A DNA stretch of 64,000 nt from assembly GCA_023623175.1 (NCBI GenBank), contig JAMNXU010000013.1:3933-67932 (forward strand). The letters run 5' to 3'. The DNA is from Bacillota bacterium. GTDB taxonomy: Bacteria > Bacillota > Clostridia > Acetivibrionales > JAMNXU01. Made by a program: the position numbers and the translations under genes. Shown one piece after another: positions 1 to 64,000 of the stretch (within the stretch, counting starts at the first letter, position 1; each line of letters opens with the position of its first letter). The notes below the pieces were generated by a model that worked only from the letters and a program-made list of their open reading frames with translations, did no database searches and was not told the DNA's origin.

Positions 1-1055
1 GCGTCATGACCTATTCCCTCCCACCATACATCGCCGTCATCGGTCAGTGCCACGTTGGTAAATATGGTGTTCTTGCTAATTGTTTCCATTGCATTGGGAT
101 TAGATTTATAGGATGTTCCCGGAGCGACGCCGAAGAATCCGGCCTCGGGATTAATGGCATACAGTCTGCCGTCAGCGCCGAACTTCATCCATGCGATATC
201 GTCGCCGATGGTTTCGACCTTCCAGCCGGGAATTGTGGGAACAAGCATTGCCAGGTTGGTTTTTCCGCATGCGCTCGGGAATGCGCCTGCCACGTACTTG
301 GTTTCGCCTTCGGGACTGGTTATGCGCAGGATGAGCATGTGTTCGGCGAGCCAGCCTTCATCACGCGCCAATACCGAAGCTATGCGCAGCGCAAAGCATT
401 TCTTGCCCAAAAGCGCATTTCCGCCGTAACCGGAACCGTAGGACCAGATTGTCCTTTCTTCCGGGAAGTGGCTTATATATTTCTTCTCCATTGGAGCGCA
501 CGGCCACGTGGAGTCTTTTTCTCCTTCCTTCAGCGGGGCCCCTACCGAATGCAGGCACGGTACGAAATCTCCATCATCGCCGAGAACCTCGAGCACCTTT
601 TTGCCTATGCGCGTCATAATGCGCATATTAACGACAACGTAGGGGCTGTCGGTAATCTGCACGCCGATCTTGGCAATGGGAGATCCGATCGGTCCCATTG
701 AGAAAGGAATAACGTACATTGTTCTTCCTTTCATGCATCCTGTATATAATTCAGTCATTGTCTTTTTAAGTTCAACGGGATCAATCCAGTTGTTTGTCGG
801 ACCTGCATCTTCCTGCTTCCTGGATGCAATGAACGTACGGTCCTCAACCCTGGCGACATCGGACGGATGGCTGCGGAAAAGGTAACATCCGGGGCGCTTT
901 TCAGGGTTTAAAGGCGTGGCCATTCCGGAAGCGACCATTTCATCCAGCAAACGCTGGTTTTCTTCTTCCGAGCCGTCGCACCAGTAAATCCTGTCTGGCT
1001 GGCACATTTCTGCAATTTGCTTAACCCAATCCTGCAATTTTTTATTGGATGTCAT
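1..1055 (-). CDS. pck: GTP-dependent phosphoenolpyruvate carboxykinase, N-terminal ~351 codons (3' end runs off the window start)
   Basis: Absent from the ORF track because it is open at the window edge. Minus-strand translation from the ATG at 1055-1053 gives [72 protein letters not shown], the canonical GTP-PEPCK N-terminus. A GGAG RBS lies upstream. Plus-strand ORFs 6..701 and 154..429 are antisense shadows. Confidence 0.9.
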
Positions 1056-1276
1056 AGTACTACTCCTCTCTAAAAAATAATTATTGCTATGTAAAATGTT
1101 TGTATCCTACCCCATTAAATTCATCCGGGCGGCTCTACGGGTTGTCATGACCGCTGTATGTCTTCGCCGCCATAATAACTTTTAGCATAATATATCACAA
1201 CGGGAATTATAATTCAACACCTTTGATAAAATATTATCAATATTATTATGAAAGTCCGGCAAAAAAATGTTGCAAA

Positions 1277-2107
1277 TCAGTCAATTTTAAAAATTTCGTT
1301 CAATTCTTCCCTTGATATTTGCGCGCCGTATTCGCAGAGCTGAAAAGCCTCGGCGCTGCGAATGCCGCTTCCCTTTTCGGCTCCATACCTGCTAATCAGC
1401 AAATCCCTGTATTTATCGGCCACTTTCGCTCCGCGCGCCTCAAGCTTTTTACGAAGCCAGCAAAATCTCTCTTCGTCTCCCCCGGGCACGGTGTCCAGCT
1501 CCCCGGCCACCCACGGAAGCCATTCAAAGAACTGGGATTTATGGCATGATGCCATTTTTGTCTTGACGTCCAATACATCGTCGATGTTTATTACAATGTC
1601 AGGTCTGAATTCCACGGGATCCCTGAAACCGTCGTACAGGTACATTATAACCGGCTGGCGCCTCATGGCCGGCACGTGGGGACAAATATTCGGCACCATA
1701 ACAAGGTAAGAGCTGTCCTGCACCAATATGCCGGTTCTTCGATGGTCGGGATGGTAATCGTGAGGCCTGTGGGTGAATATAATGTCGGGATTAAATCCGC
1801 GTATTATGGCAATCAGCTTCTCCCTCGTGGCAATATCCGTATCGAGCCTCCCGTCATCGGAATCCATCACCTCATATTCCACTCCGGCAACAAGTCCTGC
1901 CTGCCTTGCCTCTTCAGCCCTTACGCGCGCCAGTTCTCCGCCCCCGAGCCTGAAATGGCCGGCATTCCCGTTTGTTGCCGATACAAACTTAACTACATGC
2001 CCCTTGTTTCGAAATTTGACCGCCGTTCCTCCCGCCAGGAGGTCGCAGTCATCGGGATGGGCTCCAATCACGAGCAGCCTCAGCTGCCTGTTCCGGCCGC
2101 CGCACAT
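1277..2107 (-). CDS. PIG-L/LmbE family deacetylase
   Basis: 276 aa. Has the LLVIGAHPDDCDL motif and a downstream HPDH-type motif typical of LmbE/PIG-L zinc deacetylases. AAGGAG RBS upstream. Confidence 0.75.
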   Translation of the reverse strand: MCGGRNRQLRLLVIGAHPDDCDLLAGGTAVKFRNKGHVVKFVSATNGNAGHFRLGGGELARVRAEEARQAGLVAGVEYEVMDSDDGRLDTDIATREKLIAIIRGFNPDIIFTHRPHDYHPDHRRTGILVQDSSYLVMVPNICPHVPAMRRQPVIMYLYDGFRDPVEFRPDIVINIDDVLDVKTKMASCHKSQFFEWLPWVAGELDTVPGGDEERFCWLRKKLEARGAKVADKYRDLLISRYGAEKGSGIRSAEAFQLCEYGAQISREELNEIFKID

Positions 2108-2388
2108 AAAATCACCGCTCCTTAAATGGAATTACCTGGAAAGAAATTGCCGCTCATTACCCTTACAGAAGAAATCGGCGGGTTGGCCCCGCCTGCGCTT
2201 CAACACATTAATATATTAATACCACATATTATTTAATTTATATCATTTTTTAAATTTTAAAAGCAATAACCCGGAACCGGGTACATAACCACCGGATCCC
2301 GGGTCCTCGCTTAAAATTCCTCAATCATTGCATTGTCAAGTTCCTGTATTATACCGGACTTATTCCTGTAATGCAGACCTCACTCCTG

Positions 2389-3495
2389 CTAAACTGCCAG
2401 GGCGGCCTTGACTTCCCTGATCTGATCGACAATTTTGAGCTTCTGCGGGCATTTTTCCTCGCAAAGGCCGCATTCTTTGCATTTTGCCAGTTCCTGCCGG
2501 GGAGTCTGCCTGTGAACATACTTGGAGTACAGCCAGTTCTCCAGGTTTTCACTTCTGACCCCGTAAATCGTGTAATCCCTCATTGCCTGCATGAAGTGCG
2601 ACGGATCAAAGCCGTTGGGACACACGCGGCAATACCCGCAGCCGGTACAGAAATTGCCCTTGGTGTACTGAACCTCAGCCATCTTCGCGCCCAGCTCGAT
2701 CCTGTACGCTTCATCAAGATCTTCTGCTCCTTCAAGGGCTTTCATGTTTTCCTCGAGATGTTCAATGTCGGTCAATCCCAGCAGGCAAGTGGTAATACCC
2801 CTGTTGGCAACAAGGAACCTCAGCGCTCCGTAGCAGCTTCCGCAGCCGGGGCCCTTCAGAAATTCAAATTCCTTGCCGTCGGCCATGGCAAGGACGCCGC
2901 CGGCAAGCGGGTTCATGACAAACAGACCCACGCCTTTCTGATGGGCGTAATCAATAAGATTTTCCTGTTTCCGCGACATAATGTTGTATGAAATCGTGGC
3001 GCACAAAAACTCGCCGCTGTCCACCGCAGCCTTAAACACCTCATCGGGGCCGTGGAACGTAAAACCGGGGCCATACCTGACAAGGCCTTCATCCATAGCT
3101 TTACGTATGCCTTCCACCGTACCGCCCTTTGCAAGCGCTTTTTTCAGCGTCTCCATATTGCCGAGACCCCAAAGCTGGTAGAAATCAAAATATTCAAGGC
3201 CGGTTTCCCTGAGCTGCTTTTCTATTGTATGGCGGACCTTGGATTCATCGGGAGCGTCAGCCCAGTTGGACTTGTTTGAAAAGTAAATCTCCGATCTTCT
3301 GTGCTTTATTGCGTTGGCTGTCCAAACCTGGCTCTTTCCGCCGACATAGCCGGATGAAGTGTCCACATAATTCATTCCCAGGTCCATTCCGCGGTTCATT
3401 ATTTCATAGCAGCTTTCCTCAGACCTCCACCTCATTGCTCCGAAGGAAAAAACAGAAATTTTCAATCCGGTTTTCCCCAGCTCTCTGTATATCAT
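2389..3495 (-). CDS. Aldo/keto reductase with C-terminal 4Fe-4S ferredoxin-type domain
   Basis: N-terminus MIYRELGKTGLKISVFSFGAMR is the typical AKR start. The C-terminus carries CTGCGYCRVCP and CKECGLCEEKCP cluster motifs. Start moved to the ATG at 3495 (GAGGAGGGG RBS 5 nt upstream) rather than the ORF-track start at 3522. Confidence 0.75.
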   Translation of the reverse strand: MIYRELGKTGLKISVFSFGAMRWRSEESCYEIMNRGMDLGMNYVDTSSGYVGGKSQVWTANAIKHRRSEIYFSNKSNWADAPDESKVRHTIEKQLRETGLEYFDFYQLWGLGNMETLKKALAKGGTVEGIRKAMDEGLVRYGPGFTFHGPDEVFKAAVDSGEFLCATISYNIMSRKQENLIDYAHQKGVGLFVMNPLAGGVLAMADGKEFEFLKGPGCGSCYGALRFLVANRGITTCLLGLTDIEHLEENMKALEGAEDLDEAYRIELGAKMAEVQYTKGNFCTGCGYCRVCPNGFDPSHFMQAMRDYTIYGVRSENLENWLYSKYVHRQTPRQELAKCKECGLCEEKCPQKLKIVDQIREVKAALAV

Positions 3496-3572
3496 TCCGA
3501 CCCCTCCTCTGCTTTTCTCCATATATGTTACATTAAGCCCGCCGGCACTGTCAAATCCACATCACGGTACCC

Positions 3573-3629
3573 GGGACAGGGGAACCGTCCCCTTGTCCCA
3601 GCCCTTGTCCCATTCGGGGGAACCGTCCC
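3573..3629. repeat. GGGACA..TGTCCC 27-nt palindromic repeat: one full unit plus a fragmentary second copy
   Basis: gggacaggggaaccgtccccttgtccc at 3573-3599, then cccttgtccc / gggggaaccgtccc fragments. Fills the 115-bp spacer immediately after the RND gene stop codon (3638). Confidence 0.85.
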
Positions 3630-3637
3630 ATTTTGTG

Positions 3638-6600
3638 TTACGCCTTCGCGGCTTTTTTGCGATAGAAGATGGCGTACAATACGGGTACGAGCAGCAACGT
3701 CAGGAACGTTGCATAGAGCAGCCCGGCTATGGTGGTAATGGCCATCGGCTGCACAAGCTCCGTGCCTTCGCCGGCGCCGAACGATGTGGTTATGAGCGCG
3801 AAGATCGTGGTCAGGGCCGTCATCAGGATAGGCCTGATACGGTCATTTCCCGTTTTTACAAGGGCTTCCTCCATGCTCATTCCTTCTTCCCTCATCTTGT
3901 TGGCATAATCCACGAAAACTATGCCGTTATTGACAACGACCCCCGCAAGAACTATCAATCCGACAAAGGCAACTATTCCAAGCGGCATTCCTGTAATTAT
4001 CAATCCAAGGAACCCGCCCGTAAAGGCCAGCGGTATCGTAAACATAACGATGAAGGGCGAAAGCAGCGACTGGAACTGGGCTACCATTATCAGGTAGACA
4101 AAGGCCACAGCCATGGCAAGCATAAGGCCAAGGTCGCTGAACGACTCCTCGATCATTTCATTTTCTCCGCTCATCGTTACCGAATACCCTTCGGGAACTT
4201 CGTAACTGTCAAGCTTCTCTTTAATTTCATTGCTGACAATACCTATGTTGTAACCCTCTTTAAGTCCGGCTCTTACGGAAACATATCTCTGCTGGTTCGT
4301 CCTGGAGATGGACGCAAAACCTTCTGCTTCCTTTATTGAAGCAATATTCTTCAGTTTCACCTTCGTCCCCTGGGCGTTTTCAATTTCCAGCTCCATGATG
4401 TCACTGCGCCTGTATTCCCTGGTATCGCCCGCATCTCTTACAAAGATATCATAGTCCCCGCCGTCCGTTGAAAGCGTCGTGACCGCAGATTCATCGGCCA
4501 GCAGCTTGTTAATCTCCATGTAAACCTGCGCAACCGTCAGTCCTGCCGCAATGCTTTTCTCCTTGTCGACCACGATCCTTATTTCCGGAGCGGTCTCCTC
4601 AATGCCTTCGGAAACCTCCGTCGTTCCGTCGACAGACGCAACAATTTTCGATACGTCCTTTGCAATTTTTTCAAGGGTATCAAACTCCCTGCCGCGGATT
4701 TCAACAACTATCCTTCCTCCGCTGAGCGCTGACAGGTCCATGCCGGCGCTGCTGACCGAGATTTCATAATCAGTGCTATCGGTTTTCTTCCTTATAAGCT
4801 CCGCCACTTCGTCGGTGGTCCTGGTCCTGTCCTTCTTAAGCCTCAGGTAGAACGATACGGAGTTTCCCGAACCTCCGGACCTCATTCCTCCGATGGCGCC
4901 GGCTCCGAACATTCCCCCGCCCATGGAAGCGCCTACCGTTTCTACCTCATCAATATCCATGAGGATGTTCATTATTTTATCCGCTGCATCGGCAGTTTCC
5001 TTGAATCCGGTACCCTGGGGCATCGTCAGGGACATCGTAACCTGTCCCGAATCAACCGGAGGGAACAGTTCCGTTCCCATCATTGCAATACCCGCAATGC
5101 TTCCTGCAAACAACGCAATTACGATCAGTATAACAACCCACTTATGCCTTAGAGAAAAGCGCAGAGTCCTGATATATCCCCTCTTCATTCTTTCAAAGAA
5201 GCGGTGCTCCTTTTTGGTTTCCCTGGCAAGAATCTTTGACGCTGCCATCGGAACCAGCGTTAACGCGATCAAAAGGCTTGCCAGCAGGGAAAAGGCAATC
5301 GTAAGACCCATGTCGGTGAAAATCTGCCTCGTAAAGCCCTCGGTAAAGACTATCGGGAGGAAGACCGCAATTGTTGTCAGGGTCGATGAAGTAATGGCCG
5401 CGGCCACCTGTTTCGTTCCCTCAATGGCTGCTTCAGTGGCGCTTTTCCCTTCATTTCTCATCCTGTAGATATTCTCTATAACCACAATGGAGTTGTCCAC
5501 GAGCATACCTACACCCAGAGCCAGGCCGCCCATGGAAATAATATTGAGCGTTATCTTTCCGAAATACATCATTACAAAAGCAGTAACAAGGCTTATGGGA
5601 ATCGCAAGTCCGATAACTATCATAGGCTTGACATCGCGCAGGAACAGTATCAGGATAAGTATCGCGAGCAAACCGCCGATGATTATGTTTTTTATGACTG
5701 AATCAATAACAATATCCACATATTCGCCCTGGTCCATGAGGGAAGCGATTTCCACGTCCGGGTTTTTGCCCATTATCTCATCAATCTTTTTTCTTACGCT
5801 TCTTGCCACGTCGGCCGTGTTGTAACCGGTCTGCTTCTGTATCGTAAGTGTAATAGCGTCATTTCCGTTGACTTTTGAATACATGTTGCCCGTATCGGCA
5901 AACAGTTCCACATCGGCCACGTCCTGCAAAACAACGGGATCCATTCCCGGAACGGGCAGCTTTAAAATCGGCAGGGATTTGAGTTCTTCGAGATCCCTGA
6001 TTTTATCTCCCGTTCTTATTAAGTAGTCAACCTCGCCTTCGCTGATGTAACCGGCCGGCATGCTGAAATTCTGGCCTTTAAGTATGCCGGAAATCATATC
6101 CTTTGTAACTTTTATCTCAGGTATCTGCGCAGCCGGAACCCGGGACATCGAACCTGCCTGGGCAGCTGAACCTGCCTGCGATGCCTGGCCCGCCTGTGCT
6201 GCCATATCCGCTCCCGCCGGGACATTTCCTGCCGGAAGGCCCTGGGCTGCCGCCATTTGCGCCATAAGCGCCTGTTTTATCTTCTGGTTGACTTCATTTA
6301 TTTTCTTTTCGTTCAAAGTTACTATCACCTGGTTATCCACGAGCCCCGACGCAGAAACAGCCGCAACACCTTCCACGCTCTCCAGTTCGGGGATGATGCT
6401 CTTTTCAAGGAAGTCTGAAGACTTACTTATTTCCTGCCCCTTTACCGCGGCGGAAAGCACCATTATCGGCATCATATCAGGATTTATCTTCATAATTATC
6501 GGTGAACCTGCCTGTTCAGGCAGCATGGATTCTATCATGTCGAGGCTTTCCCTCATCTCAATTACCGCCGAGTCCATGTTTGTGTTTCCGCTGAACTCAA

Positions 6601-6874
6601 GAATTACCAGGGACATGTGTTCCCTGGAAATTGAACGCACTTCCTTTATGTTGCTGATGGAAGCCATCGTCTGCTCTATAGGCCTTGTAACGGCCATCTC
6701 GACCTGTTCCGGGCTTGCGCCTGGATAGGAAGTGACTATCACCGTATAGGGAAGATTAATGCTGGGAAGCAAATCCGTTGACATGTTCATGAAAGAAACT
6801 ACGCCGAGAATTATTATTAAAATTACTGCAACTACTACTGTATAGGGTTTTCTGACACTGAAATCGGCTAACAT
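3638..6874 (-). CDS. RND-superfamily efflux transporter permease (AcrB/SwrC-like)
   Basis: 1078 aa with 12-TM architecture and two large extracytoplasmic loops. AcrB-family motifs include GGLALGVGMLVDNSIVVIENI. AAGGAG RBS. No membrane-fusion or outer-membrane partner gene is adjacent. Confidence 0.85.
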   Translation of the reverse strand: MLADFSVRKPYTVVVAVILIIILGVVSFMNMSTDLLPSINLPYTVIVTSYPGASPEQVEMAVTRPIEQTMASISNIKEVRSISREHMSLVILEFSGNTNMDSAVIEMRESLDMIESMLPEQAGSPIIMKINPDMMPIMVLSAAVKGQEISKSSDFLEKSIIPELESVEGVAAVSASGLVDNQVIVTLNEKKINEVNQKIKQALMAQMAAAQGLPAGNVPAGADMAAQAGQASQAGSAAQAGSMSRVPAAQIPEIKVTKDMISGILKGQNFSMPAGYISEGEVDYLIRTGDKIRDLEELKSLPILKLPVPGMDPVVLQDVADVELFADTGNMYSKVNGNDAITLTIQKQTGYNTADVARSVRKKIDEIMGKNPDVEIASLMDQGEYVDIVIDSVIKNIIIGGLLAILILILFLRDVKPMIVIGLAIPISLVTAFVMMYFGKITLNIISMGGLALGVGMLVDNSIVVIENIYRMRNEGKSATEAAIEGTKQVAAAITSSTLTTIAVFLPIVFTEGFTRQIFTDMGLTIAFSLLASLLIALTLVPMAASKILARETKKEHRFFERMKRGYIRTLRFSLRHKWVVILIVIALFAGSIAGIAMMGTELFPPVDSGQVTMSLTMPQGTGFKETADAADKIMNILMDIDEVETVGASMGGGMFGAGAIGGMRSGGSGNSVSFYLRLKKDRTRTTDEVAELIRKKTDSTDYEISVSSAGMDLSALSGGRIVVEIRGREFDTLEKIAKDVSKIVASVDGTTEVSEGIEETAPEIRIVVDKEKSIAAGLTVAQVYMEINKLLADESAVTTLSTDGGDYDIFVRDAGDTREYRRSDIMELEIENAQGTKVKLKNIASIKEAEGFASISRTNQQRYVSVRAGLKEGYNIGIVSNEIKEKLDSYEVPEGYSVTMSGENEMIEESFSDLGLMLAMAVAFVYLIMVAQFQSLLSPFIVMFTIPLAFTGGFLGLIITGMPLGIVAFVGLIVLAGVVVNNGIVFVDYANKMREEGMSMEEALVKTGNDRIRPILMTALTTIFALITTSFGAGEGTELVQPMAITTIAGLLYATFLTLLLVPVLYAIFYRKKAAKA

Positions 6875-6955
6875 GCTATCGCTCCTTTTGTGAAATTACT
6901 TTTCGCAAAATATCTTTTCGGAAAATATCTCTGACCTTCCGCCCGGCTGTTTCCC

Positions 6956-7588
6956 TCAGCGCAACTCCCTGCGCCATTCACGTTTTCCGGGCATGCCGGC
7001 TCCGTTTACAAACAAATCAATGAGTTTTTCCTTTTCCCGTTGCATCTGCTCATCGGAAAGTCCTTTCAACACCCCCCTCATACCGTATCTTAAAATCATG
7101 TCCAGAAGCATATCCGATGCGAACTCCACGTCAATATCCCCAATCACTCCTTCGATGCGGCCAATTTCCACAATGTTTGAGAGGAGCTCTGCAATCCTGC
7201 TCCTTTCATCGAGCAGAAAATCGATTACTCCCCTGATGCTTTCATCGGTCAGATTAATGTCACTGGGGTTAATCATCATTATTGACGCTGATTTGATATT
7301 CTCACGGACAATTTCCCAGTGGGTCTTTATGAAAATATCCAGCTTGTTTCTGAAACCTTCCTGTCCATTTATCCGTTCTTCCATCGTTTTTCGGTACAGA
7401 TCCGCCTTGTACTTCAGCGTTTCAATAAAAAGAGAGCTTTTGCTGTCAAAATATTCATAAACCGTTCCCTTGCCAATACCGGCCTCCTCGGCGATATCCG
7501 CCATATTGGCGAGATAAAAGCCCCTGGACCCGAATATTTTGGCAGCCGCGGCCAGTATGTCCTCCCTTTTAGTTTTTTCCCTTGCCAT
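6956..7588 (-). CDS. TetR/AcrR family transcriptional regulator
   Basis: The N-terminal HTH (ILAAAAKIFGSRGFYLANMADIAEEAGIGKGTVYEYFDSK) is a classic TetR_N. Lies directly upstream of the RND gene. Start set at MAREKT (GAGGTG RBS). Confidence 0.85.
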   Translation of the reverse strand: MAREKTKREDILAAAAKIFGSRGFYLANMADIAEEAGIGKGTVYEYFDSKSSLFIETLKYKADLYRKTMEERINGQEGFRNKLDIFIKTHWEIVRENIKSASIMMINPSDINLTDESIRGVIDFLLDERSRIAELLSNIVEIGRIEGVIGDIDVEFASDMLLDMILRYGMRGVLKGLSDEQMQREKEKLIDLFVNGAGMPGKREWRRELR

Positions 7589-8198
7589 CTCGACACCTCG
7601 GCACATTGTAACTATTTCCGTTCCCCGGAAATTATAACCGACCGGCCGGTCGGTCGCAATATGTTTTTAAAAAAATTCACTCTTTATTAACAAATATTCA
7701 TTTCGTCCGATCCTTATATTAAATTTTATTAACTTTTTTCTTATACAGTCGATTTTTACCAACCTATTCCTTATGTAAAAGAATTTTACCAGCCCATTCT
7801 TTGCACATGCTTTATTATTTCCATCTATTATACAAATTTTTATAATTATCCATCTTCTAATAATTATCTTTTTCATACCAATTCTAAAATCAATCTTTAC
7901 ATTGACTGACCCCGGAGGAAAAAAATATATACAAGTCTAAATTTTTATATACAAGCCTAAATTTACCAATATTGTCAGAACAATCATAAAGCAGCACTGA
8001 ACAGTGTTTGTAAAAGGCAAAACGCAGAACCCGGAATTAAGCATATTAAATTCTTAAATTTTAAATTCTTAAATTGATTGAATCAAATTATGAAATTGAG
8101 TAAATCACTGTAATTGACAAATATAAAGCCTGGATTGAATAAAATCAAAGTCCGGATAACCGGGCTTCGTACCGTTTATCAGCTGCCTTCCGCGCGTT

Positions 8199-9608
8199 CT
8201 ACCGCCTCGCACCGCGTTTTGCTGCTTCCAGCGCGCTGTACAGCTTGGTCGGATATTTGCCCGTGAAGCATGCAATGCACAGCTCGCTGCGGCGCGCCGC
8301 CCTATAAAGCGCGTCCGTCGATAAAAAATGCAGGCTGTCGGCCCCGATTATCTCGCGGATCTCTTCCGCGCTGTGCTGTTTCGAAATCAGCTCCTCGTAG
8401 GACGAAGTATCCACGCCGTAGAAACAGGGATCCGTCATCTGCGGCGACGCTATGCGCACGTGCACTTCTGCGGCGCCGGCTTCGCGGAGAAGGCGGACTA
8501 TGTACCTCGATGTAGTGCCCCTGACAATGGAGTCGTCAATCAAAACAACGCGTTTTCCCTTGACTATGGTGGAAACGGCCGACAGCTTCATCCTGACGCC
8601 TTTTTCCCTCAGTTCCTGGGAAGGCTGGATGAACGTCCTTCCCACATATTTATTCTTGATCAGTCCCATTTCGTACGGAATGCCCGAAGCCTCCGAGTAA
8701 CCGATGGCGGCGCTTATGCTGGAATCGGGGACGCCGATGACAATATCCGCATCGGCAGGGGCTTCCTTATAAAGCAGCCTGCCCGATTCCTTGCGGAAGG
8801 CGTGGACGTTGCAGCCCTCTATGTCGCTGTCGGGCCGCGCAAAATAAATATATTCCATCGCGCACATGTAATGATTCCTGTGGGCGGAATAGCTGTAGCT
8901 GTAAATACCCCCGGAATCTATTACCAGGACCTCTCCGGGCTCCACGTCACGGTAGAATTTCGCGCCGGTCACCTCGAATGCGCATGTCTCGCTGGATATT
9001 ACATAACCGTCGCCCAGTTTCCCGATGGACAGCGGGCGCAGTCCGTACCTGTCCCTGCAGCAGTATATCCTGTCCTTTGTCATAATAAGAAATGCAAAAG
9101 CCCCTTCGAGCTTGTTCAGCGCCTCCATTATTCCATGAACCTGTATGGGACCCGAGTGTTCTTTCTTTATCAGGTGTGCCAGGATTTCGGAGTCCGATGT
9201 GGATTGAAAAATGCTTCCGCACTCCTCGAGGTAAATCCTCATCTCATTGGCGTTTACAAGGTTGCCGTTGTGGACAAGCGCAAAATCCCCGGTGTGGTGA
9301 TGGAACAAAAAAGGCTGGATATTCTCTATACCTCCCCTCGCCGACGTGCTGTAACGCACATGGCCGATAGCCATGTTCCCCTCGAGGTATTTCAGGTTCT
9401 CGCTGTTGAATACCTCGGAAACAAGGCCCATGCCTTTTATACGGCGCATGATGCCGTCGGCGTCCACCGTGACAATGCCGGCTCCCTCCTGCCCGCGGTG
9501 CTGCAGGGCGTGGAGCCCGTAATACATCAGGTCCCTCGCATTTTCAATGCCAAACATCCCCAGGACTCCGCATTCTTCATGGAGTCCCCTGTCTAAAACC
9601 TGTTCCAT
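8199..9608 (-). CDS. purF: Amidophosphoribosyltransferase
   Basis: A propeptide is followed by the catalytic CGVLGMFG. PRTase motif VVLIDDSIVRGTT and C-terminal Fe-S cysteines are present. Start set at MEQVL (AAGGTGA RBS) instead of the upstream GTG that overlaps the purL stop. Confidence 0.95.
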   Translation of the reverse strand: MEQVLDRGLHEECGVLGMFGIENARDLMYYGLHALQHRGQEGAGIVTVDADGIMRRIKGMGLVSEVFNSENLKYLEGNMAIGHVRYSTSARGGIENIQPFLFHHHTGDFALVHNGNLVNANEMRIYLEECGSIFQSTSDSEILAHLIKKEHSGPIQVHGIMEALNKLEGAFAFLIMTKDRIYCCRDRYGLRPLSIGKLGDGYVISSETCAFEVTGAKFYRDVEPGEVLVIDSGGIYSYSYSAHRNHYMCAMEYIYFARPDSDIEGCNVHAFRKESGRLLYKEAPADADIVIGVPDSSISAAIGYSEASGIPYEMGLIKNKYVGRTFIQPSQELREKGVRMKLSAVSTIVKGKRVVLIDDSIVRGTTSRYIVRLLREAGAAEVHVRIASPQMTDPCFYGVDTSSYEELISKQHSAEEIREIIGADSLHFLSTDALYRAARRSELCIACFTGKYPTKLYSALEAAKRGARR

Positions 9609-9623
9609 ATTCTTCACCTTCAC

Positions 9624-12600
9624 TTACCCGTTCATGAAATAATCCATGGCATTTTTGAATATATCCTGCATCTTGTTGCCGTAAATATTTTTATACAGGT
9701 TTGGCTCATAGCGCTCCGTATGGCCCATTTTGCCGAGAATCAGCCCGTCGCGCGAAACAATTCCCTCTATTGCGTAGTACGATCCGTTGGGATTCAGCGG
9801 CGAAGTCATCGTGGGATTGCCGTCGTAATCCGCGTACTGGAATGCGACCTGCCCGTTTTCGAACAGATCCCTTGCCATTTCCTCCGAAACGATGAACTTG
9901 CCTTCGCCATGGGAAACCGGTATCACAAAGGTTTCTCCCACGGTAAAGGACTTGAGCCACGGGGAATTCGTCGAAGCAACCCTTGTTATTACCATCTGGC
10001 TGCAGTGCCTGTTGATATCGTTCCTGAACAGCGTCGGGCTGTCGGCAGTCAGGTGACCGAGCTGGGAATAGGGCAGCAGTCCCGACTTCACAAGGGCCTG
10101 GAAACCGTTGCAGATCCCGAGAATCAGGCCTTTTCTCTCCAGCAGCGAGTTGATTTCACGGGCCACCTTGTCCGACATGAGCACATTGGCTATGAACTTG
10201 GCCGATCCGTCGGGCTCGTCCCCGGCGCTGAAGCCGCCGGACAATACAAAGATGTCGCATCCGGCAATGAGGCGGGCCATTTCATCGATCGACTCAAATA
10301 CATCACGGCTCGTGAGGTTCCTGAATACCGACGTCGTTATTTTCGCGCCCACCCTCCTGAAGGCCTTGATCGTGTCATAATCGCAGTTCGTTCCGGGGAA
10401 TACGGGCACATAAACTGTCGGAATTTTAGGCTCCATGCCATACCTGAACTCTCTCGGTTTGGGTATATAAATCTCAAGGGTGCCGTGCGCTTCCGTGCGA
10501 TCCCTGAAAACCGAGGCAAATTTCGCGGTATTTGCTTCGTACATTTTATCCATCGATAAAACTGTCCCGTTGATAACGCACCGGTCGCCAGTCTTCCCAA
10601 GGTATTCGCCGAAGGAAAGCTCCCGTGTGGCTTCAACCAGGATTGAGCCGTAATTTAAATTGAACAGATCCTCTTCGCTCACTTCCACTTCAAACCCTAC
10701 GCGGTTTCCGAAACTCATCTTCGCGAGGGCCTCGGAAACACCTCCGAAACCTATGGCGTATGCGCTTACAATGCTGCCTTCCAGGATAGCTTCATGGATC
10801 CTGCTGAAATTCTCCTTGAGCTCTTCTATGTTGGGATTGTAATTGTCAAGCGCATGGTGTTTGACAAGGTAGATGTAATTCCCTGCCTTCTTGAAATCGG
10901 TGGATATTACGTTTCGTGCATCCACTGTCGTTATGCCGAACGCCATCAGCATGGGAGGTACATGCAGGTCCCCGAAGGTGCCCGACATGGAGTCCTTGCC
11001 GCCGATGGAAGGCAGCTTGAAATCGTTCTGAATCTTGATTGCACCAAGCAGGGAACTGAAGGGAATACCCCACGAGCGCGCGTCGCTCATCTTCCTGAAA
11101 TATTCCTGGAACGAAAACCTTATTCTCCTGTAGTCCGCGCCCGCGGCAACAATTTTGGCGATTGCTTCAATCACTGCATACTGGCTGCCGTGATACGGGC
11201 TCCATTTTGAAATTTCAGGATTATATCCGTAAGCCATCATGGATGCCAGGTCGGTGTAGCCTTCCACGGGGAATTTCTGGACCGAAACCTGCGTCTCCGA
11301 CGCCTGGTATTTCCCGCCGAAAGGCATCAGTACCGTGGAGGCCCCGATGGTTGAGTCGAACATCTCAATAAGTCCTTTTTGAGAAAGCACATTCCTGTCA
11401 GACAGGTTATTCAGGATCTTTTCTTCAAGGTTGTTGCCGGGAATCTTTCTCTCAAAAGGATTCCTGTTCTCCACGGCCGCAACGACAACATCGGCACTGC
11501 GTTTTGCGCCGGCGCTGTCTATGAAGCTGCGCTTTAAGTTCACGCATTCCCTGCCGTTATAGAACATCCTCATGCGCCCGGTATCGGTGACATCGGCAAC
11601 GTGGACCACCTCGAGATTTTCCTCGTAACAGTATTTCATGAACTCTTCAGCATGTTTCGCATCAAGCACAACGGCCATGCGTTCCTGGGACTCGGAAATC
11701 GCGAGCTCCGTTTCATTGAGGCCGTTATATTTCACCTGCACCCTGTCAAGGTAAATATCCAGGCTGTCCGCGAGTTCTCCAATCGCAACCGAAACGCCAC
11801 CGGCCCCGAAATCGTTGGATTTCTTGATCAGCCTTGTAACCTCGGGTCTGCGGAACAATCTCTGGATCTTGCGTTCCTCGGGAGCATTACCCTTTTGCAC
11901 TTCGCTCGAGCACTCATCTATGGAGTTCAGGTTATGTTCCTTCGAGGAACCCGTGGCTCCTCCTATGCCGTCGCGCCCGGTTCTCCCGCCGAGCATCAGG
12001 ACCACGTCGCCGGGCGCCGGTTCCTCGCGGCGAATATTCTCATATTTTACAGCGCCTGCTACTGCGCCTACTTCAAGCCTCTTTGCCACGAATCCGTCGT
12101 CATATATTTCGCGGACATGGGTCGTCGCAAGGCCGACCTGGTTGCCATAGCTTGAAAAGCCATGGGCCGCCTTTGTTGAAATAACACGCTGCGGAAGCTT
12201 TCCGGGCAGTGTGTCTTCCACACTTTCATAAATATTGGCTGCGCCGGTGACACGCATTGCCTGGTACACGTAGCTTCTGCCCGAGAGAGGGTCGCGGATG
12301 GCCCCTCCAAGGCACGTGGAAGCGCCTCCGAACGGCTCGATCTCCGTCGGGTGATTATGGGTTTCGTTCTTGAACTGCAGCAGCCATTTTTCCACCCTGC
12401 CGTCTACGGGCACGTCAACGAAAATCGAGCACGCATTGCGTTCACCGGACTCCTCGAGGTCATCGAGGTATCCGTGTTTGCGTAAGTATTTTGCGGCAAT
12501 GACGGCCATGTCCATCAAAGAGACATCTTTCGATTCAGCCCCCAAATCCTTTCTCATCGCGTGGTACAAATCCAGGGCTTCCTCGAGTTCCTTCCTGATA

Positions 12601-13310
12601 AAGCTATCCTCGATCGTTATGGTTTTCAGCGAGGTATTGAACGTAGTATGCCTGCAGTGGTCCGACCAGTAGGTATCGAGAATCCGGATTTCCGTTTCAT
12701 TGGGGTCTCTTCCCTCTTCGCGGAAATAATCCTGCACGCACAGTATATCGTCCTCGCTCATCGCCAGTCCCATTTCCCGGATCAGGTCAGCCAGTCCCTG
12801 CCGGTCCAGGTTTCTGAATCCCTCAAGCACGGGAACGGGCTTCGGTATAGCCCTGTCACTGTATTCCAGCACCGACAGATCCTTTTCCCTCGACTCCACG
12901 CGGTTAATGTAATATTTCTTGATTTTTTCAATATCCTCTTCCGATACATCGTCGTCAAAAATAAGCAGCCGCGCGCTTTTCACCGCCACATTGCACTCAG
13001 GATCTATGAGCCTTACGCAGGATTCCGCTGAAGCCGCCCTCTGGTCAAACTGCCCGGGCAGGTATTCCACCGCGAGATATTTTTTGCCTGACAAATCCAG
13101 TTCTTCATATACGTTATCAGTCTGTATTTCGCCGAATACCCGGTATTTAGACTTCTCCAGCAGTTCCTCCGAAATGTTGAACAGGTCGTAGACGTTGAGA
13201 AGCCTGAGGGATTTGATATTCAGACCCAGGTTTGTGTTCAGGTCATTTTTCAGGCTTTCGGCTTCCACCCGAAATGCTTCCTTTTTTTCAACAAAGATAC
13301 GACAGTTCAT
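9624..13310 (-). CDS. purL: Phosphoribosylformylglycinamidine synthase, single-chain large form
   Basis: 1228 aa. Fused FGAM synthetase (AIR-synthase-like repeats) plus a C-terminal glutamine amidotransferase with the GICNGFQ nucleophile motif. Confidence 0.95.
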   Translation of the reverse strand: MNCRIFVEKKEAFRVEAESLKNDLNTNLGLNIKSLRLLNVYDLFNISEELLEKSKYRVFGEIQTDNVYEELDLSGKKYLAVEYLPGQFDQRAASAESCVRLIDPECNVAVKSARLLIFDDDVSEEDIEKIKKYYINRVESREKDLSVLEYSDRAIPKPVPVLEGFRNLDRQGLADLIREMGLAMSEDDILCVQDYFREEGRDPNETEIRILDTYWSDHCRHTTFNTSLKTITIEDSFIRKELEEALDLYHAMRKDLGAESKDVSLMDMAVIAAKYLRKHGYLDDLEESGERNACSIFVDVPVDGRVEKWLLQFKNETHNHPTEIEPFGGASTCLGGAIRDPLSGRSYVYQAMRVTGAANIYESVEDTLPGKLPQRVISTKAAHGFSSYGNQVGLATTHVREIYDDGFVAKRLEVGAVAGAVKYENIRREEPAPGDVVLMLGGRTGRDGIGGATGSSKEHNLNSIDECSSEVQKGNAPEERKIQRLFRRPEVTRLIKKSNDFGAGGVSVAIGELADSLDIYLDRVQVKYNGLNETELAISESQERMAVVLDAKHAEEFMKYCYEENLEVVHVADVTDTGRMRMFYNGRECVNLKRSFIDSAGAKRSADVVVAAVENRNPFERKIPGNNLEEKILNNLSDRNVLSQKGLIEMFDSTIGASTVLMPFGGKYQASETQVSVQKFPVEGYTDLASMMAYGYNPEISKWSPYHGSQYAVIEAIAKIVAAGADYRRIRFSFQEYFRKMSDARSWGIPFSSLLGAIKIQNDFKLPSIGGKDSMSGTFGDLHVPPMLMAFGITTVDARNVISTDFKKAGNYIYLVKHHALDNYNPNIEELKENFSRIHEAILEGSIVSAYAIGFGGVSEALAKMSFGNRVGFEVEVSEEDLFNLNYGSILVEATRELSFGEYLGKTGDRCVINGTVLSMDKMYEANTAKFASVFRDRTEAHGTLEIYIPKPREFRYGMEPKIPTVYVPVFPGTNCDYDTIKAFRRVGAKITTSVFRNLTSRDVFESIDEMARLIAGCDIFVLSGGFSAGDEPDGSAKFIANVLMSDKVAREINSLLERKGLILGICNGFQALVKSGLLPYSQLGHLTADSPTLFRNDINRHCSQMVITRVASTNSPWLKSFTVGETFVIPVSHGEGKFIVSEEMARDLFENGQVAFQYADYDGNPTMTSPLNPNGSYYAIEGIVSRDGLILGKMGHTERYEPNLYKNIYGNKMQDIFKNAMDYFMNG

Positions 13311-13484
13311 GTTGCACCCCTTCTATAAAATCGAAAAGCAGCGGCAGCAGCCACTGTTTTACACCACATAAATAAAGCTGCTCACCTTATGGCCTAAACC
13401 TTAACCGGCTTTATGGTAAGCAGTCTCAGATAAACAGAAAGCAAAAAACTATTATGCTTGCCACTAAAAGGAAACAGCGGCAAG

Positions 13485-13505
13485 CAAAAAAAGACCTTCC
13501 GGTCT
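13485..13505 (-). terminator. Terminator-like hairpin of the purine riboswitch expression platform
   Basis: The minus strand reads AGACC-ggaa-GGTCT followed by TTTTTTT, directly 3' of the aptamer. The stem is short (5 GC-rich bp plus an A-U extension), so the call is tentative. Confidence 0.4.
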
Positions 13506-13510
13506 GTTTA

Positions 13511-13578
13511 TCTTGTAGTCTCTAAATTTACGGTTTAGAGGTAGAAACTGGCTTACCAATTAAAGCCATTATACAAGA
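13511..13578 (-). promoter_or_regulatory. Purine riboswitch aptamer (guanine/hypoxanthine type)
   Basis: Minus-strand RNA is UCUUGUA-UAAU-GGCUUUAAUUGGUAAGCC-AGUUUCUACC-UCUAAACCGUAAAUUUAGAG-ACUACAAGA. This gives P1/P2/P3 with the conserved J2/3 AGUUUCUACC, L3 CCGUAAAU, and a C at the specificity position in J3/1. Located upstream of purL-purF. Confidence 0.85.
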
Positions 13579-13641
13579 TTATTTATTTTTATTCAATTTA
13601 CTTTTACATAATAACATAAAGCACAACATCATGCAACCCAT

Positions 13642-13698
13642 GGGACAAGGGGACGGCATGGGACAAGGGTGGGACACGGGGTCGGTTCCCCTGTCCCC
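13642..13698. repeat. GGGACA..TGTCCC repeat locus (two truncated units plus one full unit)
   Basis: gggacaaggggacgg, gggacaaggg, and gggacacggggtcggttcccctgtcccc. Confidence 0.8.
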
Positions 13699-13700
13699 AT

Positions 13701-13833
13701 ATCCCACCCTGTCTTCTTTCTTGTCAATCCCTAATTCTTCCTTAATGTATTCCCAATTTTCCTTAACCTTTCTTCCATTCTTACTTTAACATATCATTTC
13801 TTTCTTAACCTATCCCCAGTTCTTTCTTTATCG
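13701..13833. repeat. Decaying ~22-nt tandem array derived from the kbl 3' end
   Basis: Read on the minus strand from the coding end: aaagaaagaactggggataggTTAA | gaaagaaatgatatgTTAA | agtaagaatggaagaaaggTTAA | ggaaaattgggaatacaTTAA | ggaagaattagggattgacaa | gaaagaagacagggtgggat. The first unit encodes KKELGIG-stop. Confidence 0.7.
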
Positions 13834-14992
13834 AGGCAAATACCTCAACGGCAAAATCAAGATCTTCCCTGCTATGGGCTGCTGATACCTGCGTCCTTAT
13901 GCGGGCCTTGCCCCTGGGAACCACGGGATAGAAGAACCCGACGGCATAAATCCCCTTTTCGAACAGTTTTCGCGACATCTCCTGGGCAAGCAGCGCATCT
14001 CCCAGCATAACCGGCACTATTGGATGAATGCTGTCGTTGATTGAAAAGCCCTCCTCCTTCATCCTCCTGCGGAAATAGGCCGTATTTTCAAAAAGTTTGT
14101 CCCTCAGCGCCGTGGAGGATTCGAGAATGTCGAGGACCTTTATCGAAGCCGCAGCAATTGCAGGCGCCAGCGTATTCGAGAACAGGTAAGGCCTTGACCT
14201 CTGTCTCAGAAGGTCAATGATCTCCTTCCTGCCGCTGGCATAACCGCCGCTCGCTCCCCCGAGGGCTTTGCCCAATGTTCCCGTGATAATGTCGACCCTT
14301 CCCATTACGCCGCAGTATTCGTGGGTGCCGCGACCCTTTTCTCCCATGAAACCGACGGCATGGCTGTCATCCACCATGACTAGGGCATTGTAACGTTCGG
14401 CCAGGTCGCATATCGTTTTCAGGTCCGCTATAATCCCGTCCATTGAAAATACCCCGTCGGTTACAATAAGGCGAATGCGCGCATTTTGTGCTTCCTTCAG
14501 CTTAGCTTCAAGGTCTTCCATGTCATTGTTTTTGTACCTGTAACGGGCTGCCTTGCAAAGGCGAACACCGTCGATGATGCTTGCATGGTTCAGTTCATCG
14601 CTGATAACAGCGTCCTGTTCGTTCAAAAGCACTTCAAATATCCCGCCATTGGCGTCAAAACAGGATGAATAAAGAATGGTATCCTCCGTTCCGAGAAAAT
14701 TCGTAATTCTTCTTTCCAGTTCCTTGTGAATTGCCTGGGTTCCGCAGATAAAGCGGACGGAAGCAAGCCCGTAACCCCATTTGTCGTAGCTCTCCTTCGC
14801 CGCTTCTATAACTTCAGGGTGGTTCGCCAGGCCAAGATAATTATTGGAGCACATATTGAGCAGGCGACCGTACTTGCCCGTCTGTATGCGGGCATCCTGC
14901 GGACTCTCGATGACCACTTCATCTTTCCACAGTCCGCTCTCCCTGATATTCGACAGTTCATTTTCAAAAACTGACAGGATTTCTTTTTTCAT
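13805..14992 (-). CDS. kbl: Glycine C-acetyltransferase (2-amino-3-ketobutyrate CoA ligase)
   Basis: PLP-dependent alpha-oxoamine synthase family. Contains the [14 protein letters not shown] and TLGKALGG (Lys) motifs. Start set at MKKEIL (GGAGGGG RBS). Lies downstream of tdh. Confidence 0.9.
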
Positions 14993-15177
14993 TGTATCCC
15001 CTCCGTACAATATACTAAACCCGCGCTGTCAATTTTTCTGCGTGGTTTAACTGACCTCCCGGCTGTTTGGCACGGATCCCCCGCGCTTATATTCAGCACT
15101 GCGCATTGCTGACTTGTATGTGTACCATAAACATCTGAAATGCCCGTTACGGCTACCGTTCGGGACAAATCCATAAA

Positions 15178-16203
15178 TCAGCTCCATTCCAGTATGACCT
15201 TGCCGCAATTGCCCGAAATCATCGCTTCAAAGCCCTTTTCAAATTCGGTGTAATGGAACCGGTGGGTTATCACGGGCGAAATATCCAGGCCCGATTGGAC
15301 CATGACCGTCATCTTGTACCATGTCTCAAACACCTGGCGGCCGTAAATTCCTTTTATGGTCAAACCATTGAACACCACCCTGTCCCAGTCAATAGTGGCA
15401 CCGGGCTTTTGCAGCCCCAGCACGGCAATCTTTCCCCCGTGGGCCATTGAATTGACCAGCGTATTGAAAGCGCTTTCATTGCCCGACATTTCAAATCCCA
15501 CGTCAAAACCTTCCTTCATTCCAAGGCTCCTCATCGCTTCCTCCACGCTCTGGTTTTGCACGTCCACGGTAACGGTAGCGCCCATTTTTTTCGCCAGTTC
15601 CAGGCGATACGGATTAACATCGGTAACGACAATATAACGTGCGCCGGCATGCTTCGCCACTGCCGCAGACATTATGCCAATGGGTCCCGCACCCGTAATC
15701 AATACATCTTCCCCCAGAACATCAAAGGTGAGAGCCGTATGAACCGCATTTCCGAACGGATCAAAGCAGGACAGGATATCGGTCGGAATGGAAGGATCAC
15801 AGTGCCACACGTTGGTTTCCGGTATGCAGATATATTCTGCGAATGCCCCGTCGCGGTTGACGCCGACTCCGCTTGTGTTTTTGCACAGGTGCCTTCTGCC
15901 TGCAAGACAGTTTCTGCACACTCCGCATGTCAGGTGGCCTTCGCCCGAAACAAGATCACCGACTTTTACACTGCGGACATTGCTTCCGTAATCCACCACG
16001 GTCCCGACAAATTCATGGCCAATAACCATCGGCACCGGGATGGTTTTCTTCGCCCACTCATCCCAGTTGTATATATGTACATCAGTACCGCAAATGGAAG
16101 TTTTTTTAACCTTTATCAATACATCATTCGGACCGGGCTTTGGGACCGGAACCTCCCCGAGCCACAATCCCCGTTCCGGGTATTTCTTTATCAAAGCTTT
16201 CAT
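15178..16203 (-). CDS. tdh: L-threonine 3-dehydrogenase
   Basis: Zinc-dependent MDR family, with [15 protein letters not shown] and the structural zinc motif [15 protein letters not shown]. The MKALIKK start is homologous to the E. coli Tdh N-terminus. Confidence 0.9.
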
Positions 16204-16311
16204 TGTATTATTCCCCATAATCTTTACCCCCATCAGGATTTATGCCGTCTGAACAGGATGCCCTATCTTGTTCTTCCTGGCATTCCGAATTTTTATTCCT
16301 GTTACATTATA

Positions 16312-16325
16312 TTCAATATATTGAA
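16312..16325. promoter_or_regulatory. Perfect 14-bp palindrome TTCAATATATTGAA, candidate operator
   Basis: Sits at about +5 to +18 of the predicted tdh promoter, in the divergent region shared with the XRE-cupin regulator. Confidence 0.3.
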
Positions 16326-16336
16326 CTCTATGTAGA

Positions 16337-16365
16337 ATTATATTAAATTTCACTTGCCAATGCAA
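16337..16365 (-). promoter_or_regulatory. Sigma-A-type promoter for tdh-kbl
   Basis: Minus strand: TTGCAT, 17 nt, TATAAT. Confidence 0.5.
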
Positions 16366-16653
16366 CAAAATCACAGCAATAATTTGTTAAAAACAAAAAC
16401 ATTTTTCCGCCGGGATCCGCAGCGGAGCACGCCACCTTGAAATGGTCTGTTTATGAGATATATAATTGTGGAAGTAAATATTTGTGTACTTGTGGGATAA
16501 AACTTAACCAGGATAAATGTTGGAGGGTAATGCTAAAACCTGAGCAAAATTATAACCGGAGTTAATTATGACCGGGGTAAAATTTCAGCCGGCATTAAAC
16601 TATTGCGATTCCCGAGAACGGAAAGGAAATACGGCGTAAGGGAGAGTGAATTT

Positions 16654-17229
16654 ATGAACGACATGCAGCCTCCGGTTGTGGGTCGAAACATCATGAATTA
16701 CCGCAAAGCGAAAAACATGAGCCTCGATGAACTGTCAAAACGATCCGGGGTGTCCAAATCCATGCTTTCGCAGATTGAACAGATGAAAACCAACCCCACG
16801 GTAATCACGGTATGGAAAATTGCCCGTGCGCTGGAAACATCGCTTGAAGACCTGGTTGAAGCAGAATCGGACACGGATATCGAAGTGGTCCGCAACATGG
16901 ACGCCACGGTCATATATTCCGATGACAAATCCTGCAGGATAAAAATCAATTCTCCCATCCATCTGTCCGATACATTAGAACTCTACCATATGCAGTTCAA
17001 GCCCTTCGGCAAACTGAGCTCCAATCCCCACTACCCGAAAGTCGAGGAGTTTGTAACTGTAATTTCGGGTAAAGTAAAGATAACATCGGGGAACTTCGAT
17101 GTAGTCCTGAACGAGGGAGACACGGCGCGTTATCGTGCCGACCGCCCGCACAAAATAGAAAACCTTACTGACAAGGAAGCGGAAATATACATGGTGGTTG
17201 TATTCCCTAAAGAAATAAGATCGAAATAA
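16654..17229 (+). CDS. XRE-family HTH regulator with C-terminal cupin domain
   Basis: N-terminal HTH_3 (MSLDELSKRSGVSKSMLSQIEQMKTNPTVITVWKIARAL) plus a cupin_2-like C-terminus (GDTARYRADRPHKIEN). Start set at MNDMQ (AAGGGAGAG RBS). Confidence 0.8.
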   Translation: MNDMQPPVVGRNIMNYRKAKNMSLDELSKRSGVSKSMLSQIEQMKTNPTVITVWKIARALETSLEDLVEAESDTDIEVVRNMDATVIYSDDKSCRIKINSPIHLSDTLELYHMQFKPFGKLSSNPHYPKVEEFVTVISGKVKITSGNFDVVLNEGDTARYRADRPHKIENLTDKEAEIYMVVVFPKEIRSK

Positions 17230-17250
17230 TGAAGAACTCATACAAATCGA

Positions 17251-17466
17251 TGTGCCACAGCTATTTCAGGCGATTTGCCGTTGCCATTTAGAATATTGCG
17301 CCACGGCTAATTCCTGTGATTTGCTGTTGCTATTTAAAACTTGCTATTTAAAACGATATGCCACACAAAATCTGGCAATTCACTACTGCCAATTAATGCA
17401 GCGTGCCATTGCCAATTCATGCGATATTCCGTTGCGAATTAATAGTTCTCGCCAGCTGATGCACTG
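17251..17466. repeat. Degenerate tandem array related to the 3' end of the downstream-facing minus gene
   Basis: The minus strand after the stop of 17467..18198 repeats variants of TTAAATAGCAGTGC: attaattcgcaacgg, tgaattggcaatggc, attaattggcagtag, ttttaaatagcaag, ttttaaatagcaacagc, ttctaaatggcaacggc, ctgaaatagctgtggc. Confidence 0.55.
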
Positions 17467-18198
17467 CTATTTAATCAAGGCATTAAACAGCAAAACAATC
17501 GGCAGAATAACAGGCTGATGCAGCAGGTATATCAGCAGTGAATGCCTGCTCAGGAATAAAATAACCCTGTTCTCATAGCTGAATCCAAACAATGACTTTC
17601 TCTTGTAATAGTAGAGCTTGTACGCAATCACGCCGAGTATGAAAACCGCCATGTATGGACACAGCGGATAATAATCAAGGGAACTGAATCCTTCATACCT
17701 CACCCCGAAGGGCAGCAAAAGAGCACTGCCCGCGCTGATCCTTCTCAGGGGAATTGCCGCAAGGGCTGTAATAACCGACACAGCGAGCAAAAGAATATTA
17801 TTTGCTTTTTTCATGACCGGAAAAAGAATCATGCATACGCCCAAAAAGTGCAGGATCCCGAACCTGACATAGGACTCCCTGAAAAATATCCAGGTCGCGG
17901 CGGTGACAAGCATTCCTGCCCCAAGCACCCTGAGACCCCTTTTCACTGAATTGCGGCTGAACCCGCTGCTGATACCGGAGATAAAAATAAACAGAAGCGC
18001 TGAAGTTTTCCCCGTCCAGTACCACATGCCGGAAGTTATATCTATATTAACGGGCGTGAAAAAATACAGGTCATATGCCGTGTGAAAAATGACCATGAGG
18101 ATGATGGCAACTGCGCGGAAAAAGTCAATTTCCCAGATTCTTTTGTTCCCTGTGCCAGGTCCGGTGTTTCTGCTTTCGTTTTTTGATTTCCTAATCAT
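17467..18198 (-). CDS. DUF1624/heparan-alpha-glucosaminide N-acetyltransferase-like polytopic membrane protein
   Basis: 243 aa, multi-TM. The N-terminal RIWEIDFFRAVAIILMVIFH motif is typical of this acyltransferase-like family. Confidence 0.65.
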   Translation of the reverse strand: MIRKSKNESRNTGPGTGNKRIWEIDFFRAVAIILMVIFHTAYDLYFFTPVNIDITSGMWYWTGKTSALLFIFISGISSGFSRNSVKRGLRVLGAGMLVTAATWIFFRESYVRFGILHFLGVCMILFPVMKKANNILLLAVSVITALAAIPLRRISAGSALLLPFGVRYEGFSSLDYYPLCPYMAVFILGVIAYKLYYYKRKSLFGFSYENRVILFLSRHSLLIYLLHQPVILPIVLLFNALIK

Positions 18199-18289
18199 GT
18201 CGTTTTACGCTTTCTACATATTGCTTTACTTGGGTTTCCCTGTTGTTACCTGTTGATTATCTTTTCGCATTTTCTCGTGTGATATGCCA

Positions 18290-18632
18290 TTAATTCGATT
18301 TATTGCGCTTCTGCCCCCACTGCTCAAGCCTGAGCGGAACATCTTCTCCTATTACTTTCATTTCCAGGAGTGATTGCAAAAAATCCGGCTGTTCCTTCAG
18401 ATATTCCATTGCTTCTGCTACCGTCTTTCCTCTTTCCTATAACTTCCCCCGATGCAAAGCCAAATTCATCAATGCCGTACATAAAAAGCGTGTAGTTACC
18501 TGTATCGGACATGACCCATTCTATAAAATCCACCACATATCTTACATTGGGCGATTCTGCATTAAATACTTTTAAGGTCTGTCTATCATTTTCCTGAAGG
18601 GACTCCTGCAGTGTATAAAATTTATGTAGCAT
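18290..18632 (-). pseudogene. Small cytoplasmic protein gene interrupted by a +1 frameshift (possibly immunity-protein-like)
   Basis: Frame 1 reads MLHKFYTLQESLQ...GFASGEVIGK and then becomes implausible. Shifting one nt within the A/G run at 18424-18438 gives ..GKTVAEAMEYLKEQPDFLQSLLEMKVIGEDVPLRLEQWGQKRNKSN-stop. The 343-nt span (3k+1) fits a single-nt insertion. Confidence 0.45.
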
Positions 18633-18787
18633 TTTTTACTTGCCTTTGCAATCTCTTTACTGACTTCCTTTAATCTCGCTTCATAATATGGATCAGCAAT
18701 ATCCGCTTCGTCCGATATAGAAGTCGGTATGGCAAATGTCAATGTTATGAGGTTTCTGCCACCGACAGTTGGTGCTGAAGCACAAAA

Positions 18788-18812
18788 AACGCCTGATTCG
18801 TTGTCAGGCGTT
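18788..18812. terminator. Bidirectional rho-independent terminator
   Basis: AACGCCTGA-ttcgttg-TCAGGCGTT, flanked by an A-run on one side and a T-run on the other. Lies downstream of chrA. Confidence 0.65.
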
Positions 18813-18901
18813 TTCCAATATTTTGTGGCGTTTTTCTAAAGTATCTTTACCGTTTTATAATGCGTTTTCGTAAATAATTACTCCAATATCCAGAAACATA
18901 T

Positions 18902-19468
18902 TTAAAATTTAAATATTACCCCTATCACCGCGGCAACGGCAATATACACGATCGGATGCCTGTTCCATTTTAGTATCGCAAAAAGCATCGCCGCAAACAG
19001 CAATATCATTTTTAAATCTAACAAATCAACAAGCTTGCCCGTGTCAACAAATTTCTGGATATCTACCAGGGCCACTTTCGCCACCTCGAAACCGGCCGCC
19101 GCGATAAGTCCCGTAACCGCAGGTCTCAGCCCGCTGAAGGCCGATTTGACAATGGTGTTTTCATGGAATTTCATAAAATAATGGGCCAGGATAATCACTA
19201 TTATAAGCGACGGCATGCAAACACTCACCGAAGCAAGAACGGAACCCAAAACGCCGGCGGTTTTAAATCCCACGAATGTAGCCATGTTGATACCAATGGG
19301 ACCGGGCGTGGATTCGGAAATGGCTATCATGTCAATAAACTGCTGTGCCGTAAGCCATCCGTGTTTTGTAACGATCTCGTCCTGGAGCAGCGGAAGCATT
19401 GACAATCCGCCGCCGTAGGAAAACAACCCGATTTTAAAAAATGTAATCATCAGTTTCAGAAAAATCAT
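18902..19468 (-). CDS. chrA: Chromate transporter family protein (second half of a split ChrA pair)
   Basis: 188 aa. FKIGLFSYGGGLSMLPLL motif. 4-nt overlap with the upstream partner. Confidence 0.85.
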   Translation of the reverse strand: MIFLKLMITFFKIGLFSYGGGLSMLPLLQDEIVTKHGWLTAQQFIDMIAISESTPGPIGINMATFVGFKTAGVLGSVLASVSVCMPSLIIVIILAHYFMKFHENTIVKSAFSGLRPAVTGLIAAAGFEVAKVALVDIQKFVDTGKLVDLLDLKMILLFAAMLFAILKWNRHPIVYIAVAAVIGVIFKF

Positions 19469-20004
19469 TTGTTCCTAACCCCCGCCCTGTTTATTGCAAT
19501 ACCTGCCGCAGCGGCACCAAGTATGATCCATATGGGTGATATGTCCAGGAATGCCGAAATGCAAAACGCCAGTATCGCAAGGATAATCCCGTACCAGCCG
19601 CGCACTGATTTCTTTGCCATTTTTATAACGGAACTGACAATCAGTGCCACAACCGCCGCGGTTATTCCGCTAAAAGCGCTTCCCACAACGGGGATGTCCC
19701 TGAATTTCATGAAAAACGCGGCAATTGTCATGATGATCAAGAGCGACGGTGTGACCATGCCGGCGGTGGCCGCGACTGCGCCGGGGATTTTCTTTATCTT
19801 GTAACCTATAAACGTTGCCGTATTGATCGCTATGATTCCCGGCACGGACTGGCCCAGCGCGTAGTAATCCAGTATTTCTTCATCGGTTGTCCACTTCCTG
19901 GATACCATCTCCCTCTGGAGCAGGGGCAGCATGGCGTAGCCTCCCCCGAACGTGAATGCGCCGATTTTGAAAAAAGTCGAATATAATACCCACAAAACCT
20001 TCAT
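19465..20004 (-). CDS. chrA: Chromate transporter family protein (first half of a split ChrA pair)
   Basis: 179 aa. FKIGAFTFGGGYAMLPLLQRE motif. Confidence 0.85.
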   Translation of the reverse strand: MKVLWVLYSTFFKIGAFTFGGGYAMLPLLQREMVSRKWTTDEEILDYYALGQSVPGIIAINTATFIGYKIKKIPGAVAATAGMVTPSLLIIMTIAAFFMKFRDIPVVGSAFSGITAAVVALIVSSVIKMAKKSVRGWYGIILAILAFCISAFLDISPIWIILGAAAAGIAINRAGVRNK

Positions 20005-20169
20005 TCATACACTTCCTTCGAGTCGTTGTTCAAACACTTAAAAAAGTATAACAAACACACGGGACGCATTCAAGGCAGTTAATGGGTAGCTTACTGGTTG
20101 TACTTGTAAACTATAAACGAAATAAATCCCCCGGTTTAGGCATATTCGCTTAAAAACCGGGGGAGCAGG

Positions 20170-20275
20170 CATTATCAACAGGATTGCAGCATTGTCAACA
20201 CGAATTGCAGCATTGTCAACAGAAATTCTAACATAATCAGCAGTAATTGCAGTACATTATCAACGGTAATCGCAG
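20170..20275. repeat. Five degenerate ~21-nt tandem repeats abutting a gene's 3' end
   Basis: cattatcaacaggattgcag / cattgtcaacacgaattgcag / cattgtcaacagaaattctaa / cataatcagcagtaattgcag / tacattatcaacggtaatcgcag. These are followed by catcaatcaaaatcttcc, which contains the stop codon of 20285..22057. Confidence 0.75.
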
Positions 20276-20284
20276 GCTCGCGCA

Positions 20285-22057
20285 TCAATCAAAATCTTCC
20301 ATGTAGCCATCGAGCCCTTCGGTTGATTCCCCGTGGTATTCCAGTTCATACTTTGACAGAAGCTTCTTCGCCCTGTATTTTGACAGGTTAAACGACTGCC
20401 AGGGTTCAGACCTGTCCAGCCCCTCCTTTTTCCTGTAGAGACAATCCTCGGTGACCCTTGACACCTTCTCATCGCCATTTTCCATCAGTTTGACCAGTTC
20501 CGGCACTGCATCCCATGAAAGGCGCGACAGGTAATGCATGTCAATTTTGCCCGTATCGTAATACCTGTTTATATTATTCCTTGCAATTATCACATCGATG
20601 TTGATGTAGTTGATAATTACAAATGCCGCAATTGCCGTTATAATATACGGCCTGAGCAGGCGCACGCTTTCCCTCCAGATGCGGTACAGCGTTATTATGA
20701 ACAGCACGAGCAGGAAAACCATGAAAGCGTGGGTCAGCAGCCTCAGGTACGTGTAGCCGTACGCTTCCTCATACAGCGACATCCTGAAATGAGCTGAAAA
20801 CAGCATCACACCCGTATTGAAAACCAGCAGCGAAAACAGGACCCTTGCAGCCATGTTCACCGTCCCGGCGCCTTTTCCGGTGCCGTGCAGGAACACCAGC
20901 AGCAGGCTGAAATTTATCACCGTAACCGCTACAAGCTCGAAGAAGCCTCTGCGCGCATATTCCGAATAGGTGAATCCCTCAGGCAGGCCAATACTCAGGC
21001 TTCCGAACAAATATGAAAACTGGATGAACGTAAACAGCAGGTAAATAAGGTTGATAACGCAGAATACCGTCACAGTGATAACGGGATCCCATTTTTTCAT
21101 GTAACCGCCTTCCGGTTTGCCGTTACGTCCGTCGGCGCCGGGAGCGCCTTCTCCGGATACGCCGGGAACAGCAGTGTCCGGGCCGGCAGATACGCCTACA
21201 TCGCCAATCCAGTCAAATCCCACGATATTGTTTTTCTGGTACAGCATGCTCCACATGTAGCTGAATGCCAGCAATGCAATAACCAGGGCAACAAATATGT
21301 GGGAAATGTATCTGTCCAGCGCGATTTTTCTCAGAAGCTCCGGTATTTCTCCGAGAAAACTCTCAAATACAATGTCCGCCGAGGTCAGGAGGGGAATTGT
21401 AACCAGCAGGATGGGCACCGATACCAGGATACCTATCAGTACCTTGCCAAGGGTATTGTACCTGTCCCCTTTCATTTTGCTGCGAATCAATTTTGAAACG
21501 AGAGCAAAGGGTTTTCCGACAAAGGCAAGCGGCCTGTAGACAAACCCGATTATTAGGTCATACAGTACTCCCGGGGTATACCATTCGTATCTCGCGCTGT
21601 CGCTTACAAGCGTCGTCTGCAGCACTACGAGCACGGGTATGGCCAGGAAGTTCAGCACCCTGAATATCTCATTGGAAAAAAGCAGGTATGTCAGCGACAG
21701 CAGAAGCACCGGGACGCTCAGCGCCCAGCCGAAATCGGGCTTTACTTTAAGCCTGTCCCGGAGATTCAATTTGAATATTCCATAAAAAGCGACTACAAAA
21801 ATGGGATAGGAAACTCCAAGGGGCTTGCCGTTAAAAAGCACGTCAAACAGGATCCCCAGCACCAGCGCTGACAAAAGCAGGCAGACGTTTTTCCTGTTGC
21901 ATTGAATTTCGCCGGGCTTACCCTGCACGCCGTTTCCGCCGTGTTCATTACCTGTGTTCTGTACTTTGCCTGCGTCGTTACCTGAAACCCTGTCACCCAT
22001 CCTCCTGCTGTCCGAGCCCCCGTCAGCCAAATTCCTGTTATCAGTGTAATAGCTCAT
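20285..22057 (-). CDS. Large polytopic membrane protein (DUF4153/DUF4173-like)
   Basis: 590 aa with a G/N-rich cytoplasmic N-terminus, more than 10 predicted TM helices and a soluble C-terminal tail. 4-nt overlap with the upstream HTH gene. Confidence 0.55.
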   Translation of the reverse strand: MSYYTDNRNLADGGSDSRRMGDRVSGNDAGKVQNTGNEHGGNGVQGKPGEIQCNRKNVCLLLSALVLGILFDVLFNGKPLGVSYPIFVVAFYGIFKLNLRDRLKVKPDFGWALSVPVLLLSLTYLLFSNEIFRVLNFLAIPVLVVLQTTLVSDSARYEWYTPGVLYDLIIGFVYRPLAFVGKPFALVSKLIRSKMKGDRYNTLGKVLIGILVSVPILLVTIPLLTSADIVFESFLGEIPELLRKIALDRYISHIFVALVIALLAFSYMWSMLYQKNNIVGFDWIGDVGVSAGPDTAVPGVSGEGAPGADGRNGKPEGGYMKKWDPVITVTVFCVINLIYLLFTFIQFSYLFGSLSIGLPEGFTYSEYARRGFFELVAVTVINFSLLLVFLHGTGKGAGTVNMAARVLFSLLVFNTGVMLFSAHFRMSLYEEAYGYTYLRLLTHAFMVFLLVLFIITLYRIWRESVRLLRPYIITAIAAFVIINYINIDVIIARNNINRYYDTGKIDMHYLSRLSWDAVPELVKLMENGDEKVSRVTEDCLYRKKEGLDRSEPWQSFNLSKYRAKKLLSKYELEYHGESTEGLDGYMEDFD

Positions 22058-22275
22058 ACTTCTCCCTCCTCATCGGGCACATATTCGAGAATATCGCCGG
22101 GCTGGCAGTCCAGTGCCCTGCATATTGCGTCGAGCGTCGAAAACCTTATTGCCTTTGCCTTGCCCGTTTTCAAGATTGAAAGGTTTGCAAGCGTGATGCC
22201 TATCTGTGAAGCCAGCTCGGAAAGGGTTACTTTTCTTTTCGCCATTACCACATCAAGATTGACTATAATCGCCAT
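22054..22275 (-). CDS. Small XRE/Cro-type HTH transcriptional regulator (YozG-like)
   Basis: 73 aa, MAIIVNLDVVMAKRKVTLSELASQIGITLANLSILKTGKAKAIRFSTLDAICRALDCQPGDILEY. This is the characteristic short HTH found next to DUF2975 genes. Confidence 0.85.
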   Translation of the reverse strand: MAIIVNLDVVMAKRKVTLSELASQIGITLANLSILKTGKAKAIRFSTLDAICRALDCQPGDILEYVPDEEGEV

Positions 22276-22286
22276 ATAACCCTCCC

Positions 22287-22748
22287 CTATATCGTAAGAT
22301 CATTTTCTTCCTTGACGGTGACCGCCTGGTAGAAAACTTCCGCCAGTATTATCGAAAAGAAGCCCGCTATGGTGAAAACCATCGCCAGTATGATTGTAAG
22401 AAAGGAATTGAATGTAAATATTTTCACCACGTATGCCGCCGCGATTAAAAAAGAAGCGACCGCTATGCGTTTGAGGCTTTTCACATTGTCCATCATGAAC
22501 GGGTTTTTCCTGTTCAGCGTTTTAAAAATTCTGCGCATTTCGTACACGATGACGAGCGCAAGGATGCCCGTCACGTAGAAAAATCCCAACAAGAACGGGT
22601 ATTTTTCACTGGTGCCGAAAATAAGCCTCTCCAGGTACCATTTCACGGACCAGGGCAATGAAATGATTATCGCTATACCGCCCAGGAAAATCAGGTCCAG
22701 GAACCTTTTCACGATGCCTGAAAGGCCTTTTTCATCCAGTCTTTGCAT
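22287..22748 (-). CDS. DUF2975-like four-TM membrane protein
   Basis: About 153 aa. TM pattern and position upstream of the YozG-like HTH fit the family. Start set at MQRLDEK (GAGGTGG RBS). Confidence 0.6.
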   Translation of the reverse strand: MQRLDEKGLSGIVKRFLDLIFLGGIAIIISLPWSVKWYLERLIFGTSEKYPFLLGFFYVTGILALVIVYEMRRIFKTLNRKNPFMMDNVKSLKRIAVASFLIAAAYVVKIFTFNSFLTIILAMVFTIAGFFSIILAEVFYQAVTVKEENDLTI

Positions 22749-23111
22749 CTGGCAACCACCTCGCAATTAATTCTGGCTTTATTTTATACCAGCTTTTATT
22801 ATTTATCAATATATTTTTATTGTTTATCAATAAATGTTTTTCGTTTTTCGATTATGCCGCGTATCAATGGGATTGTAATTGTTTTTTAATGTTTTTGTAA
22901 ACCATTTATTGAAACAGTCACTTGGAAACAGCGCCAGAACCGGCTACTGGAAATAAAAAATGACAGTTATTTTTTTCTTGTATCGATATTCCTCATATTT
23001 TATGTTATTTTATAATAAATTGGATTAAACAGACTTCATTATCAATAAAATGCATGATTCGCAATGATTTCTTGCAGTTTAGTCACCACATTGACACCGG
23101 GAGGTTTTATT

Positions 23112-24275
23112 ATGAGTAAAGTTTTACTGGGAGCATGCGGAGACATTTCCTTCAACGGGCCTCTCAGCGGCCTGGTCAAAGAAAAGGGTCCGGACTTTGC
23201 CTTTGAAAATGTCATTGAATACCTTAAAAAGCCGGATATACTCGTAGGAAACATGGAATCGGTAATAGTCCCGCCCGATGTCACGCCGTATAAAAGAGGT
23301 CTCCATTGCCCTGAATACGTGGCTGAATGCCTCGTACGGGCCGGATTTGACATTCTCGACCTGGCAAACAACCACATCCTGGACTGCGGCTGGAAGGGGC
23401 TGCTCTACACGCAGGATGTATTCAGGAACCTGGGCATAAAGACCATGGGAGTCGGCAAAGACCGCGAAGAAGCCCACAGCATGCAGGTAATCGAAGCCAG
23501 GGGCACAAAATTCGGATTTTTGGCATACACTGACCCCTTCAACTGGACGCTCGAGGGCGGAGGCGGAAGAGTCGCATACTTCAACCTGTCCGAGGCAATT
23601 GAAAATGTGAAAAAGAACAAGCCTCTCGTAGATGTCCTGGTTGTGAGCCTGCACGCAGAAATGGAGTTCAACCCTTCGCCGTCCATGCTGAAGGTGGATT
23701 TCTGCAGGAAGCTCGCCGAAAGCGGAGCTGACATCATTCTCTGCCACCATCCCCATGTCCCCCAGGGAATCGAGTTATACGGCAACAGCCTTATTGCGTA
23801 CAGCCTCGGAAACTTTGCCTTTGATATAGACGACTACATGATGACGGCTTACCCCCATACCACGCGCAGCCACATGCTGTTTATTGAAATTGAGGACGGG
23901 AAGGTGACAAACTGGTACAGGGAATACTTGCGCATCAATGAAAAGGAAGGACGGCCGTACAGGCTGGATGAAGAAAAGCGCAGCGAGGAAGAGCAGTATT
24001 ACAGTTACCTCGACAGCATTGTAAAAGACGATAACAAGCTTCGCGAAATGTGGTATGAACACTGCAGGCGGTACCTGAAAATGTACCTCGAGGAAGCCCT
24101 GGAACTGGGCGTGGATGAATTCATAAGGCATTTCGGCTTCAGGGTGTTCTACCTGCTGGAAAACCAGCACTGGGTATTTGGCATTAAGGAGCTCGTAGAC
24201 CGCGAATGGGAAAAGAACAGGTACAATGACTTTGCCGACGTTCGTCCCAACAGTCCCTTTGACGTAAAAGCCTGA
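23112..24275 (+). CDS. capA: CapA family (PGA_cap metallophosphatase-like) protein
   Basis: Motifs GDISFNG, ANNHILDCG and LHAEMEF...CHHPHVPQGIE are typical of CapA/YwtB-type proteins. No signal peptide or TM segment is visible. Start set at MSKVLL (GGGAGG RBS). Confidence 0.8.
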   Translation: MSKVLLGACGDISFNGPLSGLVKEKGPDFAFENVIEYLKKPDILVGNMESVIVPPDVTPYKRGLHCPEYVAECLVRAGFDILDLANNHILDCGWKGLLYTQDVFRNLGIKTMGVGKDREEAHSMQVIEARGTKFGFLAYTDPFNWTLEGGGGRVAYFNLSEAIENVKKNKPLVDVLVVSLHAEMEFNPSPSMLKVDFCRKLAESGADIILCHHPHVPQGIELYGNSLIAYSLGNFAFDIDDYMMTAYPHTTRSHMLFIEIEDGKVTNWYREYLRINEKEGRPYRLDEEKRSEEEQYYSYLDSIVKDDNKLREMWYEHCRRYLKMYLEEALELGVDEFIRHFGFRVFYLLENQHWVFGIKELVDREWEKNRYNDFADVRPNSPFDVKA

Positions 24276-24372
24276 TGGAATATAATCAGAATCACGCCGG
24301 CGAAAAAAGGCTTACGAAAAATAACCAGGCTGACGGAAAATAAGAAAATAATTGAAGCGGTGAAACAGAAAA

Positions 24373-24421
24373 GCGGGTGGGTACCCAATATTAATTTTCG
24401 TCCGGTGCCCGCCCGCGTTTT
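24373..24421 (+). terminator. Terminator-like hairpin downstream of capA
   Basis: GCGGGTGGGTACC pairs with GGTGCCCGCCCGC (13 bp including 2 G-U pairs), 18-nt loop, followed by GTTTT. Confidence 0.45.
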
Positions 24422-24467
24422 GTACCTGTTATTTTAACTATACTTCCGTTTAAATTATACTGCGGTT

Positions 24468-25907
24468 TTAAGAATAAATATCCGAGAACTCAATATCAAT
24501 TTTATCAAAACTGTACTGTATGCCGCCGCTTTTGCCTGATTCGCCCTGGTTTTCCGTCTCCGGCAGGAGCCTGATCGGAATTACAAAAATGAATTCGCTT
24601 CCTTCCCCCTCCTTACTCCTGAGGGTGATTCGGCCACCATGTTTCTCCACCAGGGCTTTCACAAGGAACAAACCTATTCCGCTTCCCTCATTTGTTCTGG
24701 CAAGGGACTTGTCTACCTTCTGGAATCGATCAAATATGCACTTTTGCATTTCCTGCGGAATTCCAATTCCGTTGTCCCTTACAGATACCCGCAGGTAACC
24801 TCCCTGTTCTTTAACATCTACCCAGATGCTGCCCCCGCCTGGCGTAAATTTAATCGCGTTGGAAAGCAGGTTGAGAATAATGCGCTCTATCTGCTCAGGA
24901 TCACAGGCAATAATCTTTTTTTCAAATTCAGAACTGTAATTAATGGTAATGCCCTTGTTCGCCGCATATGCAGCAACGGCCGAAACAATTTCGCCTATGA
25001 GATATATTATGTCACAATTTTTCAGGTCGAGCCTGTACGAACCGATATCAATTTTAAACATGTCTATAATATTGTTCGTTAGCTTCAGCAGCCTGTAACA
25101 GTTCTGCTCCATGACCTCCAGGTATTTTCCGCTTTTTTGCTCCGCGTTGGCACTGGTTTTCTGGATTTTCATAAGCTGAATAGCCGACAAAATCACATTT
25201 AAGGGAGTCCTGAGCTCGTGGGAAAGGTTGGTGAAAAACTCGTCCATTACTTTTTCACTTGTAATAAAACTGCAGAGATTTCCTTCCTCTTCTTCCCCAT
25301 GCCTGTTTTTTGCGGTCAGATCGATATTTTTAACAAGTTTCAGGGATTTTCCGTGCTTTGTCAAAATATACGCATGGCTTTTAATTATTCTCGCAACCTC
25401 GAATGCATCAAGCTTGTTAAAATCATAAAGGCATAATTTTAACATGGGCCTGCTGGGAACAATTCCGTTCAAAATTCGCTCATATTTATGAAAGTTCGCA
25501 GAACAGCACATTTTGATCCATGAAGTGTCCACAACTGCCCTGATGCCTTCAAAGCCGTTATCAGCAGCATGGCAGATCAAATCATTCCATTTTTTACTTA
25601 TGTAAATGTCATCAAAAAAATAGCCATCTATGAGCCATTCATTACAGGGAAGAAACAACAGGCGGCCTTTTGTCCTGTTCTCTTCGATATCTATACCGGC
25701 CGCTGCCAGCATTTTAGTTATTTTATTGACATTAATGCCGCAACCGTACACACATATGCATAGCTCGTTATTTTCCAGCCCTGCACTGATATAAGGGCTT
25801 AATATGTTCATTAAATCCTTCGTTGAGTCATAAAAACATCCCATGTGAACGCCCCATGGGACAGCCCCCACAACATCTATACCTGTATTTCTCAGTTTTT
25901 TTTTCAT
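24468..25907 (-). CDS. Cytoplasmic sensor histidine kinase with N-terminal MEDS-type domain
   Basis: The N-terminal ~190 aa (HMGCFYDSTKDLMNILSPYISAGLENNELCI...) resembles the MEDS sensory domain. This is followed by HisKA (FFTNLSHELRTPLN) and HATPase_c (DNGIGIP...GSGIGL). No TM helices. No response regulator gene is adjacent. Confidence 0.8.
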   Translation of the reverse strand: MKKKLRNTGIDVVGAVPWGVHMGCFYDSTKDLMNILSPYISAGLENNELCICVYGCGINVNKITKMLAAAGIDIEENRTKGRLLFLPCNEWLIDGYFFDDIYISKKWNDLICHAADNGFEGIRAVVDTSWIKMCCSANFHKYERILNGIVPSRPMLKLCLYDFNKLDAFEVARIIKSHAYILTKHGKSLKLVKNIDLTAKNRHGEEEEGNLCSFITSEKVMDEFFTNLSHELRTPLNVILSAIQLMKIQKTSANAEQKSGKYLEVMEQNCYRLLKLTNNIIDMFKIDIGSYRLDLKNCDIIYLIGEIVSAVAAYAANKGITINYSSEFEKKIIACDPEQIERIILNLLSNAIKFTPGGGSIWVDVKEQGGYLRVSVRDNGIGIPQEMQKCIFDRFQKVDKSLARTNEGSGIGLFLVKALVEKHGGRITLRSKEGEGSEFIFVIPIRLLPETENQGESGKSGGIQYSFDKIDIEFSDIYS

Positions 25908-26306
25908 TGGTCCCCCCAACCTTCTTATCATAGGATATTGAAAAATTACAATGCCCCCCTAAAATCACAAATATTTTAGCATAATGAAACTATAAATACA
26001 TATTTTTAATTTTTTTTAATAAAAAAATAACATAAGTTTTCTTAATTTTTTTAACGCTTATGAATTCCGATACTAACAGGGTACAAGCTTTCATTATTTC
26101 GGTATTATTCCTGTATAAATATCTGGACATTTCAAACGCGCAGTATATAACCGCGTCCTCATCGCTGTATAATATTGAATAAAACTTTACATGGCTGTAT
26201 ACTTATTGTAATACCTGCTTTGCCGGATGCGTTTGCGCATTCGCACGGTTGTTTTTCAGATGCATAACTCCGGCCAAATCTAAATTGTTGAAACGGAGCA
26301 ATCATT

Positions 26307-27104
26307 ATGACAAAAATGGCTAAAAAAGTCGCTCGAAAATATATAATTGATCTTGACGGAACCATATATCGCGGAAATGTGCCCATCCGATATGCAAAGG
26401 AATTTATAGAATATCTCTACAGCAACGGCAGGGATTTTTTGCTCGCAACCAACTGTCCCGAAAACACTCCTCCGCTTTTGGCCGAAAAGCTTGGAAAAAT
26501 GGGTATTGAAGTCAGGGAGGAAAACATTATCACCTCCGGCCAGGTGACAATAAATTATTTGCTTAGAAAGGCAGCCAATCCCGAGGTCTATCTTATCGGG
26601 AGCGAGCCTTTGAGGAATTTGTTTACAGCAAGCGGCATAAAATTAAACAGTACCGCTCCGCGCTACGTAGTGACGGGTTTTGACAGAAGTTTCGACTATG
26701 AGAAAATGAAGCTGGCTTCGCAGCTGGTTATGGCAGGAGCTGAATTCATAAGCACAAACCTGGATGCCACAATTCCCGACGGGGACAGGCTAATTCCCCA
26801 TACGGGCGCGCTGGCCGCTTCGATTGAAACCGCAACAGGTGTAAAGCCGCTCAACATGGGCAAGCCAGGATCCTACATGATGGAGGAAGCGCTTCTCAGG
26901 CTTGGTTGCAAAAAGGATGAGTGCTGCGTCATAGGCGACCGCCTTGATACCGACATCCTGTTCGGCAAGGCAAACGGCGTGGAGGCTTTTCTTGTCCTCA
27001 CCGGGGTCACCGGCAGAGAGCACCTTGCTGGATCCGGAATTCAGCCCGACAGGGTTTTTGAAAATCTGTATGAACTGATGAAATTTGATAAAAGCAGTGT
27101 TTGA
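26307..27104 (+). CDS. HAD-IIA family hydrolase (NagD-like sugar phosphatase)
   Basis: DLDGTIY nucleophile motif, TN motif, and C-terminal GDRLDTDILFG. Confidence 0.85.
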   Translation: MTKMAKKVARKYIIDLDGTIYRGNVPIRYAKEFIEYLYSNGRDFLLATNCPENTPPLLAEKLGKMGIEVREENIITSGQVTINYLLRKAANPEVYLIGSEPLRNLFTASGIKLNSTAPRYVVTGFDRSFDYEKMKLASQLVMAGAEFISTNLDATIPDGDRLIPHTGALAASIETATGVKPLNMGKPGSYMMEEALLRLGCKKDECCVIGDRLDTDILFGKANGVEAFLVLTGVTGREHLAGSGIQPDRVFENLYELMKFDKSSV

Positions 27105-27231
27105 AACAGGCAGCATGGTATTTGCAATAAAATGCCCATTTACAGAAGCAGAATGGAATTTAAAATGCGCTGATCAAAATAGCAGGGGGATTTAACCCTA
27201 CGGGACAGGTTTTTATGAAGGAGTAGGTAGT

Positions 27232-27894
27232 ATGGATATAGCAAGAATATTTTTACGTTTGACGCTGGCCGTGATTTTCGGCGGCATTGTGGGAATAGAA
27301 CGCGAAAACAAGCAACGGCCTGCAGGTTTCCGAACCCATATCCTTGTGTGTGTCGGCTCTGCACTCGTAATGCTGACATCGGAACATATATTCAACCTGT
27401 ACAGTGACAAGGTAAACCTTGACCCCGCCCGCCTCGGAGCCCAGGTAATCAGCGGAATCGGTTTTTTGGGCGCCGGCACCATAATACGTGAAGGCATGAG
27501 CGTCAGGGGTCTTACAACCGCCGCCAGCCTGTGGGCGGTAGCCTGCATAGGACTTGCCACGGGTATGGGTTTTTATGTGGGAGCTGCCTACGGTACGGCC
27601 ATCATTTATCTTACGCTGTTTTTATTGAGAAAGCTTGAGAACGTATTGAGGAAAAAAGTCATCCTTACACTAAAAGTAACAATCAAAACTGAAAGCAATA
27701 CATCGCTGCTCGGCGAAATCTGGTCCGTACTGGGCAGGTACGGCGTTCATATCCGCTCCATGGAATTTCTTGCGGAAGACGAAGAGTACACCCGGATAAA
27801 ATACAGGCTTGAACTTCCAGGCGGCCTGAGCGGTGACGTCATAACCAAAAAAATCAATGAAATACCCGGACTTAGCGCCGTTACCGAAAAGTGA
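27232..27894 (+). CDS. mgtC: MgtC/SapB family membrane protein
   Basis: GGIVGIERE...RPAGFRTHILVCVGSAL signature, plus a C-terminal ACT-like soluble domain. Confidence 0.85.
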   Translation: MDIARIFLRLTLAVIFGGIVGIERENKQRPAGFRTHILVCVGSALVMLTSEHIFNLYSDKVNLDPARLGAQVISGIGFLGAGTIIREGMSVRGLTTAASLWAVACIGLATGMGFYVGAAYGTAIIYLTLFLLRKLENVLRKKVILTLKVTIKTESNTSLLGEIWSVLGRYGVHIRSMEFLAEDEEYTRIKYRLELPGGLSGDVITKKINEIPGLSAVTEK

Positions 27895-27898
27895 AACC

Positions 27899-27933
27899 GG
27901 GACACGGGGACACGGGGACGGTTCTCTTGTCCC
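27899..27933. repeat. GGGACA..TGTCCC repeat unit with an internal 8-nt duplication
   Basis: gggacacggggacacggggacggttctcttgtccc, beginning 5 nt after the mgtC stop. Confidence 0.85.
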
Positions 27934-28056
27934 AGGTACAAAAAACAATTCTCCAGTTTCAGAAAAAGGTAAGCATGGGGCACTCCCCGATCCCGGTTTT
28001 CTGAGCGAAAAATAACAGTTACCCGGGCAAAAATTAAGATATAACGGAGGTCACAA

Positions 28057-28845
28057 ATGATAATAGACATACATGCTCACTGTTTCCCCGACGAACTGGC
28101 CCCAAAGGCCATTTCTTTATTGTCGGAAAGAGCGGGCATCCCCGCATTTCTTGACGGAACAGTCAGACAACTGAAGCAATCAATGGCCGCAGCAGGAATT
28201 GACATAAGCGTTCTTCAGCCTATCGCTACTAAGCCCTCGCAAACACCGGGCGTGAATCGTTGGGCAGTTAGCATGCAGGACAATAATATACTGTCCTTCG
28301 GCACCATACACCCTGAATATTCCGATTGGAAAGACGAATTGAAATGGCTTAGGGAAAACGGTGTGAAAGGCATAAAATTTCATCCCGACTACCAGGATTT
28401 TTTCGTGGACAGGCCGGAAATGTACCCGATCTATGAAGCAATATTCAACGCAGGCATGATGATATTGTTCCACGCCGGCGTGGACCTCGGCTATTCAGAG
28501 CCATACCGCTGTACGCCGGACAGGCTCAGGAAGGTTCTTGACGATTTCCCCGGGGGAACCGTTATTGCGGCCCATATGGGGGGTTATAAATTCTGGGACG
28601 AGGTTGAAAGGTATTTATTGGGCTCGGATATATATTTCGATACCGCCTACTGCCTGGGCGAAATGGACGATGAAACGCTCATCCGTCTCATAAGATGCCA
28701 CGGTGCTGACAGGGTGCTCTTTGCCAGCGACTCTCCGTGGATGGACCAGTCGGACAACGTTGCCAAATGCAAAGCCCTTGGCCTGAGCGAAACGGAACTC
28801 GACGCGGTGCTCGGCGGCAATGCGCGGCGTCTTTTGGGAATTTAA
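28057..28845 (+). CDS. Amidohydrolase-2 family metal-dependent TIM-barrel hydrolase
   Basis: MIIDIHAHCFP N-terminal metal-binding motif. 262 aa. FASDSPW near the C-terminus. Confidence 0.75.
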   Translation: MIIDIHAHCFPDELAPKAISLLSERAGIPAFLDGTVRQLKQSMAAAGIDISVLQPIATKPSQTPGVNRWAVSMQDNNILSFGTIHPEYSDWKDELKWLRENGVKGIKFHPDYQDFFVDRPEMYPIYEAIFNAGMMILFHAGVDLGYSEPYRCTPDRLRKVLDDFPGGTVIAAHMGGYKFWDEVERYLLGSDIYFDTAYCLGEMDDETLIRLIRCHGADRVLFASDSPWMDQSDNVAKCKALGLSETELDAVLGGNARRLLGI

Positions 28846-28854
28846 CCGAAATTA

Positions 28855-28884
28855 ACCAGGGGCAGGGTTTAACCCGCCCCTGGT
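28855..28884. terminator. GC-rich hairpin between convergent genes
   Basis: ACCAGGGGC, 12-nt loop, GCCCCTGGT. There is no clean T-tract. The region is itself a stutter: ggaatTTAAcc / gaaaTTAAcc / agggtTTAAccc. Confidence 0.4.
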
Positions 28885-28949
28885 CATATATCACCGTTAA
28901 TGTGCAAACTAGTAGTTATATATTATTATATATCATTTCAGTAGTTATA

Positions 28950-29465
28950 TCATTTCGCATGAATACGTTCACCCAGGGCTTTCCACAGGGTAAAAATCAT
29001 GACTGTCTGGACGGGCAGCATGATTGCCGAAACTATTAACCGTATGCCAATCAGGGCCTTCCAGGATGTTTTTAACATGATTGTCAGCCACACCGTATTG
29101 AGCCCGACGTCCACAAATAACCTGATTAATAAAACTGTAAAAAGAACTCTGAAAAATGTAATTTGCTTTTTATGAAGTAACAGCCCGTAAATTACTCCGC
29201 ACAAAAATGCACTTACCGTAAAACCCGGAAAATAAGGCCCCGTTGACGACGGGAAAAGCATTATACCGATTGTATCCGACAGTGCGGCCGTTACCCCGGC
29301 AAGAACAGGCCCAAACATTATACCGGAAAAAGCAATGGGTATAAAACCAAATGAAATTCTTACCATTGATGTAGCGATCCATGTAGTAATCCCCAGCATC
29401 CGGGTTAATACCACATCCATGGAAATAAACAAAGCCATAAAAACAAGAGTCCTTACTCTCTTCAT
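28950..29465 (-). CDS. folT: ECF transporter S component, folate family
   Basis: The true start is MKRVRTLVFMALFISMDVVLTRML (GGGGG RBS). About 171 aa with 6 TM helices. The longer ORF-track N-terminus (to 29630) reads through the THF riboswitch. Confidence 0.75.
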   Translation of the reverse strand: MKRVRTLVFMALFISMDVVLTRMLGITTWIATSMVRISFGFIPIAFSGIMFGPVLAGVTAALSDTIGIMLFPSSTGPYFPGFTVSAFLCGVIYGLLLHKKQITFFRVLFTVLLIRLFVDVGLNTVWLTIMLKTSWKALIGIRLIVSAIMLPVQTVMIFTLWKALGERIHAK

Positions 29466-29522
29466 GTTAAACCCCCTAAAAAATTCCAAGCAAGCCACAT
29501 AAAGAGAATAAGTCTCTTTATT

Positions 29523-29644
29523 GTGGCAGCGGAATGCGACGTATGCACCGCAAATCCCGGCATAACTGCTGCCATCCTGGGATTTTTCGTCCAGCGGCAA
29601 CTTCCCGTCCGACTGACACTTAACGCGCATACATCTACTCTGCC
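29523..29644 (-). promoter_or_regulatory. THF (tetrahydrofolate) riboswitch
   Basis: Minus-strand RNA is GGCAGAGUAGAUGUAUGCGCGUUAAGUGUCAGUCGGACGGGAAGUUGCCGCUGGACGAAAAAUCCC...GCGGUGCAUACGUCGCAUUCCGCUGCC. It matches the conserved GAGUAG..GCGUUAAGUG..GGGA..ACGA..GCGGUG..GCAUxCCGCU blocks of the folT motif and lies upstream of folT. Confidence 0.8.
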
Positions 29645-29835
29645 ATTGTTGTAATATAGTGTATTATACTCAAATGCTCCCGGTCCATCAACGAAAAATA
29701 CGTTTTATTTTGTAATTTTTTGCTCTTCCTGCTAACGCGTCGGGAATTTTCCCGACTATAAGGTTGAAATCATTCATGAATGATATTAAAATTACGGGAT
29801 ATCCAAAAAAAATTATCTTAATTAAAAAGGTGCTT

Positions 29836-31542
29836 ATGGGAACAGGGGAAGCAATCAAAAAGCTTGGCGACAGGGAATTTTTGGACAAACTTTATGGATT
29901 TGCGTATAAAAGGTGCAGCAGCTCCCATGAGGCGGAGGATTTGTGCTCGGAAATTTTGTGTGCAATACTCCGAGGTATTCAAAAAAACACAGAAATAAAA
30001 AATTTCTATGCCTTTGCATGGACTGTTGCTCACAGGATCTACGCCGATTTTTGTGAAAAACGCAGGCAACAGGGAGAAAAGCTTGTATCGTGGAACAGCT
30101 GTACAGGTACTTCTCATTCAATTTCCGGCAAAAGCACTAGTTATGTTGAAAATCTCCCCGATGTTAACGCAGACCAGATCTCCGATTATATCGAAAGCGA
30201 GTATGACCGCCTGCAATACAGAAGGATTATGCGGGAGATATCATTCCTCTCAAAAATATACCGCGATGTAATGGTCATGTTTTACCTTGACGAAAAGCCC
30301 GTAGCAGAAATTGCCCGTGAGCTCAATATTTCAGAAAACACCGTCAGGCAGCGATTGTTTTCCGCCCGTAACACAATTAAAAAAGAAGTTGTTAAAACGG
30401 AGGTTGTCAAAATGGATACAAGTAATTTAAGTTTAAAACCTGTACACCTGGCATTTTGGGGAACAGGAAAACCTGTCGGAAATGATCCCCGTAAGAAAGC
30501 AGAGCGCACATTTTCACAAAACCTTGTATACCTCTGCAAAGACACCGAACGCAGCGCCAGGGAAATTTCAGAGCTGCTTGGAGTGCCCATGGTATATGTG
30601 GAAGAAGAGCTTGATATCCAGTGTCGTGGTGAGAACGGGCATTATGGTCTTCTCAGGAGACTCGATAACGGTAAGTATATTTCCAACTGCATCATCGTGG
30701 ATGCGGAAGATTTCAAAACTGCAGCTTCAGTTTATAACCAATATATTGATGCCCTTACCGACAGGCTCGCCGCTTATATTGAAGCCAATAAAGACCGCAT
30801 ACTACGATTCCCTTTTCTTTCGAAACAAACCGATGTAAAGTTCATAACCTGGTCGCTGATATGCCATATGATTTGGGGATTTGAGCGCCGGGTATTTGAT
30901 TTTGTAAAAAGCAAGCACATAAGTAACATTGAAATTTTGAAAAGGGAGTTCAGTTTATTTTGCATTGCTGCAAGGAACGCCGGAGAAATCGATTTTGGTT
31001 TTTTCGGATGCGACGGCATCTACGCAATGAATGTATGCGGGTATTCGTATGCCTTGGCTACGAACATATATGGCAAAAGAATCAAAGCGCATTTCCACTG
31101 TGGTCATAATATTTCCAATGACCCCCTGTTGCTGATAACATTAAGGGCAATAGATGGTGGAATCGAAATAGACAGGCTGTCCGAAAATGAAAAAGAGATC
31201 GCGGCTAAAGCCATCGAGGAAGGCTATCTCAGAAAAGAAGGCGGCAGATTAATTCCGAAGGTACTGGTCATGGACAAAAAGAATGAACAGGATTTTTATG
31301 ACCTGGCAACCAGCTTTTCAAAGGAAGTGGACGATATAGCCAATACCTGTGCGAAAAGCATTGCGGAGATGGTAAGGAAATTTGTTCCGAAGCATGTTAT
31401 GAATGAATACAACATATTTGTTCAAATGTCCACCTGCGGCGTTTTGCATAATGTGATAGAAAAATGTATCGAAAAAGGCATTTTGAATGCGCCGGAAAGC
31501 AGCCCCTGCGCAGAAGGCACGTGGATCGTGGTGAAAAAGTAA
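29836..31542 (+). CDS. Sigma-70/ECF-like sigma factor fused to a ~390 aa uncharacterised C-terminal domain
   Basis: Region 2 (FLDKLYGFAYKRCSSSHEAEDLCSEILCAIL...FYAFAWTVAHRIYADF) and the region 4 HTH (YRDVMVMFYLDEKPVAEIARELNISENTVRQRLFSARNTIKKE) are clear. The remaining ~390 aa has no TM segment and no motif I recognise. The start is uncertain (29776 or 29836). Confidence 0.7.
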   Translation: MGTGEAIKKLGDREFLDKLYGFAYKRCSSSHEAEDLCSEILCAILRGIQKNTEIKNFYAFAWTVAHRIYADFCEKRRQQGEKLVSWNSCTGTSHSISGKSTSYVENLPDVNADQISDYIESEYDRLQYRRIMREISFLSKIYRDVMVMFYLDEKPVAEIARELNISENTVRQRLFSARNTIKKEVVKTEVVKMDTSNLSLKPVHLAFWGTGKPVGNDPRKKAERTFSQNLVYLCKDTERSAREISELLGVPMVYVEEELDIQCRGENGHYGLLRRLDNGKYISNCIIVDAEDFKTAASVYNQYIDALTDRLAAYIEANKDRILRFPFLSKQTDVKFITWSLICHMIWGFERRVFDFVKSKHISNIEILKREFSLFCIAARNAGEIDFGFFGCDGIYAMNVCGYSYALATNIYGKRIKAHFHCGHNISNDPLLLITLRAIDGGIEIDRLSENEKEIAAKAIEEGYLRKEGGRLIPKVLVMDKKNEQDFYDLATSFSKEVDDIANTCAKSIAEMVRKFVPKHVMNEYNIFVQMSTCGVLHNVIEKCIEKGILNAPESSPCAEGTWIVVKK

Positions 31543-31568
31543 AAATACGTATAATAATGCGGACGGCA

Positions 31569-31590
31569 AAGGGGTTCACCAGAACCCCTT
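31569..31590 (+). terminator. Rho-independent terminator
   Basis: AAGGGGTTC-acca-GAACCCCTT followed by attacttttta. Lies between convergent genes. Confidence 0.65.
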
Positions 31591-31655
31591 ATTACTTTTT
31601 ATTATAATTTTATAATCGATTTTGTATACAAATTTCTCATGCAAGTTTTGATTTG

Positions 31656-32783
31656 TCATAGTTCCACTTTATAAATCGCCGGTAATCCATCCTTATCCGA
31701 AGTAAAAATAACAAAAGATCCGTCGGGCGAAAATGCCGGATGCGGATGGGAGTCCTGCGTAGTTTTATAGCATTTCCATGAGGTACCATGCCAGCAAAGC
31801 TTTTCTTCTGTCTTTAATTCCAAATTAACCAGATAAATAAAGGCTTCTTCCGGATGGTGCCCGTCGGCCACAATCATACTGTTATCATGGTTTGATATGA
31901 AATGACTGTAACCATGGCACTCCATTAGTATTTCCTCTTCGAGTGTTATAGGGTCAATCAGCCTTATGGTAGCATCCACCCCATAGTCCTTCTTGAAATG
32001 AACAAAGGCCAGTTTCGAACCATCGCTCAGCCAGAATTCATGCCCAACCTGCTCATTCCCTTCTCTTGGTCTAGCACACCTTAAGTTGGTGCCGTCTGAA
32101 TTAACAAGCCATATACGGGCATCAACCCTGTCCCACGGGCCCTCATGGCAAAACATTACAGTATTGTTATCATTAGGCCTTATTTGAGCATGTCCCAGCT
32201 GGCAATGTTCATTCTCATGTACAACCCAACTTGCTCTTTTATTAATATCTATCATTATAATACGGCAATGGGGCCTGGCTTCAAACTGCGGGACAAAAGC
32301 TGACCACCCCCCTGCAGGTTTGACCCTGTCGCTTTCTTTCATTTCTACAAGCACCAGGTATTTATCATCGGACCCTAAGGAAGGAACGCTTAACATAAAC
32401 CATTCCACAGGGGTTTCATAAATAATTTCTTCATTAAGGGTTCTCAGATCAAGTTTATAGATAGCATTGCTCCTTTTGTAAACCAAGAAAGTATCATCGC
32501 TGCTTAAATTCGCACTAAAAGCTCCTACGTGGGGACCTTCAGTCAACTGTAAAGCATCACCGGTTGACAGGTCCATTTTATAAAGGTTTCTAATATTATC
32601 GCAGCTACTTGTATCGTAGCTGCTTGCGTAGATAAGATATTTGCTGTCATTGGTTATCATTTTGTTATAGAAATAAGGGTGGTGGCTGAGCCTTTCTGCA
32701 GAAGTCAGCTGTGTCACCAGTCTGCCGGTATACTTGTCCCTGTATTCTCTGAAGGTATTTTTTACTATATCACCTTTAGCCAC
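31656..32783 (-). CDS. ogl: Oligogalacturonide lyase family protein (PL22-like)
   Basis: Collinear with enterobacterial Ogl: MAKG.. start, HxxYFYxK, QLTEG, FCHEGPWDRVDARIWLVNSDGTNLR, HEFW, HPHPAFSPDGSFVIFTSDKDGLPAIY. Start set at the GTG at 32783 (GGGG RBS 8 nt upstream). Confidence 0.85.
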   Translation of the reverse strand: MAKGDIVKNTFREYRDKYTGRLVTQLTSAERLSHHPYFYNKMITNDSKYLIYASSYDTSSCDNIRNLYKMDLSTGDALQLTEGPHVGAFSANLSSDDTFLVYKRSNAIYKLDLRTLNEEIIYETPVEWFMLSVPSLGSDDKYLVLVEMKESDRVKPAGGWSAFVPQFEARPHCRIIMIDINKRASWVVHENEHCQLGHAQIRPNDNNTVMFCHEGPWDRVDARIWLVNSDGTNLRCARPREGNEQVGHEFWLSDGSKLAFVHFKKDYGVDATIRLIDPITLEEEILMECHGYSHFISNHDNSMIVADGHHPEEAFIYLVNLELKTEEKLCWHGTSWKCYKTTQDSHPHPAFSPDGSFVIFTSDKDGLPAIYKVEL

Positions 32784-32910
32784 ATCAGGCACCCCTTTTC
32801 TTTATTTCCGCTATTATCCTGACATTTCTGTCACAGTGTTTAACCATTATGCAGAATAGTTCCGATCCCGATGAGAAGTCCCGGGATCCGCATCAGTTTA
32901 AACAGGCTTC

Positions 32911-34710
32911 CTACCAGCCCAAAACTTTCCCAATCTCCTCCGCAATCTGCTCGCCCATGCGCTGGTGGGTTTTCACCGACGGATGCCAGTTTGCTCCCGC
33001 GCCTTCCGTTTCGGTATCCATGAGCGGGATTTCAACAAAATGAACCTTTTTGTCTCCCTGCTCGTTGAAATCTTCTACAACCTTTTTCACATATTCCAGC
33101 GCCCTGTGGTTCATGGGCCCTACCGAGCAGAAAATGTGGGCATCGGGGTAATTTCCCCTGATAAACTTTAAGAATTCGTCGTAAGCCTTCATGAAAGCAT
33201 CGGTATCCACTTCACCGGGATTTGAAAAATCGTTGGTCCCAAGGTTGATAACCACGGCATGGGGTATCCAGTTCTCAAAGTTCCAGCGGCTTGACGTATT
33301 TTTCGGCGTTGTTCTCAGGTAAAGCTGCGGCATGGGATTTTCAGTGGTTCCGTCCACATTCCTGTAGACTCCTCTTCCGCTCCAGGCAACGGAAATCTGC
33401 TCGGCATCCAGGAGCCTTGCTGCAACTGAGCTGAAGGCGAGATAGTTGTTTTCCGTGCTGGCCTTCCATTCCTCATCGCCGCTCGATGCTTCATTTCCAT
33501 AACCGCAGGTTATCGAATCGCCTATAAACTCGATTCTCCTCTCTGCCCTCGGAGGAGGCGGAAGCATTTCTCCCTCTTCCGGCACAAATCCCAGGAACTG
33601 CAAATCGCCGCTGGACGCTCCCGTCCGTTTCCAGACAATAACCTCATGTTCTCCGTCCTCGAGGCTGGAAGCTATTGTATATATGTTTTCGGAATTAATC
33701 TGTATCGGGACCGGTTCCTGGCCGTCAATGATTATATTTAACCAGTTATCCCTTTCCACGGGATTCATCGGTTTCATTGCCATTTTAAGTCCCGTTCCCT
33801 TGAATCTTGCCCTGATATAACTGCCGGGCCATCCGAAAACAGGGCCGTAGGAATCACTGAAATCAAAGCGCCCGATAAACTGTGCGCTGAATTTCTTAAC
33901 TGCCGCTTCATCTTTATAACCTGACATATCTTTTCCAAACCAAGTCATAGATATATTCTCCAGCACCCTTTCTGACGCCATTTCCACCAGCGTTTCATGT
34001 ATTTTATCCATCAGGGTTTTGTCTTTTTCACGGAATCCGACAGCGTATTCTGCGGGGGATACAGTTTCGTCTATGATCTTCAGGCCTTCTCCCCTCATGG
34101 TCGTGTAATACGACGCTGACGCCTCGTCCATGACAACGGCATCCACATTGCCGTCTTTCAATTCCGCCATGGCCTCTTCATAATTCCCCCGTTTCACCAC
34201 TTCCGCCAGTTTTGAGCGGAATTCCTCCATGGCATTTAAAGCTGCTTCGCCCGCTGAATCGGCCACGACGGCGACTTTTTTCCCTTCAAATTCCGCAAGT
34301 GACCCAAGCGGCGAATAACCTGCCGCGACGAGCACATACCGGTTCAGCAAATAAGGTTTGTCGAAGTGGATGCCCTCATTGCTTTCATCCCATGCGGGCA
34401 ATGCGCTCCACAGAAAGTCAATGCCGCCTTTATCAAGTTCCTGTTTCTTTGAATTCTTATCAACGCGCTTAAACTTCAAATTAACTTCCAGGCGACTGCT
34501 CAATTCCGTGGCTGCGTCGGCAATAAATCCCATGTATGTTTCGTCTTCCTCAGTAAACATCGGCAGGACGTTATCATCAACGCCAATGGTAATTTCGCCT
34601 TTTTCCCTGACCTTTTCCCATGAACGGTCGCTGCCCGAATTGCTGCAGCCGGTCAGCATTATTCCGGCAAGCATCGCCAGGACAGTTAAGACCGCTATGC
34701 ACTTTCGCAT
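32911..34710 (-). CDS. Lipoprotein fusing a family-3 solute-binding domain to a CE2-type acetyl esterase (beta-sandwich + SGNH)
   Basis: Lipobox LAGIMLTGC. Residues ~40-250 look like SBP_bac_3 (ITIGVDDNVLPM...GIDFLWSAL...KKVAVVADSAGE...VDAVVMDE). The C-terminal ~330 aa has the CE2 layout (FIGRFDFSD.., IEFIGDSITCGYGNE, VINLGTNDF, NWHPS). Confidence 0.7.
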   Translation of the reverse strand: MRKCIAVLTVLAMLAGIMLTGCSNSGSDRSWEKVREKGEITIGVDDNVLPMFTEEDETYMGFIADAATELSSRLEVNLKFKRVDKNSKKQELDKGGIDFLWSALPAWDESNEGIHFDKPYLLNRYVLVAAGYSPLGSLAEFEGKKVAVVADSAGEAALNAMEEFRSKLAEVVKRGNYEEAMAELKDGNVDAVVMDEASASYYTTMRGEGLKIIDETVSPAEYAVGFREKDKTLMDKIHETLVEMASERVLENISMTWFGKDMSGYKDEAAVKKFSAQFIGRFDFSDSYGPVFGWPGSYIRARFKGTGLKMAMKPMNPVERDNWLNIIIDGQEPVPIQINSENIYTIASSLEDGEHEVIVWKRTGASSGDLQFLGFVPEEGEMLPPPPRAERRIEFIGDSITCGYGNEASSGDEEWKASTENNYLAFSSVAARLLDAEQISVAWSGRGVYRNVDGTTENPMPQLYLRTTPKNTSSRWNFENWIPHAVVINLGTNDFSNPGEVDTDAFMKAYDEFLKFIRGNYPDAHIFCSVGPMNHRALEYVKKVVEDFNEQGDKKVHFVEIPLMDTETEGAGANWHPSVKTHQRMGEQIAEEIGKVLGW

Positions 34711-34771
34711 TAAATCCACCCCCGTTGGTTATCCGTCAGTGTTTTCTCAATATGCAAACGGGAATAAAAGA

Positions 34772-35422
34772 TCATTCCCATTTGAAACCGACAGCTTTCA
34801 GGAATTCCTTTGCAATGAGCATCTGGCCTATGGTATTCGGATGAATTCTGTCCAATGCCAGCGCCGCGGAGTAATAACGGGTAAGAAGCCTGTCAAACGC
34901 GGCCTGTATGTCGACAAACACCGCGCCGTACTTGTCGGCAATTTTCTTTACAATGGCGCCGTACCTGTCCATCATTTGGCGCATGGCGTCATTTTTATTT
35001 GATTCAATTATGTAAGGCGTCATCAGGACCAGGCCCTTAAGGGTCGGCAGAGTTGTTTTCACGAGGTTTTCCAGGGTTTCTTCGTATTCGTCGGGATAGA
35101 CATGGCTCTCGATAACATTCGGCCGGCTGAACTGGCGCCATACATCATTTATACCTATCATTACGGAAAGCCAGTCGGGCTTCAGGTCCAGCACATCGGT
35201 CTGCCACCTCGCAGCCAGGTCCCTGACGGTATCTCCGCTGATGCCCATATTCACCACCCTGATCCTTTTCTCAGGGCAGGTTGCTCCAATCAGTGCCGAA
35301 ACCATGCTTACGTATCCTGTTCCGAGATTTCCTCCGTCACCTTCACCTACGGGTCTCTTGCGCCCGCAGTCGGTAATGGAATCCCCTATCATTACAAGTT
35401 TGCTGTTATCATGAATTAACAT
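34772..35422 (-). CDS. SGNH/GDSL hydrolase family esterase
   Basis: LVMIGDSITDCGR block I, a GxND-type block (MIGINDV), and the C-terminal DRIHPN catalytic block. Start set at MLIHDN (GGAGGTG RBS). Confidence 0.8.
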   Translation of the reverse strand: MLIHDNSKLVMIGDSITDCGRKRPVGEGDGGNLGTGYVSMVSALIGATCPEKRIRVVNMGISGDTVRDLAARWQTDVLDLKPDWLSVMIGINDVWRQFSRPNVIESHVYPDEYEETLENLVKTTLPTLKGLVLMTPYIIESNKNDAMRQMMDRYGAIVKKIADKYGAVFVDIQAAFDRLLTRYYSAALALDRIHPNTIGQMLIAKEFLKAVGFKWE

Positions 35423-35654
35423 ATTTTGCACCTCCGTCTTTAATTATGATACCATGAACCCGTTTCAAATAAAATCCATGGATTTTCAAATTTTTTCTTT
35501 TACGTCAGCGTTTTTTGCTCTATACTAAATTTGTTAAATCAATAATAAATAGCAATAAATCAAAAATATTAAAATTAAAATACAAAAAACGAAGATTAAA
35601 ACTCGCAAGACACTGTGAAACCTATACTTCGGATAAGTCAAAAGGAGGAGAAAA

Positions 35655-36632
35655 ATGATCAGGATAGGCATTGTCGGATACGGTAATCTTGGAAGAGGAG
35701 TGGAACTTGCGCTTAAGCAAAATCCAGACATGCAGCTTGTGGCCGTGTTCACCCGGCGTTCGCCCGGTGTAATAGGTGTAAGCGACAATAATGTGAGAGT
35801 TTTGCATGTTTCCGAAGCAGAAAAAATGAAAGAAGAAATAGACGTGATGATACTCTGCGGCGGCTCAGCCACGGACCTTCCGGAGCAGGGACCGTTATTT
35901 GCCGGTATGTATAATACCGTGGACAGTTTTGACACCCATGCGAAAATACCTGAATATTTCGAAAAAGTAGACCGGGCAGCCAAATCCGCCGGTAAAACGG
36001 GGATTATATCCGTGGGATGGGACCCGGGTCTGTTCTCCATAAACAGGCTGATGGCCGAAGCCATACTCCCCCGGGGAAAAGGCTATACATTCTGGGGAAA
36101 GGGCGTCAGCCAGGGGCACTCCGACGCCATCCGCCGCGTCAGGGGAGTGAAGAACGCGATCCAGTATACCGTCCCCATTGAAGAAGCGCTGGAAAAAGTG
36201 CGCAGGGGCGAAAATCCCGAGCTTTCCACGAGGGAAAAGCACCTCAGGGAATGCTATGTCGTGGCCGAAGAGGGCGCAGACAGGGCTGCCATTGAAAGGG
36301 AAATAAAAACCATGCCGAACTATTTCGCCGATTATGACACAACTGTGACTTTTATCACCGAGGAAGAACTCCGGAAAAAACACTCCGGCATGCCCCACGG
36401 CGGTTTTGTCATCCACAGCGGTATCACCGGCAATAACAACAAACAGGTAATTGAATTTTCCCTCAGGCTCGACAGCAACCCGGAATTCACATCGAGCGTG
36501 CTTGTCGCATATGCAAGGGCCGCATACCGCATGAATAAGGAAGGCCAGACCGGCGCAAAAACCGTGTTCGACGTCCCGCCGGCCTACCTGTCGCCCAAGT
36601 CCGCGGAACAACTGCGCGGGGAACTGCTGTGA
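35655..36632 (+). CDS. ddh: meso-Diaminopimelate D-dehydrogenase
   Basis: MIRIGIVGYGNLGRGVELALKQNPDMQLVAVFTRR matches the Ddh N-terminal Rossmann motif. 325 aa. AAAGGAGGAG RBS. Confidence 0.9.
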   Translation: MIRIGIVGYGNLGRGVELALKQNPDMQLVAVFTRRSPGVIGVSDNNVRVLHVSEAEKMKEEIDVMILCGGSATDLPEQGPLFAGMYNTVDSFDTHAKIPEYFEKVDRAAKSAGKTGIISVGWDPGLFSINRLMAEAILPRGKGYTFWGKGVSQGHSDAIRRVRGVKNAIQYTVPIEEALEKVRRGENPELSTREKHLRECYVVAEEGADRAAIEREIKTMPNYFADYDTTVTFITEEELRKKHSGMPHGGFVIHSGITGNNNKQVIEFSLRLDSNPEFTSSVLVAYARAAYRMNKEGQTGAKTVFDVPPAYLSPKSAEQLRGELL

Positions 36633-36687
36633 GACCGTGAATTATCCAAATTACAGAAAAATATTATTCAGCTCTAAATAACAAAAA

Positions 36688-36727
36688 GGTACAGGAGGAT
36701 CATAAGGGGTCGTTCCTGTACCTTTTT
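36688..36727 (+). terminator. Rho-independent terminator of ddh
   Basis: GGTACAGGA, 17-nt loop, TCCTGTACC, followed by TTTTT. Confidence 0.7.
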
Positions 36728-36850
36728 AAATAACAATGTATTATCCTTAAAAGAAATCAGTGCAATCATGAAAGGCCCAAATCTGCGTAAAATCTGAAAA
36801 GCACTGTTATGATATTTTTGTAAACTTTAGCTTAGCGAAGACAGCTGAAT

Positions 36851-36949
36851 CGCCGGGATGCAGAGCCGGGATATGCATCGTCGGGATACAGAGCCGGAAT
36901 TGGCATCCCCGGGATGTACTGCCGGTTCAGCAAAAATCTGTTCTGAAAC
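36851..36949. repeat. Degenerate 11-16-nt tandem arrays echoing the 3' end of the beta-helix gene
   Basis: cgccgggatgcaga / gccgggatatgcatc / gtcgggatacaga / gccggaattggcatcc / ccgggatgtact / gccggttcagc echo the in-gene gccggatataaccgaag. The stop region is itself agaatagatac / agaataggtttc / agaacagattttt on the minus strand. Confidence 0.6.
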
Positions 36950-38569
36950 CTATTCTGTATCTATTCTCGTATTGCCGGATATAACCGAAGCGGTGGCTCC
37001 ATCCCTTGATACAATCGCGCCGGTTGTTTTATTGTTCGTTATTTGGACTCCCGTTGTTGCAGGCCACCTGTACTCGATGGAATTAGGATAATTGTTGAGG
37101 GTGTAGCAGGTATTATTGTCAATGATTGTGTCCGGAGCATTTTCTATACCAATTCCGACATCCCTTACCGTCTCTACGAAATTGTTTCTTATGATACATC
37201 CAGGATTCAGGTTGCCGGTGCCCATTCCAATGTATATTCCCCTCTCACTGTTCAATACCGTACAGCCTTCAATGACCACGCCGGTAGACCCGTTCCAGAA
37301 GTGTATCGCAGGTTCGGTCATCGCACCGCCCGGATTCACTATATTTTTAACAACACAGTTCCGTACCGTCCAGTTCCTGCACTTGTGACCGTCTATCGCA
37401 CAGGTATACCAATTTGCAACCTTTCCTGCGCTGAATTCAAACAGGCAGTTCTCAACAAGCCCGTTGTCCGAATAGGTGGATGAATAGCTTGGATTGGCGT
37501 CAGCGGACACTTTCAGCATCTGCTCGTATATATCCATAAAACGTACATTGCGAATTACGATGCCATCGGTATCATTTTCACCCGTTACCTGGATGCCGTG
37601 CCACCGGACATTCTTCAGTGTCATGTTTTCGCAGGTAAAGTTGTCAGCGTTTACCCAGAAAATGTGGCGTACCTTTGCCTGGGGAGACATTGCATCCCCT
37701 GTAAGTATGACATTATCCCTGTCCCTGGGAGAATTGCCGCGCACAGTTATATTTTCCGCTCTGATTGCAAAGGCTTCAGCTCCGATAGTGCTGAGGTCAT
37801 AGGTTCCATTGCTGCAGATGATCTCCATATGCCCGCCCACCGTGTTTGCAGTACTTATGGAGTAGCTCAGTTCCTGGACATTGCTGACATACACCGTCGA
37901 GTCAATATAAGTTACAACCAGCTCGGGATGTATGTCCTTATTGGGATTGTCCCTTGACGCAAAAACTGCATATGCCGGGCTGTCACCGGGTTTTTGTATA
38001 ATTTCCATTCCATAATTGGCATGAATACCGTCATACCAGGATCTCACCAAACCTGTGACATCCCATTCAACCCAACCTGTGGAATTAATGGTTAAAGAAC
38101 TGCTGACTTCAGGGGCATAGTCGCCTCCGGGTGTGGTCCAGTTATTTGTACCGTCACAGGTAGTCCATGTAACTCCCTTGTGATGTTTGTATTTCCAGTT
38201 ACCATTACCCTCCACCCATGAACGGGTAACCCGGTAAATCTCATTGGTGACTGTGCCGTTAACTTCAAGGCAATTCATCCTGAGCCTGGCCTCTTTGATT
38301 CTCTTGCCTTCAGGTATGGAAGACAGGTCGAACTCAATGAGAATTCTCTTTTCCTGTGTACCAGATACACAGGTTTGAATTTTTTTATCCTTTCCCCCGT
38401 TATCAAGACCCGACACGATCTGCGCGTCGGCAACGGGCTTCAAGGTAACTGTGGATTCTTCAATCACATTATCGGCTGTGACGGGAAAAAGGGTTGGAGT
38501 TGCAAAAAGGTTCACAGCAATCGCCATCAGCAAAATCATGTTAATTTTCACGAATAACTTTTTGTTCAT
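36950..38569 (-). CDS. Secreted protein: signal peptide + DNRLRE-type domain + right-handed parallel beta-helix domain (paralog 1)
   Basis: Signal peptide MNKKLFVKINMILLMAIAVNLFA. The N-domain carries ILIEFDLSSIP..ARLRM..IYRVTRSWVEGNGNWKY. The C-terminal ~330 aa beta-helix core is shared with 40792..41892 and 46242..47384. Confidence 0.65.
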   Translation of the reverse strand: MNKKLFVKINMILLMAIAVNLFATPTLFPVTADNVIEESTVTLKPVADAQIVSGLDNGGKDKKIQTCVSGTQEKRILIEFDLSSIPEGKRIKEARLRMNCLEVNGTVTNEIYRVTRSWVEGNGNWKYKHHKGVTWTTCDGTNNWTTPGGDYAPEVSSSLTINSTGWVEWDVTGLVRSWYDGIHANYGMEIIQKPGDSPAYAVFASRDNPNKDIHPELVVTYIDSTVYVSNVQELSYSISTANTVGGHMEIICSNGTYDLSTIGAEAFAIRAENITVRGNSPRDRDNVILTGDAMSPQAKVRHIFWVNADNFTCENMTLKNVRWHGIQVTGENDTDGIVIRNVRFMDIYEQMLKVSADANPSYSSTYSDNGLVENCLFEFSAGKVANWYTCAIDGHKCRNWTVRNCVVKNIVNPGGAMTEPAIHFWNGSTGVVIEGCTVLNSERGIYIGMGTGNLNPGCIIRNNFVETVRDVGIGIENAPDTIIDNNTCYTLNNYPNSIEYRWPATTGVQITNNKTTGAIVSRDGATASVISGNTRIDTE

Positions 38570-38678
38570 AACAATTCTCCTTTCCATTTATATCTCTTCA
38601 TTGATGTAACATTGATCCCCGGGCACAGGCCACTTTTGTACGGGCCACTTGGTATGCCTGGGCTTTCAGCCCTGCAAG

Positions 38679-38719
38679 GGCCATTAAATGATATGCATGA
38701 AGCATATCATTTAATGGCC
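38679..38719. other. Perfect 18-bp inverted repeat (5-nt loop) in the intercistronic spacer
   Basis: GGCCATTAAATGATATGC-atgaa-GCATATCATTTAATGGCC. Lies 17 nt downstream of the stop of 38736..40685 and ~90 nt upstream of the next gene's start. No T-tract. Confidence 0.6.
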
Positions 38720-38735
38720 ATATCATCATTTTTGC

Positions 38736-40685
38736 TTACCTGTATATGACAACCAGCTGCGGACGCAATGAAGGATTGGAAACCTCCCTTGATCTAAACC
38801 ATGCATAGGCATGTTTGTTGCTGGAAGGCTGCATCAGTATCATGCCGTAATTGGGATACGTGCCGTTATACCAGGAATTGACCAGGTCAGTAATATTCCA
38901 TTCCTTCCACCCGGTAGTACTGAATGTCAGTGAAGCGCTGACAGTTGAAGAAAAATCCCCGCCTGCCGCTGTCCAGTTGTTTGTGCCGTTATAGGTTGCC
39001 CAGGAGACACCGTTTGTAGCGTTATATCTCCAATCACCCGTACCTTCGACCCACGAACGCGTAACACGATGGATCTCGCTGTTGATTGTATTGTAAATAG
39101 TATCGCAGTACAGCCTTAACTTGGCCTCAATTATTGTTTTACCTGCGGGAATCGATGAAAGATCGAATCTCAACAGCGAACGTCTTTCAGGCTGTCCTGA
39201 AACATATACCTGAAGTTCAGAATCAGCTCCGCCGTTTCCCATACCGATTATAATCTGTGCATCGGCCACGGCATTAAGGGTTACAGTTACTGGCGATGAT
39301 GTCGGTGTTGGCACCGGACTTGGAGTTACTGTCGGCGTAGGAGTTATTGTGGGTGTGGGCGTTGGAGTCGGGGTTGGGGTTGGTGTAGGAGTAGAAGTCG
39401 GTGTCTGTGAAGGAACTGTGGATGCTGTAGGAGTCGGCGGAGGCGATCCGCTCACGTTGATCTGATAAACGTCAATACGGGGTTCTTCACCAAAGTTCTG
39501 GGCAATATACAGCCTTCCGGTCATGGGGTCGTACCCGGCTCCGCGGATGCCGGCGCTTCCGTCTGAATTCATTTCAGTAAGCTGCCAGACAGCATAAGGC
39601 TGTACTTCCCAGGATTGCTTCGTGCCATTTTTTACTGCGAGCAGGTCATTCGCGTCGTAGGCCCATACCTGGTGTACATAGGGATACGCGTGCCATCCCT
39701 TGGACGAGTCTGTGGGGTCATAACACCATACACCGCCCTCGGTAGGCTGGCCGTCAAGGGCCGGATTACTTGTACCAGGTCCATATCCCACTTTCCCTAT
39801 ACCATGTCTCCCTATGAAAAGTACACTTCGGCTTCCGGGCGGAAAAGCAATTCCTCCTATCCGGGTAGTTCCGTTAAAGAGAGGATTCTGGGCAGAGATA
39901 TCAGCCAGCGGATGATCAACAGGATAATAAAGAAGCTTAGTCCCCGGAACAGGGTTTTTCACTCCAACATCATCCGGGTCAAAAACAGCACAGGCAGGTC
40001 CACTTGAAGTAGTACTGATAACGTTGAGACAGCCGTTTCCTGTAAGTGCGGGTCCTCCCAGGAGTGACTGCCATTCCGTAGGAATTAGTGTCATCCATCC
40101 GCCAAGGGCACGTGCAGGCATTCCACCGGCGCTCATCGGATAAAAATGTGAAAAATCGTTGCTTACTGACAGGTCAAATCCGGAAACACCGAGTGATTTT
40201 GTTTGGTCCGGACTGTAGAATGTGGATGAACCAACAATTAGCCTCCCATTATAGGGCAGCATCCCGTAAATTACAGCGTCATATCCAATTTCATCCAGAT
40301 TCCCGTCCGTTATATCATAAAAATTCTGGAGCACATTCGCCATGGGAAGATTATTCCAATTCTGGCTTTTTACAAATGTCGAAGGGACTTCCACCTGGGC
40401 TACATAGCCGGGATACCAGGCATGTCCCTCCATAAAGAGGGTATGTTTGCCTGTGGACGGATCATAATATGGAGTAAGGCCGCTTCCGCCATAACCAAAC
40501 CTGGAACCGCCATAGGTCCCTGTCGGCAGGCGGAAAGCTCCGAGATATACGAAGTCCGAGCTCTGAACCAACGGCAGGGTGGTCGGATCATCCGCCCTGA
40601 CAGGCGGAGAAGGAAACACAAATGCCGTGATCAGAAATACCAACGCCAACAATAAACGCAGTGGCCTATGAATTTTTCTTTTCAT
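38736..40685 (-). CDS. Secreted protein: unplaced ~420 aa N-domain + Pro/Thr linker + C-terminal DNRLRE-type domain
   Basis: Signal peptide MKRKIHRPLRLLLALVFLITAFVFPSPPVRA. Linker PPPTPTASTVPSQTPTSTPTPTPTPTPTPTPTITPTPTVTPSPVPTPTSSP. The C-terminal domain carries SLLRFDLSSIP..AKLRLY..IHRVTRSWVEGTGDWRY. Start set at MKRKIH (AAGGAG RBS). Confidence 0.6.
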   Translation of the reverse strand: MKRKIHRPLRLLLALVFLITAFVFPSPPVRADDPTTLPLVQSSDFVYLGAFRLPTGTYGGSRFGYGGSGLTPYYDPSTGKHTLFMEGHAWYPGYVAQVEVPSTFVKSQNWNNLPMANVLQNFYDITDGNLDEIGYDAVIYGMLPYNGRLIVGSSTFYSPDQTKSLGVSGFDLSVSNDFSHFYPMSAGGMPARALGGWMTLIPTEWQSLLGGPALTGNGCLNVISTTSSGPACAVFDPDDVGVKNPVPGTKLLYYPVDHPLADISAQNPLFNGTTRIGGIAFPPGSRSVLFIGRHGIGKVGYGPGTSNPALDGQPTEGGVWCYDPTDSSKGWHAYPYVHQVWAYDANDLLAVKNGTKQSWEVQPYAVWQLTEMNSDGSAGIRGAGYDPMTGRLYIAQNFGEEPRIDVYQINVSGSPPPTPTASTVPSQTPTSTPTPTPTPTPTPTPTITPTPTVTPSPVPTPTSSPVTVTLNAVADAQIIIGMGNGGADSELQVYVSGQPERRSLLRFDLSSIPAGKTIIEAKLRLYCDTIYNTINSEIHRVTRSWVEGTGDWRYNATNGVSWATYNGTNNWTAAGGDFSSTVSASLTFSTTGWKEWNITDLVNSWYNGTYPNYGMILMQPSSNKHAYAWFRSREVSNPSLRPQLVVIYR

Positions 40686-40791
40686 ATTTGCCATCTCCTT
40701 TTTTAAATTTTTCATTTTCATTTTTCAACTTGTCTCTTCTCTCTGTCTCATTTCGCAATGTATTAAGTTCGCAATTGAATTGCCCTCTTTA

Positions 40792-41892
40792 TTACGGAAG
40801 CGGTATTTTGATATTGCCCGATACTTGTGAAGCGGTGGCGCCATCCCTGGATACAATATTGCCGGTTGTTTTGTTATTGGTTATCTTTGTACCTGTTGTT
40901 CCGGGCCACCTGTACTCAATGGAGTTCGGATAATTGTACGTATAGCAGGTATTATTATCAATCACGTTATTTGGAGCATTCTCTATGCCAATCCCGACAT
41001 CCCTTATCGTGGTAACCGTATTGTTTTTGATGGTGCAGTTGGAATTGATACTGTCGGTGCCCATTCCTATATAAATGCCTCTTTCGCTGTTTAATATGGT
41101 GCACCCTTCTATGGTAATACCCGTCGAGCCGTTCCAGAAATGTATTGCAGGCTCTGTTAAGGTTCCGCCGGGATTTTTGATATCTTTTACAATGGTATTG
41201 CGTACCGTCCAGTTTTTGCAATGGTGCGCGTCTATTCCGCAGGTATACCAGTTAGGTGCCTGTCCCGCACTGTATTCAAAAATGCAGTCCTCTATGAGGC
41301 CATTGTCAGAGTATGTGCTTGACTGGCTCGGATTGGCATCAGCAGACACTTTCAGCATCTGCTCATATGTGTCCATGAAGCGTACATTCCGGATCACCGG
41401 GGCATCGGCGTCATCTTCCCCGCAAATTTGTATTGCGTGCCAGCGCACATATTTTAACGTCATGTTTTCACACCTGAAATTGTCGCCGGTCACCCTGAAT
41501 ATTAGACGAACATTTGCATTGGGGGACATGGCGTCGCCCCTGAGAATAACATAATCCCTGTCGCCGGGCGTGTTCCCGCGTATTGTAATGTTGTCGGCAG
41601 TAATGTTAAAATGGGTAAGGCCAATGGAATTGAGGTTGTAGGTGCCGTTATTGCAAATAATTTCAACATTGCCGTCGCTTGCATTGGCATTGTTGATTGC
41701 GTTTCTTAATTGGGTTATATTGCTCACGTACACAGTAGAGGCACGGGTGGGCACATTTTCAGGCGAAAGCGAAGAATTGCCGATACCTGCTGCAGCAACA
41801 CATGTTCTTTCTGTGGAAAAATTAGATCCCAACATGGTAAAGACGGCAAACAGTAAAATCACACTCAGTTTTTTAACAGCTTTTTTGTTCAT
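40792..41892 (-). CDS. Secreted right-handed beta-helix protein (paralog 2, signal peptide only)
   Basis: Signal peptide MNKKAVKKLSVILLFAVFTMLG. The core shares RNVRFMDTYEQMLKVSADANPS, NWTVRN, TEPAIHFWNGSTG, NSERGIYIGMGT, YPNSIEYRWP and SRDGATAS with paralog 1. Confidence 0.65.
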   Translation of the reverse strand: MNKKAVKKLSVILLFAVFTMLGSNFSTERTCVAAAGIGNSSLSPENVPTRASTVYVSNITQLRNAINNANASDGNVEIICNNGTYNLNSIGLTHFNITADNITIRGNTPGDRDYVILRGDAMSPNANVRLIFRVTGDNFRCENMTLKYVRWHAIQICGEDDADAPVIRNVRFMDTYEQMLKVSADANPSQSSTYSDNGLIEDCIFEYSAGQAPNWYTCGIDAHHCKNWTVRNTIVKDIKNPGGTLTEPAIHFWNGSTGITIEGCTILNSERGIYIGMGTDSINSNCTIKNNTVTTIRDVGIGIENAPNNVIDNNTCYTYNYPNSIEYRWPGTTGTKITNNKTTGNIVSRDGATASQVSGNIKIPLP

Positions 41893-42532
41893 AACCATTC
41901 TCCTTTTCTCAAATATTTAATTTTTCTTTAAGCTTTTAATTTGAAAATGCTATTCCGTCTCAGTCGGCCCGGTTGAAATATTAATAAACAAATGAAATAG
42001 TAAAATTACGTAGTATTCCCTTCTCCGATATCACCTCCTGAATATTGGTATGCGGGGAATAAAATGCACCTCCTTTACGGTTTATTGGTTTATAAGTTAT
42101 GGTTTATAAGTTTATAATGTTAATAATATTGATAAAAAGCTGATAAATCCCTTATTGAGCCTGGATTGCGCGCCTGAAGCTGAGAATGATCATGAACACA
42201 ATGGTGCAAAAGATTAGCAATTAGAATTCGGCAAGAGAATGATATGCAACTGTCAAATTAATGAGTAACGGCAAGTTAAATTGTCAGATGATGTTTGATA
42301 ATGAAATTTGTCTATATCGATATTATACCACTATTTTGATTTTTGTTTATTATTTGGGAAATATTCAATAACCATTTGGGAAATAAAGGGCGGCTCTTCT
42401 GTCCGGGACAGGAATAAAGGAATCAGTCAAGAGAATGATTTGTATTTACATTCCGGACATTTATCTTACGATATCTTCCGAAACATAATTCCACATTTGT
42501 GTCTAACAGTCTTCAAAAGCGATGTCGTCACT

Positions 42533-44086
42533 TCATTTCTCTTTCCCGGCCATCCATTCATCCAGTTGGGTTTGTATTTCCTCCACCATCGGGTCGGTTA
42601 TTTTTTTCTGCGCGCTAAGAAAATCATCTATTTCTCCCGGTGTCAACTCCCCGTTCAGAACACTTGACTCAAACCTGCTACGGCTGTTGAAATCAAATTC
42701 GGGAAAACGTTCGCGAATTTTGACAATATCGATGGTAAAGCCAGTATGAGGGAAATATTTTGACCTGCTTTCGATGTATTGTATCCTTGCCTTTAGCTGG
42801 TCTTTATCCTGAAAATCCAGGTTATTGTTCACGATAAACCATGACCTGTGTATAACATTGTATATGCAGCTTTCATCGTAACCCTCGCGGGCAATAAGCT
42901 TTACCCGGTCCTTTTTGTCCAGCTTGTAATCCTTGCCTTTAATGCCGTACATAAATAGCCTGTATGCCTCTTTGTCGGTCATAAGCCAGTCCAGGAAAGC
43001 CAGGGCCCTTTCGGTGTTATTGGAATGGGAATTGAATATGACAATATTCCCGGGATCGAATGTTCTCTGGGTAATGCTTTCCGGATACAGGTCAAACTCG
43101 GCAAATTTGACCTGGACGCCCGATTCCTGCCTTATCTGTTCGCTAATTTTTTCGCCGTCGCCTTTATAACCAATTATTGAAGCATATTCCCGGAGCTTTA
43201 CGCCCTGGTTGCTAATAAATCCCCTGCTCCTCCATCTTCGAAGGGTCTCCAGGGCATTTCTGTACTCAGGGGTCTGCTTCCAGTCCATGAGTTTTATCGC
43301 GGGGTCGTCGGGGCGGTATACAAGTTCAATCTGGTTGTTGACCGCAATGGCATAACCGCCGGCCTCTGCAAACATTTCCAAAATAGATGGAGTTTTCGAA
43401 TAGAACGGCGTCAATCTTGTGGGAATCAATTCCGGTTTATTCTTTTTAACCAGTTCCAGAAAATTTTCGAACTCTTCGTAGCTGCTTATATTCTTTATCC
43501 TGAACTCTTCCAGCAGGTCTTCCCTGATTATGGCATGTAATCTCCTGGTGTCAGGCAGGTTATATGAAGGAACGGCTAAAATTTTGCCGTTAAAGGATAC
43601 TGTATCAAGCTCTTCCCTGGCAAACAGCCTGAAATAATTGGGAGCATTCCCAGCAAACAACTCTGTTATGTCTTTTATAAAGCCCGATTCGTAAAGGGTT
43701 TTTAAATCAAAAAATGACTTGCTGTTTTCATTTATAAACAACATATCACAAACGTTTCCATTTAATGCATACCAGGTATCGGGATCTACTTCGGCCACCC
43801 ATCCGCCGTCTTCCTTCTGAACCACCCTGAGGTTTGTTATTTCAATGTTAACATTCAGTTTTTGCTCCGCTTTCCTGTTAAGCTCCTTCAAAACTTCATC
43901 CAGCAACGTACTGCCATACACCGAAACGTACTGTGGAAAGTGAGGCGGCATAAATATATTGAGCGTAACTTTTTCCGGCTTTTTACCGTTTGTCCATTCT
44001 TCATTATTTGCTGCTTCCCTGGAACATGCAGTAATTTGGGTTAACAGCATGCCAACAATTAAGATTGTTAAAAACATTCTCTTCAT
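42533..44086 (-). CDS. Large extracellular solute-binding lipoprotein (ABC family-1 / LplA-like), orphan
   Basis: Lipobox LLTQITAC. 517 aa. The overall layout matches the ~500 aa sugar-binding lipoproteins of Firmicutes. No permease or ATPase gene is nearby. Confidence 0.65.
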   Translation of the reverse strand: MKRMFLTILIVGMLLTQITACSREAANNEEWTNGKKPEKVTLNIFMPPHFPQYVSVYGSTLLDEVLKELNRKAEQKLNVNIEITNLRVVQKEDGGWVAEVDPDTWYALNGNVCDMLFINENSKSFFDLKTLYESGFIKDITELFAGNAPNYFRLFAREELDTVSFNGKILAVPSYNLPDTRRLHAIIREDLLEEFRIKNISSYEEFENFLELVKKNKPELIPTRLTPFYSKTPSILEMFAEAGGYAIAVNNQIELVYRPDDPAIKLMDWKQTPEYRNALETLRRWRSRGFISNQGVKLREYASIIGYKGDGEKISEQIRQESGVQVKFAEFDLYPESITQRTFDPGNIVIFNSHSNNTERALAFLDWLMTDKEAYRLFMYGIKGKDYKLDKKDRVKLIAREGYDESCIYNVIHRSWFIVNNNLDFQDKDQLKARIQYIESRSKYFPHTGFTIDIVKIRERFPEFDFNSRSRFESSVLNGELTPGEIDDFLSAQKKITDPMVEEIQTQLDEWMAGKEK

Positions 44087-44133
44087 TTTTGATCTACTCC
44101 ATGTTTAATAACTCATGTTAATAACTCATGTCA

Positions 44134-45730
44134 TCAGTTCAGGTTTTTATTCACTGTTCTCCACTCGTCAAGCCGCTTTTGAATTTCCTGCAAAATCGGG
44201 TCGGTTATTTTTTTCTGCTCCTTTAAAAATTCATCCAGTTCCTCGAGTGTCTTGTTTCCTGCAACATAGGATCTCTCAAACCGTCTCCGGTCAGCACTGC
44301 TGAAATTGCTATAGCTCCGAAGAATACTGTTTATATCGATTCTAAAAGCCAGATGCGGCATATATCTCGATTTGCTCTCGACATACCTGCTTTTTTCCCT
44401 GAAAAGTTCTTCATCCTGGATATCCAGTTTGTTATTTACAAGGCTCCAGGATTTGTGAATGTTGAAATATATGTCGTTTTCCGTGTAACCCTCGGGAATA
44501 AGCAGCTTTACGTGATTTTTCTCATCAAGGGTGTAATCTTTTCCCTGGATCCCGTATACAAACAAATTGTAAGCTTCGCGGTCGGTCATGAGCCAGTCGA
44601 CGAAAGCCAGGGCCTTTTCGGTCTTTTCGGATTTTGAACTGAACACGACTATATTCCCCGGATCAAACGTCCTTGTTGTTATTAAATCCGGGTACAGTTC
44701 AAATTCCACAAATTCAGCCGGTTTGCCCGTTTCCTCCATTACAAGGTTGCTGATTTTTTCCGAATCACCCTTATAACTGATAATGGACGCATATTCCGAC
44801 CACTTTCTTTTATTCATGGACACGTCGGCATATCCTTTGCGCCTCCAATTCATAAAAGTCTCCACGCCCTTTTTGTATTCCGGCGTTTGTTTCCAGTCCA
44901 AAAGCTTAATGTCGGGATCATCGGTGCGATAAACAATTTCGAGGTCGCCGGATGACAGAATGGTATATCCTGCCGCCTCTGCAAATATATCCAAAACTGA
45001 GGGACCCGGCAGGTCAACACTTGTCGGCGCCGGTTTGAAGGGTGTTATCACCGTGGGTACCAGTTCCGGTTTGTTTTTTCTGACTTTGTCAAGGAGCTCA
45101 AATTCACTGAAACTTCCAATGCTGCTGATTTTAAGTTCTTCCGGCACGTCTTTCCTGATTATGGCCTGCAGTCTTTTTGTTTCAGGCAGGCTATAGGACG
45201 GAACGGCAAGGATTTTACCCTTGTATGATACGGTCTCAAGTTCTTCCCTGGAAAACAGGCTGAAATAATTGGGAGCGTTTTCAATAAATAATTGGGTTAT
45301 ATCTTTTATCTTTCCTTCTTCATAAAGGCTTTCCAGGTCAAACATCGCTCTGCTGTCCGCATTTATGGAACAACATGTCGCAATCGATTTTATCAAGAGC
45401 TTCCCCGGTATCTCGCCTGATTACAGCAGCCGAACCGTCTGCGCCGCTGACCAGGTCCAAATTGGCTATATTGATGTGGATATTCATCTTCTTTTCCGCT
45501 TTTTTGTTTAATTCCTCCAACACTTCCTTCAGCAGCGTATAAGCATACTGGGACAAATAATATGGCGGTTGCACAGGCATGTAAATATTGAGCGTAACTA
45601 TTTTTGACCTTTTGCCTGCCGCTTCCTCTTCACCTGAAGTTTTCCGGGAACATGCTCCAAGCTGGACCGCCAGGAGAACGATGAACATGAAAAATAACAA
45701 ATTTTTAATTTCCTTTTCATAAACTTTCAT
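44134..45730 (-). pseudogene. Paralog of the solute-binding lipoprotein, disrupted by a single-nt insertion
   Basis: ORFs 45338..45730 (signal peptide/lipobox LAVQLGAC...DCDMLFH) and 44134..45396 (..INADSRAMFDLESLYEEGKIKDITQLF..) are collinear with 42533..44086 (CDMLFINENSKSFFDLKTLYESGFIKDITELF). The frames join if one G of GG at 45367-45368 (+ strand) is removed. Confidence 0.75.
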
Positions 45731-45969
45731 CTACCCTGATATTAAGAACATCAACCGTATGTCTGTATACGACGCACAATAAAACTGGAAATGTCTATGA
45801 AATTATTATATTTAATATTTTTCGCGTGGTAAATGTGTATTAGTTACTATATTTTTACTTCCTGATACGGATTTTATTGTATAAATTGTACAAAAATATC
45901 CTCAAAAACAGAAATATAATCCTTCGCACTGAATTGGAAACAGAAAAACTATCCCGGTCATCCGCCGCT

Positions 45970-46154
45970 TTGAATTTAGAACAAAGGAATTTTTTTCATG
46001 TCCTGCTGCCCTGAATTTGTGACACACAAACCGTCCACGTATCCCCATGTGTACCACACCCTGAATTTGGGACAAAGGAACCGTCCCCGTGTCCCACTTT
46101 GAAAGAACCGTCCCCGTGTCCCACTTTGAGACAGAGGAACCGTCCCCGTGTCCC
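45970..46154. repeat. Tandem array of five GGGACA-family units in the 'aaccgtcccc' orientation
   Basis: The units show increasing decay toward the 5' side: cctgaatttgggacaaaggaaccgtccccgtgtccc, ctttgaaagaaccgtccccgtgtccc and ctttgagacagaggaaccgtccccgtgtccc, plus degenerate cctgaatttgtgacacacaaaccgtccacgtatcccc and ttgaatttagaacaaaggaattttt.. Confidence 0.85.
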
Positions 46155-46165
46155 GCCCTTGGACT

Positions 46166-46193
46166 AAAAAAACTTGGGGTATTCCCCCAAGTT
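46166..46193 (-). terminator. Rho-independent terminator downstream of beta-helix paralog 3
   Basis: Minus strand: AACTTGGGG-gaata-CCCCAAGTT followed by TTTTTTT. Confidence 0.7.
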
Positions 46194-46241
46194 TAATATA
46201 TAGAAGCTTGCTTGAATCGATAAAAGGCTGCTCTTGTTTTT

Positions 46242-47384
46242 TTAATCATTAAGTATCATATTGTCCTCGACCTTTGCAGCCGTTGCGCCGTCCCTTGCCA
46301 CAATTTTACCGTTTGTCCTGTTACCGGTGATTACGACGCCGGTAGTATCGGGCCAGCGGTATTCGATTGAGTTGGGATAGCCGGCCCCCGTGCGGCACTC
46401 GTTGCCTTCAATCACGGTATTCGGCGCGTTTTCTGCGGCTATGCTCACATCCCTGTTCGTCTCCACCCTGTTGTTGCGAATTACGGAGTCGGGACAGATA
46501 GTCCCGGTTCCCATGCCTACCATTATGCCTCTTTCACAGTTGGTTATCGTATTGCCTTCTATGAGAATGCCCGAAGAATTGTTCCAGAAATGTATCGCTG
46601 GTTCAGTCATATCCCCGCCGGGATTTACAATATCCTTTATTACATTATTCCTGACTGTCCAGTTTCTGCAGCGATGGCCGTCAATGGCGCAGGTATAATA
46701 TCCCGGGGCTTTGCCGGCGCTGTATTCAAATATGCAGTCCTCGATCAGGCCGTCGTCGGAATATATCTCAACATCCTCGGCGCCCCTGTAGGCCGAAACC
46801 TTTAACATCTGCTCGTATGTGTCCATGAAGCGCACATTGCGGACCACTATGCCGTCGGCATCCACTTCGCCGGCCACCTGGATCGCATGATACCGTACAT
46901 TTTTAAGCGTCATGTTTTCACAGGTAAAATTGTCTGCCCTGACCAGGAAAATATGCGTTACATTGGCCGTTTCAGACATGGCGTCGCCCGTGAGGATAAC
47001 CTTGTCCCTGCTCTCTTTCGATTCTCCCCTTATCGTAATGTTGTCGGCCTCAATAATAAAACCGCCAATATATATGGAATCCAGGTCATATGTACCGTTT
47101 GCCAGGACAATCTCCACGTTTCCGCCTTCCCTGTTGGCCTTTTCAATGGCTTCCATGAGCTCTTCGACTTTGCTGACACGAACAACGGGTTTTGTCGAGT
47201 AATGTTCAGGTTTTACCGGTGTATCCATGGCAGCCTCCCCATTTTTAGAATCTCCCGAAGTATTGCCGAAAATTCCGTCAAGCTTTCCGTTTAGCCCCAA
47301 TACAACTGCGGTAATAACAACCGCCACCACGACCAGCGCAATACCCGCATAAATCAGGTATTTCTTTGAATTCTTCCCGCTCAA
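46242..47384 (-). CDS. Membrane-anchored right-handed beta-helix protein (paralog 3)
   Basis: N-terminal single TM helix (YLIYAGIALVVVAVVITAVVLGL) instead of a cleavable signal peptide. The core shares RNVRFMDTYEQMLKVSA, NWTVRN, TEPAIHFWN, YPNSIEYRWP and RDGATA. Probable TTG start with an AAAGGAG RBS. Confidence 0.6.
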   Translation of the reverse strand: MSGKNSKKYLIYAGIALVVVAVVITAVVLGLNGKLDGIFGNTSGDSKNGEAAMDTPVKPEHYSTKPVVRVSKVEELMEAIEKANREGGNVEIVLANGTYDLDSIYIGGFIIEADNITIRGESKESRDKVILTGDAMSETANVTHIFLVRADNFTCENMTLKNVRYHAIQVAGEVDADGIVVRNVRFMDTYEQMLKVSAYRGAEDVEIYSDDGLIEDCIFEYSAGKAPGYYTCAIDGHRCRNWTVRNNVIKDIVNPGGDMTEPAIHFWNNSSGILIEGNTITNCERGIMVGMGTGTICPDSVIRNNRVETNRDVSIAAENAPNTVIEGNECRTGAGYPNSIEYRWPDTTGVVITGNRTNGKIVARDGATAAKVEDNMILND

Positions 47385-47502
47385 AACAGACCGCTCCTTT
47401 CAACTGCAGAATTAATCCCCGATAATATTTACATAATACCATTATACATAAATTCTCACCTGTAATTAATAATATTCAAAGTCCTATATTCGAACCGCTT
47501 TT

Positions 47503-47583
47503 GTTCCGGTGTCTGCATCCAGTCAATAAGCTTCATGTCGGGATCATCGACGCGGTAAACAATTTCGAGATTACCGGTTTCCA
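47503..47583 (-). pseudogene. ~80-nt remnant of a third solute-binding lipoprotein paralog
   Basis: The minus strand encodes GNLEIVYRVDDPDMKLIDWMQTPEQKR. This matches GDLEIVYRTDDPDIKLLDWKQTPEYKK (44134..45396) and IELVYRPDDPAIKLMDWKQTPEYRN (42533..44086). Nothing recognisable lies on either side. Confidence 0.7.
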
Positions 47584-47604
47584 GAAGGGGCTTTGTATCC
47601 CCCT

Positions 47605-47661
47605 GGGACACGGGGACGGTTCTTCTATCCCCCTGGGACACGGGGACGGTTCTTCTGTCCC
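47605..47661. repeat. Two tandem GGGACA-family units in the 'ggggacggtt' orientation
   Basis: gggacacggggacggttcttctatcccc and gggacacggggacggttcttctgtccc, each preceded by ccccct. Confidence 0.9.
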
Positions 47662-47716
47662 AAAACAAAACCAGGGGAGATTCTTATTCATGTTGACCGG
47701 CATAAGAACCTCCCCC
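47662..47716 (-). terminator. Probable rho-independent terminator of the hyd maturation operon
   Basis: Minus strand: AGGGGAGGTTCTTAT, 14-nt loop, ATAAGAATCTCCCCT (15 bp, one mismatch), followed by GGTTTTGTTTTGG. Confidence 0.6.
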
Positions 47717-47770
47717 TGCAGATTTTCGTTTGTATTACTTACAGCACACTACAGATCACCGTTTTGCGAA

Positions 47771-47940
47771 GCGACAAGAAAACAATCCCTGTGTCATATT
47801 CTGCTATGAATTTGGGACAAAAGAACCGCTCCCTTGTCCCGTACCCTGCTACGAATTTGGGACAAGAGAACCGTCCCCGTGTCCCAAATTGGGACAAGAG
47901 AACCGTCCCCGTGTCCCAAGGGAACCGTGTACCAGGTCCC
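47771..47940. repeat. Array of 3 full plus 2 degenerate GGGACA-family units, orientation opposite to 47605-47661
   Basis: gggacaaaagaaccgctcccttgtccc (47814-47840) and gggacaagagaaccgtccccgtgtccc (47859-47885 and 47891-47917). Two units are preceded by ctgctaYgaattt. The array abuts the hydG stop codon (47942). Confidence 0.9.
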
Positions 47941-47941
47941 G

Positions 47942-49369
47942 TTAAAACCTCAAATCCCGCTCGCCGTTGCGAATTCGCTGCAGATATTCAATTGCGCGCT
48001 GTCTCTGCCTTTCATTGGGAACATTCTGTATCTCGCTGTCTATAAGCCTGCGGCCCATTTCCAACAGTTCATCGTCGGCATAATCCTGCAGATATTCCTC
48101 AAAGGTCAAAAGCGCATTGGGCAGGCAGCAGTTTTTAATCTGCCCCGATTTGGCCAGAGCCATGAACCGGTCGCCCGTCCTGCCTTCCCTGTAACAGGCG
48201 GTGCAATAACTCGGAATGTACCCGTCCCTTACAAGGCTCTTGAGCACATCAATGGGCTTCCTGTGGTCAGCAAGGTAAAACTGGGGCTTTTCATCCACAT
48301 CTTCATCTTCAGCGTAACTTTTCTTTGCGTAACCGCCGACGCCCACGCAGGAACCGGCGCTCATCTGGGAAATGCCAATATCCAGCAGTTCATTGCGGAA
48401 CTCGACTCTTTCCCTCGTTGACAGGATCATTCCCGTATAAGGTACGGCAAGGCGGATGGTAGCCACCACCTTTTTGAAATCCCTGTCGTTGACGAGATAC
48501 GGGAAAGACGAATAATCCACACCCTCCGCCGGCAAGAGCCTCGGGATTGAAATCGTGTGCGGACCGACGCCGGCGACAGCCTCAAGATGCTCCGCGTGCA
48601 TCAGCAAGGCGACCACTTCGTAGTGGTAATCGTAAAGCCCGAACAGCGGACCGATCCCCACGTCGTCAATTCCTCCTCCCAGCATGGCCCTGTCCATGGC
48701 CTCGGTATGCCACTCGTAGTCAGCCTTTGGACCGGAATGCATCGCAAGGTATGTGGGCTTGTGATAGGTTTCCTGGAACAGGGTGTATGTGCCGATCTTG
48801 GCTTCCTTGAGCTTTCTGTAATTTTCCTCCGTGGTTGCCGCAATATCTATGTTAATTCTGCGAATCGAGCCGTTTTCAAACTTCTCGCTGTAAATGGTAT
48901 TTATGCACTCAAGAATGTATTCAATCGGGCAGTTTTGGTCGTCTTCGCCGGCTTCCAGCAGGAGCCTCTTATGCCCCATTCGCTCCAGCGCACGGACTTC
49001 TTCCCTCAACTCCTCCTGGGACAGCCGGTGTCTCGCAATCTTGTTTGAACACTTGTAACCGCAATATTTGCAGTTGTTCACGCAGTAATTCGAAAGATAC
49101 AGCGGGGCGAAAATGACGATCCTCTTTCCGTAAATTGCCTCCTTGACTTCTTTTGCGATTTTGAACATCAGCCCGAGAGTTTCGTCGTCGTCCACTTCCA
49201 GCAGGACCGCAGCTTCGCGGTGAGTGAGGCCCTTGTAATTTCTTGCCTTTTCCAGGATCCTGTAAACTTCCGCCTTGTTTTTAACGAGCTTTTTCGCCTC
49301 ACTTATTGATTCCAGCACCTCGCCGTCATCAATATACTCGTTGCAGTCCATGGATTTTACGTTATACAT
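47942..49369 (-). CDS. hydG: [FeFe]-hydrogenase maturase HydG (radical SAM tyrosine lyase)
   Basis: 475 aa. Radical-SAM motif CVNNCKYCGY, and the C-terminal auxiliary-cluster motif CTACYREGRTGDRFMALAKSGQIKNCCLPNA. Confidence 0.92.
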   Translation of the reverse strand: MYNVKSMDCNEYIDDGEVLESISEAKKLVKNKAEVYRILEKARNYKGLTHREAAVLLEVDDDETLGLMFKIAKEVKEAIYGKRIVIFAPLYLSNYCVNNCKYCGYKCSNKIARHRLSQEELREEVRALERMGHKRLLLEAGEDDQNCPIEYILECINTIYSEKFENGSIRRINIDIAATTEENYRKLKEAKIGTYTLFQETYHKPTYLAMHSGPKADYEWHTEAMDRAMLGGGIDDVGIGPLFGLYDYHYEVVALLMHAEHLEAVAGVGPHTISIPRLLPAEGVDYSSFPYLVNDRDFKKVVATIRLAVPYTGMILSTRERVEFRNELLDIGISQMSAGSCVGVGGYAKKSYAEDEDVDEKPQFYLADHRKPIDVLKSLVRDGYIPSYCTACYREGRTGDRFMALAKSGQIKNCCLPNALLTFEEYLQDYADDELLEMGRRLIDSEIQNVPNERQRQRAIEYLQRIRNGERDLRF

Positions 49370-49457
49370 TTTATTACCCCTTTCAAAAATAAATTTGATT
49401 GCAATTTAACAGAATAAATCCGTTTGTTCTTTTGAATAATTCAATACCGGTCACTAA

Positions 49458-49537
49458 GGCTGACTCCGATTATTTCAGGCTAATCCCGGTTATTTCAGGC
49501 TGATTCCGGTTATTCCAGCCCGAGTCCGGTTATTTCA
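49458..49537. repeat. Four 20-nt tandem units copying the hydF 3' end, stop codon included
   Basis: ggctgactccgattatttca / ggctaatcccggttatttca / ggctgattccggttattcca / gcccgagtccggttatttca, then ggctgatttt (coding). The fourth unit contains the real hydF stop (49530-49532). Confidence 0.85.
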
Positions 49538-50780
49538 GGCTGATTTTATCCAAAATGCCGGACAGGTAGGCAATCGCGACGCCGTAATTGGTCATTGGCA
49601 CTTTCTGCCTCGATGCCCTGTCTATTCGTGAAAGCATGTACCTGCGGTTAAACATGCACGCTCCGCAATGGATGATCAAATCATATGATGACAGGTCCTC
49701 GGGGAAATCATTGCCGCTCACCACGTCCACAGTAAGTCCCGGTCCTACCTTGCGGCGCAGCATGGCGGGAATCTTTTCCCTGCCTATGTCCTCGCTGAGC
49801 GGCGCATGGGTGCAGGCTTCAGCTATAAGAACCCGCGAATTTTCCGTAAGGCTTTCAATGGCAGCGGCGCTTTCCGCGTAGTAATCAATATCGCCCTTGT
49901 ATCCGGCATACAGCACCGAGAAGGATGTAAGCCTGCTTTCGGCGGGTTTCTTTTCATACACGGTTTTAAAAACCTGGGAGTCCGTTATTATGACTGCCGG
50001 CGGCTCTTTCAGCGCGCTCAATGCTTCGTCGATCTTTTCCGCCGTTGTGCATATCACCATGCATTTTCTGTCCAGCAACTCCCTGATCGTCTGGACCTGC
50101 GGAAGAATCAGCCTGCCCTTTGGCGCCTGTATGTCCTGGGGCATGACGAGCAACACGGTATCGCCGTCGCTGACCACATTGCCCGTTATTAACGGGTTCT
50201 CATAATCTTCGGGCAGGTTCTCCAGTATAGCCTTGTAAATCCGGGAAACGACATCCTTATCCCGCGCGCTGACCGCGACAGGTCTGATGCCCGTACCCTT
50301 CTCAACAAGATCCTGCGCTGCTTTTACTTCGCTTGAACCATTCAGCATGTCGCACTTGTTCAACACCGTGATTACGGGAATATTCATCCTTCTAAATTCG
50401 GCGATCCATTTTTTCTCAATATCGAAAACGGAACTCTCCATACCGGTATCAGGCTTATTGCTAACTGGAACCAGTTTGCTCCCGTCGAATACTACGAGCG
50501 CAACATCGGTTTTAAGCGCAGCTTCCCGCGTCTTTTTCATCCTGAGCCCGCCTATCTCGCCTTCATCATCAAACCCGGCCGTGTCAATGAGCACGCACGG
50601 TCCTATCGGATGGATTTCCATCGACTTGTACACGGGATCAGTGGTTGTGCCGGCAATATCAGAAACCAGCGCCGTTTCATGCCCGGTGATCGCGTTGATC
50701 AGCGAAGACTTCCCGCTGTTTCTTCTGCCGAAAATGCCTATGTGCAACCGGTTGCTCCTGGGTGTGTTATTCAGACTCAT
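49530..50780 (-). CDS. hydF: [FeFe]-hydrogenase maturation GTPase HydF
   Basis: P-loop GRRNSGKSS, TTDPV, and the C-terminal cluster motif CTHAP...HCGACMFNR. Confidence 0.92.
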   Translation of the reverse strand: MSLNNTPRSNRLHIGIFGRRNSGKSSLINAITGHETALVSDIAGTTTDPVYKSMEIHPIGPCVLIDTAGFDDEGEIGGLRMKKTREAALKTDVALVVFDGSKLVPVSNKPDTGMESSVFDIEKKWIAEFRRMNIPVITVLNKCDMLNGSSEVKAAQDLVEKGTGIRPVAVSARDKDVVSRIYKAILENLPEDYENPLITGNVVSDGDTVLLVMPQDIQAPKGRLILPQVQTIRELLDRKCMVICTTAEKIDEALSALKEPPAVIITDSQVFKTVYEKKPAESRLTSFSVLYAGYKGDIDYYAESAAAIESLTENSRVLIAEACTHAPLSEDIGREKIPAMLRRKVGPGLTVDVVSGNDFPEDLSSYDLIIHCGACMFNRRYMLSRIDRASRQKVPMTNYGVAIAYLSGILDKISLK

Positions 50781-51910
50781 TGTACCGCCTCCTTCACAGC
50801 CTTCTTTACAGGCTCCTGCACTGCTTCCTTCACAAAATCCCCGCGGTCCACCACGAGCTCATAGCCTATTCCCTTCATGCGGCTTTGCAGGCAATGGCGG
50901 CATTCTGCCGCTTCTTCGCCAGTACAGATCTTATTGTCATAGAGCGAGTACTTCTTCCTGACTCCCACGGGCGAAAGATTGGGCATTACCACGTTGGCGC
51001 CGGCCAATATTCCCAGTTCCCGGCCCCTGGGATGGACAGTGCCGAGGGCCGTCGTCGCCGGAATCAGGGCATTGGGCAGCATCAGCCGCAGGATTCCTAT
51101 GAGAAACAGCGTCATTTGGGCTTCGCCGGCCGGGAACGACGCAAAGGGCGTGTCATGATGCGGTATAAACGGGCCTATTCCGACCATCTCCGGCTCCAGT
51201 TCCTTTATAAACAACAGGTCCTCCACAATATTGTCAACGGTCTGCCAGGGCGATCCAACCATGAAGCCAGCACCTACCTGGTATCCGAGTTTTTTCAGGT
51301 CATACAGGCAGCGCCTACGGTTTTCATAACTCATTTCCCCGGGATGCAGCCTGTAATAGTGCTCCCTGTTTGCCGTTTCATGCCTCAGGAGATACCTGTC
51401 CGCTCCCGCTTCGCGGTATTTTTTATATTGCTCGTAGGTTCGCTCGCCGATAGAAAGCGTTATAGCGCAGTCGGGATACGAACGCCTTATTGAAGAAATT
51501 ATGTCAACAAGCATGTCATCGCTGTACCACGGGTCCTCGCCGCCCTGCAGGACGAAGGTCCTGAACCCGAGTTCGTATCCCCCGGCACAGCATTCCAATA
51601 TTTCATCCTTGCCCAGGCGGTAGCGTTCCGCGGCCGTGTTGCCTCTTCTTATGCCGCAGTAAAAACAGTTGTTTTTACAGTGGTTCGTAAATTCTATCAA
51701 ACCCCGCGTATAAATTCTTTTACCGAAAAACGAGTCCGCCACGGCCCTTGATTTAGAAAACAGGTACTGCGCGTCTTCGTCGGTGAAATCCGTCAGCAGC
51801 TCTGCAAACTCCCGGGCGTCCAGGCATCTTTCCCTGTGCAGTTTATCTATGAGACCGCGTTTGTCCGTTCCTGTGCACACTTTCTTCTTTCCTTTCAGGA
51901 TAGATTTCAT
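50777..51910 (-). CDS. hydE: [FeFe]-hydrogenase maturase HydE (radical SAM)
   Basis: CKNNCFYCGIRRGN radical-SAM motif and biotin-synthase-like fold motifs. 4-nt overlap with hydF. Confidence 0.9.
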   Translation of the reverse strand: MKSILKGKKKVCTGTDKRGLIDKLHRERCLDAREFAELLTDFTDEDAQYLFSKSRAVADSFFGKRIYTRGLIEFTNHCKNNCFYCGIRRGNTAAERYRLGKDEILECCAGGYELGFRTFVLQGGEDPWYSDDMLVDIISSIRRSYPDCAITLSIGERTYEQYKKYREAGADRYLLRHETANREHYYRLHPGEMSYENRRRCLYDLKKLGYQVGAGFMVGSPWQTVDNIVEDLLFIKELEPEMVGIGPFIPHHDTPFASFPAGEAQMTLFLIGILRLMLPNALIPATTALGTVHPRGRELGILAGANVVMPNLSPVGVRKKYSLYDNKICTGEEAAECRHCLQSRMKGIGYELVVDRGDFVKEAVQEPVKKAVKEAVQ

Positions 51911-51962
51911 GCTCTGTTTGTTTCACCTTTCCGAATAAATTTCATGCTCCATTTGTTTAAAC

Positions 51963-52220
51963 TCAATCATTGAAAAACATCCTGGAATAAACAGCCTTGG
52001 CCGACACGGCCGGAATCATTCCGAGCTTCCCCGATAATGCGCTGATTACGTCGTTGGGAGCGTCCATCACAATGCAGATTATGGATATACCCCGTTTGCG
52101 GTACGGTATTCCCATGCGTCCGATTATGTAATCCCGGTATTCATGAAGAGTGCTGTTCACCTTTTCCACGGAATCAGGATTTTCAACAATAATGCTGACA
52201 GCGGCAATTCTTGTTTCCAA
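51963..52220 (-). CDS. TM1266-family putative iron-only hydrogenase system regulator
   Basis: 85 aa, METRIAAVSIIVENPDSVEKVNSTLHEYRDYIIGRMGIPYRKRGISIICIVMDAPNDVISALSGKLG. This is the small ACT-like protein typically found with hydEFG. TTG start behind an AGGAGGTGA RBS. Confidence 0.8.
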   Translation of the reverse strand: METRIAAVSIIVENPDSVEKVNSTLHEYRDYIIGRMGIPYRKRGISIICIVMDAPNDVISALSGKLGMIPAVSAKAVYSRMFFND

Positions 52221-52471
52221 AAACCTTCACCTCCTAAAAAATCCGCTTCAACCGAAAAAATCTGCTTCAGCCAAAATTCCCTGTTCAACCAAAATTCCTT
52301 GGGCGAGTATTATTGAGCAAAATTCAATTACAAGGCAAAATTCCCGTGTCGGAATACTAAGCCTGAGGTCAAAACTAATGAGTCAAAACTCCCTCGTCAA
52401 AAATTACCGGATCAAAATAACTAAAGAAACAAAGTAAAATCCCCGGAACAAAATTCCGGTCTAAACCCCCG
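52221..52471. repeat. About 12 degenerate 14-22-nt repeats with core GGAATTTTG (minus strand)
   Basis: Minus strand: ccggaattttgttcc, gggattttactttg, agttattttgatcc, taatttttgacgag, agttttgactcatt, agttttgacctcag, gggaattttgccttg, ttgaattttgctc, aaggaattttggttgaac, agggaattttggctgaagc, agattttttcggttgaagc, ggattttttaggagg. The array starts at the terminator tail GGGGATTTTTGTTTTGG. Confidence 0.6.
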
Positions 52472-52510
52472 ACCAAAACAAAAATCCCCGCCCGGGGAAA
52501 AGGCAGGGAT
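52472..52510 (-). terminator. Intrinsic terminator-like hairpin inside the hyd operon leader
   Basis: Minus strand: ATCCCTGCC-ttttccccg-GGCGGGGAT (9 bp, one G-U pair), followed by TTTTTGTTTTGG. Confidence 0.6.
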
Positions 52511-52868
52511 TGTGTTATATGATAAACATAACTTAAATGCGGCAAGTTATCTTGTATACAGTGGGCTCCAACGGACTGCCCGCCTGCACAAGATGAGCTG
52601 TGGCACTTAACGGGCTTTTGTCATCAATTCGTCATTTAAGGTAAGAATTGATCTTTTAAATAACATTTGCCTTGCCCGTATACAACAATCCGCATTCAAA
52701 TTATGACAAGGACCATATCCTATAAACACTATATGCGCTTGCCTTCCCACTCGGGACGTACCCTTGTGAATCAGGGCAATTTCAGGTTTTCAATTTCGGG
52801 CTCGATGTAAGGCGCAGTCCCTTGCATCTTGCCCAAAGCAAATTCGTTAACTTTTTAACACTCTTTCC
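52511..52868 (-). ncRNA. Candidate structured leader / cis-regulatory RNA upstream of the regulator-hydEFG operon (class unknown)
   Basis: About 360 nt with no ORF of 60 aa or more on either strand. Bounded by a promoter-like element and the terminator. Nested long-range complementarity: 52536-52542 with 52690-52696, and 52552-52559 with 52678-52685. An 8-bp hairpin pairs 52623-52630 with 52645-52652. Confidence 0.35.
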
Positions 52869-52874
52869 TATAAA

Positions 52875-52903
52875 AGTATACTGCAGTCAGCGCAGTTTTT
52901 CAA
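52875..52903 (-). promoter_or_regulatory. Sigma-A-type promoter for the hyd leader
   Basis: Minus strand: TTGAAA, 17 nt, TATACT. Confidence 0.45.
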
Positions 52904-52959
52904 TACCTTTTGTTAAAAAATTGTCTATTTATTTTGGGATAATATTTTCTGAAAATTCC

Positions 52960-53317
52960 CTGTCCGGCCCTTAATTGATCTCTACATCTGTACTGTACTG
53001 TTCTGTTTTGTTTTTATTTGTTATTATCTGTTTTTATTTGTTATTATCTGTTTTTATTCAATTTGTTATCTTTCTTTTTTCTTTATCTATCCTCTTTTTC
53101 TTAATTTGTTATCTATCTTTTTTCTTTTCTTTATCTATTTCTTTTCCTTGACTATTTCTTTACTTTTTCTAATTCTTTTCTTTTTCTAATTCTCTTCTTT
53201 ATCTTTTCTTTTCTTTGACTATTTCTTCTCTTTACTATTTCTTTTCTTTTACTATTTCTTTTTCCATTTCTTTTCTTAATCCTTTTTTTACCTGTTTTTC
53301 TTCATTTATTTCTTTTT
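52960..53317. repeat. ~360-nt purine-rich (minus strand) low-complexity tract of degenerate repeats after the ntpD stop
   Basis: The minus strand continues the ntpD end (aagatgaagaaaagaaataaataa) as gaaataaatgaagaaaaacagg.., aagaaaagaaatggaaaaagaaatagtaaaagaaaagaaatagtaaagagaagaaatagtcaaagaaaag.. Stop codons occur in every frame. Confidence 0.75.
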
Positions 53318-53932
53318 TTATTTATTTCTTTTCTTCATCTTTTTGATCTTGAAAAAGTCCTCCCTTTCCTTTTCTTCGAGGACCTCCTCTATATATTTGA
53401 CTTGCTCCCTGTATCTCGGTATCAGTATATGCTGAAGCGCATTTGTTCTTTTACTTGTTTTTTCAATCTCCCGCGCCAGCTTAAAAATTGAATTTTCAAT
53501 TTCGGCCAGCTCATACAGTTTATACTTAACTTCGTTGAATTTCAGCCGCGCCTCATCCAGGGATGTATTGGTGTTGAAAAAGCCATAGGAAGGCTTTATT
53601 TCCTGCCTTTTATATTTAACCACGGGAATATCCACGCCCATGATGCTCTTTAACAGCACCTCGAAATTCTCATCATTGGGAATACTGTTGGTGATGTCGT
53701 CCACGTCCCTTATTCCCAGCGTGAGATTCGCTACCTGGAGCGCATTGTACGCTTCCTCGAATATCCCGTATATCTCATTTTGAATATTCTTCGCCCTGTC
53801 AACCATGTCCATCATTTCGCGGATGAGGACGTTCCTCTTTTTATCCAGGAGTTCATAGCCGCTCCTGGAAAGGGCAAGCGCGGTTTTGGCTTTTATAAGG
53901 TTGGCTTTTGTGGGCGCAGTCAGCTGAGACAT
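53318..53932 (-). CDS. ntpD: V-type ATPase subunit D
   Basis: 204 aa. MSQLTAPTKANLIKAKTALALSRSGYELLDKKRNVLIREMM is the canonical V/A-ATPase D N-terminus. Confidence 0.9.
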   Translation of the reverse strand: MSQLTAPTKANLIKAKTALALSRSGYELLDKKRNVLIREMMDMVDRAKNIQNEIYGIFEEAYNALQVANLTLGIRDVDDITNSIPNDENFEVLLKSIMGVDIPVVKYKRQEIKPSYGFFNTNTSLDEARLKFNEVKYKLYELAEIENSIFKLAREIEKTSKRTNALQHILIPRYREQVKYIEEVLEEKEREDFFKIKKMKKRNK

Positions 53933-54332
53933 TACTTATACACCTTGCTTCTGCAATTTGCTCAATTATACCTGTTCTTATATCTGTTTTATATTATCGT
54001 TTTATACAATTTTGATTTTATAAAATTTCTTTATGTTCATTTTTTATATAATCTGTTTTTCATATATAATCTGTTTTTCTTATATAATCTGCTTTTCTTT
54101 AAATAAACAATCTGCTTTTCCTCATATAATTCTTCATATAATTTGATTTTCTTTATATAATTCGCTTTTTTATATATTCTGCTTTTCTTTACATAATCCG
54201 TTTTTCTTGTTTTATATAATTTGTGTTTTTAGGGAGGCCGCTCTCTCCATATATTACATCATGTCCTGCACCATGGTTATATCCGTTTTTTGCATCTTTT
54301 TATCTTCATGTCTTGCATCGTGTTTTACCATT
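53933..54332. repeat. 400-nt untranslated spacer inside the V-ATPase operon, made of ~12 degenerate ~18-nt repeats
   Basis: Minus-strand units: aagaaaagcagaatatata, aaaaagcgaattatata, aagaaaatcaaattatatg, aggaaaagcagattgtttattta, aagaaaagcagattatata, agaaaaacagattatatat, gaaaaacagattatata. These resemble the ntpB end cagaagtattataaaggcaaacag. Confidence 0.75.
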
Positions 54333-55718
54333 TTACCTGTTCTGTTTGCCTTTATAATACTTCTGCACGAACTCGGTGCGGATACGGTCAAGTTCTGTGA
54401 CAGGCAGCATGGAAAGTATCTCCCACCCGAGATCGAGCGTTTCGGCAATACTCCTGTTCTCGTCTGCGCCCTGGGAAATGAACCGGTTTTCCAGCTCGCG
54501 CCCGAACTCGAGGTAAAGCCTGTCAATATCTCCGAGGTCCTCTTCCCCTATAATCTGGGAAAGGGACCGCACATCCTGGACCCGGGAATAGGCTGCAAAT
54601 ATCTGGCTTGCGAGGTCCGCATGGTCCTCGCGCGTATAATCTTTGCCTATGCCGTCCTTCATGAGACGAGAAAGCGACGGAAGTATGTCAATCGGCGGAT
54701 AAATGCCCTTCTGGTTCAATTCGCGGCTCAGGACTATTTGTCCCTCGGTAATGAACCCGGTCAAATCGGGAATCGGGTGCGTAATATCATCATTGGGCAT
54801 TGTCAGGATGGGTATGAGGGTTATGGAACCTTCCCTGCCCTTTATCATTCCGGCTCTCTCGTATATGGTTGACAGGTCGCTGTAGAGGTAGCCGGGATAG
54901 CCCTTGCGCGACGGAACTTCTTCCTTTGCCGACGATATCTCGCGCAGAGCTTCCGCATAGCTTGTCATGTCCGTCAGGATTACAAGCACGTGCATGTCGA
55001 GCTCAAAAGCCAGGTATTCAGCAGCAGTAAGCGCGCACCGCGGAGTTGCTATCCTCTCGACAATCGGGGCATCGGCCGTGTTAATATACATCACCACGTG
55101 GTCCGAAACCCCCGATTCCTGGAAACTTCTCACGAAAAAGTCGGCGTCGTCATGCTTGACGCCCATTGCTCCGAAAACCACGGCGAAATTCCTGTTGTCG
55201 TCGCCTTCAATGCGGGCATTTTTGACAATATGCGCCGCCAGCTGATTGTGGTTGATGCCGCTTCCGGAAAATATCGGGAGCTTCTGGCCGCGTATCAGCG
55301 TCATCAGCGCGTCAATGGCCGAAATACCCGTCTGTATAAAATTCCTCGGGTATTTGCGCGCAACGGGATTAATCGGCCGCCCGTTAATATTCCTTCTTAC
55401 GTTGGTCAGCACCTCGCCCATCCCGTCAATTGGCTCTCCCACGCCGTTAAATGTCCTGCCCAGTATTTCCTCCGATACGGGTACCGTCATGGGTTCGCCC
55501 GTAAACGTAACGGCTGCGTTGTTGGCCGATATGCCCGCAGTTCCTTCAAAAACCTGGACAACAACCCTGGTGCCGTCGATAAGTATTACCTTGCCTTTCC
55601 TGTTTTCCGAGCCATCCACCCGGATTGACACCAGTTCGCCGTATTGCACGTCATGTACATTTGTCAATACAATGAGAGGGCCTTCTACCTTCTCCAGTTT
55701 CAAGTATTCCTTCCTCAT
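54333..55718 (-). CDS. ntpB: V-type ATPase subunit B
   Basis: [18 protein letters not shown] start. Non-catalytic nucleotide-binding subunit motifs ([14 protein letters not shown]-type: [21 protein letters not shown]). Confidence 0.93.
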
Positions 55719-55839
55719 AGACAAAGTCCCTCGTTCTGAAACTTATTAATCTTCATGTTTTAATGCTCAATTGTTTCTAAGGTTTATGCTTCCCGCCCAG
55801 TCATCATCTGCCCTGGTTAATCCTTATTCCCAGCCGCGC

Positions 55840-57609
55840 TCATTCATACTTTCTGCTTAGTTCACTGAAATCATTGACAATCCTGTCATGGAGCTGATCC
55901 AGCAGCTCAGTCCTGTCATTGGGAATGTCAAACTTCATTTTCAGCACTTCCTGTACCACATCGAGGCTTCTTATGGTAGAAACCGGTATCCCCATCTTTA
56001 CAGCCTTAAGAGCATTTTCATACAGCGTATCAATTACCATAAGCATTTTATACTGCTTCTCCAGCGTTGTATAAGTATCCTCGCGATGAAGCGCGTTTTG
56101 CTGCAGGAAGCCTTTCTTGATAATCCGCGCCATCTCCAGTACCAGTGCCTGGTCATTGGGAAGCACATCCTCGCCGACAAGCTGGACGATCTCGTTCAGC
56201 TTGGCCTCCTCCTGCAGGAGCCGCATCATTTTCGTTCTCAGTTTCATCATGTCGGGCGACACGTTTTCGCTGTACCAGTTTTCAAGGACACCGGCATAAC
56301 CGCTGTAGCTTGTCAGGTAATTTATCGACGGATAATGCCGTGCGTAGGCCAGCTTTTTGTCGAGCGCCAGGAATGCGGAAACGAACCTCTTTGTGTTTTC
56401 CGTGACCGGTTCCGAAAAATCGCCGCCGGGTGGCGAAACGGCTCCTATTATCGTAATTGAGGCTTCCTGCCCGCCAAGGGTCTCGACGCATCCCGCGCGC
56501 TCATAAAATTCCGCAAGTCTAGAAGGCAGGTAGGCGGGATAACCTTCTTCGGCCGGCATTTCCTCGAGCCGCCCGGATATTTCTCTCAGGGCTTCGGCCC
56601 ATCTTGACGTTGAATCGGCCATCACGGCGACATCGTACCCCATGTCCCTGTAATACTCCGCCATGGCAATACCGGTGTATATGCTCGCTTCGCGCGCCGC
56701 CACGGGCATGTTCGACGTATTTGCAATCAATATGGTTCTTTCCATCAGGGGCCTGTTTGTCCTCGGGTCGATAAGCGCAGGGAACTCCTCGAGGACATCG
56801 GTCATTTCATTGCCGCGTTCGCCACAACCAATATATATGATAATATCGGCGTCGCTCCATTTTGCCAGCTGGTGTTGCGTAACGGTCTTGCCCGTTCCGA
56901 ATCCTCCCGGGATTCCCACAGTGCCGCCCTTGGCGATGGGGAAAAAGCTGTCGATTACCCTTTGCCCGGTAATCAGCGGCTTGTAGATCGGCAGCCTCTT
57001 TTTTACAGGCCTTGCCTGCCTGACCGGCCACTTGCTGCACAGTGTCAGGTCGACACGGCGTCCGTCGGGCGTTTCCAGCACCACTACCGTGTCGTTGAGC
57101 GTATACGGTCCGTCGGGTTTTGCTTCAGCTACCCTTCCGCTTATATTTGCAGGGACCATCAATTTGTGGACAATGCTCAGCGTCTCCTGCACCGTCGCAT
57201 AAACGGTTCCCGGCTGCAGGAAATCCCCCGGCCTGGCAGTTACGGTGACATCCCATTTTTTCTGATCGTCGAGGGTCAGCAGTCCTATGCCTTCGGGGAT
57301 AAAATCAGCTGAGATTTCGTTTATTTTTGCAAGCGGCCTCTGGATACCGTCAAATATGTTGCCGAGCATGCCCGGTCCCAGTGTTACCGACAGCGGTCTG
57401 CCCGTATAGTGAATTTTCTCTCCGACCTTAAGACCCTCAGTTTCCTCGTACACCTGCACCGTGGCTGTATCTCCGTCAATGGAAACAACTTCTCCGATCA
57501 GTTGCTTCTCACCGACCGTGACCATTTCATTTACCTTGAATGATCCCATGTTGACACCCTTGACCACGGGGCCGTTTATAAACACTACAATGCCTTCCCT
57601 ATGCTCCAT
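55840..57609 (-). CDS. ntpA: V-type ATPase catalytic subunit A
   Basis: Walker [23 protein letters not shown], and [17 protein letters not shown]. Start set at MEHREGIVV (AGGTGA RBS). Confidence 0.95.
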
Positions 57610-58261
57610 TTGTTTCACCTGTTTCCATTGCCCTGAACAATTCATTCATTATATAGGTCCTGTTGTCTTCCAGGAGCCTTTGAACCGACAGGTCCACGCG
57701 GACGTTGCGCGAAGAATCTACGGCTATGAATCCTCCTATTATGCTGTCAGGCGCCTTTTCAAAAACAACGTCAATATCCCGCGAATCGGCTTCCGCCTCC
57801 CGGGCGACCGACGCGGCAATCCGGCTTCTGACAATATCCGCAAACCTTGCGCAGTCCCTCTCCGTCATATATACGGTCACGCCCGTTGAAGGGCGTTCGG
57901 TCTCCATGTATTTCCCCACGAGCTGTTCCAAATATCCACCGTATTTTTCTGACTGCACAAACCTGTCGATTTCTTCCCTGAGGCGCTTCATAAACGTTTC
58001 AAAAAGGTTTTGCCGCACGGCAGTTATCTCCTTTTTGAGCCATATCCTGTCGCGGCTTTCTGTCCTTGCCTTTTCCGCCTCGGCTTTCTTCACTGATTTT
58101 CTTATTATTTCCTCGGCCTCGGCATCGGCCGCTTCGCGGTTTTTCAAAATTTTATCCCTGTATTCGGCCTTCAGCTTCTCCAGGTCCCCGGCGAACTTTT
58201 CGTTCATCGAGCGTTGCAAAAGACTGGAAAACAGCGCGAGTTTCTGATCAATCGTTACCAT
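57599..58261 (-). CDS. ntpE: V-type ATPase subunit E
   Basis: About 220 aa. Charged coiled-coil N-half plus a globular C-half. Position between F and A. Start set at MVTIDQK (GAGGTGG RBS). Confidence 0.75.
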   Translation of the reverse strand: MVTIDQKLALFSSLLQRSMNEKFAGDLEKLKAEYRDKILKNREAADAEAEEIIRKSVKKAEAEKARTESRDRIWLKKEITAVRQNLFETFMKRLREEIDRFVQSEKYGGYLEQLVGKYMETERPSTGVTVYMTERDCARFADIVRSRIAASVAREAEADSRDIDVVFEKAPDSIIGGFIAVDSSRNVRVDLSVQRLLEDNRTYIMNELFRAMETGETNGA

Positions 58262-58274
58262 TGAAAGAACCACC

Positions 58275-58583
58275 TCATATGCGTATTCCTACCGACTCCC
58301 TGATATAGTTCGTTATCCTGTCCCGTGAACGCGAAGTGCCGTGCCTGTCAGGAATCTCAACGATCAGGGGCCTTTTGCTCTTGAGCTTGAGTTTCATTAT
58401 CTCGTCGGCGCATGTGTCTACTGCTTTCTCCGTCAGGATGAGAATGCCGATTTCTTCATTTTTGAGCGCATCCCTGACCGCCTGCATTACCTCTTCGCGG
58501 GTGTGTGCTATGACGCCGTCAATTCCCGCAAGCTTCATGCCGACCCATGTATCCTTGTTGTCGCTTATCAGGAAAGATTTCAT
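58275..58583 (-). CDS. ntpF: V-type ATPase subunit F
   Basis: 102 aa, MKSFLISDNKDTWVGMKLAGIDGV...IGILILTEK. This is the typical F-subunit fold signature. GAGGGA RBS. Confidence 0.85.
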   Translation of the reverse strand: MKSFLISDNKDTWVGMKLAGIDGVIAHTREEVMQAVRDALKNEEIGILILTEKAVDTCADEIMKLKLKSKRPLIVEIPDRHGTSRSRDRITNYIRESVGIRI

Positions 58584-58623
58584 ATTGGTATCCCTCGTTA
58601 ATTCCTGTAAAAGTAACAAATCC

Positions 58624-59067
58624 TCAGACGAAAAGGATCAATATGGATATGATCATTCCATATATGGCTATACCTTCGGCCATTCCCACGAAAATCAGAG
58701 TTTTGCCGAGCAGCGAGGCGTCTTCCGAAACCGCACCGACAGCCGAAGAACCAACGGATCCGACGGCCAGGCCCGTTCCTATCGTAGCGAGGCCGGTACT
58801 CAGCGCCGCAGCGAGATACTTGAATCCTTCAGCAAGTCCCGAGCCCGTTGCAGCCGCATTTGCAGTTTCCGGTTCAACCGCGGCAAAAACGGTGTTCCCG
58901 GACAACAATTGAATGAACAGAGCGATCATTACGACCCCGAAAGCCGATACCGACGCAAACACTGCCTTTTTGACGCTTCCCTTTTTATTTCTCTTCAGGG
59001 CTCTCCTGCCGTACAAAACGGTACCCGAAGCGATTGCCACCAGCGCTGCCATCAGAAAAATTTCCAT
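58624..59067 (-). CDS. ntpK: V-type ATPase proteolipid subunit K
   Basis: 147 aa, hydrophobic. Gly-rich helices GLAVGSVGSSAVGA and the essential Glu in GMAEGIAIYG. Confidence 0.85.
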   Translation of the reverse strand: MEIFLMAALVAIASGTVLYGRRALKRNKKGSVKKAVFASVSAFGVVMIALFIQLLSGNTVFAAVEPETANAAATGSGLAEGFKYLAAALSTGLATIGTGLAVGSVGSSAVGAVSEDASLLGKTLIFVGMAEGIAIYGMIISILILFV

Positions 59068-59308
59068 AAAGATTCATCCTTTCTTTTACCTGCATTTAAA
59101 TATGTGAAATACTGCATAAATATTTGTAATATTGCAATTAGCAATGTTGCAATTTAAATGCTGCATAATGTCTTTTTCGCTGCCGTCGCTTAAACTGCCT
59201 GTCCCCGTCCTGTCCTTGTCAATTCAGGTAACCATTCTATTGTTTCATATGCCCTGACAATTTTCACAGCATTTTCCGTCCTTGAGCCAACCACTTGATT
59301 TTGTATGC

Positions 59309-61300
59309 TTAACCGTCTATTCTCACGGGGTCAAACGCAACTCCTTCGCCGCGGAAGAACTTGCTGAACATTTCGTAGTACGACAGCCTCAGCCCCTGGA
59401 TAAACACAACAAGGCCCTCAAGGCTGAGTATCAGTATGTTTCCGAGCAGCAGGATCAGCAGTTTCGCGAAGAAATTCTCCGTTAGCTCGGACATTACCAG
59501 GAACGCGAGAAAAAGTCCCGCATGGTTCAGCGCAAACGCGCCGACGCGGATAAAGGAAATAGCGTTGCTCAGCGTGGCCAGTATGGTTTCGACGCCTTCA
59601 AATATGCTTTCGGTCAGGAAAGTGCCGACACTGCCGTGAATGAGCGGTTTCTTGTGCTGCACGAGATTGGCGATCGGCTCCCTGAAAAGCATTACGAAAA
59701 AGCTCACAACGAGCGCCGTGACAGGAACTCCCACCGGAAGCGCTACAAAGCCCGCAAGGGAAGCTCCAGCCAGTACAAGGCTTATGAAAAACACGTATCC
59801 TGCGACTCCGTTCCTTCCGAATATTCCCTCTCCCAAATCTCCGACGCGCAGTGAATTTATTATGCCAAAGGCAAAGGACACTGTAAGCGCCGCCACTCCG
59901 AATATGACGCCCGTCAGCAGGATTGCCGGGATATTTTTCGGGTCAAGGGGTTTCCCGATAAGGCTGGGGAGCCATGGCAGCTCCGACTGCTCCAGGCCGA
60001 AGAAACTGCCGTAAACAAAGCCAAAAGCCGTCGAGCTCGCGCCCAGTCTCATCAAGACCTGTCCCGCGACCTTCATTTTCTTCCGGAGGAAGACGCCCGC
60101 GAGAAAATACACGAGTCCCTGCCCTATATCCCCGAACATTATCCCGAACATCAGGCAGAACGCAATTGCAATAAAAGGAGTCGGGTCGAGTTCGTAATAG
60201 GACGGAAGACCATACAGGCTTATCAATTCTTCAAAAGGTTTGAAAAGCCTGTTGTTCCTGAACTTCGTAGGAGGCGTCACATGATGCTCCAGTTCGTCGG
60301 CGCTCCTTTCCTCTATAATCAGCCTCGGCATTACAGGAGCCAGCGCGCTTGCGACCCTGTCCCTGTCGCTGATCCTGATCCATGCGTTCAGGACAAAGGT
60401 GGCCTGCCCGACGACGATTTCCTTCTCGAGGCTCAGTATCTTTTTTTCGAGCTTTACTACAGTGAAAATGCGGTTTAAAACGTCGCCGTATTCCTGCCTG
60501 TTTTTCTCAAGGTCCCCGGACAGTTCTCCTATTTCCCTGTTCAATAATTCTATTTTTTCCCTGGCTTTTTCGATCGTTCCGCGGATCGAATTGCCGGGCT
60601 CGTTTCTCAGGCATTCAGGAATCTCAAGCCGCGTCCAGTTCAGGGATCTCAGCAGGCTTGCAGTTTCTTCGCGGAAACTCTTCGGGAAAACAATTATGCA
60701 CAGGTTTTCCCCGGATTTCTCATGAGTGCCCAGGTTGAGCGCTATGGCGCTTATATTTTCATAGTTCTTTCTGAGCCGAATGGTGCTCTCCCTGGAAAGC
60801 GAACCTATTTCATAGTCGAAATAATTCAGGTGGGATATGGCATCAAGGTCCAGGTCCCTGTACTTGATAAATTCCAGTTTTTCTGCAAAGTTCTCCAGCC
60901 GGGCGATTTCCTCTCTTTTTTGATTTACTTCCCTTATCCTGGGTCCTATAAGCTCAGTGAGGCTTTTCAGATCATCATAGGCTTCCTTCAGGCCATAACC
61001 GTTGTCCATGACAATTTCCCGGTTGATTTTCAGCTCAACATTTAATCCCGCTGCAAGGTTTTCGAGCGTTTGCTCCATTTCACGGCATTGTTCTTCGACC
61101 TGCCTGTAATCTTCGTGGACAGCTTCCGTATGATGCGTCATAATAGACTCATATTTATGAATAATATAACTGTTGTCGTAAGATTCGCCGCTGTTGAAAA
61201 CAACATGCAGGTTTTCGCACAGAATCAGCCTTTTCAGCACTTCATGCATGTCTTCCACGGAACCCACAATTTTAAGAAACGCCATTTTCTGTATTGCCAC
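59309..61300 (-). CDS. ntpI: V-type ATPase subunit I (a-subunit homolog)
   Basis: 663 aa. Soluble coiled N-half plus a multi-TM C-half with the conserved RLxxL-type Arg region (LSNAISFIRVGAFALNHAG). GTG start behind a GGAGGTGA RBS. Confidence 0.9.
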   Translation of the reverse strand: MAIQKMAFLKIVGSVEDMHEVLKRLILCENLHVVFNSGESYDNSYIIHKYESIMTHHTEAVHEDYRQVEEQCREMEQTLENLAAGLNVELKINREIVMDNGYGLKEAYDDLKSLTELIGPRIREVNQKREEIARLENFAEKLEFIKYRDLDLDAISHLNYFDYEIGSLSRESTIRLRKNYENISAIALNLGTHEKSGENLCIIVFPKSFREETASLLRSLNWTRLEIPECLRNEPGNSIRGTIEKAREKIELLNREIGELSGDLEKNRQEYGDVLNRIFTVVKLEKKILSLEKEIVVGQATFVLNAWIRISDRDRVASALAPVMPRLIIEERSADELEHHVTPPTKFRNNRLFKPFEELISLYGLPSYYELDPTPFIAIAFCLMFGIMFGDIGQGLVYFLAGVFLRKKMKVAGQVLMRLGASSTAFGFVYGSFFGLEQSELPWLPSLIGKPLDPKNIPAILLTGVIFGVAALTVSFAFGIINSLRVGDLGEGIFGRNGVAGYVFFISLVLAGASLAGFVALPVGVPVTALVVSFFVMLFREPIANLVQHKKPLIHGSVGTFLTESIFEGVETILATLSNAISFIRVGAFALNHAGLFLAFLVMSELTENFFAKLLILLLGNILILSLEGLVVFIQGLRLSYYEMFSKFFRGEGVAFDPVRIDG

Positions 61301-61306
61301 CTGTTC

Positions 61307-62377
61307 TCACCTCCGCTCATGTTTCTTCAGGGGACCCAGATACCGGTAAAGTTCCTCCCTCGGCAACGAATACCTTATTCCTTCCGTGGCAGTTACAAGT
61401 TCCCTCACTATAATATCCAGCATGTAGATGTATAAAATCACCGGGCCTATCGTTCCTTCGAACTTCGATTTCCTGGCATATTCAAACAAAAAACCGTCAA
61501 TGTTTCGTTCAATGTCCAGGTCATTCGCGTCCGTCCCGTCCGGATGCCCGGACGTAAATATATTAAAACCGAGCAATTTGTTTGACAACTTCTGAATTTC
61601 GTCAACGGTCTTCAAATAGCACAATTGCTTCAAACGGTTAAACCCGAGCTTTTTTCCTCCCTGCAAGCTGTAAATAAGCATTTCTTCCGGCGAAATATCA
61701 AAATATTTCTTCGCCCTGTATATCCACTGCACATTGAGCAGGTCGATTTTCAGCCCTATTATGTCCATCGCCGCCTGCCTGTCGGCAGAAGCCAGTTTTT
61801 GAGCCCTGTTCAGCAGGGTTTTATAAAAAAGAAGATGAAGCTTCATTTCTATATGAAATTCCCGTTCCACCACATCCTCGTCGGTGACGGTTTTCAGGGA
61901 ATAATAGTAGGCAGTCTTTTTCAGGTATTCGAGGCACTGCGTCACATTTTTCGCCGCAAGCAGCCTGTCAATGGGCACGGAGCGATAACCGGCCGGAAGA
62001 ATGAGGATATCGGCGGCATTGTCCACCGTTTCCCCCTTGGCAATCTTCCTGATTATCGTAACGAGGTCGTTAATCTCGTATTCCATTAAAAAAGTCCGCA
62101 CAAATTCCTTATACGGTCCTGAAAAGTAGTGCAGGATGCTTTCTATTTCCTCCACCAGGTATCTTTTCAGCAGGGTTTCAAGGTCATTCCTGTGCAGTTC
62201 CCTGCTTCCGGCCCTGTCTATGATATCTTTCATGGAATAGTTGTTCCGTATATACTCTGTAACCTCGTCGACGTTTTTACAGTCCAGCAGCCGGTCGAAC
62301 TTCTCCCTGTCCGCAATATGGCCCAGTCTTGACTTTATTTTAACACTCACGGCTTCATAAGCCATGTAGGAGTTCAT
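61307..62377 (-). CDS. ntpC: V-type ATPase subunit C (d-subunit homolog)
   Basis: 356 aa, all-helical. Position upstream of ntpI. Confidence 0.8.
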   Translation of the reverse strand: MNSYMAYEAVSVKIKSRLGHIADREKFDRLLDCKNVDEVTEYIRNNYSMKDIIDRAGSRELHRNDLETLLKRYLVEEIESILHYFSGPYKEFVRTFLMEYEINDLVTIIRKIAKGETVDNAADILILPAGYRSVPIDRLLAAKNVTQCLEYLKKTAYYYSLKTVTDEDVVEREFHIEMKLHLLFYKTLLNRAQKLASADRQAAMDIIGLKIDLLNVQWIYRAKKYFDISPEEMLIYSLQGGKKLGFNRLKQLCYLKTVDEIQKLSNKLLGFNIFTSGHPDGTDANDLDIERNIDGFLFEYARKSKFEGTIGPVILYIYMLDIIVRELVTATEGIRYSLPREELYRYLGPLKKHERR

Positions 62378-62408
62378 CCAAACGTCTCCCTTCCCTCGAT
62401 GTTGCCCG

Positions 62409-62717
62409 CTACATGAAGAGCTTTTCCATCACTTTCTTCAGAACGGCGCTTTCAACCTTTTTGTAATTTTCGTTGATCCGGTCCGCCATATCCCTCATCT
62501 TTTGTTCCTGTTTCCTGTGGTTTTCCATCGCTTCACCGACAATCCGGTCATATATTTGCACGGCCTGCTTTTCAGCATCCTTCAGTCTCTTTTCCCTGTA
62601 TTCCCTCATCTCATTTTCAAGCCTTGCTCTTTCATTTTCAAGCAAGTGCCTGTTTTTACGCTCGGTTTCAAAAGCTTCGGAATCTATTCTTACTATCTGC
62701 TCAATAACTTCCTTCAC
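62409..62717 (-). CDS. Small coiled-coil protein, probable V-ATPase peripheral-stalk subunit (G/H-like)
   Basis: 102 aa, highly charged and helical (ERKNRHLLENERARLENEMREYREKRLKDAEKQA). First gene of the operon. GTG start behind a GGAGGT RBS. Confidence 0.45.
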   Translation of the reverse strand: MKEVIEQIVRIDSEAFETERKNRHLLENERARLENEMREYREKRLKDAEKQAVQIYDRIVGEAMENHRKQEQKMRDMADRINENYKKVESAVLKKVMEKLFM

Positions 62718-63114
62718 GACCGTTACCTCCGATACGCTCCATGGGCTTGTAAAATTCCATAAAATATGTACAACAATTGTTCGTTATTCTACTATATATA
62801 CTGCATCAACGGGCATGCTTACATTCCTGAGTCTCCACGTCCGCTGTTTCCGTAAAAGAAAAGCAAAAAACTTCCATTCAATGGAAGTCTTTGGGATCCA
62901 GCCGCTCCTTGTTCCATTCCAAAAGTCCCTGTGTTCATTTGTACTGCATGCCATATATGATAGTACACTATAGTACAATTTTTTTTGCAAGTCAATATGC
63001 CTCCGGATTCATAATTGGCAAAACCGGAAGGGTTTTTGCCCCTGACGGCGAATAGTGCATATATAATGCAGGAAAAATTAAAATATTCGGGAGTTTTAGA
63101 CTCAGGAACAGTTT

Positions 63115-63173
63115 GGGACACGGGGACGGTTCTCCTGTCCCAGGTTGGGACATGGGGACGGTTCTCTTGTCCC
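63115..63173. repeat. Two tandem GGGACA-family units 22 nt upstream of the hydrogenase start codon
   Basis: gggacacggggacggttctcctgtccc (63115-63141) and gggacatggggacggttctcttgtccc (63147-63173). Confidence 0.9.
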
Positions 63174-63194
63174 GAGTGACAGAACTTAGAAAGG

Positions 63195-64000
63195 ATGATC
63201 AATATAAAAAACACAAACAACAGGTTCAGTGATTTCCAGGAAAAAAGGATGATAATATTCGGCGAGCTCGTAAAAAGGTACTGGAACGGGCAGCTGCAAA
63301 ATCCCGCGGACCTTGATAGCCTTGCCAAAGACATGATGGAAAAACTCGGGCTCCTTGAAGAAGATCTACCCTTTATCAAGGACCACATAAGGATAGCCAT
63401 GGGACTTGATCCCAAGGGCGACAAGAACTTCAGCGATGAGCTTGACCTGATAAAAAAATCGAAGGAAATAAGCGAGCCCGTTATTGCGAAGATACATGGA
63501 GCCTGTGAACTTTGCGGCCATGAACGCTGTGTTTGCGAAGATGTCTGCAAGTATGACGCCCATATTTATAAAAGGAACGAAGAACCAGTAATCGTTGACA
63601 ACAAATGCCTCAGCTGCGGAGAATGCATTTCCGCATGCGATTCCGGGGCGCTCGCTGACAAGATCGAATTTGTCCCGCTGATAGATTTGCTGAAAGACAA
63701 GGCTACCCCCGTATATGCCTCGGTGGCTCCGGCCATAGTCGGCCAGTTTGGCGACGATGTTTCCATGGGACAACTTAGGACGGCTCTGAAGCTCCTGGGC
63801 TTTCGCGACATGGTGGAAACCGCGCTGTTTGCTGATATCCTGACTATAAAAGAAGCTTTTGAGTTCAGCCGGCTCGTACAGAAGGAAGGAGACTTCTTTC
63901 TCACCAGCTGTTGCTGCCCGGTATGGTTCAATATGACTAAAAAACACTATCCCCGGTTGTTCGAGCACATGTCCCCGTCCGTATCGCCCATGATTGCTTC
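63195..64000 (+). CDS. [FeFe]-hydrogenase, N-terminal ~268 codons (runs off the window end)
   Basis: Absent from the ORF track because it is open-ended. Translation: MINIKNTNNRFSDFQEKRMIIFGELVKRYWNG...CELCGHERCVCEDVCKY...DNKCLSCGECISACDSGA (two ferredoxin-type clusters), then the H-domain start PVYASVAPAIVGQFG...FFLTSCCCPVWFNM. An alternative start is ATG at 63249. Confidence 0.85.
   Translation, partial: MINIKNTNNRFSDFQEKRMIIFGELVKRYWNGQLQNPADLDSLAKDMMEKLGLLEEDLPFIKDHIRIAMGLDPKGDKNFSDELDLIKKSKEISEPVIAKIHGACELCGHERCVCEDVCKYDAHIYKRNEEPVIVDNKCLSCGECISACDSGALADKIEFVPLIDLLKDKATPVYASVAPAIVGQFGDDVSMGQLRTALKLLGFRDMVETALFADILTIKEAFEFSRLVQKEGDFFLTSCCCPVWFNMTKKHYPRLFEHMSPSVSPMIA

Follow-up and report, generated by a model that had tools for sequence, protein, structure and literature searches.

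The closest described relatives of the RNA reported here are the terminator-type riboswitches of Firmicutes and the protein-dependent attenuators of the PyrR/pyr, HutP/hut, TRAP/trp and ANTAR systems. Known riboswitches include rod-like ones whose internal loops are conserved, and ones with aptamers in tandem (xanthine/NMT1, THF-II, guanidine-II and glycine); ANTAR targets are recognised through conserved hexaloops. To our knowledge, the regulation of the hydrogenase-maturation genes hydE, hydF and hydG is essentially unknown beyond Rex. We also know of no function for TM1266, a "putative iron-only hydrogenase system regulator" that has gone about 20 years without a target since its structure of 2006, and of no NikR-C or ACT fold that serves as an RNA binder.

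Here we describe a leader RNA upstream of a TM1266-hydEFG operon in a 64-kb stretch of DNA (the whole stretch analysed, hereafter the window). The leader appears to be a genuine transcription attenuator, apparently uncatalogued, that probably turns off the hydrogenase-maturation genes by ending transcription early in response to some signal. An earlier note on this DNA had proposed a novel riboswitch or attenuator at this place. The attenuator stands, on the strength of a conserved covarying core, terminators, an antiterminator and the lack of any Rfam match, while the ligand-sensing riboswitch becomes one of two live readings.

Operon, promoter and leader

The leader precedes four minus-strand genes (47942..52220), all of which score above NCBIfam cut-offs and bear out the hydrogenase-maturation context named in the earlier note. 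They are a TM1266-family gene with a TTG start (52220-51963; TIGR03959, 117 bits), hydE (51910-50777; TIGR03956, 590 bits), hydF (50780-49530; TIGR03918, 538 bits) and hydG (49369-47942; TIGR03955, 678 bits). TM1266 is here an 85-aa protein, and each of the 120 top homologues examined consists of this one domain, with no domain fusion among them. Its fold matches the C-terminal regulatory domain of NikR (TM 0.78-0.80, Foldseek); the search returned NikR-C and ACT folds only, plus weak matches to ribosomal uS10, and does not discriminate between the readings weighed below. An exact look-up of the TM1266 sequence gave just two short contigs, both from this same organism and of no use for comparison.

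Transcription is predicted, from the position of the promoter, to start near 52868. This sigma-70-type promoter (52875..52903, minus strand) consists of a -35 box TTGAAA (52903-52898), a 17-nt spacer and a -10 box TATACT (52880-52875). It agrees with the consensus at 10 of 12 positions and is the best of six promoter-like sites in 51500-54000, a region in which such sites are not enriched as such (6 vs 5.2 expected). In homologous loci the -10 box keeps the same placement relative to operator and RNA. The earlier note had placed the promoter correctly, at 52903-52875, and had overlooked the operator that accompanies it.

That putative operator is a Rex-type inverted repeat, TGTTAAAAAGTTAACG (52845..52860, minus strand), which would span roughly positions +9 to +24 of the RNA. 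It differs at one position from TGTTAA-N4-TTAACA (12 specified core positions) and matches the clostridial Rex consensus TTGTTAANNNNTTAACAA (PMC8457756), as a candidate Rex operator should. The Rex regulon table of C. thermocellum includes hydG and TM1266-like genes, for which it gives a DAP-seq peak, a predicted Rex site or both (PMC8457756). Rex-type palindromes with at most 2 mismatches occur within 160 nt upstream of the conserved RNA core described below in 41 of 81 distinct family members, compared with 4% of shuffles; by the same criterion, about half of the family instances have no Rex-like box.

Between promoter and terminator the minus strand holds no ORF of at least 60 aa, as first claimed, the longest being 47 aa (52607-52750) and 56 aa (52375-52545). 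The leader, 411 nt long, has a folding energy of -134.5 kcal/mol, where shuffles give -110 +/- 5 (z = -4.87). In the variable loop between core and terminator it carries a hairpin insert of about 214 nt (52512..52725, minus strand), which folds at -64.3 kcal/mol (z = -3.88). Among the loci fetched only two, L001 and L002, carry the insert, and they are 100% identical and hence from the same organism. Its 16-nt arms (52527-52542 and 52690-52705) are 88% complementary and pair in minimum-free-energy folds.

The nested long-range pairing on which the earlier note had laid weight falls within this insert. Its first helix (52536-42 with 52690-96) is part of the paired arms; the second (52552-59 with 52678-85) is absent from the minimum-free-energy fold, where that stretch is paired otherwise. 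The GGCAAG and CUUGCC copies of that description are present in the sequence. As a key structure, however, the long-range pairing has to be given up, since it sits in a lineage-specific insert (52725-52512) outside the conserved sensor. The inverted ends of the insert recall a mobile element or MITE, a notion left unsupported by the lack of a second copy elsewhere in the 64-kb window or in the other fetched loci. By eye, a degenerate first terminator with a poor U-tract (CCUUGUC...GGCAAGG, ~52712-52667) can also be seen here.

The distal 5' UTR (52221..52471, minus strand) is not significantly folded and is absent from other loci. It carries a Shine-Dalgarno sequence AGGAGG (52235-52230), two weaker terminator-like hairpins (52459-52443 and 52354-52342) and a same-strand cluster of GGAAUUUUG-like repeats that is real, species-specific and unstructured. 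Two readings of the repeats were weighed, CsrA-type GGA sites and duplicates of the terminator 3' end, and neither was adopted.

A conserved, covarying rod-like RNA

Within the leader lies a conserved core of about 57 nt (52727..52783, minus strand; hereafter copy B), the putative sensor domain, captured by the covariance model R1. The core forms a rod-like hairpin that is interrupted by two purine internal loops, both 2x2, and has CUGA and GAAGGC at its flanks. P1 joins UUGC (52779-52776) to GCAA (52742-52739), and CU (52774-73) pairs with AG (52744-43). GA (52772-71) lies opposite GA (52746-45), P2a joins CAC (52768-66) to GUG (52750-48), and in the second 2x2 loop AA (52765-64) lies opposite GA (52752-51). 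P2b, GGG (52763-61) with CCC (52755-53), ends in the terminal loop UACGU. Searched with R1, the 64-kb window gives the core as its sole match (66.6 bits, E = 2e-16). On the leader's own sequence RNAfold prefers an alternative local hairpin over P2, which counts against the explanation that we favour.

Across the family the stems and terminal loops vary, whereas CUGA, GAAGGC and the purine loops stay almost unchanged; AA/GA and AA/AA loop variants are common. Pairing is maintained in 97.1% of cells, with 47 double-sided changes where shuffles give 7.3, and the covariation score of 0.293 (0.147 in shuffles) is equalled by 0 of 500 shuffles. Alignment pair 6-46, for example, is CG in 13 sequences and UA in 6 with zero exceptions, and P2b changes from GGG/CCC to AGG/CCU, GGA/UCC, AGA/UCU and AUA/UAU. 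The core also holds a near-invariant U-G pair (UG in 53 of 56), which would read A-C on the opposite strand; the element is therefore an RNA of this strand.

A related unit, copy A, lies upstream (52798..52834, minus strand). It is arranged as GGGC / AA / GAUGCAAGG-loop-CCUUACAUC / GA / GCCC. This hairpin, which forms in every fold, has one 2x2 internal loop of purines and a C-A mismatch that is conserved. Hairpins like copy A precede the core in many loci, with covarying stems (GCUG/CAGC, GUCG/CGAC, GUUG/CAAC and CCG/CGG). Copy A and copy B units share one consensus fold (RNAalifold, 34 units) in which 6 of 7 pairs show compensatory changes. The consensus reads CU / RA-RA / 3-5 bp / RA-RA / 3-4 bp / variable loop, flanked by CUGA and RAAGG, and a leader contains one or two such units. 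A kink-turn reading was rejected, the loops being symmetric 2x2 and the extra nucleotides (0-3) not lying 5' of GA on the bulged strand, as was a box C/D reading of CUGA/GA, on geometry.

The core recurs upstream of orthologous TM1266, hydE and hydG operons in many Clostridia (nhmmer, blastn). Carriers in culture include Desulfosporosinus hippei DSM 8344 (L037), Sporobacter termitidis DSM 10068 (L032) and C. thermocellum (Clo1313_1572). The earlier note had regarded a lack of such conservation as fatal to its proposal; the opposite was found, the conserved part being 52783-52727. R1 matches 26 of 80 GTDB hydE loci from reference genomes, two of them marginally (E = 0.024 and 0.13), and every match lies upstream on the gene strand; among metagenome loci it confirms 65 of 80, one of which we judged false. 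The genes behind the motif are TM1266, hydE/G/F or an SsuA/NMT1-type ABC transporter (substrate-binding protein or permease). Among the informative metagenome loci TM1266 comes first in 46 of 60, and among the GTDB loci in 15 of 25 (the window itself excluded); this arrangement is kept whether hydE, hydG or the ABC transporter follows. Most TM1266 genes that lack an R1 match carry a diverged unit upstream.

The RNA corresponds to no family that we could find; the earlier note, too, had matched it to none of the consensus sequences that it considered. At the gathering threshold, Rfam 15 (4227 models) reports only a purine (13496-13596) and a THF riboswitch (29525-29644) in the 64-kb window, and nothing in 12 homologous loci. 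Even at E <= 10, region 52100-53400 yields only terminator-like noise (best anti-hemB, 27.6 vs a threshold of 49.5), and the leader of one homologous locus, L007, yields the L10 leader (20.1 vs 44) and PyrR (16.3 vs 54). A glycine riboswitch relationship, suggested by strings resembling GAAGG and by the link of the H-protein with maturation, was dropped since the glycine model is absent even at E <= 10. The literature searched on TM1266, on hydE/hydG riboswitches, leaders or terminators and on a "hya" motif offers no description of the RNA, nor do the main texts of Weinberg 2017, Stav 2019, Brewer 2021 and Narunsky 2024.

Terminator, antiterminator and candidate effectors

An intrinsic terminator ends the leader (52472..52511, minus strand), where the earlier note had seen one at 52510-52472. 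Its 5' arm (52511-52501), 7-nt loop (52500-52494) and 3' arm (52493-52483) form a stem of 11 pairs, 6 of them G-C, followed by the U-tract TTTGTTTTGG (52482-52472). Terminator-like sites are enriched in the region (9 vs 2.2 +/- 1.6 expected). In the family, a terminator follows the core in 76 of 80 distinct members, 7-213 nt downstream (median 37.5); the 213 nt found here mark the upper end of that range.

The core and the terminator are linked by an alternative pairing. The strand GGGAAGGCA (52740..52748, minus strand), which overlaps the P1 3' strand, pairs with 52505-52497 in the terminator 5' arm, by inspection over 9 pairs including 2 G-U. Complementarity between the core 3' tail and the terminator 5' arm holds family-wide: the native duplexes reach -10.6 kcal/mol, compared with -7.2 for shuffled tails. 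Permuted partners give -9.5 +/- 0.19 kcal/mol, and 0 of 5000 permutations are as low as the native value, a contrast inflated by sequence relatedness. These values use the full tail; with a shorter tail segment the test is weak (median shuffle fraction 0.17). When the nascent transcript is folded with the terminator 3' arm still unmade, the antiterminator helix closes the insert, and the antiterminator also appears in nascent-transcript folds of other loci. The window's own antiterminator spans the 214-nt insert and is weaker than average (-7.8 vs -10.6 kcal/mol), which we count against the model. The folds disagree between loci, the minimum being antiterminated in L007, L017 and L003 and terminated in L040, L035 and L009, and minimum-free-energy folds often form hairpins and terminator together. 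A conserved terminator thus lies between promoter and ORF, and a co-varying alternative pairing sequesters its arm, as in an attenuator.

How might such an attenuator work? The model that we prefer, at a confidence just short of even, is a two-layer switch in which TM1266 acts as autoregulatory RNA-binding effector. In the first layer, the Rex-type operator at the promoter would tie initiation to the NADH/NAD+ balance. In the second, an attenuator made of one or two rod-like units would decide whether transcription continues. The 3' strand of the second unit (GAAGGCAAG...) could pair with its own 5' strand (UUGC...CU) and complete the rod, or pair with the terminator 5' arm as an antiterminator. 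A rod held closed would let the terminator form and stop transcription at ~52472 (OFF); an open rod would favour the antiterminator, and RNA polymerase would read into TM1266-hydEFG (ON). We infer this ON/OFF sense from thermodynamic folds, whose disagreement between loci we count against the model.

The factor that closes the rod would, on this model, be the operon's own first product. TM1266, with its NikR-C/ACT fold and no DNA-binding domain, may be a ligand-responsive, autoregulatory attenuation protein in the style of PyrR and HutP, recognising tandem rod hairpins with double purine-purine loops. Through it, a ligand would control the early termination of hydEFG and of an ABC importer dedicated to the pathway. 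A binder that is oligomeric would suit the tandem units, given the 4 chains of the 2NZC entry, and with the element so closely linked to the TM1266 gene, attenuation by a protein is no less likely than a riboswitch. The co-encoded protein is accordingly slightly favoured over a small-molecule ligand. Counted against a protein effector are 24 motif loci without TM1266 in the DNA examined around them; L015 (hydE-first) and L146 (ABC-first), which appear related, are both of this kind. That TM1266 is a new kind of RNA-binding attenuation protein or, alternatively, the RNA a new riboswitch class for an H-cluster metabolite or metal, is a claim to which we give somewhat less than an even chance.

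The strongest alternative to TM1266 as effector is a true riboswitch, in which the rod unit or units would themselves bind a small molecule or ion, closing P1 and causing termination. Such a ligand would be connected both with the assembly of the H-cluster and with the substrate that the SsuA/NMT1-type ABC transporter carries, and TM1266 would be a mere regulon member, such as a small ligand-binding or chaperone protein. A conserved structured domain with covariation before several non-homologous genes (TM1266, hydE, hydG and the ABC substrate-binding protein or permease) is what a riboswitch would show. The same 24 loci, the near-invariant CUGA, GAAGGC and purine loops amid varying stems, the terminator/antiterminator platform typical of Firmicute riboswitches, and the rod-like and tandem classes cited at the outset all speak for it. 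Yet few unpaired nucleotides are conserved beyond the tandem purine mismatches, and no terminal loop or junction is conserved that could make a pocket. For a riboswitch, so close an association with a single small gene of regulator fold, in operons of two unrelated types, would be unusual; the gene set suggests no candidate ligand, and it is hard to see why an importer and the machinery of cofactor assembly should share an OFF switch. On balance we hold a riboswitch to be a serious candidate, if a little over one chance in three.

Control by Rex alone is very unlikely. The hairpins would then serve to shape or stabilise the 5' UTR, or would mark a processing site, and the terminator would be a leaky constitutive attenuator without a sensor. 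The frequency of the operator, the C. thermocellum regulon table and the joint formation of hairpins and terminator in folds agree with it, but a passive hairpin would neither hold CUGA, GAAGGC and the purine loops invariant nor preserve complementarity between terminator and core tail as terminator sequences change, and half of the instances lack the box. An independent trans-acting small RNA gene of ~400 nt spanning promoter to terminator (52868-52472), suggested by its own promoter, strong terminator, strong folding and the further 250 nt before the TM1266 start codon, is the least probable of all, because in relatives only ~20-110 nt separate the terminator from the start codon and a second promoter is not evident, the element always points the same way as the gene behind it, species-specific insert makes up most of the 400 nt, and the gap between terminator and TM1266 has just one other promoter-like site, a weak 9/12 match (52338-52309).

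If either the TM1266 or the riboswitch reading is true, it would expose the signal by which anaerobes decide on building the [FeFe]-hydrogenase cofactor. For RNA biology, the leader would represent a new class of riboswitch or else the first RNA to be recognised as the target of a protein with an ACT/NikR-C fold. Widespread and uncatalogued, it offers a concrete handle: an RNA of ~60 nt, a protein of 85 aa and a terminator as read-out. The SsuA/NMT1-type ABC transporter behind the motif may be an overlooked supplier for H-cluster assembly, and in the H2-producing Clostridia of biotechnology the leader is a likely control point of hydrogenase activity.

Comparison with known systems

Like the terminator-type riboswitches of Firmicutes, including the window's own purine and THF examples, the leader has a covarying sensor whose 3' strand competes through an antiterminator, and it stands upstream of non-homologous genes that include a transporter. 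Unlike them, it matches no Rfam 15 model, it has as its sensor a rod, often duplicated, whose two purine-purine loops lie in tandem, and it mostly precedes one small regulator-fold gene, TM1266.

Kink-turn-like motifs, the targets of L7Ae, YbxF and YlxQ and the box C/D RNAs with their CUGA D box, share GA opposite GA in 2x2 loops, Watson-Crick flanks and CUGA. The leader differs in having no regular 3-nt bulge beside the G-A pairs, its 0-3 extra nucleotides being on the wrong side, in its common AA/GA and AA/AA variants, and in carrying two such loops per unit. The Rex regulon of Clostridia accounts for the DNA-level layer only, through the fit of the promoter box to its consensus, and not for the RNA structure or the terminator.

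TM1266 superposes on the C-terminal metal-binding tetramerisation domain of NikR. It differs in having no ribbon-helix-helix DNA-binding domain. No cysteine is invariant in the TM1266 alignment; the nickel site of NikR is His3Cys. The NikR-C/ACT fold of TM1266 is unrelated to PyrR, HutP, TRAP and ANTAR, and the RNA departs from their targets too: it is unlike the PyrR site (16 bits vs a gathering threshold of 54), and its terminal loops vary, unlike those of ANTAR targets. What it has in common with the PyrR, HutP, TRAP and ANTAR systems is its organisation: a candidate regulator gene that in most informative loci comes first behind a putative site, tandem hairpins, a choice between terminator and antiterminator as output, and an element that together with its gene forms a module placed before different operons.

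The leader and its conserved core

On the minus strand, genes for V-type ATPase subunits A, B and D (D ending at 53318) are followed by a 1097-nt gap and then by genes for a TM1266-family protein (52220-51963), HydE, HydF and HydG, these four all above NCBIfam cut-offs. The observation of a leader with its own promoter and terminator upstream of this hyd operon stands. The promoter picked out by the earlier note (TTGAAA-17-TATACT, 52903-52875) matches at 10 of 12 positions, the closest fit to sigma-70 in the region. The terminator proves to be a strong intrinsic one (11-pair stem, 52511-52483, then TTTGTTTTGG), and the stretch from promoter to terminator contains no ORF reaching 60 aa. The 411-nt leader transcript folds much more strongly than its shuffles (z = -4.87). 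Two long degenerate tandem repeat arrays, alike and purine-rich on the transcribed strand, lie after the subunit D gene (52987-53344, with about 13 copies of 17-nt period at 53121-53344) and in the B-D spacer (53966-54208, with about nine copies of 18-nt period at 54040-54208).

Conservation upstream of orthologous operons, on which the earlier note had staked its proposal of a novel riboswitch or attenuator, was found: a core RNA recurs before TM1266 and hydE. A HydE scan in which a single genome stood for each GTDB species gave 80 loci (62-75% identity), in which nhmmer and blastn matched only about 52790-52720 of the gap, invariably directly upstream of TM1266 or hydE. Homologous loci share a 5'-to-3' layout of -10 box, TGTTAA-N4-TTAACA palindrome, hairpin, core (AUYGURCUGA..CAYRAGGGUUCGUCCCGAGUG.GAAGGCRAGAGAAUAG), variable hairpin and a sequence-conserved terminator (CUAUCCUUGUGCC-loop-GGYRCAAGGAUUUUUU).

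A 19-sequence core alignment supports three helices, P1 (UYGY/GCRA), P2a (3-4 bp) and P2b (GGG/CCC), with a 2x2 RA/RA loop between the last two. There, 95.8% of cells are paired, pair 6-46 is CG in 13 sequences and UA in six with no exception, and the covariation score is 0.266 vs 0.153 in shuffles, none of 500 reaching it. R1, a covariance model built from the core, has a single match in the window (52783-52727, 66.6 bits, E = 2e-16). Its new matches in GTDB loci add covariation to P2b (AGG/CCU, GGA/UCC, AGA/UCU) and P2a (CCC/GGG, UCC/GGA). In the R1-confirmed metagenome set, 97.1% of cells are paired, double-sided changes number 47 vs 7.3 in shuffles, and pair 20-36 is variously UA (20), CG (17), UG (11), AU (3) and GC (2); P2b is uninformative in this set because the search pattern fixed GGG/CCC. 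Which strand is transcribed can be told from a near-invariant U-G pair.

The upstream hairpin is a unit of the same kind as the core, and thus many leaders hold tandem units (for example L037, L050, L065, L058 and L062, and the window, with its upstream copy at 52834-52798). RNAalifold on 34 units, R1-type and diverged, recovered the three helices with compensatory changes in six of seven pairs. From invariant positions and covariation in the flanks of the upstream copies (GCU/AGC, ACU/AGU), we infer that flanking CU and AG would pair and GA would face GA, so that the full unit would form a single long rod containing two purine-purine loops in tandem.

Gene context and a Rex-type operator

R1 matched 26 of the 80 GTDB hydE loci at E <= 1, two marginally (L050, E = 0.024; L039, E = 0.13), and all 26 have the orientation of the gene and are 100-500 nt upstream. 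A context-blind pattern listed 80 metagenome loci, of which R1 confirmed 65; one of these, L157 (E = 0.008), was judged false. TM1266 is the first downstream gene in 46 of 60 informative metagenome loci, followed by hydE, hydG or hydF in varying order, or in four cases by an ABC transporter; hydE comes first in 10 of the 60 and an ABC-transporter gene in four. This uncharacterised transporter, comprising an NMT1/SsuA-like binding protein, an SsuC/TauC/NtrB-like permease and an ATPase, lies downstream of the motif with or without TM1266 in first place (L145, L146, L161, L087, L119, L151, L104, L149). Because the same leader RNA precedes it, the arrangement suggests that the transporter is part of the hydrogenase-maturation regulon. 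TM1266 genes missed by R1 are preceded by a diverged version of this unit, its stems being very unlike (CGCC/GGCG, CACA/UGUG, AUA/UAU).

A DNA-level control layer would be provided by a Rex-type operator. TGTTAAAAAGTTAACG (52860-52845, minus strand) fits the clostridial Rex consensus (PMC8457756), and 41 of 81 distinct instances have TGTTAA-N4-TTAACA ahead of the core, vs 4% of shuffles; it lies at or overlaps the TM1266/hyd leader promoter in the window, L004, L006, L007, L016, L070, L085 and others. The predicted operator agrees with the published C. thermocellum Rex regulon table, which includes hydG (DAP-seq peak) and an adjacent TM1266-like gene (predicted site) (PMC8457756). The tandem form is usual in TM1266-first operons. 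In hydE-first operons without TM1266 in cis (L008-L010, L028, L056, L068, L082, L085, L093, L109, L117, L122, L094, L142), the Rex-like box mostly lies 1-8 nt from the core (33-71 nt in L008-L010 and L068), so these mostly have no space for an upstream unit.

Expression platform and window-specific insert

An intrinsic terminator follows the core in 76 of 80 distinct instances, at 7-213 nt (median 37.5), the window's 213 nt being the longest. The core tail AAGGCGAGAGAAUAG is complementary to the terminator 5' arm CUAUCCUUGUGCC, with a mean duplex energy of -10.6 kcal/mol vs -7.2 for shuffled tails. Tails set against other members' arms gave -9.5 +/- 0.19 kcal/mol, none of 5000 permutations being as low as native, in a test inflated by relatedness. 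Where a lineage has another terminator, its tail fits that terminator (for example L070, L120, L116). Closed rod and antiterminator are mutually exclusive because GGCRA doubles as the P1 3' strand. In thermodynamic folds of short canonical leaders, the global minimum is the antiterminated form in L007, L017 and L003, where the 5' flank additionally pairs with the terminator 3' arm, and the terminator in L040, L035 and L009; the two states are therefore near in energy, as for a switch.

The nested pairing stressed by the earlier note is an insert at 52725-52512, after the core and before the terminator. This insert folds into a stable hairpin (z = -3.88) and sits where relatives have the variable hairpin (about 10 to >100 nt). 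We found no copy elsewhere in the window or in other fetched loci, save two contigs of the same organism. The long-range complementarity is real, spanning 16 nt (52527-42 with 52690-705). In the window's nascent-transcript fold the insert is closed by GAAGG:CCUU(U), and a 9-bp pairing of 52748-52740 with 52505-52497 is visible on inspection. Also seen by eye is CCUUGUC...GGCAAGG (52706-52712 with 52667-52677), followed by a poor U-tract and resembling the family's usual terminator sequence; it may be what is left of the ancestral terminator inside the insert.

The 250 nt past the terminator are unstructured (z = +0.35). A species-specific same-strand cluster of GGAATTTTG / GGAAUUUUG-like repeats (52221-52487 and 52951-52959, minus strand) has all four exact GGAATTTTG copies of the 64-kb window in this 250-nt stretch, at 52272-52457. 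Copies with one mismatch stand at 52318, 52384, 52479 and 52951, and a 19-nt tandem array made up of the last copies (52236-52294) ends directly upstream of the Shine-Dalgarno sequence.

The putative effector and relation to known systems

TM1266 has at least 7999 homologues at E <= 0.001, and all of the best 120 of these are single-domain. Its predicted structure (pLDDT 94.8) has a beta-alpha-beta-beta-alpha-beta fold matching, in order, 2NZC, the NikR C-terminal regulatory domain (TM about 0.79) and ACT domains. TM1266 thus has a sensor-type fold and lacks a DNA-binding domain. We slightly favour TM1266 as a putative autoregulatory RNA-binding attenuator, a reading whose chances fall just short of even, because the motif and the TM1266 gene travel together before two unrelated operon types, the units stand in tandem, and the RNA, with its helices, purine mismatches and variable loops, resembles a protein site. 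That the leader is instead a riboswitch is a serious possibility of somewhat lower probability, consistent with the invariance of CUGA and GAAGGC and with 24 motif loci lacking TM1266 within the DNA compared.

An Rfam 15 search, the check proposed in the earlier note, gave no match to the leader region, even at E <= 10, nor to homologous loci. Canonical purine (13496-13596, minus strand, 80.7 bits) and THF (29525-29644, minus strand, 80 bits) riboswitches elsewhere in the window score well over the Rfam gathering score. The leader RNA is not described in the searchable literature, an unnamed earlier listing, as in the Weinberg 2017 supplements, being possible. Competition between terminator and antiterminator is a classical type of mechanism; what appears to be new is the RNA family, along with the tandem double-purine-loop architecture it shows and its connection with hydrogenase maturation.
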